From Malacoraja senta (taxonomy: Eukaryota): a stretch of 64,000 nucleotides of DNA. A program made the position numbers and the translations under genes. Where the stretch lies: positions 2,482,001-2,546,000 of the forward strand of contig CM075990.1 of the NCBI GenBank assembly GCA_038087875.1. Reading direction: 5' to 3'. Positions 1-64,000 of this stretch are shown here, piece by piece. Each line of letters begins with the position of its first letter. Positions within the stretch are counted from its first letter, which is position 1. The notes below the pieces were generated by a model. That model was not told the origin of the DNA and searched no databases. It saw only the letters and a program-made list of their open reading frames with translations.

Positions 1-296
1 TCAATGTGATCATGGCTGATCATCCACAATCAGTACCCCGTTCCTGCCTTCTCCCCATATAACCTGAATCCGCAATCTTTAAGAGCCCTGTCTAGCTCTC
101 TCTTGAAAGTATCCAGAGAACCTGCCTCCACCGCCCTCTGAGGCAGAGAATTCCACAGACTCACAACTCTCTGTGTGAAAAAGTGTTTCCTCATCTCCGT
201 CCTAAATGACTTACCCCTTATTCTTAAACTGTGGCCCCTGGTTCTGGATTCCCCCAACATCGGGAACATGTTTCCTGCCTCTAGCGTGTCCAAACC
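1..296 (-). mobile_element. CR1-clade LINE 3' fragment (RT C-terminus and 3' UTR)
   Basis: ORF 30..356(-) reads GESRTRGHSLRI...FFTQRVVSLWNSLP, the typical CR1 ORF2 C-terminus. Confidence 0.9.
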
Positions 297-590
297 TCTG
301 TTTAAGAATAAGAAGTAAGCCATTTGGAACGGAGACGAGGAAACACTTTTTCTCACAGAGAGTGGTGAGTCTGTGGAATTCTCTGCCTCAGAGGGAGGTG
401 GAGGCAGGTTCTCTGGATGCTTTCAAGAGAGAACTAGATAGGGCTCTTAAAAATAGCAGAGTCAGGGGATATGGGGAAAAGGCAGGAACGGGGTACTGAT
501 TGGCGATGATCAGCCATAATCACATTGAATGGCGGTGCTGGCTCGAAGGGCCAAATGGCCTACTCCTGCACCTATTGTCTATTGTCTATT
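297..590 (+). mobile_element. CR1-clade LINE 3' fragment with (ATTGTCT)n tail
   Basis: KHFFSQRVVSLWNSLP...GEKAGTGY, 3' stem GGGCCAAATGGCCT and CTATTGTCTATTGTCT tail; joined head-to-head to 1-296. Confidence 0.9.
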
Positions 591-769
591 TTCTATCCTT
601 TTGTAAATCTGTATGTTATCTACATTGATCTCGCTTTCTTAACATTTGTTGTTACATCTCCAAATATTTCCTCTTTCTAAGTTCTTGCTGAGTTCACGTT
701 GAGAATGATGGTCATGTTTGACGCTACCTTTGGGACAAAATATTCTTACAATAAAAAGCATTTTACCGG

Positions 770-1160
770 GATGCATCACAGCACGGTTTGGTAGCAACTC
801 CATCTAAGACGGCAAGAAATTGCAGAGTGTTGCGGACGCAGCCCAGGCCATCTCGCAAACCAACCTCCCTTCCACTGAATCCTTTGACACCTCACGCTGC
901 CTCGGCAAGGCCAGCAGCATAATCAAGGACCAGTCGCACTCCCTCCACTCCCCTCTCCCATCAGGCAAGAGGTAAAGAAGCATGAGAACGCACACCTCCA
1001 GATTCAGGGACAGTTTCTTCCCAGCTTGGGAGTTATGCATCCCAGTTTATGCCCTTCATCCTGTATCTGTACCCTGTGGATGGCTTACTGTAAGTGTAAT
1101 AATTATGAAGAGACTTTCCGCTGACTGGATAGCACACAACAAATAAATTAAACTAAACTA
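770..1160 (+). mobile_element. Rex1/Babar-like LINE 3' fragment
   Basis: CCATCAGGCAAGAGGTA..AGCATGAGAACGCACACCTCCAGATTCAGGGACAGTTTCTTCCCAGC encodes the degenerate PSG.RY.S.RT.TSRFRDSFFP C-terminal motif; (AAACT)n tail. Confidence 0.7.
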
Positions 1161-1170
1161 ATCTATACTA

Positions 1171-1572
1171 TCATCGGCAGTTACTCGAAACGAGTATGAC
1201 TGTCCTCTCATGGAGGATGCCTGTGCGTGACTTTGTTTAACGTGGGGAGACTGGTGCACAGACAGCCACCCCACGGTCCTTGACAGATCTGGGTCAGGAT
1301 CCAGTGGCATGGAGTCCAAGATGACCGGAGACCCTTTTCTGCTGCAGCCTTCATCCGCCTTCCCAGCCGTCGTGACGCTCCACTAAGGTCAGCCATCGTC
1401 CTCCGCCTGTTCCACCGTTGAGGTCTTGGTTGGATTGCTCTTTGTCAGAGACCTCCCCCTCGACCTTACCGCCGTGGGTGGCCCTACCAGGAGCATAACT
1501 CCAGACGACATCGCTCTCAGGATCTCAGGTCCACACAAGCTTATCCGCCACGACAAGGTGACAATCCACGGA
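1171..1572 (-). mobile_element. RTE-derived non-autonomous element (RTE/BovB-like 5' UTR)
   Basis: Minus strand reads CACCTTGTCGTGG...GCTTGTGT...GGTAGGGCCACCCA...CTGACAAAGAGC, recognised by eye as RTE 5'-UTR-like; no ORF. Confidence 0.55.
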
Positions 1573-1929
1573 GAGACATCCTCCACATCATCCTGCAATG
1601 GTGTGACCAGTATTGCCTGCAATTCTCCAAATGCAGCCGAACCAAAGTCCTATCGAGCTGCCAATAGAGTTTAGTTTAGATAGAGACATAGCATGGAATC
1701 TTTATCTCTAACTGAACTAAACTAAACAATGTGCTTTTATAGAGTGACTATAAATAATGAATTGGTGAAGTAAATGTATTGTTGCTTGTAAGAAGTCTTG
1801 TAAAACAACATTTGTCACTTAGCTACTGAAGGAGATACAAAGGCAGATTGTTGGCCAGAGATGGTCAAAGAAGCATTTTTAAAGAGGTCAAAGAGGTTGT
1901 AGAAGACTGGGGCTTGGCAGACATACATT

Positions 1930-2346
1930 AGAGATACAACATGGAAACAGGCCCTTCAGCCCACCGAGTCCATGCTGGCCATCGATCACCAGTGCACACA
2001 AGTTCTCTGTTGCCTACTTTCTTATCCACTCCCTCCGCATTTGGGGGGGGGGGGAATTTTACAGAAGCCAATTACCTACAAACCTGACATGTTTGGGATG
2101 TGGGGGGAAACCGGAGCATCTGGAAAGAAACCCACATGGTCATAGGATGAACGTGCAAACTCCACACGTACAGCACCCAAGCTCCCCGGCGCTGGGAGGC
2201 AGCAGCTCCGCTTGTTGCACCTCTTATTGTCGGCAATGGTGAAGAGGCAGAATGATAGGCAAAGTAACGGCAGCGGGATGTAGTACTGGTGGAATTCACA
2301 GATTTAGGGAGAACTGAATCTCTACTGCTGCGCCACCGCGACGCCC
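1930..2346 (-). mobile_element. HE1-like V-SINE, interrupted
   Basis: Reverse complement of the SINE consensus seen throughout the window (CR1-shared tail GGAAACAGGCCCTTC, V-domain, tRNA-like head). Confidence 0.75.
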
Positions 2347-2607
2347 TTGGTTAAATCCTTGTGGTTTTTGGATAACTACAGTAGTGTGGCCAATGATATT
2401 GGGTGAAAGATAATTCAAACTCCTTCAGGACAGCGAAGTTTCAGAATGACAAATGTTCCTTTACATGGCTCTAAGGAAGAGATAGATAATCAGCTTAATA
2501 TTTAAGCTCAGGAATCATTGCATGCTGCATATATTGACCCCTGATTAAAAGCTATTTCATTAGATGCCATCAGCGAAGCCAGGGCCTCCATTAGTTATGC
2601 AGTCTTA
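2323..2607 (+). repeat. Local direct duplication, copy A (copy B at 4797-5090)
   Basis: GTTAAATCCTTGTGGTTTTTGGATAACTA...GCATATATTGACCCCTGATTAAAAGCTATTTCATTAGATGCCATCAGCGAAGCCAGGG is present at both places. Confidence 0.95.
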
Positions 2608-3218
2608 ACCCCCTGTCCCACATATGTGATTTTTTTCGGCGACTACAGGTGACTAGGCTGTCGCCACATGGTCGCGGGGTGACGCCTGTATGGTCGTGAG
2701 TAGTCTCCTCAAGTCGCCTAAAGAGTCGGAACGTTTTTCTGTTTGTCGCTGAATTTTGAAATGTTCAAAACATTTTGGCGACTGTGGGCTTGACGTAGCT
2801 TGTCTTCTCCTGACGTAGGTGCTGTCGTAGGTTGTCGCCAGGATGATGCAGGTTGTTGCCAGGTGACGTTGGTTGTCGCCGGGGCTGACTTCGGTGAATT
2901 CCATTGGCGACTACCTGCGTCAATCCATGTCAACCGGCGACAGGTACTGGCGACAGAATTGTCTTCAGTTGTTGCCTAAAGGGTCGTTGCTTGTCGTAGC
3001 TTGTCGCGGGTGGACGTAGGTTGACTTCGGTTGTCATACGTTGTCGCCTGTGTGGGTGAAGGTTGACGTCCTAATGGGTTGGCGGTTGTCGGTAGCTTGC
3101 TGTAGCTTAATATCGTCTAGGTGGTAGGTTGTAGGCTGTCGTAGCTTGTCGTAGACATTGTCATAGGGGGGGTCCAGTCGCCGCCTTTTTCCTAAATTGC
3201 CTAAGTGGGACTCTTTCC
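2608..3218. mobile_element. PIF/Harbinger-type MITE
   Basis: Left end ACCCCCTGTCCCAC, degenerate right end GTGGGAC; TTA at 2605-2607 and 3219-3221; empty site visible in the duplicate near 5074; many internal GTCG repeats. Confidence 0.8.
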
Positions 3219-3246
3219 TTACACATACAAACACATTTTAATTTAG

Positions 3247-4046
3247 ATAATAGACAATAGACAATAGGTGCAGGAGTAGGCCATTCGGCCCTTCGAGCCA
3301 GCACCGCCATTCAATGTGATCATGGCTGATCATCCCCAATCAGTACCCCGTTCCTGCCTTCTCCCCATATCCTCTGACTCTGCTATTTTTAAGAGCCCTA
3401 TCTATCTCTCTCTTGAAAGCATCCAGAGAACCTGCCTCCACCGCCCTCTGAGGCAGAGAATTCCACAGACTCACCACTCTCTGTGAGAAAAAGTGTTTCC
3501 TCGTCTCAGTTCTAAATGGCCTACTCCTTGTTCTTAAACTGTGGCCCCTGGTTCTGGACTCCCCCAACATCGGGAAGTTGAGGCCAGTTCATTGGCTATA
3601 TTTAAGAGGGAGTTAGATGTGGCCCTTGTGGCTAAGGGGATCAGGGGGTATGGAGAGAAGGCAGGTACGGGATACTGAGTTGGATGATCAGCCATGATCA
3701 TATTGAATGGCGGTGCAGGTTCGAAGGGCCGAATGGCCTACTCCTGCACCTATTTTCTATGTATCTATGTATCTATGTTTCCTGCCTCTAGCGTGTCCAA
3801 ACCCTTAACAATCTTATATGTTTCAATTAGATCCCCTCTCATCCTTCTAAACTCCAGAGTGTACAAGCCCAGCTGCTCCATCCTCTCAGCCATATGACAG
3901 TCCCGCCATACCAGGAATAAACCGTGTAAACCTCCGCTGCACTCCCTCAATAGCAAGAATGTCCTCCCTCAAATTAGGGGACCAAAACTGCACACAATAC
4001 TCCAGGTGTGGTCTCACTAGGGCCCTGTACAACTGCAGAAGGACAC
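3247..4046 (-). mobile_element. CR1 3' fragment, interrupted at 3577-3777 by another CR1
   Basis: ORFs 3340..3570(-) and 3765..3956(-) (LGLYTLEFRRMRGDLIETYKI); AGACAAT tail on plus strand. Confidence 0.9.
3577..3777 (+). mobile_element. CR1 3' fragment of a second subfamily, (CTATGTAT)n tail
   Basis: 3' UTR homologous to the other CR1 copies but with a different tail; splits host AACATCGGGAA|..TGTTTCCTGCC. Confidence 0.8.
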
Positions 4047-4524
4047 TACGTGACTACTTTTGGTCACAGAGTCATGTTGTGTGGAAACAGGCCCTTGTGC
4101 CCAACTTGCAAATGCTTGTTCAGGAGTCAATAAAGCACAAGGATGGAGATATGTAGAACTTGGTGACCGTTAGGAGCAGTAATTTGGATGATTGTGGGTG
4201 TAAAGAGAGAGGATTGAGGGTGACACATCAGCTGCTGTTTAGAGACAAAAGTGTGTGTGACCTGCAATAGTGTAATGGAGTGGTCAGGAGCCTCGCTCTG
4301 TTATAATTGTTTCATGATTTCAAACTGTTATGATAATGGTTTAAGCAGGAACGAATTACATTATCACTGTATTTGTCGGTGTGACATTAACAATTTTGCA
4401 TTTCATATGGGTCAATTGAGGATATCCAAATATTATATTTGAAGAATGAAGGGCACGGGTTATGTGCTTACGAACGAGAATTTGGTGCATTTTTATATTG
4501 CTTTGTGTCTCCAGTCTAGTTGAG

Positions 4525-4821
4525 TTTCATTTAGAGATACAGTGCGGATACAGGCCCTTCGGCCCAACGAGGCAGCACCGACCAGCGATCTCAAACACTA
4601 ACACTATCCTACACAGGGACACTTTTACATTGATACCAAGCCAATTAACCAACAAACCTGTACGTCTTTGGAGTGTTGGAGGAAACCGAAGATCTCAGAG
4701 AAAATCCATGCGGTCACGGGGAGAACATACAAACTCCGTACAGACAGCATCCGTAGTCAGGATCGAACCCGGGTCTCTGGCGATGTTAGGCAGTAATACT
4801 GCTGCGTCACCGTGCTGCCCT
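4525..4821 (-). mobile_element. HE1-like V-SINE
   Basis: B-box reverse complement GGATCGAACC, V-domain, CR1-type tail. Confidence 0.85.
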
Positions 4822-5090
4822 TAGTTAAATCCTTGTGGTTTTTGGATAACTAGTGTGGCCAACAATATTGAGTGAAAGATAATTAAAACTCCTTCAGGAC
4901 AGTGAGGTTTCAGAATGACAAATGTTCCTTTACATGGCTCTAAGGAAGAGATAGATAATCATCTTAATATCTGAATCTCAGGAATCATTGCATGCTGCAT
5001 ATATTGACCCCTGATTAAAAGCTATTTCATTAGATGCCATCAGCGAAGCCAGGGTCTCCATTAGATATGCCATCTTACACAAGTAAACAC
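4797..5090 (+). repeat. Local direct duplication, copy B (lacks the MITE)
   Basis: Matches 2323-2607 and continues TTACACAAGTAAACAC, like the sequence after the MITE (TTACACATACAAACAC). Confidence 0.95.
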
Positions 5091-5092
5091 TT

Positions 5093-5273
5093 TACTACAA
5101 ACCTGTACGTCTTTGGAGTGTGGGAGGAAACTGAAGATCTCGGAGAAAACCCACGCGGTCACGGGGAGAACGTACAAACTCCGTACAGACAGCACCCGGA
5201 GTCAGGATCGAACCCAGGTCTCTGACGCTGAAAGCGTTGTAAGGCAGCAACTCTACCGCTGCGCCACCGTGCT
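5093..5273 (-). mobile_element. HE1-like V-SINE, 5' half
   Basis: CTCTACCGCTGCGCCACCGTG (A-box reverse complement) and GGATCGAACC (B-box reverse complement). Confidence 0.85.
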
Positions 5274-5284
5274 GCAAACGTCAT

Positions 5285-5755
5285 TGAATTACAGAGTCGT
5301 ATAGCATGGAAACAGGCTCTTCTGCCCAACTTGCCTGCACCGACCAACATGTCCCATCTACACTAGTCCCACCTGTCTGCATTTGGCCCATATCCCTCTA
5401 AACCTGTTTTATCCATGTACCTGTCTAAATGTTTCTTAAACGTTGCGATGGTCCCTGCCTCAACTACCACGTCCGGCAATTGTTCCAAACACCCACCACC
5501 ATTTGTGCAAAAAAACGTACCCCTCAGATCCCTATTAAATCTTTTCCCCTTCACCTCTAGTTCTCAATTCCCTGACTCTGGGCGAGAGACTCTGTGCATC
5601 TACCCAATCTATTCCTCTCATGATTTTGTACACCTCTATAAGATCACCCCTCATCCTCCTGCGCTCCAAAGAGTAGAGTCCCAGCCGACTCAACTACTCC
5701 CTGTAGCCCAGACCCTCTAGTCCTGTCAACATCCTCGTAAATCTTCCACGCATCC
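5285..5755 (-). mobile_element. CR1 3' fragment (older subfamily)
   Basis: ORF 5363..5554(-) VVEAGTIATFKKHLDRYM; RFTRMLTGLEGLGYRE. Confidence 0.8.
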
Positions 5756-5792
5756 TTCCCAACTCGACAACTTTACTTTGGAGATGCAGCGT

Positions 5793-5985
5793 GGGATGTA
5801 TTTGAGTGCACAGGGAGGGGTAGCACCTCTGGTGGGGGACATGTCGCGCTCCTTTGAGGGTAGTTCGTTCTTCTTTGGTCCCCACCTGGCAGCTGGCACT
5901 CACCTGTGGCTCCAACAAGCTGGTAGCCAGCGACAGTGGCCACATCCTGGAAAATCTCTTTGGCTGCCGGGCTAAACCACGTGAG
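5793..5985 (+). ncRNA. Candidate HDV-like ribozyme (degenerate, extended L3)
   Basis: P1 GGGATGT(5793-99)/ACATCCT(5942-48) then GG; P2 CTCACCTGT(5899-5907)/ACCACGTGAG(5976-85); P3 GGC/GCC; L3 starts TCC; J4/2 CTAA; P4 poorly paired. Confidence 0.45.
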
Positions 5986-6170
5986 GGGTAGCTGACGGGT
6001 CTCAGACCCTCGCTTGGTCGAGGGACTCGCTCAGCCCAGCATGCGGAGTCTGTTCTGGTGGACTGGGAGGAGGAACTCCACTGGAGGGTTCAAAGGTGAG
6101 GAGGACGGCTCAGCAGCGCACTGTGGACTGTTAAGGGCAGATCAAAGCACGAAAGAAGACATGTCCATCT
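5793..6170 (+). mobile_element. RTE-like retroelement 5' UTR fragment
   Basis: Structured GC-rich block with no ORF, resembling RTE 5' UTRs; starts with an HDV-like fold; family assignment by eye only. Confidence 0.45.
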
Positions 6171-6672
6171 TCTTTACTTCTCTACATCGGCGAGACCAAG
6201 CGCAGGCTCGGCGATCGTTTTGCTAAACACCTCTGCTCAGTCTGTCTTAACCTACCTGATCTCCTGGTGCCTCAGCACTTCAACTCCCCCTCCCATTCCC
6301 AATCTGACCTTTCTGTCCTGGGCCTCCTCCATTGTCAGAGTGAGGCCCGGCACAAATTGGAGGAACAGCACCTCATATTTCACTTGGGTAGTTTACACCC
6401 CAGCGGTATGAACATGGACTTCTCTAACTTCAGATAGCCCTTGCTTTCTCTCTCCATCCCCTCCCCTTCCCAGTTCACCCACCAGTCTTACTGTCTCTGA
6501 CTACATTCTATCTTTGTCCCGGCCCCTCCCCTGACATCAGTCTGAAGAAGGGTCTCGACCCGAAACGTCGCCCATTCCTTCCCTCCAGAGATGCTGCCTC
6601 ACCCACTGAGTCACTCCAGCATTTTATGTCTACCTTTGATTTAATCCAGCATCTGCAGTTCTTTCTTACATA
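6171..6672 (+). mobile_element. Penelope-like element 3' part (GIY-YIG C-terminus plus pLTR)
   Basis: CTCTACATCGGCGAGACCAAGCGC encodes LYIGETKR; homologous to 47690-48140; pLTR contains CTGAAGAAGGGTCTCGACCCGAAACG. Confidence 0.85.
6540..6572 (+). ncRNA. Minimal hammerhead-like motif in PLE pLTR (representative of more than 10 copies)
   Basis: CUGAAGA-A-GGGUCUCGACCC-GAAACGUC: catalytic core boxes, stem II and palindromic ACGU in place of stem III. Confidence 0.65.
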
Positions 6673-6844
6673 AGACCGTCCACTGCAGCCCAGGGAGTTT
6701 CCAGCCATAACGTCTAACCGTGCCACTGGAACCAGCCTCTGCGTCCGAGAGGGTTGTGTTACTCGTGAGCAACAGCCTCTCTCTTCCACTCAGTGCTTTA
6801 TGTACAACCATGCTATCGTGCTTTACGAAGGGCCACCACCATAC

Positions 6845-7122
6845 CACTGCGTGGAAACAGACCCCTCGGTCCACCGAGTCCTCTCCAACCAGCGAGCGCA
6901 CGTACACTAGTTCTATCCGAAACGCCCGGAGCAATTTGCAGAATCCAATTAACCTACAAACCCGCACGTCTTTGGGATGTGGGAGGAAACCAGGGCACCC
7001 GGAGAAAACCCACGCGGTCACAGGGAGAACATGCAAATGCTGTACAGGCAGCACCCGTAGTCAGGATCAAACCCAGGTCTCTGGAGCTGTAAGGCAGCAA
7101 CTCTACCGCTGCGCCACTGTGC
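6845..7122 (-). mobile_element. HE1-like V-SINE
   Basis: Full-length match to the other copies, reverse orientation. Confidence 0.85.
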
Positions 7123-7309
7123 CGACCAACATTTTTCAGGAAACCTGTTTAGTGTCCGGGTAGCATCTGACCTTTCACCTGTGGTTTTCTATGACGTCCT
7201 GCCTGCTAATGGTTAACACACACTAGCAGAATGGAGAACACGAGGCCAGTTACTCACTCCAGATCCCTTTATAATCCACACGCTCAGCGCCACATTTCAA
7301 CCAGTGACC

Positions 7310-7697
7310 CGCGATGGCTCAGTGGTGCAGCGGTAGAGTTGCTGCCTTACCGCGCCAGAGACCCGGTTCAATCCTGACCACGGTTGCCGTCTGTAAGTTG
7401 TAAAATTGTCCTTAGTGTGTAGTTCAAGTTCAAGACTCCCAGTTCAAGAAAGGTCACCAACCTCCTGACTACGGGTGCTCCCTGTGCGGAGTTCGCATGT
7501 TCTCCCTGCGGCCGCGTGGATTTTCTCCGGTTTCCTCCCACACTCCAAACACGTGCGGGTTTCCAGGTCAATTGGCTTCGGCAAATTAAAAATTGTCCCT
7601 TGTATGTAGGATGGTGCTAGTGTACGGGGTGATCGCTGGTCGGTGTGGACTCAGTGGGCTGAAGGGCCTGTTTCTGCACTGTATCTCTAAAGTCTAA
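7310..7697 (+). mobile_element. HE1-like V-SINE, internally rearranged
   Basis: A-box GGTGCAGCGG, GGTTCAATCC, repeated CCTGACT/CACGG segment, tail GGGCCTGTTTC..TGTATCTCTAAA. Confidence 0.75.
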
Positions 7698-8039
7698 AGA
7701 TGTTGAACTCTGTGCAGTAGCTGCAGGAAAACTCCCCCAACGTCTACTGTTGATGGCCAGGAGTACAGAAGCACTTTGCAATGATTTAAACTTCGAATCT
7801 CACTGTAATGGGTTATAAAAATTAGACCATAAAACCAGGCTACTGCTGGAAGCTACACACAGCTGCTCCAAAGGATTATGTGATGCGCATTTTGTGTCAC
7901 ATACTAAGTGTATGAAAATGGATTAGATTACAATCCAGAAAAAATTGTTGCATTTTTGCCACCTGATAACAAAATACTTATGGCTGAGAGAAACTGTTTG
8001 CCTTTTCTTCATTCATGCATCTAAAATGACCAACTTCCC

Positions 8040-8915
8040 AGCTTTCTTCCCAGCTGTTATCAGGCAACTGAACCATCCTACCACAACCAGAGAGCAGTGC
8101 TGAACCACTATCTACCTCTTTGGTGACCCTCGGACTATCCTTGATCGGACTTTGCTGGCTTTACCTTGCACTAAACGTCATTCCCTTATCATGTATCTAT
8201 ACACCAGGGGCAGGCAACCTGCGGCCCCCGGGCCGAATGTGGCCCATAACCCGAAATCATCTGGACCGCAGGCGGATTTTTCCCCCCGTAATCAACCGGC
8301 CCGCTGAGCGCCCCGAGCAGCAGCGGCTGTGCGCCCTGAGGGCGGCCGAGCTCTGGCTGTGCCACATCCTGCGCAAAGCCGCCGGCACGGCCGCGCACCT
8401 TCTGTGAACACGTTTAAGAAAGAACTGCAGATGCTGGAAAAATCGAAGGCAGACGAAAATGCTGGAGAAACTCAGCGGGTGAGACATGCAAGGATTGCAT
8501 GCGGCTGCGTCACCCGCTGAGTTTCTCCAGCAATTTTTGTCTACCTTCTGTGAACACGTGATTTGATGCCTGCAATCCGAGGCGGGGTGGGGGCGGGATC
8601 CATGTGTACACGTGATAGATGTGGCCCGCCATCCACTCACAGACATGCGTGCCAGCCCCTACGCAGAACAAGGTTGCCCACCCCTGCTATACACTGTAAA
8701 TGGCTCGATTGTAATCACGCATTGTCTTCCCGCTGACTGGTTTGCACGCAACACTGTGTAGGAAGGAACTGGAGATGCTGGTCACAAAAAATAGACCCGA
8801 AACATCACCCATTCCTTCTCTCCAGAGATGCTGCCTGTCCCGCTGAGTTACTCCAGCTTTTTGTGTCTATCTAAAAGCTTTTCACTGTATCTCGGTACAA
8901 GTGACATTAAACTGA
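8040..8915 (+). mobile_element. Rex1/Babar-like 3' fragment hosting the hAT MITE and a PLE solo
   Basis: TTCTTCCCAGCTGTTATCAGGCAACTGAAC encodes FFPAVIRQLN; same 3' UTR as 62410-63160. Confidence 0.7.
8205..8686. mobile_element. hAT (Charlie-like) MITE
   Basis: TIRs CAGGGGCAGGCAACCT / AGGTTGCCCACCCCTG; 8-bp TSD CTATACAC at 8197-8204 and 8687-8694. Confidence 0.9.
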
Positions 8916-9234
8916 ATGAACTAAACGGAGTGATTCCTCCGCTTCCCATTCCAACTAATTGCTTCTTGAGTGATCCCAAGGTATTTGGAAAGTCCATGCG
9001 ACCTACCAGCCAAAATCCATGTTCACCAATTCATTTAACGAAATAGAACAAAGTCAAGTGCAAATGCGTAAAAAAAACCAGACAATAATGTCAAGAGGAT
9101 GTTATAGTGAAACACAAAGTGTTGGAGTAATTCAGCGGCTCAGGCAACACCTGCGGAGGGAGTGGACAGGTAATGTTTCGGGTTGGGATCCTTCCTCCAA
9201 AAACCCATGTGGTAACAGGTCTAACTGTTCAAGA

Positions 9235-9452
9235 TGGTAAATCTGTGGAATTCATGGCCAAGGAAGGCTGTGGTGGCCAAGTCAGTGGATATTTTTAAGG
9301 CAGAGATGGATAGATAGATTCTTGATTAGTACGGGTCTCGGGGGTTACGGGGAGAAGGCAGGAGAAAGGATTTGAGAGGGAGAGATAGATCAGCCATGAT
9401 TGAATGGCACAGTAGACTTGATGGGCCGAAGGGGCTAATTCTGCTCCTATCA
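9235..9452 (+). mobile_element. CR1 3' fragment
   Basis: TGGTAAATCTGTGGAATTC...GGGAGAAGGCAGGAG...GGGCCGAAGGGGCTAATTCTGCTCC. Confidence 0.75.
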
Positions 9453-9871
9453 CTAACAAATGTACTTACAGACAGTACCCGTAGTCAGGATGGGAGCTAG
9501 GTCTCTGGAGCTGTGAGGCAGCATCTCTACGCTGCGCCACCGTTCAACCCTACAATCCTACTCATTCCCATCTTATTCCCTCCCACAGCCCCAGCCAAGT
9601 TCTAACACTCACCCAAACACTCAAGGCGCAGAGGCCAAATAACATTTAATAGGAAGATTAAATGAGAACTTACCAGTTTGAAGTTTGATCTTTATTTTAT
9701 GAGGAGTTACGATGAGGGATTACGTGAAGAAGCCCACCAGCCCGCATGCGCGTCAACCTTCAAAACAGCGGTGTGAAATCACAGATAACAGTTGTTGAAC
9801 TGAATATAGCAAGATTCGAGAAATTAGAACTACCAGCTGACCTTTATGAGAAGAGGGTTGGGAGCGGACGG

Positions 9872-9983
9872 CACGTAATCCCTCATCGTAACTCCTCATA
9901 AAATAAAGATCAAACTTCAAACTGGTAAGTTCTCTTTAATCTTCCTATTTTACTTCGGAGTCACGTGAGTGACTTCGTGAAGA
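9872..9983 (-). repeat. Internal complementary region (ICR) of DIRS-A
   Basis: Reverse complement of the terminus at 9648-9725 joined to the reverse complement of the terminus at 14401-14437, through CTATTTTACTTC. Confidence 0.95.
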
Positions 9984-10134
9984 TTTCAAAGCTCTGTGAT
10001 TTTATGCCGTGAACACGAGTCCATGCAACACACTGCATCAGCTGACCAAAGATGAGTGAAAAAATAACAATGCATTCAGAGATGACATAGATTTAAAACA
10101 TGCTGATGCTAATAATAAGCAAATAATAAGCAAA

Positions 10135-11111
10135 TTATTGAATAGAACTTAAACTTGAGTTGGCAAACGAACCCGGCCTGGCAATCAGATTATTATAAAA
10201 GGTTTGGAAAGTCCGCTCATTTGACCATCCTACTATCGCTAGGGTGCGGTCCATCAGAACCTCCATGAACCTTGCTGCTGATGTTATCGCAGCCCTGGTG
10301 GAGTGAGATTTAAAAACATCAGTGTTCACTCCTGCACAAGCCAATACAAATCTCAACCATCTGGAGATGGTCTGCACTGAAACCCTCTTGTGTGTGTTTT
10401 TTGTGGCTAACGAACATTGCCAGCTCAGTGCCTCTAAGGTTCTTTGTAGCCTCAAAATGTTGATGAATATGTGTGACAACACACAATCTATGGTCCATAG
10501 GATATGCCAGAATTCCAGCTTTAGACCCAATGTCCCCGGTCTGCTTAGTTTAATAACTAATTTACATAGAACGTTATTTGTTGGTAGATATAACCATTCT
10601 GTTCAGCCGTAGCTTATGCAATGACTGGGCGCGTTGCGCCGAACCAGCGCCATGAGCATAACTACCTTATGAGAGCCCAGCCAAGGATAAGGATGTAGCT
10701 GGAGCCCACCGGCGAAGTAGTGCCAACACAATGTTAATATCGCATACTTCCGTGTACCTGGGCCTGGGAGAATTTGTGTTAAAGATATCCTTCATAAATC
10801 TGGATACCAGAGGGTGAGACCCGACAGAGTGGGTCCCGATCCCTGCAGCAAATATGATGAGAAGGCACGTTTGGCACAGTTAATGGCACTATAACTTAAT
10901 TTTTGTCAAAGACCCATTTGAAAATGAACTCCAACACGTCAGTTATCCGTGCCGTATTATATGTTATATTAGCATTTAAACTAAATACTTCCCAGCTGCT
11001 GATGAGGAAATGTATTGCTTTTTTGGTGCTATCCCTGCAAGCTGCAGTGAGCATGTCCATGGTTCGGTTTGACAACCCGAGCCCCAGGAACGATCTTCTC
11101 AGAGTCTGCAA
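10135..11111 (-). pseudogene. DIRS-A tyrosine recombinase (disrupted)
   Basis: ORFs 10896..11111 and 10135..10530: TISRWLRFVL..AGV.T..FKSHSTRAA...GWSNERTFQTFYN. Confidence 0.9.
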
Positions 11112-11119
11112 GTCAATAA

Positions 11120-13000
11120 ATTGATTCTATCATGCAGAGGATGGCTTCCCTAGTCATGGGATGAACCAGCAATTTTTGTGTTTAGAAATAACCACATAAG
11201 GTTCTATTATCATTCCCAACATCAACGGGAACCATGGCTGCATAGGCCAGTCATGCACTACGAAAATGCCTGAAGTGGAATCTTGCTGGATTTTTTGCAA
11301 GACCCGACTGATGAGGCAAAATGGAGGAAAGGCATAAAAGAACATTCCTCCCCAGTGTAGCAAGAATGCATCTATCGCCACTGCCCCTGGGTCTGGCTGC
11401 CATGCCACATATTTTTGCAACTGGTGATTGAGCCTAGATGCAAACAATTCGATATTCGGTGTTCCATATCGAGCCACAATGTCATTAAATAATTTGTGAT
11501 CCAACATCCATTCTGATTATCATTGATTTTACGTGATGATACACCAGCGCCAAATGAGGTTGGGTAAACTATCACAGGATACTGACGATTCCACCCATGT
11601 GATTAATATATGCCACCACCGTAGTGTATCAACTTGTAGTTGAGCATGCAGATTATGCATATTCGCACAATAAGCCTTTAACCCATAGAATGCCCCTAGT
11701 GTCTCTAGGTAGTTGATACCATATAACTGAAGAATTGGTAACTCATGCACATCCCATCCGCCTCCGTAACCAGAGATGGTATAGTAATTTTCCATCTTTG
11801 AGCACTAGCATCAGTTTGTAATATAACTGAAGGTTTACTGACAAAAAAGTTATTGGAGCAATGCTGAATACTGTTCGTCCACCATTGTGACTTTGATAGC
11901 TTCAGCTGGTAATAGCATAGGTCTGTTAACAATGACCTACATGATACTTGAGAGCTTGCTCCTTTGCACGTTGTAAGTTCTGATAATGCAAAGGCCCAAA
12001 TTGCGCAGCTGAAAAAACAGCCACTATATTGCCAATTACACTGGCTACTTGACGAATAGAAGGCTGCTTCATAACAACAAGGTTGTTACAGGCTTCTATT
12101 AATTCTAATATCCTGCCCCAGGGCGGAGTCACAGGCAAATTAATAGAGTTAAAGGTAAATCCCAATAATCAATAACTCTAGTTGGTATCAACTTAAATTT
12201 AACTGGATGGATGAGAAACCCCGATTTCTCAAATATTACTTTTGCGGCTGAAACAGCTAACTTAGCAAAATACAGCGTTTTAGAATATCATCCAGGTAGG
12301 CCATGACAATGTGTTTTTGAGCTCTGAGCAGCCCAAGCACCGGCTTTAGTAATTTGGTAAATAACCTGGGAGCTGAAGTTAGCCCATTTTGCAACGCTTT
12401 AAACTGCTATCGTTGCCCCATCCAGCTAAATTTCAAATATCTCCGGTGATCCCTGTGAATGGGAACTGAATAGTATGCATCTTTGAGATCAATGCATGCC
12501 ATAAAGCATCCTATGGAAATCAGTTGTTAGACAGTAACGAAGTTTTCCATTTTAAAATGTCTATACTGCACATGTGAGTTAAATCAAGGATGATCTGACA
12601 TCCTCCATCTTTCTTTTTTGGAGGCGCAGGGCGCCATCGCCGAAACGGTGAAGCTTTGCTTGTCGTGGGTGCTTTAATTAACCCGACAGCTTTTGCTTCC
12701 TCATCCAGATCTTTAATTGTTTGGATATCTGCTTGTATACCCAAACCTTTTTGTTTGGAATGAATAAATATCAAACTTGGTGTATATTGTATGGGTGGCA
12801 ATGAGTTAAAGGAAAATTCAATTTGGAACCCTTGTATACTGTGCAGTATAAACTGATCCGATGTTATCTTTTCAGTTTATAAACGGATCTGATGTTATCC
12901 GTCGTCATGCAAAAAACAAGTGTAATCTATTACCAACTTGTAACTGGTTCACACACCCCATGTTTCGGAAAGAACCAGACCCACCTACCGCCATGGTTAC
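11120..13000 (-). pseudogene. DIRS-A pol (RT, RNase H, Dam-like methyltransferase), disrupted
   Basis: Fragments homologous to DIRS-B pol: VGGSG, KKDGG, GPLHYQNLQ, LQTDAS, INYLE, LFASRLN, YAFPPF, DWP.QPWFP. Confidence 0.9.
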
Positions 13001-13212
13001 TGGTGGTCTTATGGTAAGCCCAAAGGCCCCTGATGCGGGTTCTATTTCCGTCCTCGAGATTTGGAGGGTAGGACTGCTGGGGTGCGTGGATTGCACATTT
13101 TCCCTGAGGGCCGGCTTGGGCCTTAGCCTAAAAGACCACTGCCCAGAGAATCAGCTTTCGAGCTGCCACCAGCTTCAGTGAACCGCTTACTGCCGATGGA
13201 GGCGTCGGGGTG

Positions 13213-13734
13213 TTATCGCCGAAACGGTGAAGCTTTGCTCGTCGTTGGTAGCTTGATTAGTCCGACAGCTTTTGCTTCCTCATCCAGGTCTTTTACCTGT
13301 TTGGATAGGTCTTCCCCGAAGAGAAGATTCGGCGGCTGGACATTGCTGGCCTTACATAAGCCTGCAAATTTGGGATTTAAGGCAGGTCTGATGGCATTCT
13401 TCTGAAAGCAGTTCATTTCGAAGTGTGCATTGCACATCAACGCAAGGGCATCCTGCCGATAAGGGCCCGCCATCCACAGATCTGGCAAATGCCGTGATGC
13501 CTGAGGCCAGTAATTTTGAACATTTTTTTTAGATTTGTTTCCTGGGTTTTTGACGCCCCTTCCAATGTCTCCCCAGATAGCGCTGTTCACTGCCGGCACT
13601 TTCAGGATTGCACATTTACAGGCGTATGGTATTTTACAGCCGTCACCTGTTCTTGTAATGATGTGACTTGAGGAAGTTGATGCTGGGAGGCAACTTTTCT
13701 TGCAGTGGCTCCTTAGTTTGCGAGGGTATCGCAA
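13213..13734 (-). pseudogene. DIRS-A gag C-terminal part (disrupted)
   Basis: QDALALMCN..FE.N...IRPALNPKFAGLC...LLFGEDL aligns with DIRS-B gag. Confidence 0.85.
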
Positions 13735-14529
13735 GCCTTTGATGCCATGGCAGACAATTCTTGAACCTCACGCATGTATTCCAATATGTTCCACGGACAT
13801 ACTTCCGAGTTCGGAGTCAGTCATACACTGACCCCGGCACTCCCCTCCACAGAGAGGGAGATTTGTAAGCAGCCCTGAAACAGGCGCTGCCACAGGCCCC
13901 CAAGGAGACCTGTGCTGATATGGCACCGTTTTACGGAGCATATCATGATGGAGCATCCTCTGTGGGATGAACGCCCGAGGACGCTATCCATGCTCTATCT
14001 GGGATAAACGCCCGAGGACGTACCCATGTTTGTCGGAGGGGAACCCTCCTGGCCTGACTTGTCCAAGTCCAAGCCTCTCAGACTCCGTTTGGCTGTACAC
14101 CCTTTCGGGTTGCCGAAGTCTGAAGTCGCTGACCGCATTGTCAGCGACTCGTGTAGTGAACCTGACGACCGCCGGCTAACCGCACTCCCGCGGTCCTCTG
14201 TAGCCAGTTTCCCCGCGGCTCGTCTGGATTTCGCCCCGGATTTCCATATCCAGCAGGAAACTCTGTAAAAATATAACCTGAAAATACGTTCAAAAACCTC
14301 CCTGCAGGGTTTGAAACTTACCGCTGGAGGAGCGACGCGCCTCCCAGCCAGTCGTGCGCAATGCGTTAGACGTATTGACGCGCATGCGGGCTGGCGGGCT
14401 TCTTCACGAAGTCACTCACGTGACTCCTGAGTAAAATTGCCTAACTGCACGTGTTTGGGATGTGGGAGGAATCAAATGAAATCGGGGAAGCTCAGGTTGT
14501 CACAGAAAAAATGTGTACACTCCACACAC

Positions 14530-15060
14530 CAGAGTCATAGAGTCATAGAATCGCACAGCATGGAAACAGGCCCTTTGGCCCAACTTGGCCATTCAAGCCC
14601 ACATATCCTATCTACACTAGTGCCACCTGCCTGCGTTTGGCCCATATCCTTCTCAACCTATCCTGCCCATGTACTTTGTCTAAATATATCTTGAACATTG
14701 TGATAGTCCCAGCCTCAACCACATCCTCTGGCAGCTTGTTCCATACACTCACCACCCTTTGTGTAAAAAAGTTATCCTCAGATTCCTTTTCCCCTTCGCC
14801 TTAAACCTATGTCCTCTGCTCCTCAGTTCCACGACCCTGGGCAAGACTCTGTGCGTTTACCCGATCTATTCCTCTCATGATTTTGCACGCATCCTCCTGC
14901 GCTCCAAGGAATAGAATCCCAGCCTGCTCAACCTCTCCCACAGATGTTGCTCAGGCCCACAAGTCATGGCAACATCCTGGTAAATCTCTGCACCCTTTGC
15001 GGCTTAACAACCTCTTTCCTCTAACATGGTGCCCAGAACTGAACGCAATACTCTACAAGT
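14530..15060 (-). mobile_element. CR1 3' fragment
   Basis: Same subfamily as 5285-5755; AGAGTCATAGAGTCATAG tail on plus strand. Confidence 0.75.
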
Positions 15061-15070
15061 GCCCTCTCCA

Positions 15071-15198
15071 AGAGTTCAAGAGTTCAAGAGTTTTATTGTC
15101 ATGTGTCCCTGATAGGACAATGAAATTCTTGCCTTGCTTTAGCACACCAGAACATAGTAGGCATGAATACAAAACAGATCAGTGTGTCCATATACCAT
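15071..15198 (-). mobile_element. Rex1/Babar-like 3' end; continues at 20896-21112
   Basis: Tail AGAGTTCAAGAGTTCAAGAG; same UTR in the opposite orientation at 34150-34303, where the two halves are contiguous. Confidence 0.75.
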
Positions 15199-16085
15199 TG
15201 GAGGAGGAGCCATCTTGGAGGTACGGCTGCTAACCAGCAGCCGTCCGTTAAATTCACTTTTTTTTTAGTTTTTAGCTTTTTTATTTCTTTGTCTGTTTGG
15301 GGAATTTTGACTTTTAATGTGGGGGGGTAAGGGGGAAACTATTTCTAGGTCCCTACCTGGTCGGTGAGGCAGCTTTTTCTCCAGGCTGCCCCGTCGACCC
15401 GTCCTCGTGGCCTACCAGCGGGCATGGAGCGGCGTTTTCCTGGCGGGGACCGCCCAGCACCTTCAGCTTCGGTGGCGGCACAGCGCTGGAGCGCCATCGC
15501 AGAGCGTAGCGGGCGATGCCTTGCCTGGGTCGCCGCGCTGGATCAACGCGCGGGAGCTCCGGTATGCAGTGACCGCCGAGCTCAACACCTCCGGGCTGCG
15601 GGTCTGCTGAGCGACCAGCCGCGGGCGGCGGCACCGACTTTAACATCGGGAGCCTCGTGGCTCCAAATCGGCGCGGCCCTGTCGGCTTCAGGTGCCATCG
15701 ACTCCGCTGGGAAACCGGCCGTTCCAGCCGCTGCGAGGACTCTCCCGATGGCCGGGAACATCGGGCCTCCGTAGAGGCAATAGCGGAGGCCTCATTGGGC
15801 CTGACTTTTGGGTGAACTGGGTTGGGGACTGGACATTGTGCCTTCCCCCACAGTGGTGGTCATTGTGGGGGGATGATTTTTGTGTGCTGTGTCTGTTGGT
15901 CTTTGTTCAAGATGGCGGTCGGAGGGAAGAGTGGACGCTAGCGCGGTTTGGCTGCCACTGCTCTCTCCTCAAATTGTGTTTCTTATTTTCTTTTTGTGCT
16001 TTTGTAATTGAATTCTGTCCTTGATTTGTGTATTGTGGTGTTTTTATATTTAATTTACTCTGATTATGTGTTTTGTATTTTTGTG
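15199..16085 (+). mobile_element. GC-rich non-autonomous retroelement, 5' part (3' tail at 20824-20895); host of DIRS-B
   Basis: Starts GGAGGAGGAGCCATCTTGG; T-rich then G-rich module; tail after DIRS-B is AAAGGCGCCAGCAAATAAAATG(ATT)n, L2-like. Confidence 0.6.
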
Positions 16086-16428
16086 ATTTTACTTCGGAGT
16101 CACGTGAGTGACTACGTGAAGAACCCGCTCAGTGCGCAGGCGCGGCATTACGCCAGCAGTGCAACAGCGGCGGCAGCTGGAGGAAGGCTCTCCGGCTGCA
16201 TTTTAAAAAACGGATCGTTGGGTGAGTATATTGAACTAGTCTAACGGAGAAAGAGAGTGTGGGTGTTCTTAGAAAATAAGTACACTGAAGAGAAGACTCT
16301 CCAAAAGAACTGCCCCCAGCTCAACTCCACCAGCGGAGCGTTTAATCTCAGGGGGGCAGCAACAGGCGGCAGGACCGCACATAGAGCGCTCCGCTATCCC
16401 CGAGACCGAGCCAAGCCCAGTCCCGCTA

Positions 16429-17526
16429 ATGCCTGCACAGCGGACAGGGAGGAAAGCCATGAGCAAAAGCAACCGGCCGGTAATTTCTGATTCGTCGGAT
16501 GGGGACATGTCTCCACCTAAACGGAGGAGAGACAGCCGCCAGAGCTTACAACAGCTCTTGGAGCAGATGCTCCAGCGAGATACGCAGAAAGAGCGTTCTC
16601 GTGGAGGTAGGTCAGGCACCTCCTCCACAGTGTCTTGTGCACTGCCCTCTGCTCCCTCATTACTGGAGGCTAGCATGGGTGACCAGGGTTGGGCTGGTCT
16701 GGAACAGGGGCTGGCGGAAGAATTCGGCAGTATGCAAGGGGTGCAGGAGCAGGAAGAGCTGCTGGGTGTCGTGGACCGCTATGTAGCAACCCCACGTGCT
16801 GGAAGACCGCTGGAACCAAAAATGGCGGCCAGCATCAATCATCTGTCAAATAAGCCCTTGCAGGAGAAGGTACTTCTTGAGGCGCTTGAACTTTACACAG
16901 CACCAGAGAACTGTGAGGCCCTCAGAGTGAAGACTGTGAACAGCCAGATCTGGGGGCACGTGGGGTCAAACATGCGTAACCATGAAATCAAGCTACAGTG
17001 GATCCTAAGGCTCCTGACGTCGGCCATTACAGCCTTTGCTCGTTCTGTGGAAAGTACGGAGATGGATACGTGCCAGCAGGATGTGCTGGCACTGATGTGC
17101 AACACACAATTTGAGATCAACAATCTCCGGCGGGAAAACATAAGACCAGCCCTCAATCCCAAATTTGCTGGGTTGTGCAGAGCCCCAGCTGCAGAGACGG
17201 ACGCTCTGTTATTTGGGAAAGACCTCAACAAAAAACTGAGGGACATGGAGGAAGCAGCGAAATCTTTCGGCCTCATGAGGGCAGGCCCTGGGACGAGCAA
17301 ACCAAGAGCTACAATACCCAAGCGGCAGCACCCCATGGCATCCACCAGTCAACGTCCTCAATATGGGACTGGTGAAAGCTCGGGGACCGCATTTTATCCC
17401 CAAAGATCTTTTTTAGATCAGGGCCCACAGCGGACCCCATGGAAAATGCGCCACCCCCCAACATCGCCAGCACGTCAAACAAGCAAAGCCTACAAAAACA
17501 TCAGGAAACAAAAGAAACACCAATGA
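16429..17526 (+). CDS. DIRS-B gag-like ORF1 (365 aa, uninterrupted)
   Basis: Position upstream of pol; YTAPENC..L.V..VN..IW and LLFGKDL motifs; homologous to DIRS-A gag. Confidence 0.8.
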   Translation: MPAQRTGRKAMSKSNRPVISDSSDGDMSPPKRRRDSRQSLQQLLEQMLQRDTQKERSRGGRSGTSSTVSCALPSAPSLLEASMGDQGWAGLEQGLAEEFGSMQGVQEQEELLGVVDRYVATPRAGRPLEPKMAASINHLSNKPLQEKVLLEALELYTAPENCEALRVKTVNSQIWGHVGSNMRNHEIKLQWILRLLTSAITAFARSVESTEMDTCQQDVLALMCNTQFEINNLRRENIRPALNPKFAGLCRAPAAETDALLFGKDLNKKLRDMEEAAKSFGLMRAGPGTSKPRATIPKRQHPMASTSQRPQYGTGESSGTAFYPQRSFLDQGPQRTPWKMRHPPTSPARQTSKAYKNIRKQKKHQ

Positions 17527-19347
17527 ACATGGAGGTAGGTGGGTCTGGTTCCTGCCAGCATATAGAGAATAAGGGTGCTTTACTAACAGAGGGGAGATTA
17601 CACTGGTTTAAAGAAGCATGGGTTACTGTCACATGTGACAAGTATATACTCAACAGCATTAGTGGAGAGGTCATCCAAAAGACCAAACATGAACCTTTGG
17701 AATTTGTATCAAATATATTCACTAAAACCAAAAAAGATGGTGGATGTCGCATCATCATTGACTTAACATCACTAAATAAGTTTGTTGAGTATATACATTT
17801 CAAAATGGAGACATTTGTTACTGGCAAACAACTGATTTCCAAAGGATACTTCATGGCAAGCATTGATCTTAAAGATGCTTACTATCTAATACCCATACAC
17901 AAGGATCATTGCAGATACCTAAAATGTATCTGGTTGGGGCAGCTGAAGCAGTACAAAGCATTGCCCAATGGGCTAACTTCAGCCCCAAGATTATTCATCA
18001 AAATATTGAAAATAGCCATGGCAAGACTAAGAAACAAAAACATATTGTCATGGCATACCTGGATGATATTCAGATAGTAGGGAAAACGATGGAATTGGCG
18101 GTGGCAGCAGTATCAGCTACAAAACAGCTCCTCGAAACTCTGGGGTTCGTCCTACATCCAGATAAATCTAAGTTGAAGCCATCCACTATCATGGACTACC
18201 TGGGCTTCACAATTAACTCAGGCCATATGACTGTTACCTTGCCAAAAGGAAAAAATAAAAAAATGGTTGCATTAGCACAATCATGCAACTATTTAATGGT
18301 CAACAAACGACCAACTATTCGACAAGTCCCAAGAATGATTGGGAAAATGGTAGCAGCATTTCCAGCTACACAATGCGGACCTTTGCACTATCAAAATTTA
18401 CAAACAGCAAAGGTACAGGCACTAAAATGACATACAGGTCACTATGATCGTGTCATGTAATTACCCACTGAAGCAATATCAGCTACAGTGGTGGGCAGAA
18501 AATGTTTGGCATAGTTTCCGCTCTATCATCATCACTAACCTTACTTTAGTTCTTCAAACAGATGCCAGTGTTCAAGGCTGGGGAGCAACTAACTCCATAT
18601 CCAGCACAGGTGGTAGATGGACTAACCTAGAGTCATCATTACTACTGACACTGGGCATTAACTATCTAGAGATGTTGGGCGCCTTTTATGGGTTAAAAGC
18701 ATATGTATCTAATATGCAGCACTTGCATGTTCGGTTACAGATTGATAATACTACGGTGGTGGCTTATATTAACCATATGGGCGGCATAAAATCATTATCA
18801 TGCGACAAATTTGGTCAACGTGATTTGGCTATTGTGTGTCGAAAGACATATTTGGCTATCAGCTACTTATCTACCAGGTAAGCTAAACACAGTGGCAGAC
18901 ACCAGGTCACGCAAATTCAATGATAACATCGAATGGATGTTAAACCCTAAAGTATTTGCTAAAGTTATTAAGCAGTATGGAACGCCAGATATCGATGTAT
19001 TTGCATCAAGACGAAATCACCAGTTACCTATGTATGTCGCTTGGGAACCAGACCCAGAGGCAGCAGCGATACATGCCATCACGCTGGATTGGGGAAATGT
19101 CTTCTTCTATGCTTTCCCTCCCTTCTGCCTCATCAGTCGGGTACTTCGCAAAATACAGATGGACTCTGCTTCTGGAATTTTGATGGTGCCCGACTGGCCT
19201 ACACAGCCATGGTTCCCGGTTCTACATGACATGGTGGTTGAGTCACCAAGGGTCTTTCCCAGTGATCCAGGATTATTAACTCACCCAGTATCAGGCATAA
19301 GCCACCCATGCCATGAGAAAATTAAACTCCTGGGTTGCAGGGTTTGA
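17523..19347 (+). pseudogene. DIRS-B pol: RT, RNase H and Dam-like adenine methyltransferase domain; frameshifted
   Basis: KKDGG.R.IIDL, SIDLKDAY, LPNGLTSAP, AYLDD (RT); LQTDAS, INYLE, IDNTT (RNase H); IDVFAS...YAFPPF (methyltransferase); split over four ORFs; ATG overlaps the gag stop (ATGA). Confidence 0.92.
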
Positions 19348-20320
19348 ATAGACCTTACCTGGAACTGGGATTGTCCGAACGAACCATCACCACCATGTCG
19401 GCATCCCTTCGAACATCCACCAAGAGGCAGTACTTAATCAGCATAAGAAAATGGGAGAAGTACTGCCAGGAAACAGGGACAACGTATGCAACAGCCACAG
19501 CCACCAACGTACTGGAATTCCTGGCCCATCTACACCACGATGAAGGGATCAGTTGCAGTGCCATCAACACAGCGCGAAGTGCTCTTTCTGCTTATCTCAA
19601 ACCAGCAGGACAACAGGCAATGGGATCCCATCCACTGGTGGTAAAACTGATGAAGGGCATTTATGATATCAAGCCCCTAAACCCAGGTATACCCATATTT
19701 GGGATATCAGTGTGGTCCTGACATACCTCAGGGAATGGCCACCAGCCAGATCCCTCAGCCTCGAGCAATCTACACTAAAGACGCTCATGTTGATGGCACT
19801 CGTATCCGCTCAGAGGGTCCAGTCACTACACAAGTTAAGGCTGGACAACATGGTGACCACCCCAGATCAGATCACATTCATCATACAGGGTCTGGTGAAG
19901 CAAAGAAGGCCAGGAACAGCTAATCCACTGGTGGTATTCCGGGCCTACCCACCAGAGCCACGGTTGTGTGTCATGACCCATCTACAACATTACATAGACA
20001 CAACCCACAATATCAGAGGGAGTGAAAAAGCCTTATGGGTCAGCCACAAGAAACCTCATGGCCGGGTAACGAGCCAAACCATTTCAAGATGGCTCAAACA
20101 GGTACTGAAGGCTGCCGGAATAGATACTAATACATTTAAATCTCATTCCACTAGGGCAGCATCTACATCAACGGCCGACAGAATGGACGTACCGGTTGAC
20201 CATATTCTGAATACAGCAGGATGGTCGAGGGAAACGACATTCAGAACTTTTTATAATAAGCCGTTGATGAAACCTGATTTATTTGCAGAGAAAGTCTTAC
20301 GCTGCAAATATTTAATTTAA
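19335..20320 (+). pseudogene. DIRS-B tyrosine recombinase (one frameshift near 19680-19712)
   Basis: SAQR, HSTR, GWS and FY residues fit the YR catalytic set R...HxxR...W...Y. Confidence 0.92.
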
Positions 20321-20481
20321 GCCCGGGGGAGCTATTTAATTTTGTTATTGTTAATAAATACCTTTTTTGTTTCTTGAGAAACAGATTCATTGGTTGATTA
20401 CGATAACACTTCCTCCCTCAAGAACTTCGGCAGTGAGTGAAATAAAACTGTTACACGGTTTGAAATCACAGAGCTTTGAAA

Positions 20482-20594
20482 TCTTCACGTAGTCACTCAC
20501 GTGACTCCGAAGTAAAATAGTAAGATTAAACGAGAACTTACCAGTTTGAAGTTTGATCTGTATTTTATGAGGAGTTACGATGAGGGATTACGTG
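20482..20594 (+). repeat. ICR of DIRS-B
   Basis: Reverse complement of the left terminus (16086-16122) fused to the reverse complement of the right terminus (20743-20823). Confidence 0.97.
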
Positions 20595-20895
20595 CCCTCC
20601 GCTCCCACCCTCATTATATGGATCAAACTAATAAATTGATGTCTCCTTTTCTTTACTATGTTTACTTCAAATACCTGTGTCTATCTGTGATTCCACACCG
20701 CTGCTTGGAAGTATGCCGCGCCTGCGCACTGAGCGGGTTCTTCACGTAATCCCTCATCGTAACTCCTCATAAAATACAGATCAAACTTCAAACTGGTAAG
20801 TTCTCGTTTAATCTTACTATTTTATGCCTTGTAAGGTGTCCTTGGGTGTTAGAAAGGCGCCAGCAAATAAAATGAATTATTATTATTATTATTAT

Positions 20896-21112
20896 TGCAT
20901 AAATATATACACACATGAATAATTAAACTGATAAAGTGCAAATAAACAGATTATTGGCTATTAATGTTCAGAGTTTTGTCCGAACCGAGTTTAATAGCCT
21001 GATGGCTGTGGGGAAGCAGCTGTTACTGAACCTGGTCGTTGCAGTCTTCAGGCTCCTGTACCTTCTACCTGAAGGTAGTGGGGAGATGAGTGTATGGCCC
21101 GGATGGTGTGGC
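20896..21112 (-). mobile_element. Rex1/Babar-like RT C-terminal fragment (continuation of 15071-15198)
   Basis: ORF 20968..21414(-) ends HPGHTLISPLPSGRRYRSLKTATTRFSNSCFPTAIRLLNS. Confidence 0.8.
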
Positions 21113-21377
21113 TCCAACGTCCTATATAACTGCAAAATGACCTCCCAAATTAAGGACTGAACCTGGGTCACTGGATCTGTGAGGCAGTGGTTGTACCAAC
21201 CGCACACTGGACTGACTGCTGCTATTGTGCACAGAGTTGGCAATAGGGTTAGTGTTGGTAATGAGGCTGGCATTGATACTGTGGATAGTGTTGGTTCAGG
21301 AGCGATGTGTAGAGAGGCAGAGGTGGAGGTGGAGGTGGAGGCACACCAGCTTGTGATGAAGCGTGTCCATGTACACA

Positions 21378-22200
21378 TAGAATAAAGCACAGGAACAGGC
21401 CCTTTGGCCCTCAATGTCTGTACTGATCATGATGCCAGGATAAACTAATCTCCTCTGCCTGCACATGATCCATATCCCTCCGTTCCCTGCATATCCCTGT
21501 GTCTATCTAGATGCCTCTTAAACACCACTATCCTATCTGCCTCCTGGCAACGTAATCCAGGGACCCTCCTTCCTCTGTAAATAAAAAAACATGCCTCATA
21601 TCATTCAATTACCTTTCCCCCCCACCCCCCCTCTGATCTTAACGCTATGTCCTCTGGTCTTTGGCAAATCTGCCCTAGGAAAAAGGTTCTGATTGTCTAC
21701 CCTATCTTTGCCTCTCACAATTTTAGATACTTCTATCAGGTTTCCCATCAGTCTCTGAAGATCCAGAGAACATAATGCAATTTTGACCAATCTCTCCTGA
21801 TAACTAATACATTCTAATCCAGGCAGCGTTCTCGTAAACCTCAACTATACGTCAAAGTCTCCGCATCCTTCCTGTAATGAGGTGACCAGAACTTCACAAA
21901 ATTCATCAAATGCAGCTTAACCAACATCCCATAAAGTTGCAACATCACTTTGTGATTCTTATACTCAAAGCACAGACTGATGAAGGCAAGCATACCCATA
22001 GAGTACATCTTGTACACGTCTATGAGTACCATACAGTACATCTTGTACACGTCTATGAGTACCATACAGTACATCTTGTATACGTCTATGAGTACCATAC
22101 AGTACATCTTCTTTATCACTCTATCTACTTGTGTTGCCACTTTCAGGGATCGGTTGACTTTGACCCCCAAGATCCCTCTGTACATCAGTGCTGTTCAGTA
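21378..22200 (-). mobile_element. Old CR1 fragment
   Basis: ORFs 21605..21844(-) RFTRTLPGL..ISYQERL and 21841..22185(-) FWSPHYRKD. Confidence 0.8.
22002..22110. repeat. 33-bp tandem repeat, about 3.3 copies
   Basis: AGTACATCTTGTACACGTCTATGAGTACCATAC starts at 22002, 22035 and 22068, partial copy at 22101. Confidence 0.95.
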
Positions 22201-22624
22201 TCTTGCCATGGGGTCAAGGCCCTGTTTCCACCAATCTTTCCACCACCACGCACAAGAAGCACAAGAAGCACAAGACAGACACCATTGTATGCAGATGCCG
22301 TGCAGTGTGTTCAGCTCTGGCTAAACAACTTCTAACCTTGTGTGTGGACTCAATAAGTAGAGAGAGAGCTAATAGGACTTGATGTTTCAATCCCTGTAGC
22401 AAGTCGGTACTCTTGCTATTTGCAGTGGGATTGGAGAGGTAAAAGGTCGGGTAGGTACGTCATCGGGGTCATCAGGTGGGCACCCTCCTTCTTTGACGTT
22501 TGATTGATACTTCTCCAGAGGGCTCAACTGTGATACCTGGCATCCCAGTTACACCCCTGAAGTATCTTGCCATTAACTGTATACATTCCTCTTACATTCA
22601 CCCTCCCAAGAGCAACAAGTATGT

Positions 22625-22872
22625 CCCTCCCCACCCAAGTCGCATCAGGTTCCTGTTCTCACCGAGCAAACAGCTAACAATGGCCTGTTCCCTTCATCAT
22701 CGTAACTTTTTTGCATATCTTTCATTCATGTGTTCTATATCTCTCTACATCACTGACTTTATCTCTTGTTTCCCTTTCCCCTGACTAGTCTGAAGAAGGG
22801 TCTCGACCTGAATCGTCACCCATTCCTTCTCTCCAGAGATGCTGCCTGTCCCGCTGAGTTACTCCAGCATTT
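22625..22872 (+). mobile_element. PLE pLTR fragment
   Basis: GTCTGAAGAAGGGTCTCGACC..CGTCACCCATTCCTTCTCTCCAGAGATGCTGCC; remainder resumes near 23597. Confidence 0.75.
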
Positions 22873-23595
22873 CAAGTTCAAGTTCTAGTTCCATTTATTG
22901 TCACGTGCACCAATTGGTACAGTGAGATTTGAGTTACCATACAGCTGTACAAATAGAAAGAACACAACACACGATAGAATTTAACATGAACATCCCCACA
23001 CAGCGCAATCGACGTTTTCCACTGTGAGGGAAGGCAATAAAGTTCAGTCATCGTCCTCTTTGTTCACCCATGGTCGGGGCCTTTGAACCCTCCGCAGTCA
23101 ACGCTACGGACGGCCCGATGTAGCGGCCCTCTCGCTGGGATGATCGAAACTCCGACGTCGGAACGGATCGGAAAACACTCGCAGAGTCTGGGAATCGGCC
23201 GCTTCCTACCGGAGACAGCGGCTTCCAAAGTCCACAGGCAGAGCTCCAACACTGGCGACCCTCGGCAAGGGATCCCAGACCTCCGCGATGTTAAAGTCAG
23301 CGCCGCCCGTGGCTAGAACCTCCGCAAACCACAGCTCCACGGTGTTAAAGTCAGCAGGACCAACACTCTGGAGCTCAAACTCTGCTCCGCGATGATAATT
23401 CAGCGCTACTGAAGCTCTGGCCGGTCTCTGGTAAGAAAGGCCGTGCCAATCCAGTTAGGAAGGTAGGCCTCGAGGGGGCTAAGATGCGACTCGAAGAAAA
23501 GACGCATCTCCGTCCAGGTAAGTGACTGTGAAACGGTTTCCCCTTATTCCCCCCACCCCCCCCCCAACCCCCACATAAAAAAGACTAAGAAACCT
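22873..23595 (-). mobile_element. GC-rich non-autonomous retroelement with Rex-like (TTGAAC)n tail
   Basis: Tail TCAAGTTCAAG..TTTATTGTCAC on plus strand; G-tract module like that of 15199-16085; CACTGTGAGGGAAGGCAA shared with 46239. Confidence 0.55.
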
Positions 23596-24464
23596 TTTGC
23601 GTCCATCTTCGGTTTAGACCAGCATCTGCAGTTCCTTCCTACCAAAGAGTGTTTCGTTGTTTAAGAGAGTTTCATTGTACAAATGCCTATTGATGTGATT
23701 GCGTGTCAATTTCAATGGACACTGTGAGTCTGAAGAAGGGTTTTGGCCCAAAATGTTGCCTATTTCCTTCGCTCCATAGATGCTGCCTCACCCGCTGAGC
23801 TTCTCCAGCATTTTTGTCTACCGAAGAAATTGACAGATTGTGTTCTTACGAACAATGGTGTCAATTACTGTGGGGATGTTATGTGGAAACTGTTTTTCCC
23901 CCCGTAACAGTTTTGTTTTTGAAACAGCTTTTTTCCCTACTGATCAATTTTCAAAGTAAATTTTAATTGGTTCTCTATTTGCCAATCAAAATTGTATGAT
24001 AATCAATATTGGCACGCAATACAAATAGTGATTCCAATTTATCAATCACATTGTGGTATGGCTACAGGCATTATAGCAGAATATCTTGTTTATAGATAAC
24101 GGGCATTAATTAAAATGAGAAACAGTCTTGAATGAACAAATGTACAGAGTGTAGTTTCCATTGATGCTTTAAGGCCTACAAAATCAATCATTGGTGCTGG
24201 GATATTTTGATTAAGTACCATTGTAACTACGTCGGGGAAGACAATAGATGAATATTCTTGTGCAGGAAAGAACTGCAGATGCTGGTTTAAACTGATGATA
24301 GACACAAAAAGGAATGGGGGACGTTTCGTGTTGAGACCCTTCTTCAGTCTCGACCCGAAACGTCACCCATTCCTTCTTTCCAGAGATGCTGTCTGTCCCG
24401 CTGAGTTACTCCAGCTTTTCGTGTCTATCTTCAGATTAATATTCATGTTTAGATGAGAGAAACA

Positions 24465-24718
24465 GCATGGAAACAAGCCCACCGAGTCCGTGCCAACCAA
24501 TGAATAGTTCTATCCTACACACTAGGGACAATTTACAGAAGCCAATTAACCTACAAACCTGCATATCTTTGGATTGTGGGAGAAAACTGGTGCACCTGAG
24601 GGGAACCCACACGGTCATGGGGAGAACGTACAAACTCCGTACAGACAGCAGCCGTAGTCAGGATCAAACCTGCGTCTCTGGCGCTGTGAGGCAGCAACAT
24701 GGCGCCACCATGCTGTCC
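24465..24718 (-). mobile_element. HE1-like V-SINE
   Basis: Reverse-complement match to the SINE consensus. Confidence 0.8.
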
Positions 24719-24949
24719 CCATTGTTAATTGACCCTCATTGAAACCCTCATGATGACTTCCGGTGGCGCCATGTTGGACTAACAGACGTGCACCTAGCTC
24801 CGCTCCCGAAAAATTTCACGATTTATCGTGTAAAACGGGTCCATAAATCGGGACTGGATTTAAAAACCTTACCGGAGCTTCTGGTCGCCGGGCTGATGAC
24901 GTCATCAGTAAACGGTAAATGTTTTAAACGGTGGTTTAAAGCCTTTTAA

Positions 24950-26047
24950 ATGAGAAAACTGTCTCCAGCCAAGAGCCCTCAGAGATCAGTGAAAAAGCTG
25001 CTGAGAAACCAGAAGAAGTCTGAAGGAGAAGTTACCTCTGAAGTTTTTGAAGTGGCTGCAGAAATGGCTACAAGACCTAAGACAGAGTCTGGTAAGGACA
25101 AAGAGTTTGATGACTTGAAGAAATCTGTGAATGATATGAAAGATATGAAAGATGAGATTTTGAATGAAAATAAAACTCTGATGGAAAATATGCAAAATAT
25201 GATGGAAAAAATGGAAAAGATGATGAAGGATTCAAATGCTGGTAATGATGCTAGTAATCAGAAGGTGATTGATTCACTGGACATTATAAATAAACGAATT
25301 GATGAGGTGGAAGATGGACTATCGGAGAGAATGGACAAGATGGATGAGACTACTACGGCCAGGTTCACGGCTGTGCTTGAAACAGTAGCTGCAAGTATGC
25401 GCACAATTACGGAATTGGAGAAAAACACGGCTCGAGTGGTTGAAGACATGGTGAAAATGAGGCAAGAACATGAGCAAATGAAGCAAGAAAATGAACAAAC
25501 TTCACTACAGATGGTGATTCAACTGGGGAAAGTCTCAGACAAATGCCTGGACCTGGAAGCTCGCTCTAGACGCCAGAATTTGAGAATTCTTGGAGTCTCA
25601 GAGGGAGCCAAGGGGGAGGATGTTCGTGAGTTTGCCATGGGCTTACTTAAACAACTGCTTAATCTTTCCAAAGAACCGAAAATCGAAGTGGCTCATCGTG
25701 TTCCAAGATTTAAACAGATATCTGGTGCGGGAAAAATTCATCCACGTCATATTATTGTGAAATTTCGGGATATTTTAGAACTGGAAGATGTTATGAGCAA
25801 AATCAAATACGGAATGCAGCTGCGGGTGGATAATGATATTATTAAGATATTCAGGGACTACCCGTATGAAATTGTGCAAAAAAGAAACAAATTCGAGAAG
25901 GTTAAGGATATTTTAAGAGGGAAAGAAGGGATCAGATACGGGGTTTTTTATCCAGCTAAAATGCGTATCTCTTTCAAGGGTTCTGAAAAGTCATTTGCAA
26001 AGCCTGAAGATGCGTTCAAATATGCCCACAGTATCGTTGAAAAATAG
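24950..26047 (+). CDS. L1 ORF1p (coiled coil, RRM, CTD; 365 aa, uninterrupted)
   Basis: LEARSRRQNLRILGVSEG, IEVAHRV, PRHIIVKF, IFRDY and YPAK motifs. Confidence 0.9.
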   Translation: MRKLSPAKSPQRSVKKLLRNQKKSEGEVTSEVFEVAAEMATRPKTESGKDKEFDDLKKSVNDMKDMKDEILNENKTLMENMQNMMEKMEKMMKDSNAGNDASNQKVIDSLDIINKRIDEVEDGLSERMDKMDETTTARFTAVLETVAASMRTITELEKNTARVVEDMVKMRQEHEQMKQENEQTSLQMVIQLGKVSDKCLDLEARSRRQNLRILGVSEGAKGEDVREFAMGLLKQLLNLSKEPKIEVAHRVPRFKQISGAGKIHPRHIIVKFRDILELEDVMSKIKYGMQLRVDNDIIKIFRDYPYEIVQKRNKFEKVKDILRGKEGIRYGVFYPAKMRISFKGSEKSFAKPEDAFKYAHSIVEK

Positions 26048-26891
26048 AAATCAAATGGGGGTTTTGGCAGATCTGAACCATTCCAAGTAATGCTTTGTCT
26101 GGGGATGGCGGGACTGTTATCTATGGAATTTTGAATCAAGGACACTTTCTGTTCAAAATGAGTAAACAGCTGAACAGAAGGGAATGGTATATACCAGAAG
26201 CAGTTATCTGTTAATAGACTATAATATTAAAACCAATTGTAAGAACTTATCCTATTAATAACTTAATAAGTTATTCATGTTAGATTAGATTACTAACAAA
26301 AATAAAAAATAAAATAAAAATTAAAAAATAATGAACTAACATACTAATATGAATTTTTAATAAATTGAAACCTTATCTATAAGTGGGAGGGGATGAGAAA
26401 CGAGCACCTGGCTTAGGCCCAGGGGCACGTCTCGTTAACCCCTTCAACCAACAGTTGACTATTACTGAAGCCAAAAGTATCTGTTTAATAATTAGTAGCT
26501 AAAATTGCGATATATACATGATATGTTAGAATGAAATATATAGGGTAAAATTGTATTATATATCTGAATGTGAGGCCCCGTTTTAATATTTTAATATGCT
26601 ATGATTAAACAAGAGAGCGGAGCTATTTGTTTAACATCACAATGGAAGTCGAAACAAGGTTTATTCCCACCTACAGGTGGGCCACTTGCTACAGTGCCGA
26701 CTATATTAGACACTGTATTTTCACTTTTTTAGTTTTTTTTTAATTACCACATCAACTCACATGTTTGTGTTTTGTGTTTAGTGATAAGCGTAAAATGGAT
26801 ATACCAACAAAACTTAGAAATTCAAAAGTTCCCCCAATACCCAAAGACCTGGGATATGGATGCACCACAAGATTTAAAGGTACTATAATTA

Positions 26892-29800
26892 TTGAAAATG
26901 CAAGATGCTAAACAAAAGAACCTAGGAGGAATCTTATTCTGTAGTTGGAATATAAGAGGTATTAACGAACCTATTAAAAGGGGTAAGATACCAGCTCAGC
27001 TGAAACTGTACAACTCTGACATTATCTTCTTACAAGAAACTCATTTAAAATCTCAGGATCAAGCTAGGTTGAGGGCGAAATGGATAGGTCAAACATACCA
27101 TTCTTCATTTACTTCAAAATCTAGAGGTACGTCAATCATTATAAGAAAAGGTATACCATTTAAAGCAAAGAATATCAGAACAGACATCGAAGGGAGATAC
27201 TTAATAGTTAATGGAGAAATTCATGATACTCCAATTACCTTGGTAAATATATATGCGCCTAACTTTGACAACCCTCATTTTTAAAATAAAATGTTGAACA
27301 TAATTGCAGAGTCTAACTATCAAAATGTTATAATAGGAGGAGACTTTAACTGTGTTTTAGATCTGTATTTAGATAAATCAAGCCAAAAACAGAGAGGGAA
27401 TTTGAAATCTAAAACCGGTGAACTTCTCAATACTTATATAAACAATACTAATATAGCAGATGTTTGGAGCATTGTTAATCCAACTGGCAGGGAATACTCG
27501 TTTTATTCAATGGTACACAAAACATACTCACGTATAGATTACTTCCTGCTGGATACAAATTAATCCCTCATACTTTTAACCCAACATACCATACAAATTC
27601 GATTTCAGACCATTCTCCACTAACTTTCTTTTTAAAACTGGAAGGAATGTCTAAGAATAAATCGTTTTGGAGATTTAATTCTCAAATCCTAAAAGATCCA
27701 CAAGCGAGTATATATTTAAAAGAACAAATGGATGCCTTTTTTTCAAATAAATGACACTCCAGATATATCCTCTACTGTATTATGGGAATCTTTTAAAGCA
27801 TACATTAGGGGTATTATAATTTCATATCAAGCTTTTCAAAATAAAAAGAATAAGAGTGAACAAAGACAGTTAGAAGAACATTAGTCAAATGGATATAGTT
27901 AATGCTAAAGATCCATCAGTAGATAAACATAATAAAATAATAATTTTGAAATTTAAATTAAATAAATTATTATCAGCCAAATTTATAAGACTTTTTCAAA
28001 TTACAAAACAAGAGCATTTTGAATTTGGGGATAAACCGCATAAACTTTTGGCTCGCCAGTTAAAAAAACGAGAAAAAGAACATACTATCCCAAAGATTAA
28101 ATCAGATAAAGGAGAATTATTAACCACACCGAAGGATATTAATAAAAGATTTGCGCAATTTTACATCTAAAACGACAATTGATTCCAATAAAATCACAGT
28201 TTTTGGATAATTGTAATCTTCCAAAGTTAGAGCTGAAGGAACAAGAGGAATTGGGTGCACAAATCTCAATTAAGGAATTAGAAGATACAATAAACTCATT
28301 AAAGAATGGAAAAACACCAGGTCCGGATGGATTTACTAATGAATTTAATAAAAGCTTCTATGATAAAATTATACCAAGATTACAAAAAATGTACCAATAT
28401 GCTTTTAAAAAACAAATATTACCTGATACATTAGCGGAATCAACGATTACACTAATACTTAAGAAAGACAAAGATTTAGAAGAACCGGGTTCATATAGAG
28501 CGATAGCATTGTTAAACACAGTTCAAAAAATATTAGCGAAAACATTAGCTAGAAGATTAAGTAAATATATTAGTAAGTTAATAAACCCAGATCAGACGGG
28601 GTTTATCCCTAAGAGATACTCATCTAACAATATGAGACGTGTACTCAACATAATGCACTCACACAAATCTGAAGAACAAGAATTATTAATTATCTCGCTG
28701 GATGCTGAAAAAGCATTCAAGTAGAATGGAATTATATGGATAAAATGGAATTATATGGATAAAGTATTACAAAAATTCCAACTGGGAGAGAATTTTATTC
28801 TATGGATTAAATTATTATATAATAAACCTACAGCTAGAATATTAACTGATAACATATTATCCTTGAAATTTCAACTATCAAGGGGAAACAGACAAGGATG
28901 CTCATTATCACCACAGTTGTTTGCTCTTATTATTGAACCGCTAGCAGAAAAAATTAGAATACACCCTGATATCCATGGGTATAATACTAAAGATTCAAAT
29001 AATAAAATATCTTTATACGCGGATGACATATTACTGTACATTACAAAACCTCAAATCACTACACCAAATATATTAAATTTCATTGAAGACTTTGGATCTT
29101 TTTCTGGATACAGAATAAATTGGAATAAAAGTGAAATTATGTCAATAAAACCGAAAGATTCAACACATCTTTTAAAATTCCCTTTTAAAATAGCTACAGA
29201 AAAATTTAAATACTTGGGAATCGAAATTACTAGAACATATCAAGGTATGTTTAAAGCAAATTTTGATCTCCTACTTAATAAATTAAACACACTAATTAAA
29301 TTTTGGAAAACGCTCCCGATGTCTTTAATAGGCCGAATAAATGAAATAAAAATGATCTTTCTACCACAAATTTTATACCTATTTCAATCGATTCCTATAT
29401 ACTTACCAAAGAAGTTTATAAAAAAACTGGACTCAGATATCACTAATTTTATATGGGACTATAAATCACATAGAATACAAAAAACTCACTTGAATAAACC
29501 TAAAGTATTAGGGGGTTTAGCACTACCTAATTTCATGTATTATTATTGGTCAGTAAATATTAAAAATATGATTCAACTGATGGATAACTCTGCCCAGCAA
29601 GTGGACTGGATAGTAATGGAGAAAGAGGATTGCTCCTCTGGAAACATTGGAGCGATCCTCCTCTCACCAATGAAACTGAATAATATAAATTATAATAAGA
29701 ACCCAATTATACATAGCACAATCCGAATTTGGAAACAAATAAAACAAAATTTAAAATTAAGAAATGTATCACTTTTATCTCCCATAGTTAATAACCCTTC

Positions 29801-30680
29801 GTTTAATCCCTCTACTATAGATAAATCTTTCACACATTGGGATAGACTAGGAATTAAAATGTTCGGTGACTTATATGAAACTGGAAAATTACTTTCATTT
29901 CAACAATTACAAATAAAATATAAACTCGGAAATAATCAATATTTTAAATATTTTCAAATATGTGACTATTTGAAAAAATTTATAAAAGATCATTATAATA
30001 GCCCAGCAGATGTATTGGATGATGCAATGCAGATAAAAGCTGAATCAGCAAACTTAATATCATATTTGTATAATATTATCTTAAATGTAGAAATACCATC
30101 TACGGAGGGTATCAGAAGAGACTGGGAACAAGAGTTAGCTATTAAAATTTCAAAGGAAAGGTGGAATGAACACTTATTAAACGTGCATAAATGTTCGATT
30201 AATGTAAGTCACACTTTAATACAATTTAAAATTTTACATAGATTATATTATTCCAAAACTAAAATCCATAAAATGTTCCCAAATGTATCATCTATTTGTG
30301 ATAAATGTCAATCCCAAGAAGCTACTATAACGCACTCATTTGTTTTCTGTACAAAAATTCAAAAATTTTGGATTGAAATTTTCGAAATCTTTACAAAATT
30401 ATTTAAAATAAAACTGATACCCAAAGCAGAATGGATTATCTTCGGAATAACGGAAGATGGTCCAGAACTAAATGTGTTTCAAAAGAAACTAATAGACTAC
30501 GGGTTAATAACCGGAAAAAAGCTAATCCTAAAATTTTGGAAGAAAGCTCCAATACCAACTATAAACATGTGGATTTCAAATATGTTGGAAACATTACACC
30601 TAGAAGAGATAAGACTCCTCATGGCAGGTAAACCAGATCACTTCCGCCTGACGTGGTCTGTATTTATAGAATTATTATAA
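26892..30680 (+). pseudogene. L1 ORF2p (APE endonuclease, RT, CCHC), several stops and frameshifts
   Basis: SWNIRG, LQETH, IYAPN, GGDFN, SRIDY; PGPDG, DQTGF, LDAEKAF, QGCSLSP, YADD; CDKC..HSFVFC; 19-bp tandem duplication at 28725-28762. Confidence 0.95.
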
Positions 30681-31409
30681 AAATAGGGTGCAAAGGTACT
30701 TAAAAAAAAAAAACAGAGGTCAGGTAAGGGGGGATGAAAGTTGGAGAGTTGGTATGTCTTATTTGCGTAATGCTCATAAAACTATTTGTTTTTCTATTTT
30801 CCCTCTTTCTCTTTCTTCTTTTCTAGGGTTTATTTCTTAACTCTTTTTCTTTTGTTTTTAATTTTGTTCTTATAGGGTCTTCGTCCTTTTTTGTTGTCAC
30901 ATTTTCTACACTTTCACTTTTTCCTTCACTTTCTTCTTTCTCTCAATCTCATCCTTTCCCATTTCTAGTGTAAAAAACAAACGGAGTGCATTAATTGTAA
31001 GAAGATATAAGTGACGAGTACTAATGTATGTGGTTGTAATGTAATGTACTTCTAATAAATAAAAAATAAAACATAAAATTAAAAAAAAGAAACCCTCATG
31101 TTGAGACCAGGGCGATCTTTAAGTGACCATCTCCTGTGTTAACCCATTGACAAAGGCATATACCTGCCATTTTATGCACAGTTCAAGACATGTCTGTTTT
31201 ACCATGCACCATTCTGCTGTTTGTGTATCTAAGGAGCCATCCCTCAGCACTGCAACAAAAGAGGTCCATTGTGTATGTCTGGTGCTTTGTGTACAGAATC
31301 CCTTGGGTCAGCCACAGGTATTTGAAAAATTCAAAGGAGTTCTGCCATTTGGGATGTGTTGCCATTTTTAATGTAATTCTGCAGAAGTTGCCTGACTGCA
31401 TCCAGAATT

Positions 31410-31667
31410 AGTTTAGTTTAGCTTAGTTTCGAGATGAAGTGTGGAAACAGGGTCCACGCCGGCCAACAATCACCCATACACCCGTTCAATGTTATTCCAG
31501 TTTGGCATCCTACACACTAGGTGCAATTGTACAGAAGCCATCTAACCTTCAAACCAGTACGTCCTTGGAGTGTGGGAGGAAACCGGAGCACTCGAAGAAA
31601 ACCCATGTGGTCACAGGAAGAGCGTACAAACTCCGTACGGGCAGCACCCATGGTCGGGATTGAACCC
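31410..31667 (-). mobile_element. HE1-like V-SINE, followed by a PLE solo at 31678-31763
   Basis: Consensus match on the reverse strand. Confidence 0.75.
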
Positions 31668-31764
31668 GCACCTGCCCAAGGGTCTCGACCCAAAACGTCA
31701 CCCATTTCTTCTCTCCAGAGATTCTGCCTGTCCCGCGGAGTTACTCCCAGCATTTTGTGTCTAC

Positions 31765-32070
31765 GTCAGAACTTTATTTATCCCAGGAAGGAAATTGATC
31801 TGCCAACAGTCTTTAAACAGTCAAAATACATGAAACAGGAAATTAAAGTGACAAGTGGAAATTATTGGGGATGTGCAAAGATTTGGGAGGGTGGGGGGGG
31901 TGGGGGGGAGTCAGTCTCAGTCTACCCCACGACAGAAGGGGGAGGAGTTGTACAGTTTGATAGCCACAGAGAAGAAAGATCTCCTGTGGTGTTCTGCGCT
32001 GTATCTTGGAGGAACCAGTCAGTTGCTGAAGGTGCTCCTCAAGTCGACCAGTGTGTCATGGAGGGGCATG
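31765..32070 (-). mobile_element. Rex1/Babar-like 3' fragment
   Basis: Minus strand encodes RSTFSN..PPR....HRRSFF.VAIKLYNSS. Confidence 0.65.
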
Positions 32071-33042
32071 TATATATATATATACATATATGTAAATAAA
32101 ATTGTATTGCATTGCATCGTATCATATCGTATTGTATATGTTATATCAGTTATAAGTTTGTCCATTCCTCTCCTGATAGCTAATACTCTCCAAACATCCA
32201 GGCAAAACCATGATGAAGATAGATACAAAAAGCTGGAGTAACTTAGCGGGACAGGCAGCATCTCTGGAGAAAAGGAGTAGGTGATGTTTTGGGCTGAGTC
32301 CCTTCTTCGGACTGAGAGTCAGGGGATCTCTTTGCATCCTCTCCAAATCCTCCATGACTTCCTGTGCCGTGCTGACGGGAACAGCACTAACCAAAGTTTT
32401 CAGGAGCTGCACGTGATTTCCTGACTTTTGTACATAAAACCCTGATCAATGAAGGTTTCAGCGGAGAATTTATTCCCAGCAATCAACTTAATAACAAAAT
32501 CGAAACACTGCCGATGCCAGAAGCCTGAAATAGAAACAGAAAATGCTGGAAACACTCAGCAAGTCCGACTGCATCTGTGGGAAGAGAATGCAGTTAAATA
32601 AAGTTTCTTCGATCTGAAGTGTTTCTCTTTCATTGTGTGGCTTAGTGGTGCAGCATTACAACACCAGAGACCCGGGTTCGATCCTGACTACGGGTGCTGT
32701 CTGTATGAAGTTTGTACCTTCTCATGGGTTTTCCCCGGGTGCTCCGATTTCCTCCACACTCCAAAGTCGTACAAGTTTGTAAATTAATTGGCTTGGTAAA
32801 TTTTTCTCTCCACAGATGCTCCCTGGCCTACTGAGTGTTACTTTTTTCAAGGATGCTGCCTAACCTACTGAGTGTCATTCTTTCCACAGATGCTGCCTGA
32901 CCTTCTGAGTGTTCTCAGCAATTTCTGTTACTGCAGTTTGTGTATGGGCATTGATATCAGCAATTAGTGTCATAATAATTAGTTCGATAAATTTCAACCT
33001 GACAATAGGGTCAATGGCCACTTTTACATTTTAGACCAGATT

Positions 33043-33335
33043 TTAGAGATACTGCTCAAAACCGGGCCCTTTGGCCCACCGAGTCTACGTCGACCAGCGA
33101 TCACCCCGTACACTGGCACTGTCCTACACACTAGAAACAATTTACAATTTTACCGAAGCCAATTAACCTACAAACCTGCACGTCTTTGGAATGTGGGAGG
33201 AAACCGGAGCACCCGGAGAAAACCCACGCGGTCACAGGGAGAACGTACAAACTGCGTACAGGCTGCACCCATAGTCAGGATTGAACCCGGGTCTCGGGCG
33301 CTGTGAGGCAGGAACTCTACCACTGCACCACCCTG
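33043..33335 (-). mobile_element. HE1-like V-SINE
   Basis: Full-length consensus match. Confidence 0.85.
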
Positions 33336-33763
33336 CCTCCCACTTGTTCCTGCCACTTCTGGTGGAAGTCTCCTTTGGGGATGAATAGTTCATAACAATG
33401 TTCATAAAAAAGCCGGAAAGCGTCAGGTTTATAATTGCCAGTGTCCTTTGAACCATTGTGCAGCTGGATTTGTATCGCCGTTATTCCTCTGTGGGGCAAA
33501 GAAGATTAAATGGCATTATCGGCTGCAGAGATTCATCTGGCCTGACATCGCCTTAAACACTGAATTATCGCTTTGTCAAAGTAAAACAACTATCAGCTGC
33601 AGGAAACAATCAGCTGGAGTGGCCGACGACCTCTGTTCAGTGGTAGAACGATGGCTCCAGCTGATGGAGATGTTAGCCCACAGGCAACGCTGCCTCTTTG
33701 GGAGACACACACAACATTTATGAGTCAGATATCAGAACGCAACATACCCCCCTTCCCAGCCCT

Positions 33764-34055
33764 GAGCGGCACGGTGGCGCAGCGGTAGAGATGCTGCCTC
33801 GCAGCGCCAGAGACCCGGGTTCGATCCCGACTACGGGTGCTGTCTGTACGGAGTTTGTACGTTCTCCCCGTGACCTGCGTGGGTTTTCTCTGTGGTCTTT
33901 GGGTTCCTCCCACACTCCAAAGACGCATGGGTTTGAAGTTTAATTGGCTTGGTGTAAATGTAAATTGTCCCTAGTGTGTGTAGGGTAGGGGATCGCTGGT
34001 CAGTGCGGTCTCGGTGGGCCGAAGGGCCTGTTTCCGCGCTGTATCTCTAAACTAA
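33764..34055 (+). mobile_element. HE1-like V-SINE (well-preserved copy)
   Basis: GCGGCACGGTGGCGCAGCGG (A box), GGTTCGATCCC (B box), V-domain, tail GGGCCGAAGGGCCTGTTTCCGCGCTGTATCTCTAAACTAAA. Confidence 0.9.
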
Positions 34056-34504
34056 AAAACGAAGCCAAACTAACAGCTTTTCCATCAACCATGAGACTTC
34101 TGAACCACAGTGTACAACTCTAACCATAACCCTTCCTCAGCACCGGACATTATATATTTATATAATGGTATATGGACACACTGATCTGTTCTGTATTCAT
34201 GCCTACTATGTTCTGTTGTGCTGAAGCAAAGCAATAATTTGATTGTCCTATCAGGGACACATGACAATAAACTCACTTGAATCACTTGAATCTTGAATCT
34301 TGACTACTATGAGCTTGGTTGCACTGCATACTTGGGTTTTCACTATAATGGTCAGATTACCTAGTGTAACTGCGAAGTTATTGTATTATTGTTTAATGTA
34401 TTTCGTTATTTGCTGTGTTGTATTAATGTGCCAATGAAAGGTGCAGCAAGTTCGAATTTCATTGTTCTGCTCCTGGCACATGGGACAATCAAACACTCTT
34501 GCTG

Positions 34505-34735
34505 TGTAGGACGGAAGCGCAGATGCTGGTTAGTAAAGATGAGGGAGCAGGGGCCTGGAAAACGGAAGTCATTGAAGAGACGAAGGGTGTGTGAGGTGTT
34601 TTGGACATGCATCGGGAGGGATTGGACCGCGGGGGATAGGATGGAGTCGAGGTATGTGGAGATGAATTCAGTGGGACAGGAGCAGGCAGAAACTAGGATC
34701 TGCCAGGGCAGTTCTGTTTATGGATGTTGGGGAGA
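34505..34735 (-). mobile_element. PLE RT fragment
   Basis: Minus-strand translation PNIHKQNCPGR..VSACSCPTEFISTYLDSIL...HVQNTSHTLRLFNDFRFPGP. Confidence 0.7.
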
Positions 34736-34788
34736 AGGGGCTGTGGAACACTCTTGAAGACTTGACTCTTGAATGATTGAATGATTAA

Positions 34789-35103
34789 TAGCCCTGTCCC
34801 ACGGTGTGAGTTCATTCCAAGAGCTCTCCCGAGTTTAAAAAAATCAAACTCGTGGTAAGCACGGAGAATGAACATAGCGGGTACGTCGGAGCTCGGGGAC
34901 GTCTCTTAGCGCTAACGGCAGGTACTCGGGAAGACTCGCTAACGGCAGGTAAGCACGGGAATACTCGTGAAGATTTTTCAACATGTTGAAAAATGTCAAC
35001 AAGAGCCCCGAGTACCGACGAGTGGCCATTACCGTAAATCTACGAGTTCGAATTCATTCCACAGGAGAACTCGTGGAATGAACTCGTACCGTGGGATAGG
35101 GGT
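34789..35103. mobile_element. PIF/Harbinger-type MITE
   Basis: TIRs CCCTGTCCCACGGT.TGAGTTCATTCCA / TGGAATGAACTCGTACCGTGGGATAGGG; TTA/TAA flanks. Confidence 0.8.
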
Positions 35104-36099
35104 TTAAGTTTATTGGCCAAGTATGTACACATACAAGGAAATTTGCCTTGGTGCTCCGCTCGCAAGTAACAACATGACATACAGTGACAATTAAGAATGA
35201 CGCATAATACATTACACATTAATAATAAAACATTATCGTTTAAACATGCGAATGAAATAAAATACCAGAGCAAAAGGAGGCTACAGATTTTTGGTTATAG
35301 TATTGAGTATTTGGTTAATGGTTATTGAAGTTCCACACTGCCTTGCTGGGATTTAACCATTTGGCATTCGATTCATATAGTCACAGAGTGATGTAGTCAT
35401 ACAGCACAAAAACAGGCCCTTCAGCCCAACTTGCCCATACAACCCATTTACACTAGTCCCACCTGTCCACGTTTGGCACATACACCTCTAAACCTTTTCT
35501 ATACATGTACCTGTCCAAATGCCTTTTAAATGTTGTTACTGTACGCTCCTCAAGTCTTTAAAGCTACATCAGCTTAAAGTGACCAGGTTTGTATACAATA
35601 GACAATAGACAATAGGTGCAGGAGTAGGCCATTTGGCCCTTCGAGCCAGCACCGCCATTCAATGTGATCATCCCCAATCAGTACCCCGTTCCTGCCTTCT
35701 CCCCATATCCCTTGACTCCGCTATCTTTAAGAGCTCTATCTAACTCCCTATAGCTCAGGCCCTCAAGTCCTGGCAACATCTCGTCAATCTTCTCGCCATT
35801 CATTCCATCTGAACAATATCCTTCCTATACCAGGATGATCGAAACTGGATGCAATACTCCAATTTGATCTCGCCAATGTCTTGCACGACTGTAACATAAC
35901 ATCCCAACTTCTATATTCAATATGAGTAGGAAGAATCTGCAGATGCTGGTTTAAACTGAAGATAGACACAAAAAGCTGAAATAACTCAGCGGGCCAGTCA
36001 GCATCTTTGGAGAAAAGGAATAGGTGATGTTTTGGGTCTAGACTCTTCTTCGGACTGAGAGTAGGAACTGAGATGCTGGTTCAAACCAAAGATAGACCG

Positions 36100-36625
36100 G
36101 ACCATTGTTTCTGCCTGCTCCTGCCCAACTGAAATCATTTCCACATACCGCAACTCCATCCTATCGCCCCTGGTCCAATCCCTCCCGACCTATGTTCAAG
36201 ACACCTAACACGACCATCCTCTCTTCAATGACTTCGGTTCTCCAGGCCCTCATTCCCTCATCTTTTCTATGGACGTTCAGTCACTCTGCAGTCACAGCCC
36301 TGCGTTTCTTTGTTGACAGCAGAATCAGCCCATATCCATCTACCAACACTCTCCTCCGCCTAGCGGAGCTGGTCCTCACCCTTAACAAATCTCCTTCGAC
36401 TCCTACTTCCTCCAAGTCCAGGGCGTAGTCATGGGCACTCGCATGGGCCCCAGCTATGCCTCCCTCTTTGTAGGGTACATTGAACAACCCCAGTTCCAGG
36501 CGTACACTGGCCCTGTCCCCGAACCCCATTTCCGTTACATTGATGACTGCATCGGTGCTACCTCCTGCACCCATACAGAACTCATGGACTTCATTAACTT
36601 CACCACCAATTTCCATCCTGCATTC
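36100..36625 (+). mobile_element. PLE RT fragment
   Basis: MGTRMGPSYASLFVGYIEQ...FRYIDDCIG, Penelope RT core. Confidence 0.85.
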
Positions 36626-37568
36626 AATCCACCAGCAATGGCTGCCTCGCCAACAGTCTGTCTGTCCTTTCCTTCTTTTGTGATTATATAGTATGCGTTA
36701 AATGTATGTTTCCAGTGTTCGTTAATTTTTTTATGTGGGGGGGGGGGGGCTTGGGGGAAATCTCTTTTTCTAATCTCTTACCTCGATGGAGATGCGATTT
36801 ATTTCCGTATCGTATCTCCGTCCCCACTGCGGCCTAACATCACGGAGCCCACGATCCCTGTGCCAGGGATGGACCTCGGAGCTCCAACCGTGGGTGCTTG
36901 CAGACTTAACATCACGGAGTCTGTGACCTGTGAGGAAACGGATTCCCTAGATTCGTTGGGGATGACCAACACTTTTAAGGAGAGCAGCATTAATACTTTT
37001 CTATTGTTTACCAGGTAATCTTTTACGCAACAGAGGTTGGGAAGAGGCTCCCTTGTCCTGTCTGAAGAAGGGGCTCGACGTGAATCGTCACCCATTCCTT
37101 CTCTCCAGAGATGCTGCCCGTCCCGCTGAGCTACTCCAGCTTTTTGTGTCTATCTTGGGGACAGGACGCTATTTTGAAAGCCTTGTGTCAGGCCTGTGAA
37201 CAATGTTCAACAGAGCTGCCCAACAGAGGTAACTGGGTGTAACTGCGGCTTCAGTCCTGGAAATGCTGGTTTGTGAGAAGGTTCCTGTTTCGGGTTCTTT
37301 AATCCTTCTGATGATTTAGACTTTAGACAAGTTCCCAAGTAATAGGAGCAGAATTAAGCCATTCAGCTCATAGAGTCCACCCACCATTCAATCATGGCTG
37401 ATCTCTGCCTCCTAATCCCATTCTCCTGCCTTCTCCCCATAACCCTTGACACCAGTTCTAGTCAAGAACTTGTCTATCTCCACCTTAAAAATATCCACTG
37501 ACTTGGCCTCCACTGCCCTCTGTGTTAAGGGCTTGGACACACTAGAGGCAGGAAACATGTTCCCGATG

Positions 37569-38405
37569 TTGTGTCTATCCATGGAGGCAGTTGATGTGGG
37601 ATCATCAACACCCTAAAAATACGCTCCAAGAGTGGGATAGACATCAATGTTGGATTTATCAGCAATATTATTATTTAGTTTAGTTTGGTTTAGTTTATTG
37701 TCACGTGTACCGAGATACGGTGAAAAGCTTTTCCTTGCATGCTAACCAGTCAGCGGAAAGACAATCCATGGTTACAATCAAACTGTCCATTGTGTACAGA
37801 GTCAGCATAAAGGGAATAATGTTTAGTACAAGGTGAGGTCTAGTGAAGTCCAAGTAAAGGTTGTGCAGTGACTTTGTGTATTGAGGGAGTGCAGCGTAGG
37901 TTTATAAGGTTAATTCCCGGGATGGCGGGACTGTCATATGCTGAGAGAATGGAGCAACTGGGCTTGTACACTCTGGAGTTTAGAAGGATGAGAGGATATC
38001 TCATTGAAACATATAAGATTGTTAAGGGCTTGGACACGCTAGAGGCAGGAAACATGTTCCCGATGTTGGGGGAGTCCAGAACCAGGGGCCACAGTTTAAG
38101 AATAAGGAGTAAGCCATTTAGAACGGAGATGAGGAAACACTTTTTCTCACAGAAAGTGGTGAGTCTGTGGAATTCTCTGCCTCAGAGGGCGGTGGAAGTC
38201 GGTTCTCTGGATGCTTTCAAGAGAGAGCTAGATGGGGCTCTTAAAGATAGCAGAGTCAGGGGATATGGGGAGAAGGCAGGAACGGGGTACTGATTGGGGA
38301 TGATCAGCCATGATCACATTGAATGGCGGGGCTGGCTCGAAGGGCCAAATGGCCTACTCCTGCACCTATTGTCTATTGTCTATTGTCCATTGTCTATTGT
38401 CTATT
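37569..38405 (+). repeat. Composite insert: copy of 51170-51983 (unique flank, Rex fragment, CR1 3' end with ATTGTCT tail)
   Basis: Near-identical sequence with the same CR1 5' truncation point in both places. Confidence 0.92.
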
Positions 38406-38442
38406 GCAATGAGTTCCACAGATTAACTACCCTCTGACTTAA

Positions 38443-39002
38443 AGGCCTGTCTCACGAGTCTGCGGTCATTGGCGGTGATACAGGAAGTATCTACCGCTCG
38501 TGGACCGCCAGAGACCGCGGGTTCGGTCAAACGCCCATCGCCGAGGCCGAGCGGCGTTGGTCCCAACACCGCACCGTGCTCACAAAAGTCAGCAATGTTG
38601 AAAAATAATTTCTTACCGCACAGCCGCCGCCAGTGAGGCACGGTCACCGCCACAGCCGCCGCCAGTGAGGCACGGTCACCACCACAGCCACCGCCAGTGA
38701 GGCACGGTCACCGCCACAGCCGCCGCCAGTGAGGCACGGTCACCACCACAGCCGCCGCCAGTGCGGCACGAGCGCCGTGAGTGGAACTCTCACCACCACA
38801 GCCTCCGCCAGTGAGGCAAGTGTGCGGCACGGGCGCCGCGATCAGCACTACCGCCGCCACAGCCCCGCTTGCTTTATTTTCTATAACACCGCAAGCTCGT
38901 GGGACCGGCCGTACTCGGCGCTCTCGGGGTTGACGTGCGGTCCCCTCTTCCAGCGACGCCGCGCTTCACCGCCAATGACCGCAACAACGTGAGACAGAGC
39001 CT
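38443..39002. mobile_element. PIF/Harbinger-type MITE with internal 32-bp minisatellite (about 38619-38770)
   Basis: TIRs AGGCCTGTCTCACG..TGCGGTCATTGGCGGTGA / TCACCGCCAATGACCGCA..CGTGAGACAGAGCCT; TSD TAA at 38440-42 and 39003-05. Confidence 0.88.
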
Positions 39003-39534
39003 TAAAGAAGTTCCTCCTCATCTCCTTTCTAAAAGAACGTTCTTTAATTCTTAGGCTGTGACCTCTGGTCCTAGACTTTCCCACCAGTGGAAACATCCTC
39101 TCCACATCCACTCTATCTACGCCTTTCATTAATCTGTAAGTTTCAATGAGGTCCCCCCTCAACCTTCTAAACTCCAGCGAGTCGAAGGCCAGTGCCGTCA
39201 ACCGCTCATCATATGCTAACCCACTCATTCCTGGGATCATTATTGTAAACAATGTAGACGTTAGTCTTTAGAGATACAGTGTGGAAACATGCCCACCAAT
39301 TCCACGCCGACCTATGTGCCTTTGGAGTGTGGGAGGAAACCAGAGCACCCGGTGAAAACCCACACTGTCGCAAAGACAACATACCACGTGTTTTCAAATG
39401 GATTGTGAAAGGGATCATGTTTGAGATCCCAACCTATGGTGATGGAAGAGCAACAAATCTGACGCTTCATTCCATTGGGCGGGGGGGGGGGGGGTGGATG
39501 GGATGGAAGAAATAAACATGGGAATACTAATCAT

Positions 39535-39825
39535 GCAGCGGTAGAGTTGCTGCCTTACGGAGCTTGCAGCGCCGGAGACCCAGGTTCGATCCTGACTACA
39601 GATGCTGTCTGTACGGAGTTTGCACGTTCTCCCCGTGAACGCGTTGGTTTTCTCTGAAATCTTCATTTTCTTCCCACGCTCCAAAGACGTACAGGTTTGT
39701 TGGTTAATTGGCTTGGTATAAGTGCAAAATTGTCCCTAGTGTGTGTAGTGTTAATGTGCGGGGATCGCTGGTCAGTGTGGACTTGGTGGGCCGAAGGGCC
39801 TGTTTCCACGCTGTATCACTAAAAC
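39535..39825 (+). mobile_element. HE1-like V-SINE
   Basis: Consensus match. Confidence 0.85.
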
Positions 39826-39945
39826 TAAATAATGTTTAGTGCAAGATAAAGCCAGTAACGTTCGATCAAAGATAGTCCAAGGATTCACCATTGAGGTGGA
39901 TAGTCGTTCAGGACTGCTCTCTAGATGTGGTAGGATGGTTCCGTT

Positions 39946-40911
39946 GTTTGCGTGTATGTGTCTGTGTGTGTGTGCTTGCGTGTGCGTGGGTATGTGTGTG
40001 TGTGCGGGTGTGCGCAAGTGCATGTGTGTTTGTATGTGTGTGTGTGTGTGTGTGCATTTATGTGCCTGCATGTGCTTGCAAATGTGTGTGTGTGCGTATG
40101 TGTGTGTATGTGTGAGTGTGTGTGTGAGTGTGTGCGTGTGCATGCATGTGTGTGTGTGCATGCCTGTGCATGTGATTTGTGTGAGTGTGTGTGTGCATGT
40201 GTGAGTGTGTATGTGCATGTGTGCATGTGTGTGCGCGTGTTTGTGCATGAGTGTATGTGCGTGGTTGTGTGCGCGCGCATGTGTGTGTGTGTGTGTGAGT
40301 GTGAGTGTGTATGTGTGTGTGCATGAGTGTATGTGTGCGTGCGTGTGTGCGTATGTGTGAGAGTGTATGTGCATGTGTGCATGTGAGTGTGTGTGTATGT
40401 GCGTGTGTGTGTATGTGTGTGTGCATGTGTGTGCGTGCATGTGTGTGTGTGTGCGCACACATGAGTGTGTGTATGTGTGTGTATGCGCGTGTGTGCATGT
40501 ATGAGTGTGTATGCGTGTGTGATCATATGTGTGTGTGTGGCGCATGTGTGCATATGTGTGTGTGCTTATGCACGCGCATGTGTGCATGCGTGTGTGTGCG
40601 CGTGTGTGTGAGTGTGTGTGTGTGTGAGGATGGGTGTGTGTGTGTGTATATGTGCGTGTGTGCATGTGTGTGCATGTGTGTGCATGCATGTGTGTGTGTG
40701 TATGGGCACACATGAGTGTGTGTGTATATGTGTGTGTATGCACGTGTGTGCATGTATGAGTGTGTATGCGCATGTGATCATATGTGTGTGTGGCTCGTGT
40801 GTGCATGTATGTGTGTGTATGCGCGCGCATGTGTGCATGCGTGTGTGAGTGTGTGTGTGTGTGTGTGTGAGTGTGTGTGTGTGTGTGTGAGTGTGTGTGT
40901 GGGTGAGATTG

Positions 40912-40944
<33 letters not shown>

Positions 40945-41080
40945 ATGTGTGTGTATGTGTGTGTGTATGTGTGTGTATGTGTGTATGTGTGTGTATGTGT
41001 GTGTGTGAGTGTGAGTGTGAGTGTGTGTATGTGTATGAGTGTGTGTGTATGTGCATGTGTGTGTGTGTGTGTATATATGT
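39946..41080. repeat. Compound (GT)n/(GCAT) alternating purine-pyrimidine simple repeat, about 1.1 kb
   Basis: Directly visible; source of the spurious C/V- and H/T-rich ORFs. Confidence 0.98.
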
Positions 41081-43037
41081 GGAGCAGGGGGAGAGGCCAG
41101 CCTGCTCTTTCTCAGAGTGCTGCTATGGGCTAACTGCGAGAGGGTCCCTGGTGTCTCTTTCAGCTGCTATTCCTTTTAAATTAGAACTGAGCTCCTCGAA
41201 TAAATTCTGCGGCAGCAGCTTGAGATGGAGTAAAGTTGCATTTCACTGAAGTAGTGACTGGGGAATTCCCCATTTACACTTGTTATTTGCATGATAAAGC
41301 CAGAGGTTTTCGGCAATAGGGTGAATTACTCTGCCAGGGGGTTGTATGCCTGCCTCCACATCCTAACCTCAGCTAAAACAATCGGGGAACAATCCCCTTT
41401 TGGACGGCGGGCGGTGAGGGGGGGTTGATAAAGAACCTCAGGCCAAACGCAAAGCGGAGACGAATCAAACCATCAAATTTAAATGCCACAATTAATAATC
41501 CCACATGTAACAGGCCCACTGCATTACCTCAGCTCATAGTTTGCACTCCAACCTCCTTCGCTATGTATTAAATGGTTTCCGCCCCCCCCCCCCTCCAGAA
41601 GATTAATTGAAGGCAGAATGAGAGAAGATAGCTCCCATGGGCAAATCACAGCTTGTTATTCATACCCATCCAAAGGAGCAACAGTAAATCCTATAGGATG
41701 TTGTTAAGCTGCGATATTACCATATGTGTACCATGGCCACTTTGACAGCACGCCCGATCTGCCAGCAACTTATTGATCCCGAAGCTCTCCATTTTAAGTT
41801 AATCGTGCTTGAAATGAGGGAAATTCTAAGCTCCGCAGTACCTGCCCAGCCTTTAGCTAGTGCTCCGGGAATTCCTTTTCTTGTTTGTTTGTTGAAGGTG
41901 TGTTTGTGTCCGTGTTTCAGATGGCTGGTGGTGAGAGGGAGGGAGAGAAGGAGGAAGGGAGGGAGGGAGGGAGGGAGGGAGAGAGGGGGAGGGAGGGAAG
42001 GGGAGGGGAGGATGCTTGGGTTATGGGGTTGGGTGAGGGAAAGAAGACGCAGAATGAGCAGTGGGAGTTTCAGATCAGGTCTTTGCAATCTCCATGTTTC
42101 GAGGAAGCTTCAATCCTATAAGCATAACATGCCTGGATAATCCTGTGAAACAATATCCAGCGGGGATTGAAAGCCTTTCACTAATACCCAAACAAGTTAG
42201 CACACAAAATGTGAATGATGACTGGAGATTGCCTCCTTTAGGCAGTCAAGGACACTTTGTTGGAAACGTAACTCACATCGTATGAAGCCCCCAAATAGTT
42301 TGATCACAGTGATGTTCATCAAAGAGTGCAGGAAGGAACTGCAGATGCTGGTTTATACCGAAGATAGGCACAAGGTGCTGGAGGAACTCAGTGGATCAGG
42401 CAGCACCTCTGGAGAAAAAGGATGGGTGACGTTTCGGGTCTGAAGAAGGGTCTCGACCCGAAACATCACCCATTCCTTCTCTCCGGAGATGCCGCCTGAT
42501 CCAGCATTTGGTGCCTAGTCAAAGGGTGATTTGATTGACAGAAGACTGCATTTTAAAAAGTCTAGTTAGCATTGTGCGGTGGCAGAAGTGGTTGAATTGG
42601 GGGGATGTCAGACCCCTTTCAAGGGAAGGGTTTGAAGATTTCATTCACAGTGGCGCAGAAACCCGGGTTCGATCCTGGCCACTGATGCTGTCTATGCGGA
42701 GTTTTTGTACGTTCTCCCGATGACCACGTGGGTTTCCTCTAGGTGCTCCGGTTTCCTCCCATGTCCCAAAGAGGCGTGGGTTTGTACATTAATTGGCCTT
42801 CTGTAAATTGCCCTCAGTGTGCAAGCCATAGAACGTGAGACTGGTCCTTGGATATGCTGGTGGCCTTTAGGAGGCAGTGTGAAGTGTAGATGGAGTCAAT
42901 GGAAGGGAGGTTGGTTTGTGTGCGAGATGGTCTGGGCTGCGTCCACAACTCTCTGCAATTTCCCAATGTCAGCTCGTCATTGTTAGGTAAATGTCTTACA
43001 ATCCTTGGGACTGATGGCAAAGCGAGCCAAACCTTTA

Positions 43038-43165
43038 GTCTGAAGAAGGGTCTCGACCCGAAACGTCACCTATTCCTTCGCTCCATAGATGCTGCCTCAC
43101 CCGCTGAGTTTCTCCAGCATTTTTGTCTACCTTCAATTTTCCAGCATCTGCAGTTCCTTCTTAAA
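43038..43165 (+). mobile_element. PLE pLTR solo with 13-bp flanking duplication
   Basis: CAAACCTTTAGTC at 43028-43040 and 43166-43178; insert begins at the hammerhead-like core. Confidence 0.85.
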
Positions 43166-44082
43166 CAAACCTTTAGTCAATCACCTGCCACGGGCCACCA
43201 GCATTGCAAAATCAAAGCTAAGTCTTTCAATCTGACCACCACCCTCAGGATCATGGACTTGGATACCATTGCCACCTCTTAGCACTTTAACACATAGCAT
43301 TTTCTCCCCACTTCCATGTTAAGTGCCAGTCTATTTCTTTCTACCTTTTTGTCTCTGTGCGTTTTGCAAATTCCAATGCAAAGTCAGTCAGTCTTCTGCA
43401 CCAAAAGGACTTAATGGACATCTGCGATCTTAACAATGGCGAAGCTTTGGCCTTCGTAGCCCCTACAATCACGTAATACCTCCCTTCAAAACAATGATCA
43501 AAGCGGATCCCAGCTTAATCCCATTTGATACACTTTGTAAATGGCCCTTTGTTACTTTTAGCTCTCAGGAATTAACAGAGGTCATGAAGGTTCATGATCC
43601 ATTAATCCCCCCGAATCCCATGGTGGTCACTGGCTCCGGCCTACACTCAGAGTGGTCTGTATGAAGAACGCAGCGTAGGTTGACACAAAATGCTGGAGTA
43701 ACTCAGTGGGACAGGCAGCATCATCTCTGGAGAGAAGGAATGGGTGATGTTTCGGGTCGAGACCCTTCTTCAGACTCACGTTTTGGGTCGAGACCCTTCT
43801 TCAGAGCCAAAACTTCTTCTCGACCCGAAACGTCACCCATTCCTTCCCTCCAGAGATGCTGCCTGTCCCGCTGAGTTACTCCAGCATCTTGTGAAACGTC
43901 ACCCATTCCTTCTCTCCAGAGATGCTGCCTGTCCCGCTGAGTTACTCCAGCATTTTGTGCCTATCTTCGATTTGAACCAGCATCTGCAGTTCGTTCTGGC
44001 CCTGTTGGCGTGCGGGTGCCATTGCGATAGTAGGCCAACGTTGAGTTGGCAATGACACCGATCACGGTGACCATGGCAACCA

Positions 44083-44610
44083 GGGCGGCACGGTGGACCA
44101 ACGCTAGAGCTGCTGCCTCGCAGCGCCGGAGACCCGGGTTCGATCCTGACCATGGGGGCTGCCTGTGTGGAGTTTGTACGTTCTCCCTGTGACCTGCATC
44201 AGGTTTATCCAGAATCTCTGGTTTCCTCCCACACGCCAAAGATAGAAACATAGAAACATAGAAAATAGGTGCAGGAGTAGGCCATTCAGCCCTTCGAGCC
44301 TGCACCGCCATTCAATATGATCATGGCTGATCATCCAACTCAGTATCCTGTACCTGCCTTCTCTCCATACCCCCTGATCCCTTTAGGCACAAGGGCCACA
44401 TCTAACTCCCTCTTAAATATAGCATAGACAGATTAAAAAAGATAGACAGGTTTGTATGCTCATTGCTTGACATAATTGTAAATTGTCCCTGGTGTGTAGG
44501 GTAGTTTTAGTGTGTGGGGATCGCTGGTCGCCGCGGACTCAGTGGGCCGAAGGGCCTGTTTTCATGCTGTATCTCCAAACTAATCTAAACTAAACTAAGC
44601 TAAACTAAAG
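44083..44610 (+). mobile_element. HE1-like V-SINE interrupted by a CR1 3' fragment (about 44241-44422, minus)
   Basis: SINE head and tail flank a CR1 with an ATAGAAAC tail. Confidence 0.8.
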
Positions 44611-44689
44611 ATAGACACAAAAAGCTGGAGTAACTCAGCGGGACAGGCAGCATCTCTGGAGAGAAGGAATGAGTGACAATATACAACGG

Positions 44690-45420
44690 ACAATAGACAA
44701 TAGTCAATAGGTGCAAGAGTAGGCCAGTCGGCCCTTTGAGCCAGCACCGTCATTCAATGTAATCATGGCTGATCATCCCCAATCAGTTCCTGCCTTCTCC
44801 CCATATCCCCTGACTCCGCTATCTTTAAGAGATCTATCTAACTCTCTCTTGAAAGTATCCAGAGAACTGGCCTCCACCGCCCTCTGAGGCAAAGAGTTCC
44901 ACAGACTCACAACTCTCTGTGTGAAAATGTTTTTCCTCATCTCCATTCTCAATGGCCTACCCCTTATTCTTAAACTGTGGCCCCTGGTTCTGGACTCCCC
45001 CAACATCGGGAACATTAATAATCTTATATGTTTCAATAAGATTCCCTTTCATCCTTCTAAATTCCAGAGTATACAAGCCCAGCCGCTCCATTCTATCAAC
45101 ATATGACAGTCCTGCCATCCCTGGAATTAACCTGGCGAACCTACACTGCACTCCCTCAATAGCAAGAATGGCCTTCCTCAAATTAGGGGACCAAAACTGC
45201 ACACAATGCTCCATGTGTGGTCTCACTAGGGCCCTGTACAACTGCAGAAGGACCTCTTTGCTCCTATACTCAACTCCTCTTGTTATAAAGGCCAACATGC
45301 CATTTGCTTTCATCACTGCCTGCTGTACCTGCATGCTTACTTTCATTGACTGATGAACAAGGATCCCCAGATCCCGTTGTACTTTCCCTTTTTCCAACTT
45401 GACTCCATTTAGATAATAAT
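44690..45420 (-). mobile_element. CR1 3' fragment (about 730 bp)
   Basis: ORF 44957..45397(-) QRDLGILV...LYRALVRPHMEHCVQFWSP. Confidence 0.92.
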
Positions 45421-46089
45421 TGATGTTTCAGGTCGAGACCCTTCTTCTGACTAAACTAAACTCTACTGCTGTGCCACTGTGCCTCCCTGTGCTCCTGTGG
45501 TCCAGTTTGTAGGCTAATTGGCCTCGGTAAATGTGTAGGGCACAAGGCAGATTTTTCTTCATTCCTATGAGTTTTACAGGATCACATTGTTCTCATGCAG
45601 CCCAATGTTTATGTTCCTTAAAATTTTCTTAACATGGTCTTTATTTTTTCATTTTTAATAAATCAACATAAAAAGAAAAGGGACATGTTAATCAGAAACA
45701 CTCAAATAATACACAAAAGAAAATTACAAAAATATGCAGAAACATAAAATAAATATTGAAATATATATATATGATACAACCATACCATCAGTCACACACA
45801 TGACCCACCCCACCCTGGCTAATTAAGAGTGAAGAGTGCACCTACACATAAAAACATTTAACAAACCAGCCCTTAGTCCAGCAGAACCTGCAAGTCTGTA
45901 AAGTATGATAAAAAAAAGGTTGCCATTATCAGTACAACCCCTCAATGTATACTTAATTTTCTCAAGTTTCAGAAAAACTTTGAGCCACTGTGACACAGAG
46001 GGTTGGTTGGGAGAATTCCACTGTAGGAGTAGGCGACGTCTGGCTATTAAAGATGTAAAAAATAATCATTTCTTTTTGCACAGAGTTTA

Positions 46090-46735
46090 ATCAAGTATCA
46101 AGTATCCTTTATTGTCATTCAGACTTTTCAGTCTGAACGACATTTTGTGCCTTGCTGTCATAACATAGAATAAAATAACAAAACACACAATAAACACAGT
46201 TTAACATCCACCACAGTGAGTCCACCAGGCACCTCCTCACTGTGATGGAAGGCAAAAGTCTTAAAGTCCTTGTCACTTCTCTCCTTGTTCTCCCTCTGCG
46301 TTGAGAATCAAGTCAAGTTTCCTTTATTGTCATTCAGACCTTTCGGTCTGAACGAAATTGTGATGCGTTGAGGCGACCACGCCGGGTGATGGTAAGTAAG
46401 TCCCGCGGCTGAATCCGAGCTCGCGAACAGGCCGGTTCAAACTCCACGGCCCGGGGCGGTCGAAGCTGCCGAAGCTGCCGCCCTCCAGTCCAGCGGACGA
46501 AGCTGTTGTTGCGGGAGCTCTGGAAAAACAGCTCACCAACCTGTGACCTGCGAGCTCCCAACGTTGTCGTCCACTGGGCCCGCGGCCGAGCCTCCGTGGC
46601 TCCGAAGTCGGGTCGCCGCCGCCGCAACGCCGCCACAGCCCCGAAGTCGGCCAGCCTCGCGTTAGTAAGTCATGGCTGGCTCTGCCCCCGGAGCCTCGAG
46701 GTCGGTCCCAGTTGGAGGCCGCCAGCTGGGACCTG
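46090..46735 (-). mobile_element. GC-rich non-autonomous retroelement inserted in an old L1-like remnant (about 45635-46900)
   Basis: Tail TCAAGTATCAAG..TTTATTGTCATTCAGAC; extra tail copy at 46306-46364 flanked by TGCGTTGAG. Confidence 0.55.
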
Positions 46736-47117
46736 ATTCATCCAGGGCCCCAAAGATTGCAATCAATGGACAGGGCTGTAGAGGTATTCCCATTACGGTA
46801 GACATTATATTAAAGTAGCCGGACCAAAAATTATGTAATCGTGGACAAAGAAAAACATATGGCTCAGATGACCATGGTCAAATGTCTGCAGAGATTAACT
46901 TATTTTATTTTTTCCTTCATATAACAAAGATCGTTGCGTTATTATTCTTCAGTCCAATTACCATATTTAATTAAACTATCTAAATGAACCATCACACAAA
47001 ACAACCTCCCTTCCATTGACTCCATCTACACTTCACGCTGCCTCGGCAAGGCCACCAGCATAATCAAGGACCAGTCTCACCCTCTCTTCTCCCATCGGGC
47101 AAGAGGTACAGAATTAC

Positions 47118-47421
47118 GGGCGGCACGGTGGCGCAGCAGTAGGGTTACTGCCCCACAGCGCCGGAGACCCAGGTTCGATCCTAACTACGGGTGCTGTCTG
47201 TACGGAGTTTGTACCATCTCCCTGTGACCTGTATGGATTTTGTCTGAGATCTTCAGTTCCCTCCCACACTCCAAAGGTGTACAGGTTTGTAGGTTAATTG
47301 GCTTGTTATAAGTGTAAATTGTTCCCAGTGTGTGTAGGAAAACGTTAGTATGTGGGGATCGCTGGTCGGTGCGGACTCGGTGGGCTGAAGGGCCTGTGTC
47401 CGCACTGTATCTCTAATCTAA
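47118..47421 (+). mobile_element. HE1-like V-SINE inserted in a Rex1/Babar fragment (about 46995-47690)
   Basis: Host GGCAAGAGGTACAGAA|GTGTGAAAACG rejoins across it. Confidence 0.85.
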
Positions 47422-47689
47422 AGTGTGAAAACGCCTATCTCCAGATTCACAGTTAGTTCAATGCCAGCAGTTATCAGGCAACTGAACCATCCTAGCATCA
47501 ATAGAGAACAGTCCTGACTGCCATCTACCTTACTGGAGACCTTCGAACTATCTTTAATGGGACTATACTGGACTTTATCTTGCACTAAACGTTATTCCCT
47601 TTATCCTATATCTGTTCAATGTGGACGGTTTGATTGTTATCATATAGCTTTTTGTGACTGGATAGCATGCAACAGACAAGCTTTTCACT

Positions 47690-48825
47690 GAAGGTAGACA
47701 AAAAATGCTGGAGAAACTCAGTGGGTGAGGCAGCATTTATGGAGAGAAGGAATAGGCGACGTTTCGGGTCGAGACCCTTCTTCAGACTGATGTCGGTGGG
47801 GGGGGGGGCAGGAAAGAGAAAGGAAGTAGGCAGAGACAATAGGACTTGTGGGAGAACTGGGAAGGAGGAGGGGAAGGAGGGATAAAGCAAGGGCTATCTG
47901 AAATTAGAGGTCAATGTTCATACCGCTGGGGTGTAAACTACCCAAGTGAAATAGGTGCCATTCCTCCAATTTGCGCTGGGCCTCACTCTGCCAATGGAGA
48001 GGGCCCAGGAGAGAAAGGTCAGATTGGGAATGGGAGGGGGAGTTGAAGTGCTGAGCAACCAGGAGATCAGGTAGGTTAAAACGGACTGAGCGAAGGTGTT
48101 CAACAAAGGGATTGCCGATCCTGCGCTTGGTCTCGCCGATATAGAGAAGTTTACACCTAGAACAGAGGATGCAGTAGATGAGGTTGGAGGAGGTGCAGGT
48201 GAACCTCTGCCTCACCTGGAAAGACTGTTTGGGTCCTTGGATGGAGTCGAGGGGGGAGATATATGGACAAGTGTAGCATTTCCTGCGGTTGCAGGGGAAA
48301 GTACCCGGGGCGGGGGTGGTTTGGGTGGGAATGGACGAATTGACAAGGGAGTTATGGAGAGAACGGTCTCTGCGGAAAGCAGAAAGTGGAGGAGATTGGA
48401 AGATGTGGCCAGTGGTGGGATCCCATTGGAGGTGGCGAAAATGTCGGAGGATTATGTGCTGTATGCGACGGCTGATGGGGTGGAAGGTGAGGACAAGGTG
48501 GACTCTGTCCTTATTATGAATAGGGGGAGGGGGAGTAAGATCGGAGCTGCGGGATATAGAGGAGACCCTGGTGAGGGCCTCATCTATAATGGAAGAGGGG
48601 AACCCCCGTTCCCTAAAGAATGAGGACATCTCCAATGCCCTGGTATGGAACACCTCATCCTGGGCGCAGATGCGGCGCTGAGGGAGGAATTGGGAGTAGG
48701 GATAGAGTCTTTACAGGAAGCAGGGTGGGAAGAAGTGTAGTCCAGATAGCTATGGGAGTCAGTAGGTTTGTAGTACATGTCGGTCAGTAGTCTGTTACCT
48801 GCGATGGAGATGGTGAGGTGGTAAG
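47690..48825 (-). mobile_element. Penelope-like element, 5'-truncated (RT C-terminus, GIY-YIG endonuclease, pLTR)
   Basis: ORF 47904..48653(-) CNRRKCYTC...SNLIYCILCSRCKLLYIGETKRR; YYKPTDSHSYLDYTSSHP; flanking AAGCTTTTCACT at 47678-89 and 48826-37. Confidence 0.93.
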
Positions 48826-49004
48826 AAGCTTTTCACTAAACCTGTATCAGTTCACATGATAACAAATAAACTAAAATGAAACTATCTCCGTTTAACATTG
48901 TTTTGCCTTTTGTGGATCTTTGGTATTGACTCTACTTTGACTCATTTCTGTTTCCTGTTTCCAACAGGTTTTATGCTTTAGGCTTTAGACTTTTACTTTA
49001 AATG

Positions 49005-49270
49005 TTAGAGATACAGCTAGGAAACAGGCCCTTCAGCCCACCGAGTCCACGCCAACCAATGATCACCGCACTAGGGACAATTACATTTTTTACCAAAGCC
49101 AAATAACCTACAAGCCTGCACGTCTTTGGAGTGTGGGGGGAAACCGGAGCACCCTGAGAAAACCCACGCAGTCGCAGGGAGAACGTACAAAGTATGTACA
49201 GACTGCACCCGTGGTCAAGATCGAACCCGGGTCTCTGGCGCTGTAAGGCACCAACTCTCCCGTCGTGCCA
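49005..49270 (-). mobile_element. HE1-like V-SINE
   Basis: Consensus match. Confidence 0.85.
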
Positions 49271-49961
49271 ATGTGGTTAAACGCTGGTACGTTGTTCAAA
49301 ACAGGCTTCCCTTTGACAGCGTTAGTTTTAAATAGATTTTAAAAACGAAATCTTGATGAAAAATGAACATTTAATTCCATATTTCTCATGGCTTCCTGGG
49401 TCTTCGGTGAAATGGGGCATTAAAAAAACATCTGCTCACTCAAGTCTTTAGTCTCCCTCACATAGCTTCGGCATTGTGTACAGACAGCAACTAGAGGAGA
49501 AACAAAGAAGTGCAGATGCTGGTTAATACACAAAAAGACACAAAGTGCTGGAGGAACTCAGCAGATCACAGGGCGAACGTGCAAACTCCGTACAGACAGC
49601 ACCCGTAGTCGAGATTGAACCCGGGTCTCCGGCGCTGCAAGCGTTGTAAGGCAGCAACTCCACCGCCACGCCACGCTAAATTCCCACACCATGTACCAAC
49701 AACACCCATGGGGACCAATGATATTTAATACCACTCGCATATTAAAATATTGCAACTATTTTCTGCTGCAATATTTTTCAATTATACATTTTCAATTGTG
49801 CATATTTTTATTTACATCATTAATCACTAGACAGATAGGAAATTAGAACAGTGGAGAATTCTCAGGATCTCCCAGTTAAAAGGCACAAACAAAATCAATT
49901 GCAATGTCAGGCTGAGGAAAACTCCTTGTCCACAAACCGATAATCTCGTTACGTTTATGTT

Positions 49962-50270
49962 CAGAGAAGCAGCATGGAAACAGGCCCTTTGGCCCATCGA
50001 GTCCACACTGACCTTCCATTGCCCATTCACACTTGTTCTATGTTATCCCACTTTCTCATCCACTCCCTACAATTCACAGAGACCAATTAACCTTCAAACC
50101 CGCGCGTCTTGGAAACGTGGGAGGAAAGCGGAGCACCTGGAGAAAACCCACGTGGTCACGGAGAGAACGTGTAAACTCTGTACAGACAGCAGCCCCCCTG
50201 TGGTCAGGATCGAACTCAGGTCTCTGGCGCCGTGAGGCAGCAGCTCTATCGCTGCGCCATCGTGCCACCC
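49962..50270 (-). mobile_element. HE1-like V-SINE
   Basis: Consensus match. Confidence 0.85.
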
Positions 50271-51476
50271 TCCTGGCAGTAAAAACTTTAAAAAATTGGT
50301 GGTGTACCTTTATTTTCCTTAACACACAGTAAACAAGGGCAAATCCTGGTTCAATCTGAAGAAGGGTCTCAACCAGAAACGTTGCCCATTCCTTCTCTCC
50401 AGAGATGCTGCCTGTCCCGTTGAGTTACTCCAGCATTTTGTGTCTTTCCTCAGTTTAAACCAGCATCTGCAGTTCCTCCCTCCAACAAATCCTGGATAGT
50501 AATTTTACACTCCCAGATATAAATGGTTGGTACATCAAGAGTCAAGAGTGTTCTATTGTCGTATGTCCCAGATAGGACAATGAAATTCTTGCCTGATGCA
50601 GCACAACACAATATGTAAACATAGCACATAACGGGAGAAAAGAAGTTTGGAGTGTATATATACACATGCACACATACTCAATAAATAAACAACTATAGTG
50701 CAATAATAATAATAGTCTGTTGTAGTTCAGAGCTTATTTATGGTTGTGTTTAATAGCCTGATGACTATTACATGTTATACTCATTAAAGAGATGTTATCT
50801 ATATTCAAATGTAGAACCTAATTTTGGCAATGCATACAGACATAAACGTGAGTTACATTTTCTGTTACGTTGTGGTTTGGATGGGTAGCGCTCATATATG
50901 TAGTAGGGTTTTGTCAGTAATGTCTGGTTGCTAGACTTGTCCTTTCATCTTAAAGATTTTCTCCATCTACAGTCAGTACACCATGGAGGCAGTGGTTATG
51001 TAGGAAGGAACTGCTTATGCCGAAGATAGATACACAGTGTTGGAGTAACTCAGCAGGTCAGGCAGCATCTCTGGAGAAAAAGGATGGGTGATGTTTTGGG
51101 TCAGGGCCCTTCTTCAGACATCCTTTTTCTCCAGAGATGCTGCCTGACCCGCTGAGGTATTCCAGCACTTTGTGTCTATCCATGGAGGCAGTAGATGTGG
51201 GATCATCAACACCCTAAAAATAAGCTTCAAGAGTGGGATAGACATCAATGTTGGATTTATCAGCAATATTATTATTTAGTTTAGTTTGGTTTAGTTTATT
51301 GTCACGTGTACCGAGATACGGTGAAAAGCTTTTCCTTGCATGCTAACCAGTCAGCGGAAAGACAATCCATGGTTACAATCAAACCGTCCATTGTGTACAG
51401 AGTCAGCATAAAGGGAATAATGTTTAGTACAAGGTGAGGTCCAATGAAGTCCAAGTAAAGGTTGTGCAGTGAGGTT

Positions 51477-51983
51477 GTGTATTGAGGGAGTGCAGCGTAG
51501 GTTCACAAGGTTAATTCCCGGGATGGCGGGACTGTCATATGCTGGGAGAGAATGGAGCAGCTGGGCTTGAACACTCTGGAGTTTAGAAGGATGAGAGGGC
51601 ATCTCATTGAAACATATAAGATTGTTAAGGGTTTGGACACACTAGAGGCAGGAAACATGTTCCCGATGTTGGGGGAGTCCAGAACCAGGGGCCACAGTTT
51701 AAGAATAAGGAGTAAGCCATTTAGAACAGAGACGAGGAAACACTTTTTCTCACAGAGAGTGGTGAGTCTGTGGAATTCTCTGCCTCAGAGGGCGGTGGAG
51801 GCAGGTTCCCTGGATGCTTTCAAGAGAGAGCTAGATAGGGCTCTTAGAAATAGTGGAGTCAGGGGATATGGGGAGAAGGCAGGAACGGGGTACTGATTGG
51901 GGATGATCAGCCATGATCACATTGAATGGCGGTGCCGGCTTGAAGGGCCAAATGGCCTACTCCTGCACCTATTGTCTATTGTC
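51477..51983 (+). mobile_element. CR1 3' fragment inserted in a Rex1/Babar remnant
   Basis: ORF 51552..51896(+); ATTGTCT tail. Confidence 0.92.
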
Positions 51984-53666
51984 CTGTCCGAGAATCTCCA
52001 ATGAGGTAGATGGGAGGTCGGGGCCGCTCTCTAGTTGTTGATAGGACGGTTCAGTTGACTGATAACAAACTGTCACTGAATCTGGAGGTGTGCGTTTTCA
52101 CACTTCTGTACCTCTCGCCTGATGGGAGGGGGGGATCTTATCATCACATACTCTACGAGAGGTCAGTTCAAGAGTTCAGCAACCGTGAAGAAGAAGTTGT
52201 CCTTGGTAATCTGGTCGTACATGCTTTCACACTTTGTACCTTCTGCCAGACTGGAGATGGGAGAAGAGAGAATAGCGGGGTGTGAGTGGTCCTTGATTAA
52301 AGACCCTTCACTCTCCTGTTGCCCACCAGCTTTAAAAGAAATGGGGCAGATTGAAGAGATGCAAATATATCCCATCTCGGCAATAAAGGGAGTGAGAAGC
52401 TGTCTCCTTAGTTTGTGCTGACAGATATAACAGTGTCCACTGCACTCTGCTCCCAATTCAATCAATGCAGGCCGCACATCCTAATCCACACTCACTCAAG
52501 CACCGACTCTCTTCCCCCTCGCTCTCCTTTCTTTCACTGGATCTTTTAAACACATCCCCCACCACCCCTCTCCCCGTGCCCCTCCCCCCCTCCGAACATG
52601 CCCCTCTCATTCAATGAACACTGTTCGGCATGTCCAAATATTTATCCGCCTTGCTTTATTGCTCAGCTAACAGAGCATTCCCTTTATGTCTTTTCTGCTC
52701 AAGGCAAACAAAACAAAACTTCCCAACACGTGGACTTTCATCTGGGAGATAAAAAGAGGCTTAACACTGGAGTGGGAAATAGCCCAACTAAAGGACTAGC
52801 CCTCAGCTGGTGAATTTGCTCTCGTGTGTTAAACCCCCGTCAACATTTTCTTACATTGTAAAGCGATTGTGGAAAGGGCCAGAAGAAGAGAGAACACCTA
52901 AACTGGTCGTGTAAAGTCCTCGCGATAATCCCGTCAAACGGTACGAATATTGAGCGGTCTGTAGAAGGGTCTCGACCCGAAACGTCACCCATTCCTTCTC
53001 TCCAGAGATGCTGCCTGTCCCGCTGAGTTACTCCAGCATTTTCTGTCTATCTTCGGTATGAACATTGATTTCTCCAACTTCAAGTAACCCTGGCTCTCCA
53101 TCCCTCCCCCATCCTAGTTCTCCCGCCAGTCTGACTGGCCTCCTGATTACGTTTTCCAGCGTTTTGTGTCCACCATCGCTCAGTCTGCCTTGGCCCACGC
53201 GATCTCCCGGTTGCCAAATATTTCATCTCCCCCCCCCCCCCATTCACACACCAACGCTGCGTCACCCCCCCCCCCCCCCCCCATTTTCTCCATGACAACG
53301 ACAACTCTGGCATGGGCTGCTTGTGGAGCCACAATCCCATCAGGAGGGGATGTGAAACTAACTTAACTCTGCAGTCTGAATAAGGGTCTCAACCCAAAAC
53401 GTCACCCATTCCTTCTCTCCAGAGATGCTGCCTGTCCCGCTGAGTTGCTCCAGCATTTTGTCTATCTTTGATATAAACCAGCATCTGCAGTTCCTTCCTA
53501 CACATATCTCTGCAGTGTATGGTTATGTTCAGTGGGTCAGTTATGAGAAGGGTCTCAACCTGAAACGTCAGCCATTCCTTTTCTCCGGAGATACTGTCTG
53601 ACCCGCTGAGTTACTCCAGCTTTTTGTGTCCATGCTCTGATGCCCACTGATTTAACTAAAGGATCT

Positions 53667-53963
53667 GGGGCGGCACGGTGGCGCAGCGGTAGAGTTGCTG
53701 CCTCACAGCGCCAGAGACCCAGGTTCAATCCTGACCACGGGTGCTGGCTGTACTGAGTTTGTACGTTCTCCCAGTGACCGGGTGGGTTTTCTCCAGGTAC
53801 TCCGGTTTCCTCCCACACTCTAACAACATACAGGTTTGTAAGTTAATTGGCTTTTGTGAATTGTAAATTGTCTCTAGTGTGTAGGATAGTGCTAGTGTAT
53901 GGGTCATCGCTGGTCAGCGGGGACTCGGTGGGCCGAAGGGCCTGTTTCCGCGCTGTATCTCCA
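53667..53963 (+). mobile_element. HE1-like V-SINE
   Basis: Consensus match. Confidence 0.88.
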
Positions 53964-54047
53964 AAGTCATCTAATAAATCCCACACTTGAACGATTCACA
54001 GTGATTCTCTGTTCTCCATGTGCTCCATGCTGTGCCAGACCCGCTGA

Positions 54048-54330
54048 GTTTAGTTTAAGGACACAACATGAGAACAGGCCAATGGTTCCACCAAGTCTGT
54101 GCCGACCAGCAATCACCTGTAAACTGTTTCGATCCTGCACACTAGGGAGAATTTATAGAAGCCAAATAACCTACAAACCTGCACGTCTTTGGTGCGTGGG
54201 AGGAAACCGGAGCAGTCGGGGAAAAGCCACGTAGTCACGGGGAGAACGTACAAACTCCGTACAGACAGCTCCCGCAGTCAGGATCGAACCGGGGTCTCTG
54301 GCGCTGTGAGGCAGCAACTCTACCGCTGCT
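54048..54330 (-). mobile_element. HE1-like V-SINE
   Basis: Consensus match; its 5' flank is an inverted copy of 53550-53668. Confidence 0.85.
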
Positions 54331-54609
54331 CCAGATCCTTTAGTTAAATCAGTGGACATCAAAGCATGGACACAAAAAGCTGGAGTAACTCAGTGGGTTA
54401 GATAGTATCTCCGGAGAAAAGGAATGGCTGACATTCCGGGTCGAGGCATGCTGTCCCAGCACTTTGTGCCGACGGTTCACAGTGTACGGTTTAGGTGAAA
54501 AAAGAGGGCTCTCTAGTGCCGGATAGTGTTAGTGTGCGGGGATCTCTGGACGGCGAGGAGTCGGTGGGCCGAAGGGCCTGTTTCCGCTCTGTATCTCTAA
54601 ACTAAACTA

Positions 54610-54920
54610 AATTTGATAGAATTTAACCAAGGGTTCAACAATGTCACTCCTAATTTGTTCTAAATTTAAGCATGATATCGTTTCAGAGTACCAATGGAAT
54701 GTGGTCGGAGGGTTAGAGTCTTTCCATTTAAATAAAATAGATCTTCTGGCAATTAATGTGGTAAAAGTAATCAGCCGATGGGCGGAACGGAACAGATGAA
54801 TAGAATCTAACATTGGTAGCCCCAAAAATTGCAGTAATAGGATGAGGTTGTAAATCTATACCTAAAACTACAGAAATAGTATCAAAAATGTCTTTCCAAT
54901 ATTTTTCCCAAAGTGGGCAA
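54610..54920 (-). mobile_element. L1 ORF2 C-terminal fragment
   Basis: CPLWEKYWKDIF...LIARRSILFKWKDSNPP...CLNLE. Confidence 0.75.
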
Positions 54921-55602
54921 GTGGTGAATCTGGAAGGCTGTGGAGGGCAAATCAATGGATAGAGATAGATAGATTCTTGATTAGTACGGGTGTCAGAGGT
55001 TATGGGGCGAAGGCAGGAGAATGGGGTTAGGAGGGAGAGATAGATCAGCCATGATTGAATGGTGAAGTAGATTTGATGGACCGAATGGCCTAATTCAGCT
55101 CCTATCACTTATGATCTTATGAATGGAGGGTTAAGATAAGTGAATGGCGATACAGGAGTCCGCTGTGTGTGTTTGATATCAAGCCTGGCTGTTGTTTGTC
55201 AGGGAGAAATTAAGTGTACCTGAGTGGCATGTGTTGAGCAGTAATACTCAGTGGGACCCTGATCTGCACACAAACGCTTTAATTTTAATAGACTTACACC
55301 TCATTTGGCCTCTGAAGCCCATTGAAGACTCCCCGAGGAAGGCTGGAATCAGTCCCTCTGTGGCTGCTACTGGCAGGGTTTAGAACAAGCTTTGTATGAG
55401 AAGCCTTGATTAACCTGCTCTGTGAAACAGACACACTTTAACCCCTCCCGCACTGAATCCTCTCCCCCCCCACCGCACAAGCACGCACCTCAGCCGTTGC
55501 AATGGGCGGGGGGGGGGGGGGGTGAAGAAGGGCTTTCCATAGAAGGTACTCAGAATACAGACCCATCCACACTGATAGTCCATTCACTTGTATTTCATCC
55601 AT

Positions 55603-56255
55603 TCAGCGGTGGAGTTGCTGCCTTACAGACGCGGGTTCGACCCTGACTACGGGTGCTGTCTGTACGGAGTTTGTACGTTCTCCCCGTGACCTGCGTGTGT
55701 TTTCTCTGGATGCTCCGGTTTCCTCCCACACTCCAATGACATACAGGTTTGTAGGTTAATTTAGCTTTGAGAAACATTGTGAATTGTCCCTAGTGTGTGT
55801 AGGGTAGTGTTAATGCGCGGGGATAGCTGGTCGGCGCGGACTCGGTGGGCCGAAGGGCCTGTTTCCGTGCTGTATCTCTAATCTAAAAAAATACAGACAC
55901 TTCCACACTGATAGTCCATGCACTTGTATTTAGTCCAATTCGTTAAGCGAATTTAACCCATTTAGGAGCGGCACGGTGGTGCAGCGGTAGAGTTGCTGCC
56001 TTACTGCGCCAGAGACTGTGGCTTAATCCTGACTACGGGTGCTGTCTGTACGGAGTTTGTACGTTCTCCCCGTGACCTGCGTGGGTTTTCTCCGGGTGCT
56101 CCGGTTTCCTCCCATACTCCAAAGATGCGCAGGTTTGTAGGTTAATTGGCTTCTGTAAAAATTGTAAATTGTCCTTAATGTGTAGGATAGTGTTAGTGTG
56201 CAGGGATTGCTGGTCAGCATGGGCCCGGAGGGCCGAAGGGCCTGTTTCATCACCG
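55603..56255 (+). mobile_element. Two tandem HE1-like V-SINEs (55603-55885 and 55966-56255)
   Basis: Consensus matches; both preceded by TCCACACTGATAGTCCAT.CACTTGTATTT. Confidence 0.85.
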
Positions 56256-56445
56256 TATTTTAAAAAAAAACTAATCAGGTAAACGCACGGAGTCTTTTTG
56301 CACAGAGTAGGGGAATCGAGAACCAGAAGACATAGGTTTAAGGTGAGAGGGGAAAGATTTAATAGGAACCTGAGGGATAACTTTTTTACACAAAGAGTGG
56401 TGGGTGTATGGAACGAGCTGCCAGAGGAGGCAGGGACTATTGCAG

Positions 56446-56724
56446 TTTAGTTTAGTTTAGAGATACAGCAGGGAAACAGACCCATCGGCCCACCGGGTCC
56501 GTACCAACCAGCGATCGCCACATATTAACACTATCCTACACACACTAGGTACAATTTTTACACATTTACCAAACTTATTTACAAACATACCTGTACGTCT
56601 TTTGTAGATCACAGGGGGAATGCACAAATTCCGTCCAGACAGCACCCGTAGTCGGGATCGAACCCGGCACTCCGGTGCTGCAAGCGCTGTAAGGCAGAAA
56701 CTCTACCTCTGTGCCACCGTGCCA
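56446..56724 (-). mobile_element. HE1-like V-SINE inside a CR1 fragment
   Basis: Consensus match. Confidence 0.8.
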
Positions 56725-56776
56725 CAGTGTTTAAGAAACATTTAGATAAGTACATGATTAGTACAGGTTTGGAGGG

Positions 56777-57420
56777 ATAGACAATAGACAATACACAATA
56801 GACAATAGGTGCAGGAGTAGGCCATTCGGCCCTTCAAGCCAGCACCGCCATTCAATGTAATCATGGCTGATCATCCCCAATCAGTACCCCGTTTCTGCGT
56901 TCTCCCCATATCCCCTGACTCCGCTATTTTTAAGAGCCCTATCTAGCTCTCTCTTGAATGTATCCGGAGAACAGGCCTCCACCGCCCTTTGAGGCAGAGA
57001 ATTCTACAGACTCACAACTCTATGTGTGAAAATGTGTTTCCTCATCTCCGTTCTAAATGGCCTACCCATTATTCTTAAACTGTGGCCCCTGGTTCTGGAC
57101 TCCCCCAACATCGGGAACATTTCCTGCCCCTAGCGTGTCCAAACCCTTAATAATCTTATATGTTTCAATAAGATCTCCTGTCATCCTTCTAAATTCTAGA
57201 GTATACAAGCCCAGCCGCTCCATTCAGCAAATGACTGTCCCACCATCCTGAGAATTAACCTTGTGAACCTATGCTGCACTCCCTCAATAGCAAGAATGTC
57301 CTTCCTCAAATTTGGAGACCAAAACTGCACTCCAGGTGTGGTCTCACTAGGGCCCTGTACAATTGCAGAAGGACCTATACTCAACTCCTCTTGTTATGAA
57401 GGCCAACATGCCATTCGCTT
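56777..57420 (-). mobile_element. CR1 3' fragment
   Basis: VQFWSPNLRKDILAIEGVQ; AGACAAT tail. Confidence 0.88.
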
Positions 57421-57551
57421 TCGACTCAAAACATTGCCCATTCCTTTTCTCCAGAGATGCTGCCTCACCCGCTGAGTTACTCCAGAATTTTGTGTCTACC
57501 TTAGAGAACTGGAGCAACTGGGAGAAAGCATGCAGCTACAGAGAGAACTTA

Positions 57552-58076
57552 AGGGGCTGTCCCATTGTGGCGACCTAATCCGCGAGTTTAGAAGAGTTTA
57601 GGAGAGTTTGAAAAAGTGTCATGTTGAAGACCTCCTTCGACTATGTTGAAGACTAGCTTCGACTAGCTTCGGGAAAATTGGACACCGAATAGTGGAGAGT
57701 GAAGACGCCTCCTTCGATCTCCATCGACCTCCCTTCGACTATGTTGAAGACTATCTATGACTACCTTTGACTACGTTCGACCACCCTCGATTACCTACGA
57801 ATAACATGCCGACCTACTACGACATACTTCGACTAAACCTACGAGTAATAAAAATATCGATTTTTTTTCATGGCAACCTTTTCTTACTCGCGGGCATTTT
57901 TCTGCATGTTGAAAAATACGCCACGTCCTATCTGAGGCCTCGGGTACGCGGGGACTACTCTCGAGCATGAAGGAGAGTTACAAAGACCTCATAGGACCTC
58001 GTGTCGACCATGCTGCGAGTATGAGTCGAGGGCAACCTGAACCTGTGGATTAGGTCGCCACATTGGGACAGCCCCT
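57552..58076. mobile_element. PIF/Harbinger-type MITE
   Basis: About 30-bp TIRs AGGGGCTGTCCCATTGTGGCGACCTAATCC / GGATTAGGTCGCCACATTGGGACAGCCCCT; TSD TTA at 57549-51 and 58077-79; internal TTCGAC repeats. Confidence 0.92.
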
Positions 58077-58546
58077 TTATGGACATCACTTAGACTGCAC
58101 ATAAAGTCGCTCAATCCTGTGTCCCTGGATCAGTGAGGCAGTTGCTCTAACCTCTAAAGGTGTTTCTGGATATCTCATACATGTCTTGCGATATCCTTAC
58201 CTCTGTCCTTGTAGTGCTGGCTTAACGGCAATTGGAAGTTGATCAATAGATGATGGAAAGATAAGATAAGATAAGTGGAGAGATAAGTTTTTTTGCCTTC
58301 CATCACAGCGCTGTGATGGATGTATGTGTAAATTGTGTTGTGTCTCGGGTCATCTTCGATTTGTAATGTATGGCTGCAGAAACGACATTTCGTTTGGACC
58401 TCAAGGGGTCCAAATGACAAATTTGTCCAAAAGACAAATAAAATTGTATTGTATTGTATTGTAAAAATTGTATTGTATTGGAATGAGTCCCCAATCGTAT
58501 ATGGACTGCCATATTTTGGCACCTTCCTGTAACTTGAATGAAACAT

Positions 58547-59172
58547 TGGGGCGGCACGGTGGCGCAGCGGTAGAGTTCCAGCCTCACAGCACTAGAGACA
58601 CGGGTTCGAACCTGACTACGGGTGCTGTCTGTACGGAGTTTGTACGTTCTCTCCGTGACAGCGTGGATTTTCCACGGGTTCTCCGGTTTCCTCCCACACT
58701 CCCAAGACGTACAAAGGTTTGTTGGTTCATTGGCTTCGTTAAAATTGTAAATTGTTGTTATCCCATTTGCGTGATGCTTATAATAAAGTATTTGTTTTTC
58801 TCTTTTTTCCTCTTTCTCTTTTTTTTTCTTCTTTAGGGTCTATCTCTTAATCCTTTCTTCTTAATTTCTTTTCTACAGGGCCTCTGTTCTTTCCTGTTGT
58901 CACGTTTTTTCACCTTCACTATTTTCCTTCACTTTTTTCTTAATCTCAACCTTTCCTTATCATTAGTGTAAAAAATGACGGGATTACATTAATTGTAATA
59001 AGATATACGTGATGAGTACTAATGTAATTGGTTGTAATGTAATGTACTTCTAATAAATAAAAATAAAAAATAAAAAAATGGTAAATTGTCCCTAGTATGT
59101 GGGGCAGTACCAGTGCACGGGGACCGCTGAGGCGGCGCGGGCAGGCCTGTTTCTGCGCTGTATCTCTAAACT
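58547..59172 (+). mobile_element. HE1-like V-SINE interrupted by an L1 3' UTR
   Basis: SINE halves at 58547-58755 and 59075-59172. Confidence 0.85.
58756..59078 (+). mobile_element. 5'-truncated L1 3' UTR, same family as 24753-31088
   Basis: Aligns with 30760-31088 (GAGTACTAATGTA..GGTTGTAATGTAATGTACTTCTAATAAATAAAA); TSD AAAAT(T/G)GTAAATTGT. Confidence 0.88.
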
Positions 59173-59174
59173 AG

Positions 59175-59596
59175 GCTGGGCTTGTACACTAGAGTTTAGA
59201 AGGATGAGAGGGGATCTTATTGAAACATATAAGATCGTTAAGGGTTTGGACACGCTAGAGGCAGGAAACATGTTCCCGATGTTGGGGGAGTCCAGAACCA
59301 GGGGCCACAGTTTAAGAATAAGGGGTAAGCCATTTAGAACGAAACACTTTTTCTCACAGAGAGTGGTGAGTCTGTGGAATTCTCTGCCTCAGAGGGCGGT
59401 GGAGGCAAGTTCTCTGGATGCTTTCAAGAGAGAGCTGGATAGGGCTCTTAAAGATAGCGGAGTCAGGGGATATGGGGAGAAGGCAGGAACGGGGTACTGA
59501 TTGGGGATGATCAGCCATGATCACATTGAATGGCGGTGCTGGCTCGATGGGCCGAATGGCCTACTCCTGCACCTATTGTCTATTGTCTATTGTCTA
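59175..59596 (+). mobile_element. CR1 3' fragment
   Basis: ORF 59099..59500; ATTGTCT tail. Confidence 0.92.
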
Positions 59597-60240
59597 AGCA
59601 CCTCATATTTTGCTTGAGCAGCTTACAACCCAGTGGTATGAACATTGATTTCCCTATTTTTAAGTAACTCTTTGCAGATCAGTGTCACTCATGTTATGAG
59701 TCATACTTTGTAGCTACGCCCACTAACAGAAAGCTTCCTTGCCTTACTCTCCCACTTTTAGAGTAACATGCTAATATGAAGTTACCTATGCTGTTACGTT
59801 AATAAAGCCTTTGGATCTTAATCACTTGTAAGACTTTGGTTATTCCAACAGCAGAAGCTCAACACTCCTGCATTCCTTACCCCCCCCCCCCTCACCCCCT
59901 CCCCCCCGTGCCACCGCCCACAAACTAATCATCCTACTAGTTCAACTATTGTCACATCCTTGTATACCTTTCGTTAGCACATCTTCCCCAGCCAACAATG
60001 GGGCCATTATGGACTCAACCCTTCCTGAGATCATGTTTTCAGCCCTGTTTGGTTCTGGCCTTCTCTATCTTTCAGTCTGAAGAAGGATTCCGACCCAAAC
60101 CGTCACCTATTCCTTTTCTCCAGACATACTGCCGGACCCGCTGAGTTACTTCAGCATTTTGTGTCTGCCATCAAAGACTACCATGCCATGGCGATGCAGA
60201 ATTCAGTGTAGTTCTCTATTCATCGCTCATTTAATTTGGA

Positions 60241-60539
60241 CTTTAGACTTTAGAGATACAGTGCAGAACAGGCCCTTCGACCCACCGAGTTTCCGCCAGC
60301 CCGCAATCACCCCCATACACTATCCTACACATTTGGTATTATTTACAATTTTACCGAAGCCAATTAACCTACAAGCCTGTACGTCTTTGGAGTGTGGGAG
60401 GAAACCAGAGCTCCCAGAGAAAACCCACGCAGGTCACGGTGAGAACGTACAAACTCCGTACAGACAGCACCCGTAGTCAGGATCGAACCTGTGTCTCTGA
60501 TGCTGTGAGGCAGCAACTCTATCGCTGAGCCACCGTGCC
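60241..60539 (-). mobile_element. HE1-like V-SINE
   Basis: Consensus match. Confidence 0.85.
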
Positions 60540-60784
60540 ACATGGATGTTCCTCCAATTTATGTGTGGCCTCACTCTGACAGTGGAGGAGGCCCAGGACA
60601 GAAAGCTCAATGGGGGAGATAGATACTAAAAGCTGGAGTAACTCAGCAGGTCAGTCAGGCCAGTACGGGAGTGAGGTGGGGAGCTAAAATCAAGTCTGAA
60701 GCAGGACCCCATGGTTAAAGAAGAGTTAACAAAGGAGGAATCCACTGAACAAGAGCTGAGAGTCGGAAGGAAATAAAGACTTCA

Positions 60785-61065
60785 ATTGGTATAACACTTT
60801 TAATAATATCAACACATCCCAAAGCACTTTACAGACAATTAACTCCTATTTCAATGGAGGGAGCACAGCAGCCAATCTTTCCACAGCAAGATTCCACATA
60901 CAGCGACGAGATAATGACCAGATAATCTGTTTTATGGTGATGTGGTTGATGAACAGAGATTGGCCCAGGACGCTGGAGAGATCTCACATGTCTCAGCAAT
61001 AGTTCCATGGGGATTCTTTATAAATCCTCCTGAGGAACTTTGGGTTAATGTCCCATCTAAAGGAA
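60785..61065 (-). mobile_element. Ancient DeuSINE (SacSINE1/AmnSINE1-like Deu domain)
   Basis: GCAGCCAAT..CACAGCAAG..CCACA.ACAGC..GATAATGACCAGATAATCTGTTTT..TGATGT.GTTGA...GGCCCAGGAC...CCATGGG matches the reverse complement of the Deu domain as I recall it; CATCCCAAAGCACTTTACAG L2-type tail. Confidence 0.75.
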
Positions 61066-61075
61066 AGCCTCTTTT

Positions 61076-61800
61076 GGGGCGGCACGGTGGCGCAGCGGTA
61101 GAGTTGCTTCCTGACAGCGCCAGAGACCCGGGTTCGATCCTGACTACGGGTGCTGTCTGTATGGAGTTTGTACGTTCTCCCCGTGACCTGCGTGGGTTTT
61201 CTCCGGGTGCTCCGGCTTCCTCCCACATTCCAAAGATGTACAGGTTTGTAGATTAATTGGCTTCGATAAAAATAGTCAATTGTCTCTAGTGTGTAGGATG
61301 GTGCTAGTTTAGTTTAGTTGAGTTTAGAGATACAGTGCAAAAACAGGCCCTTTGGCCCACCGAGTTTGCACTGACCAGCGATCCCCACGCATTAACACTA
61401 TCCTACACACACTCGGGACAATTTACAATATTACCAAAGCCAATTAACCTACAAACCTGTACGTTTTTGGAGTGCGCAGCATGAAAGAATCCTTGCAGGG
61501 AGACTTTAGACTTTAGAGATACAGCGCGGAAACAGGACCTTCAGCCCACTGAGTCTATGCTGACCAACAATCTCCCGTACACTAGCACTATTCAACACAC
61601 TAGGGACAATTTTCAATTTTACCGAAGCCAATTATCCTGCAAACCTGTATGCCTTTGGAGTGTGGGAGCAAACCCTGAGAAAACCCACGCTGGTCACGGG
61701 GGAACGTACAAACTCTGTACAGACAGCATCCGTAGTCAGGATCGAACCTGGGTCTCTGGCGCTGTAAGGCAGCAACTCTACAGCCGTGCCACCATGTCGC
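61076..61800. mobile_element. Cluster of HE1-like V-SINEs (61076-61306 plus; 61307-61475 minus; 61503-61800 minus)
   Basis: Consensus matches. Confidence 0.85.
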
Positions 61801-62409
61801 CAAGAGGAGATAGTTGAGGCAGGTACCATCACAGCATTTAAAAGACATTTGGACAGATACATGGGGTATAATAGGTTCAGAAGAATGTGGGCCAATTGCT
61901 GGCAGGCGGGACTAGTGTGGTTGGTCGGCATGGGCAAGTTGGGCTGAAGGGCCTGTTTCCATGCTGTATGTCTCTAGGCCTCCACGACATGCACATTTTA
62001 CCTTTGCATGAAGTGACTCCACGCCAATCTCCACATCCTGAATACTTTAGTTTATACCCCCACGGTAAGAATAACAGGAAGGTAATTTTCAATTTCTCCG
62101 CTCGCTATGCTTCCATTAAGTCTCCAGGGCTCCAAGCCGTTTTCACAGTCATGTTTTCTAATCTGCGCCCTGAGATTCAGAAGCGGATTTGTTTTTCTGC
62201 AACTGAATAAGTGCTTCAGCCACAAAGGATTGGACGGAAATTGACAATGACAGATGTAGAATACAATTTCATAAAACTCCTCTGAGCCTTCCATTTTATA
62301 ATTCACTACCACCCCCAATTGCAGCGCCACCCTCCAACGTTCCCTTTGTCTTGTACATGTCATAGAATACTGTCATTTCTTTGAAGCATTCTTCAGCGAG
62401 GGATAATTG

Positions 62410-63162
62410 CACTGCCTCGGCAAGGCCAACAGCATAATCAAGGATGGATCGCACCCTGGCCACTCCCTCTTCTCCCCTCTCCCATCAGGCAAAAGGAATA
62501 GAAGCGTGAAAACGCACACCTCCAGATTCAGGGACAGTTTCTTCCCAGCTGTTATCAGGCAACTGAACCATCCTACCACAACCAGAGAGCGGTCCTGAAC
62601 TACTTTCTACCTCATTGGTGACCCTCGGACTGTCTTTGATTGGACCTTGCTGGCTTTACCTTGCCACTAAACGTTATTCCCTTATCGTGAATCTGTACAC
62701 TGTAAATGGCTCGATGGTAATCATGCTAGATGCAGGAAAGGCTAGATGTAGGGAAAATGTTCCCGAAGCTGGGGGAGTCCAGAACCAGGGGTCACAGTTT
62801 AAGAATAAGGGGTAGGCCATTTAGAGCTGAGATGAGGAAAAACTCTTTCACCCAGAGAGTTATGAATCCATGCTACAGAAGGCAGTGGAGGCCGATTCAC
62901 TGGATGTTTTCAAGAGAGAGTTAGATATAGCGCTTAGGGCTAAGGGAATCAAGGGATATGGGGGAGAAAGGAGGAACGGGGTACTGATTTTGGATGATCA
63001 GCCATGATCATATTGAATGGTTCGAAGGGCCAAAGGGCCTACTCATGCACCTATTGTCTATGTTTCTATGTTTCTATGTATTGTCTTTCCGCTGACTTGT
63101 TAGCGTGCAACAAAAGCTTTTCACTCTACCTCGGTACACGTGACAATAAGCTGAGCTGAACT
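62410..63162 (+). mobile_element. Rex1/Babar-like 3' fragment interrupted by a CR1 (about 62725-63078)
   Basis: ORF 62407..62598 HPGHSLFSPLPSGKRNRSVKTHTSRFRDSFFPAVIRQLN; CR1 GESRTRGHSLRI. Confidence 0.8.
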
Positions 63163-63705
63163 GTACGGGATGGTCGCTGAGGGGATGCCTGGCTCAGGTT
63201 GGGAACTCGTCAAACAAAATAAAAAAACTTTGTTTGAACCCTGATGAAGATCTGATGACAGATAAGTTGCCTAGCATTTAGATCTGCCTTGAGTATGGGT
63301 AAAGACTGTGAAATCAAAGGCTAGCCACGAGGTCGCCAAAAATAATACCTTCATTTGAAGATCTTCTGGTAATTGTTCTCAGGTTGTCTCTCTATTGCCC
63401 AGGTCAGACCTCAAGATGAACTTGCCTGCGAGCCGCCTTAAATGTTTGTAATCTACCTGGTGAATGTGATCCTGCAGACTCAGAGACAGGCAACCCAAGA
63501 CATTGATCCAGTTAGACAAAAATTCTGGAGAAACTCAGCGGGTGCGGCAGCATCTATGGAGCGAAGGAAATAGGCAACGTTTCGCCCGAAACGTTGCCGA
63601 TTTCCTTCGCCCCATAGACGCTGCCGCACCTGCTGAGTTTCTCCAACATTTTTGTCTACCTTCGATTTTCCAGCATCTGCAGTTCCTTCTTGAACATATT
63701 GATCC

Positions 63706-63931
63706 GGTTGCTGTCCACGGGCGCCCTGGGCGATTTCCGGGACCGCTGGGCACCGCGGGGATGGAATGCATCCTGGACAAGGAGAGCAATGTAGCTGTAT
63801 AACAGTTCATTTCGTAGTGTTGCTTGTCGTGGATTATGGTGGTGGGTTCTGTTTTGTTTAATTGTACTGTAAATATTATTTTTAATAATTGAATACAATT
63901 TTTGATTAAAAAATAGACATTAAAAAAAAAG
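63706..63931 (+). mobile_element. 5'-truncated non-LTR 3' end (Tx1/L1-like) with poly-A
   Basis: A-rich tail; 10-bp TSD ATATTGATCC at 63696-63705 and 63932-63941; translation ..DFRDRWAP..ECILD.. resembles a Tx1 C-terminus. Confidence 0.65.
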
Positions 63932-64000
63932 ATATTGATCCAGTGATGATGGAAAAATGACCAACAATATTACCTAGGCAGGATGGAAGATAGAACCCAG

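Follow-up and report, generated by a model that had tools for sequence, protein, structure and literature searches.

The stretch of DNA analyzed here (the window, 64,000 nucleotides of Malacoraja senta contig CM075990.1) raises the question of whether a self-cleaving ribozyme of the HDV-like kind can carry an additional hairpin in its L3 loop. L3 is under the tightest constraint of all loops in HDV-like ribozymes, and the descriptors used in searches as a rule keep it short. A preliminary description had placed such a fold, with a 28-nt L3, at 5793–5985, at what was read as the 5′ end of an RTE-like element. The features of the site in this copy, hereafter the window copy, are as follows.

5793–5799, + strand: P1 5′ strand; G5793 is G1, the predicted cleavage site and the element's 5′ end
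5800–5898, + strand: J1/2, 99 nt (100 nt in the distant homologue L127), a predicted long P1.2 hairpin domain
5899–5907, + strand: P2 5′ strand
5908–5910, + strand: P3 5′ strand
5911–5918, + strand: canonical part of L3, with U20, C21–C22 (P1.1) and position 25 (5916)
5919–5937, + strand: inserted L3 hairpin in the family register, a 6-bp stem (5919–5924/5932–5937) with a 7-nt loop; five of six pairs in the window copy
5939–5950, + strand: P3 3′ strand (5939–5941), P1 3′ strand (5942–5948) and the GG of P1.1 (5949–5950)
5955–5970, + strand: P4 (5955–5959/5966–5970), with three of five pairs remaining in the window copy
5971–5975, + strand: G74 and J4/2 (CTAA, 5972–5975), with the putative catalytic C5972, a role assigned by analogy to HDV
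5976–5985, + strand: P2 3′ strand, with one bulged C

P1, the GG that follows it, P2, P3, the 28-nt L3 (5911–5938), CTAA and the 99-nt J1/2 all lie where the preliminary description had put them, and P1, P2, P3, P1.1 and P4 give the topology of a nested double pseudoknot, with 28 of 32 HDV-like pairs formed. Two of the four broken pairs are in P4, one is in P2 and one in the L3 hairpin. The poor pairing of P4 in this copy had been noted beforehand, as had the P2 mismatch and bulge; the mismatch (5904/5980) and the P4 changes proved to be mutations private to the window copy, and position 25, a G in the family, is here C5916. Because G25 is replaced by C and pairs of P4, P2 and the hairpin are broken, the window copy is probably, judged from its sequence, a relic with an inactive ribozyme.

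A descriptor loosened at G25 and P4 and allowing an L3 of up to 35 nt gave a single match on both strands of the 64-kb window (5793/5911/5972) and matched 2 of 3000 dinucleotide shuffles of 5793–6092; it was written after the sequence had been seen, and the shuffle figures are to be taken as indicative. When L3 was held at 6–9 nt no match was obtained. At E≤10, Rfam returned no ribozyme family, and no drz-agam match, in window 4500–8000 or in positions 1450–2100 of L002, another copy of the element. The expectation that descriptors with a fixed L3 would miss this structure was thus borne out.

The nature of the element was examined by searching the genome (1.94 Gb) with 5780–6180, which returned at least 41 matches (40 of 48 candidates were scored). 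Aligned family copies have approximately 560 nt in common and end in a (CCA)n tail, and the window copy consists of 5793–6169 and 6679–6846, arranged with its flanks as follows.

5787–5794, + strand: probable left target-site duplication, overlapping G1–G2 by microhomology (by eye)
5986–6169, + strand: continuation of the 5′ UTR, RTE-type
6170–6678, + strand: later insertion that interrupts the retroposon, from the 3′ part of a GIY-YIG element (gap in the match)
6679–6846, + strand: remaining 5′ UTR joined to an RTE 3′ end and the (CCA)n tail
6847–6854, + strand: probable right target-site duplication (by eye)

In the long copies L091 and L092 the shared sequence is followed by broken, degenerate APE+RT frames; along as much as 2.3 kb these copies are 69–72% identical to L093, which carries RVT_1 and whose 3′ end is nearly the same 45 nt as that of the short copies. 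The shared 5′ UTR and the L093-type end of about 45 nt indicate that a LINE 3′ end has been joined to a 5′ UTR to make the short form. This form has the tail and target-site duplications and lacks an ORF, as expected of a bipartite non-autonomous LINE, and its autonomous partner has one ORF holding both APE and RT, as expected for an RTE derivative. The assignment to the RTE type draws on this architecture, on one match named 'craniofacial development protein 2-like' and on sequence motifs. An RTE-like 5′ end, as first proposed, therefore describes this element well: a 5′ UTR followed by the last ~45 nt of an APE+RT LINE, a tail and target-site duplications.

The end of the 5′ UTR and the 3′ end are complementary, and the junction of the short form lies inside the resulting helix (L002, L012, L088); in the window copy this helix forms only in part, and of 9 copies 4 cleared our script's filter. 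In L093 the same two strands, 3.4 kb apart, can pair at −17.6 kcal/mol. At 3138–3644 of L092, this long copy switches within RT to the 3′ end of another LINE. As for the insertion at 6170–6678, which we take to be Penelope-like, its frame is 79% identical to one with a sub-threshold GIY-YIG match; other pieces of the GIY-YIG repeat, at 14945–14989, 35747–35792 and 48076–48150, match the query flanks. Elsewhere in the window, the minus strand of 9660–13770 holds broken frames (recombinase, RT/RNase H, gag-like) that resemble a DIRS-type element, with an inverted repeat near 9660–9950, and 40001–41000 shows extreme strand skew (GC +0.66, AT −0.57) and is probably a simple repeat.

If the fold cleaved before G1, the element should begin there. 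Seventeen of 37 loci reach majority position 5 or less, and among these full copies the frequency of the commonest base is 0.29–0.47 at −15 to −1, 0.59 at G1 and 0.76–1.0 at positions 2–20. Homology stops at G1/G2, and no copy shares sequence upstream of G1. The boundary thus lies within 1 nt of the predicted cleavage site, in agreement with the coincidence first noted in the window copy. That copies start exactly at G1 was upheld in part: G1 itself is present in 10 of the 17, and at least five start at G2 with a flanking A, which suggests that the first base is often lost. In L016, L017 and L025 the target-site duplications stop at −1, in L002 and L009 they extend over the first Gs, and L005 and L012 are 5′-truncated at +10 and +13. 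For the window copy, a scripted search found no target-site duplication; by eye, 5787–5794 and 6847–6854 match at 7 of 8 positions. At the 5′ junction of L020, a short tandem duplication of the first bases offers two possible P1 5′ strands.

In the majority sequence of 26 aligned copies (family A), 32 of 32 HDV-like pairs can be formed and L3 measures 28 nt, so the topology claimed from the window copy is fully realized there. Both this majority and L127 match a strict descriptor, which matched none of 3000 shuffles of either, and the majority fits it only with L3 set at 28. The L3 sequence reads U20, C21, C22, two free bases, G25, two A, the 6-bp hairpin and one G. Position 25 is G in 23 of the 24 copies that cover it, the sole exception being the window copy, and U20 and G25, the partners of the trans wobble, are both present in the family and in L127. 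The putative catalytic C, which opens J4/2 ahead of N-A-A, is kept in 20 of 22 family copies covering the position and is C689 in L127. In the 7-bp P1, G1 faces U in the window copy and the family and C in L127. With 28 nt in the window copy and family and 29 nt in L127, L3 departs from the 7–8 nt of HDV and CPEB3, and we therefore file the structure as a variant and not as a member of a described family. The presence of an extra hairpin in L3, as originally reported, was confirmed, but its reported register (GCTGG-TAG-CCAGC) occurs in 1 of 26 aligned copies, the window copy, where the 5-bp stem can form at −6.9 kcal/mol; we rejected it as a family feature and regard it as a by-product of this copy's decay.

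Family A copies diverge by 7–22% from the majority, and non-CpG decay in the core, J1/2 and downstream sequence amounts to 8.7, 9.9 and 8.8%, with no signal of selection within the family. Decay that is equal across regions is neutral and uninformative on selection. For the same reason a double change from G-C to A-U in P1 of the window copy was not counted as covariation, since this copy is decaying neutrally and departs from the majority at 36 positions, of which the double change makes up 2. In J1/2, the long hairpin is significant in L127 (z −2.9) and not in the window copy (z +1.0) or L004 (z −0.1). The linker before P2 (window 5888–5898; L127 601–613) is conserved in both lineages and mutated in the window copy. 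The 6-nt P4 loop (window 5960–5965; L127 677–682) is identical in the family majority and L127 despite changes in the stem; contigs from four further sequencing runs (X3–X6) differ in this loop at one base.

L127 itself came from a pattern scan of metagenome contigs that returned two matches, L127 and L128, which are one locus in two assemblies; the sequencing runs that hold it are labelled annelid metagenome, and no RNA run was among those listed. Loose pattern scans gave 1 match in genome contigs, 4 in viral contigs and 10 in the window's genome, 7 of the latter being family A; L129–L134, L139 and L142 were discarded as chance pattern matches that lack the helices. L127 has P1 at 507–513/659–665, and all 32 pairs form in the same helix order, the L3 hairpin included. 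An open APE (endonuclease) frame lies 3′ of the fold, and relatives of this ORF are mostly APE+RT proteins of 900–1040 amino acids; none was found in viral contigs. The frame and its relatives show 22–32% protein identity to L093 in long matches and 23–44% to short pieces of L091 and L092. Compared with the family majority, the L127 core is 81% identical, and J1/2 and the next 100 nt are 51% identical.

Nine substitutions between L127 and the family fall in six pairs. All six stay paired, three of them through double changes (in P2, the L3 hairpin and P4), and P2 has gained one pair by insertion on both strands. When nine substitutions were placed at random, all pairs were kept in 23–155 of 400,000 trials; this null drew on the 48 paired positions that the search pattern had left free, and so excluded what the pattern had fixed in L127, namely P3, P1.1, two pairs of the hairpin and two bases of P1. 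Contigs of runs X3 and X4 carry a third variant of the closing pair of the L3 hairpin (C-G) and a shorter loop, that of X6 has a different loop, and the five outer hairpin pairs are unchanged across X3, X4 and X6. In one X5 contig (depth 5.8) a P4 pair is broken. The X3–X6 contigs fall short of the L127 P1 5′ strand and therefore do not fix the 5′ boundary of this lineage at 507. In an alignment of 13 family copies and L127 (A3), 88% of cells are paired, and the covariation score was reached by 1 of 500 shuffles, a score inflated by the relatedness of the copies. Since selection leaves no signal within the family, the compensatory changes in the helices, which the preliminary description had asked for and which are present, come from one outside locus and a few contigs of four runs. 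Taken together, these alignments show, at the level of sequence, that all helices including the L3 hairpin have been kept by compensatory changes in a distant lineage. Two 1-kb contigs (X3, X4), aligned to L127 594–639, agree with it as far as the point where the L3 hairpin begins, then part from it and match again 98 nt further on; they perhaps represent a family whose L3 insert is different or longer.

A closer relative behaves differently. Family B (27 distinct copies among 30 loci; at least 40 matches among 88 candidates, 90–97% identical to the query), which includes L093, is a sister of family A with about 70% identity at the DNA level, and its copies start within a few bases of the place that matches the family A P2 3′ strand. 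A search model (R2) had no match in the 9 family B loci given to it, whereas of 7 sources that were A-type or L127 it matched 6, missing L080, and Rfam (E≤10) reported no ribozyme at the family B locus L098. A relaxed HDV descriptor matched 1 of 27 copies of family B, but as it matched no more than 3 of 26 decayed copies of family A, it is a weak control. Family B (L097–L126 and L093) is younger, occurs in short and long forms and has a sharp 5′ boundary; the initial 60 nt are predicted to form a three-way junction that has no match in Rfam, and a twister or hammerhead reading of its 5′ hairpins was dropped after inspection by eye. The fold is thus common to distant lineages and missing in a close one, a pattern that fits both descent with loss in family B and exchange of a 5′ module, between which two lineages cannot decide.

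We consider it quite probable, on the comparative and modeling evidence above, that the locus is the decayed 5′ end of a non-autonomous RTE element whose family folds as an HDV-like ribozyme with a hairpin in L3 and likely excised itself before G1. Such a ribozyme would free the element from read-through transcripts of the host by cleaving immediately 5′ of G1. U20, C21–C22 and G25 would stay at their HDV positions with the hairpin 3′ of them, and because the hairpin follows all catalytic L3 bases, the core is presumed normal; the added helix would face outward from the active site, stacked on P3. C75 would catalyze cleavage and leave a 5′-OH RNA capped by the folded ribozyme, a structured J1/2 would speed folding as in drz-Agam-2-1, and rival pairings (an extended P3, or the linker with the P1 5′ strand) could slow cleavage. 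The window copy would by now be dead. A bolder proposal, that these are active members of an HDV-like subclass with a grafted L3 helix, concealed from searches with a fixed L3 and able to move as a 5′ module from one RTE lineage to another that is deeply divergent from it, is suggested by a core 81% identical across 22–32% protein identity and by a 70%-identical sister family that has dropped the module; we hold it to be tentative and rather doubtful.

A genuine fold that its L3 hairpin has made slow to cleave or unable to do so, and that acts as a cap shielding the 5′ end, as a site where a protein binds or in translation, with an internal promoter setting the 5′ end, would be consistent with family B, which spread with a sharp 5′ end and no such fold, and with the absence of G1 from 7 of 17 full copies. 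L3 is moreover part of the active site (PMC4908430), and the fold alone aids R2 template stability (PMC11331408). Against an L3 of 7–8 nt in HDV and CPEB3, a loop of 28 nt might not be tolerated. Such a cap does not readily explain why the catalytic C, G74, U20, G25, P1.1 and a purine-started 7-bp P1 are kept in both lineages, nor a boundary at most 1 nt from G1, and we judge it unlikely. Still less probable is a switchable ribozyme, in which the linker would pair with the P1 5′ strand co-transcriptionally until the core is made or an RTE protein binds. This alternative pairing of 6–7 bp is possible in both lineages, is about as strong as P1 itself in the family (−11.3 versus −10.8 kcal/mol) and belongs to the minimum-energy fold in L127; a rival minimum-energy pairing extends P3 by taking bases from P1 and P2. 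However, the energy models used omit pseudoknots, such misfolds are common in HDV ribozymes, and a switch would be compatible with self-excision and not exclusive of it. Chance resemblance in a G+C-rich UTR with no ribozyme ancestry, for which the post hoc descriptor, the lack of an Rfam match and the lack of selection among copies might speak, is scarcely credible given 0 of 3000 shuffles, the compensatory changes and conserved spacing in L127 and the coincidence with the element 5′ end.

If true, a self-excising 5′ end with a conserved natural L3 helix would establish a third insertion site in these ribozymes besides J1/2 and P4, would mean that ribozyme-headed RTE elements are under-counted and would be of use to engineers of ribozymes. 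Since one genome holds both family A, which has the fold, and family B, which lacks it, the two form a natural pair for studying the role of the ribozyme in RTE elements. The 5′ UTR of the element seems to resemble that of RTE-1-type elements in marsupials and afrotherians, in which case this variant would be present there too. Self-cleavage at RTE-1 5′ ends would bear on RNA-templated gene insertion in practice, where RTE-1 UTRs are already used (PMC13708176, available sections).

HDV-like ribozymes are already known at the 5′ ends of RTE, R2, R4, Ingi/L1Tc and LOA elements (Ruminski 2011, via PMC5786205 and PMC6765202); in this class a J4/2 cytosine cleaves 5′ of G1 and releases the retroelement RNA from co-transcripts (PMC6765202, PMC3774820), and the ribozyme fold protects the RNA 5′ end (PMC11331408). 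Family A and L127 share with them the position at the first base, the topology, the catalytic C and the likely role in release from co-transcripts, and differ in the 28–29-nt L3 with its conserved 6-bp hairpin. No L3 hairpin in an HDV-like ribozyme was found in the literature searched, a scope without Ruminski 2011, Webb 2009 and Webb and Luptak 2011, nor in the available text of PMC10879173, PMC4035085 and PMC13708176; the variant may already figure in the illustrations or supplements of the Ruminski and Webb papers. Genomic HDV and CPEB3 (bioRxiv 10.1101/2022.09.22.508989) have in common with our structure the G1-U wobble, a 3-bp P3, U20/G25, two P1.1 G-C pairs and a 3–4-nt J1.1/4, whereas their L3 is 7–8 nt and their J1/2 short. 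The ribozyme drz-Agam-2-1, in which a structured J1/2 raises the rate, shares the large structured J1/2 (P1.2) and a long P2 (9–10 bp here), but no L3 insertion is described in the part available (PMC4908430), and our family gave no Rfam drz-agam match. In plant RTE LINEs (bioRxiv 10.1101/2022.11.04.512097), close families have different 5′ ends, as families A and B do; in the plant elements a promoter is seen in the part that is exchanged, which in ours is a predicted ribozyme fold. Finally, Bov-A, RTESINE1/2, WALLSI3, MAR4_MD and RTE-N2_Lch (PMC5786205), likened to our element by description, show the same fusion of a 5′ UTR to an extreme 3′ end, and like it these bipartite RTE elements have no ORF and end in a microsatellite tail.
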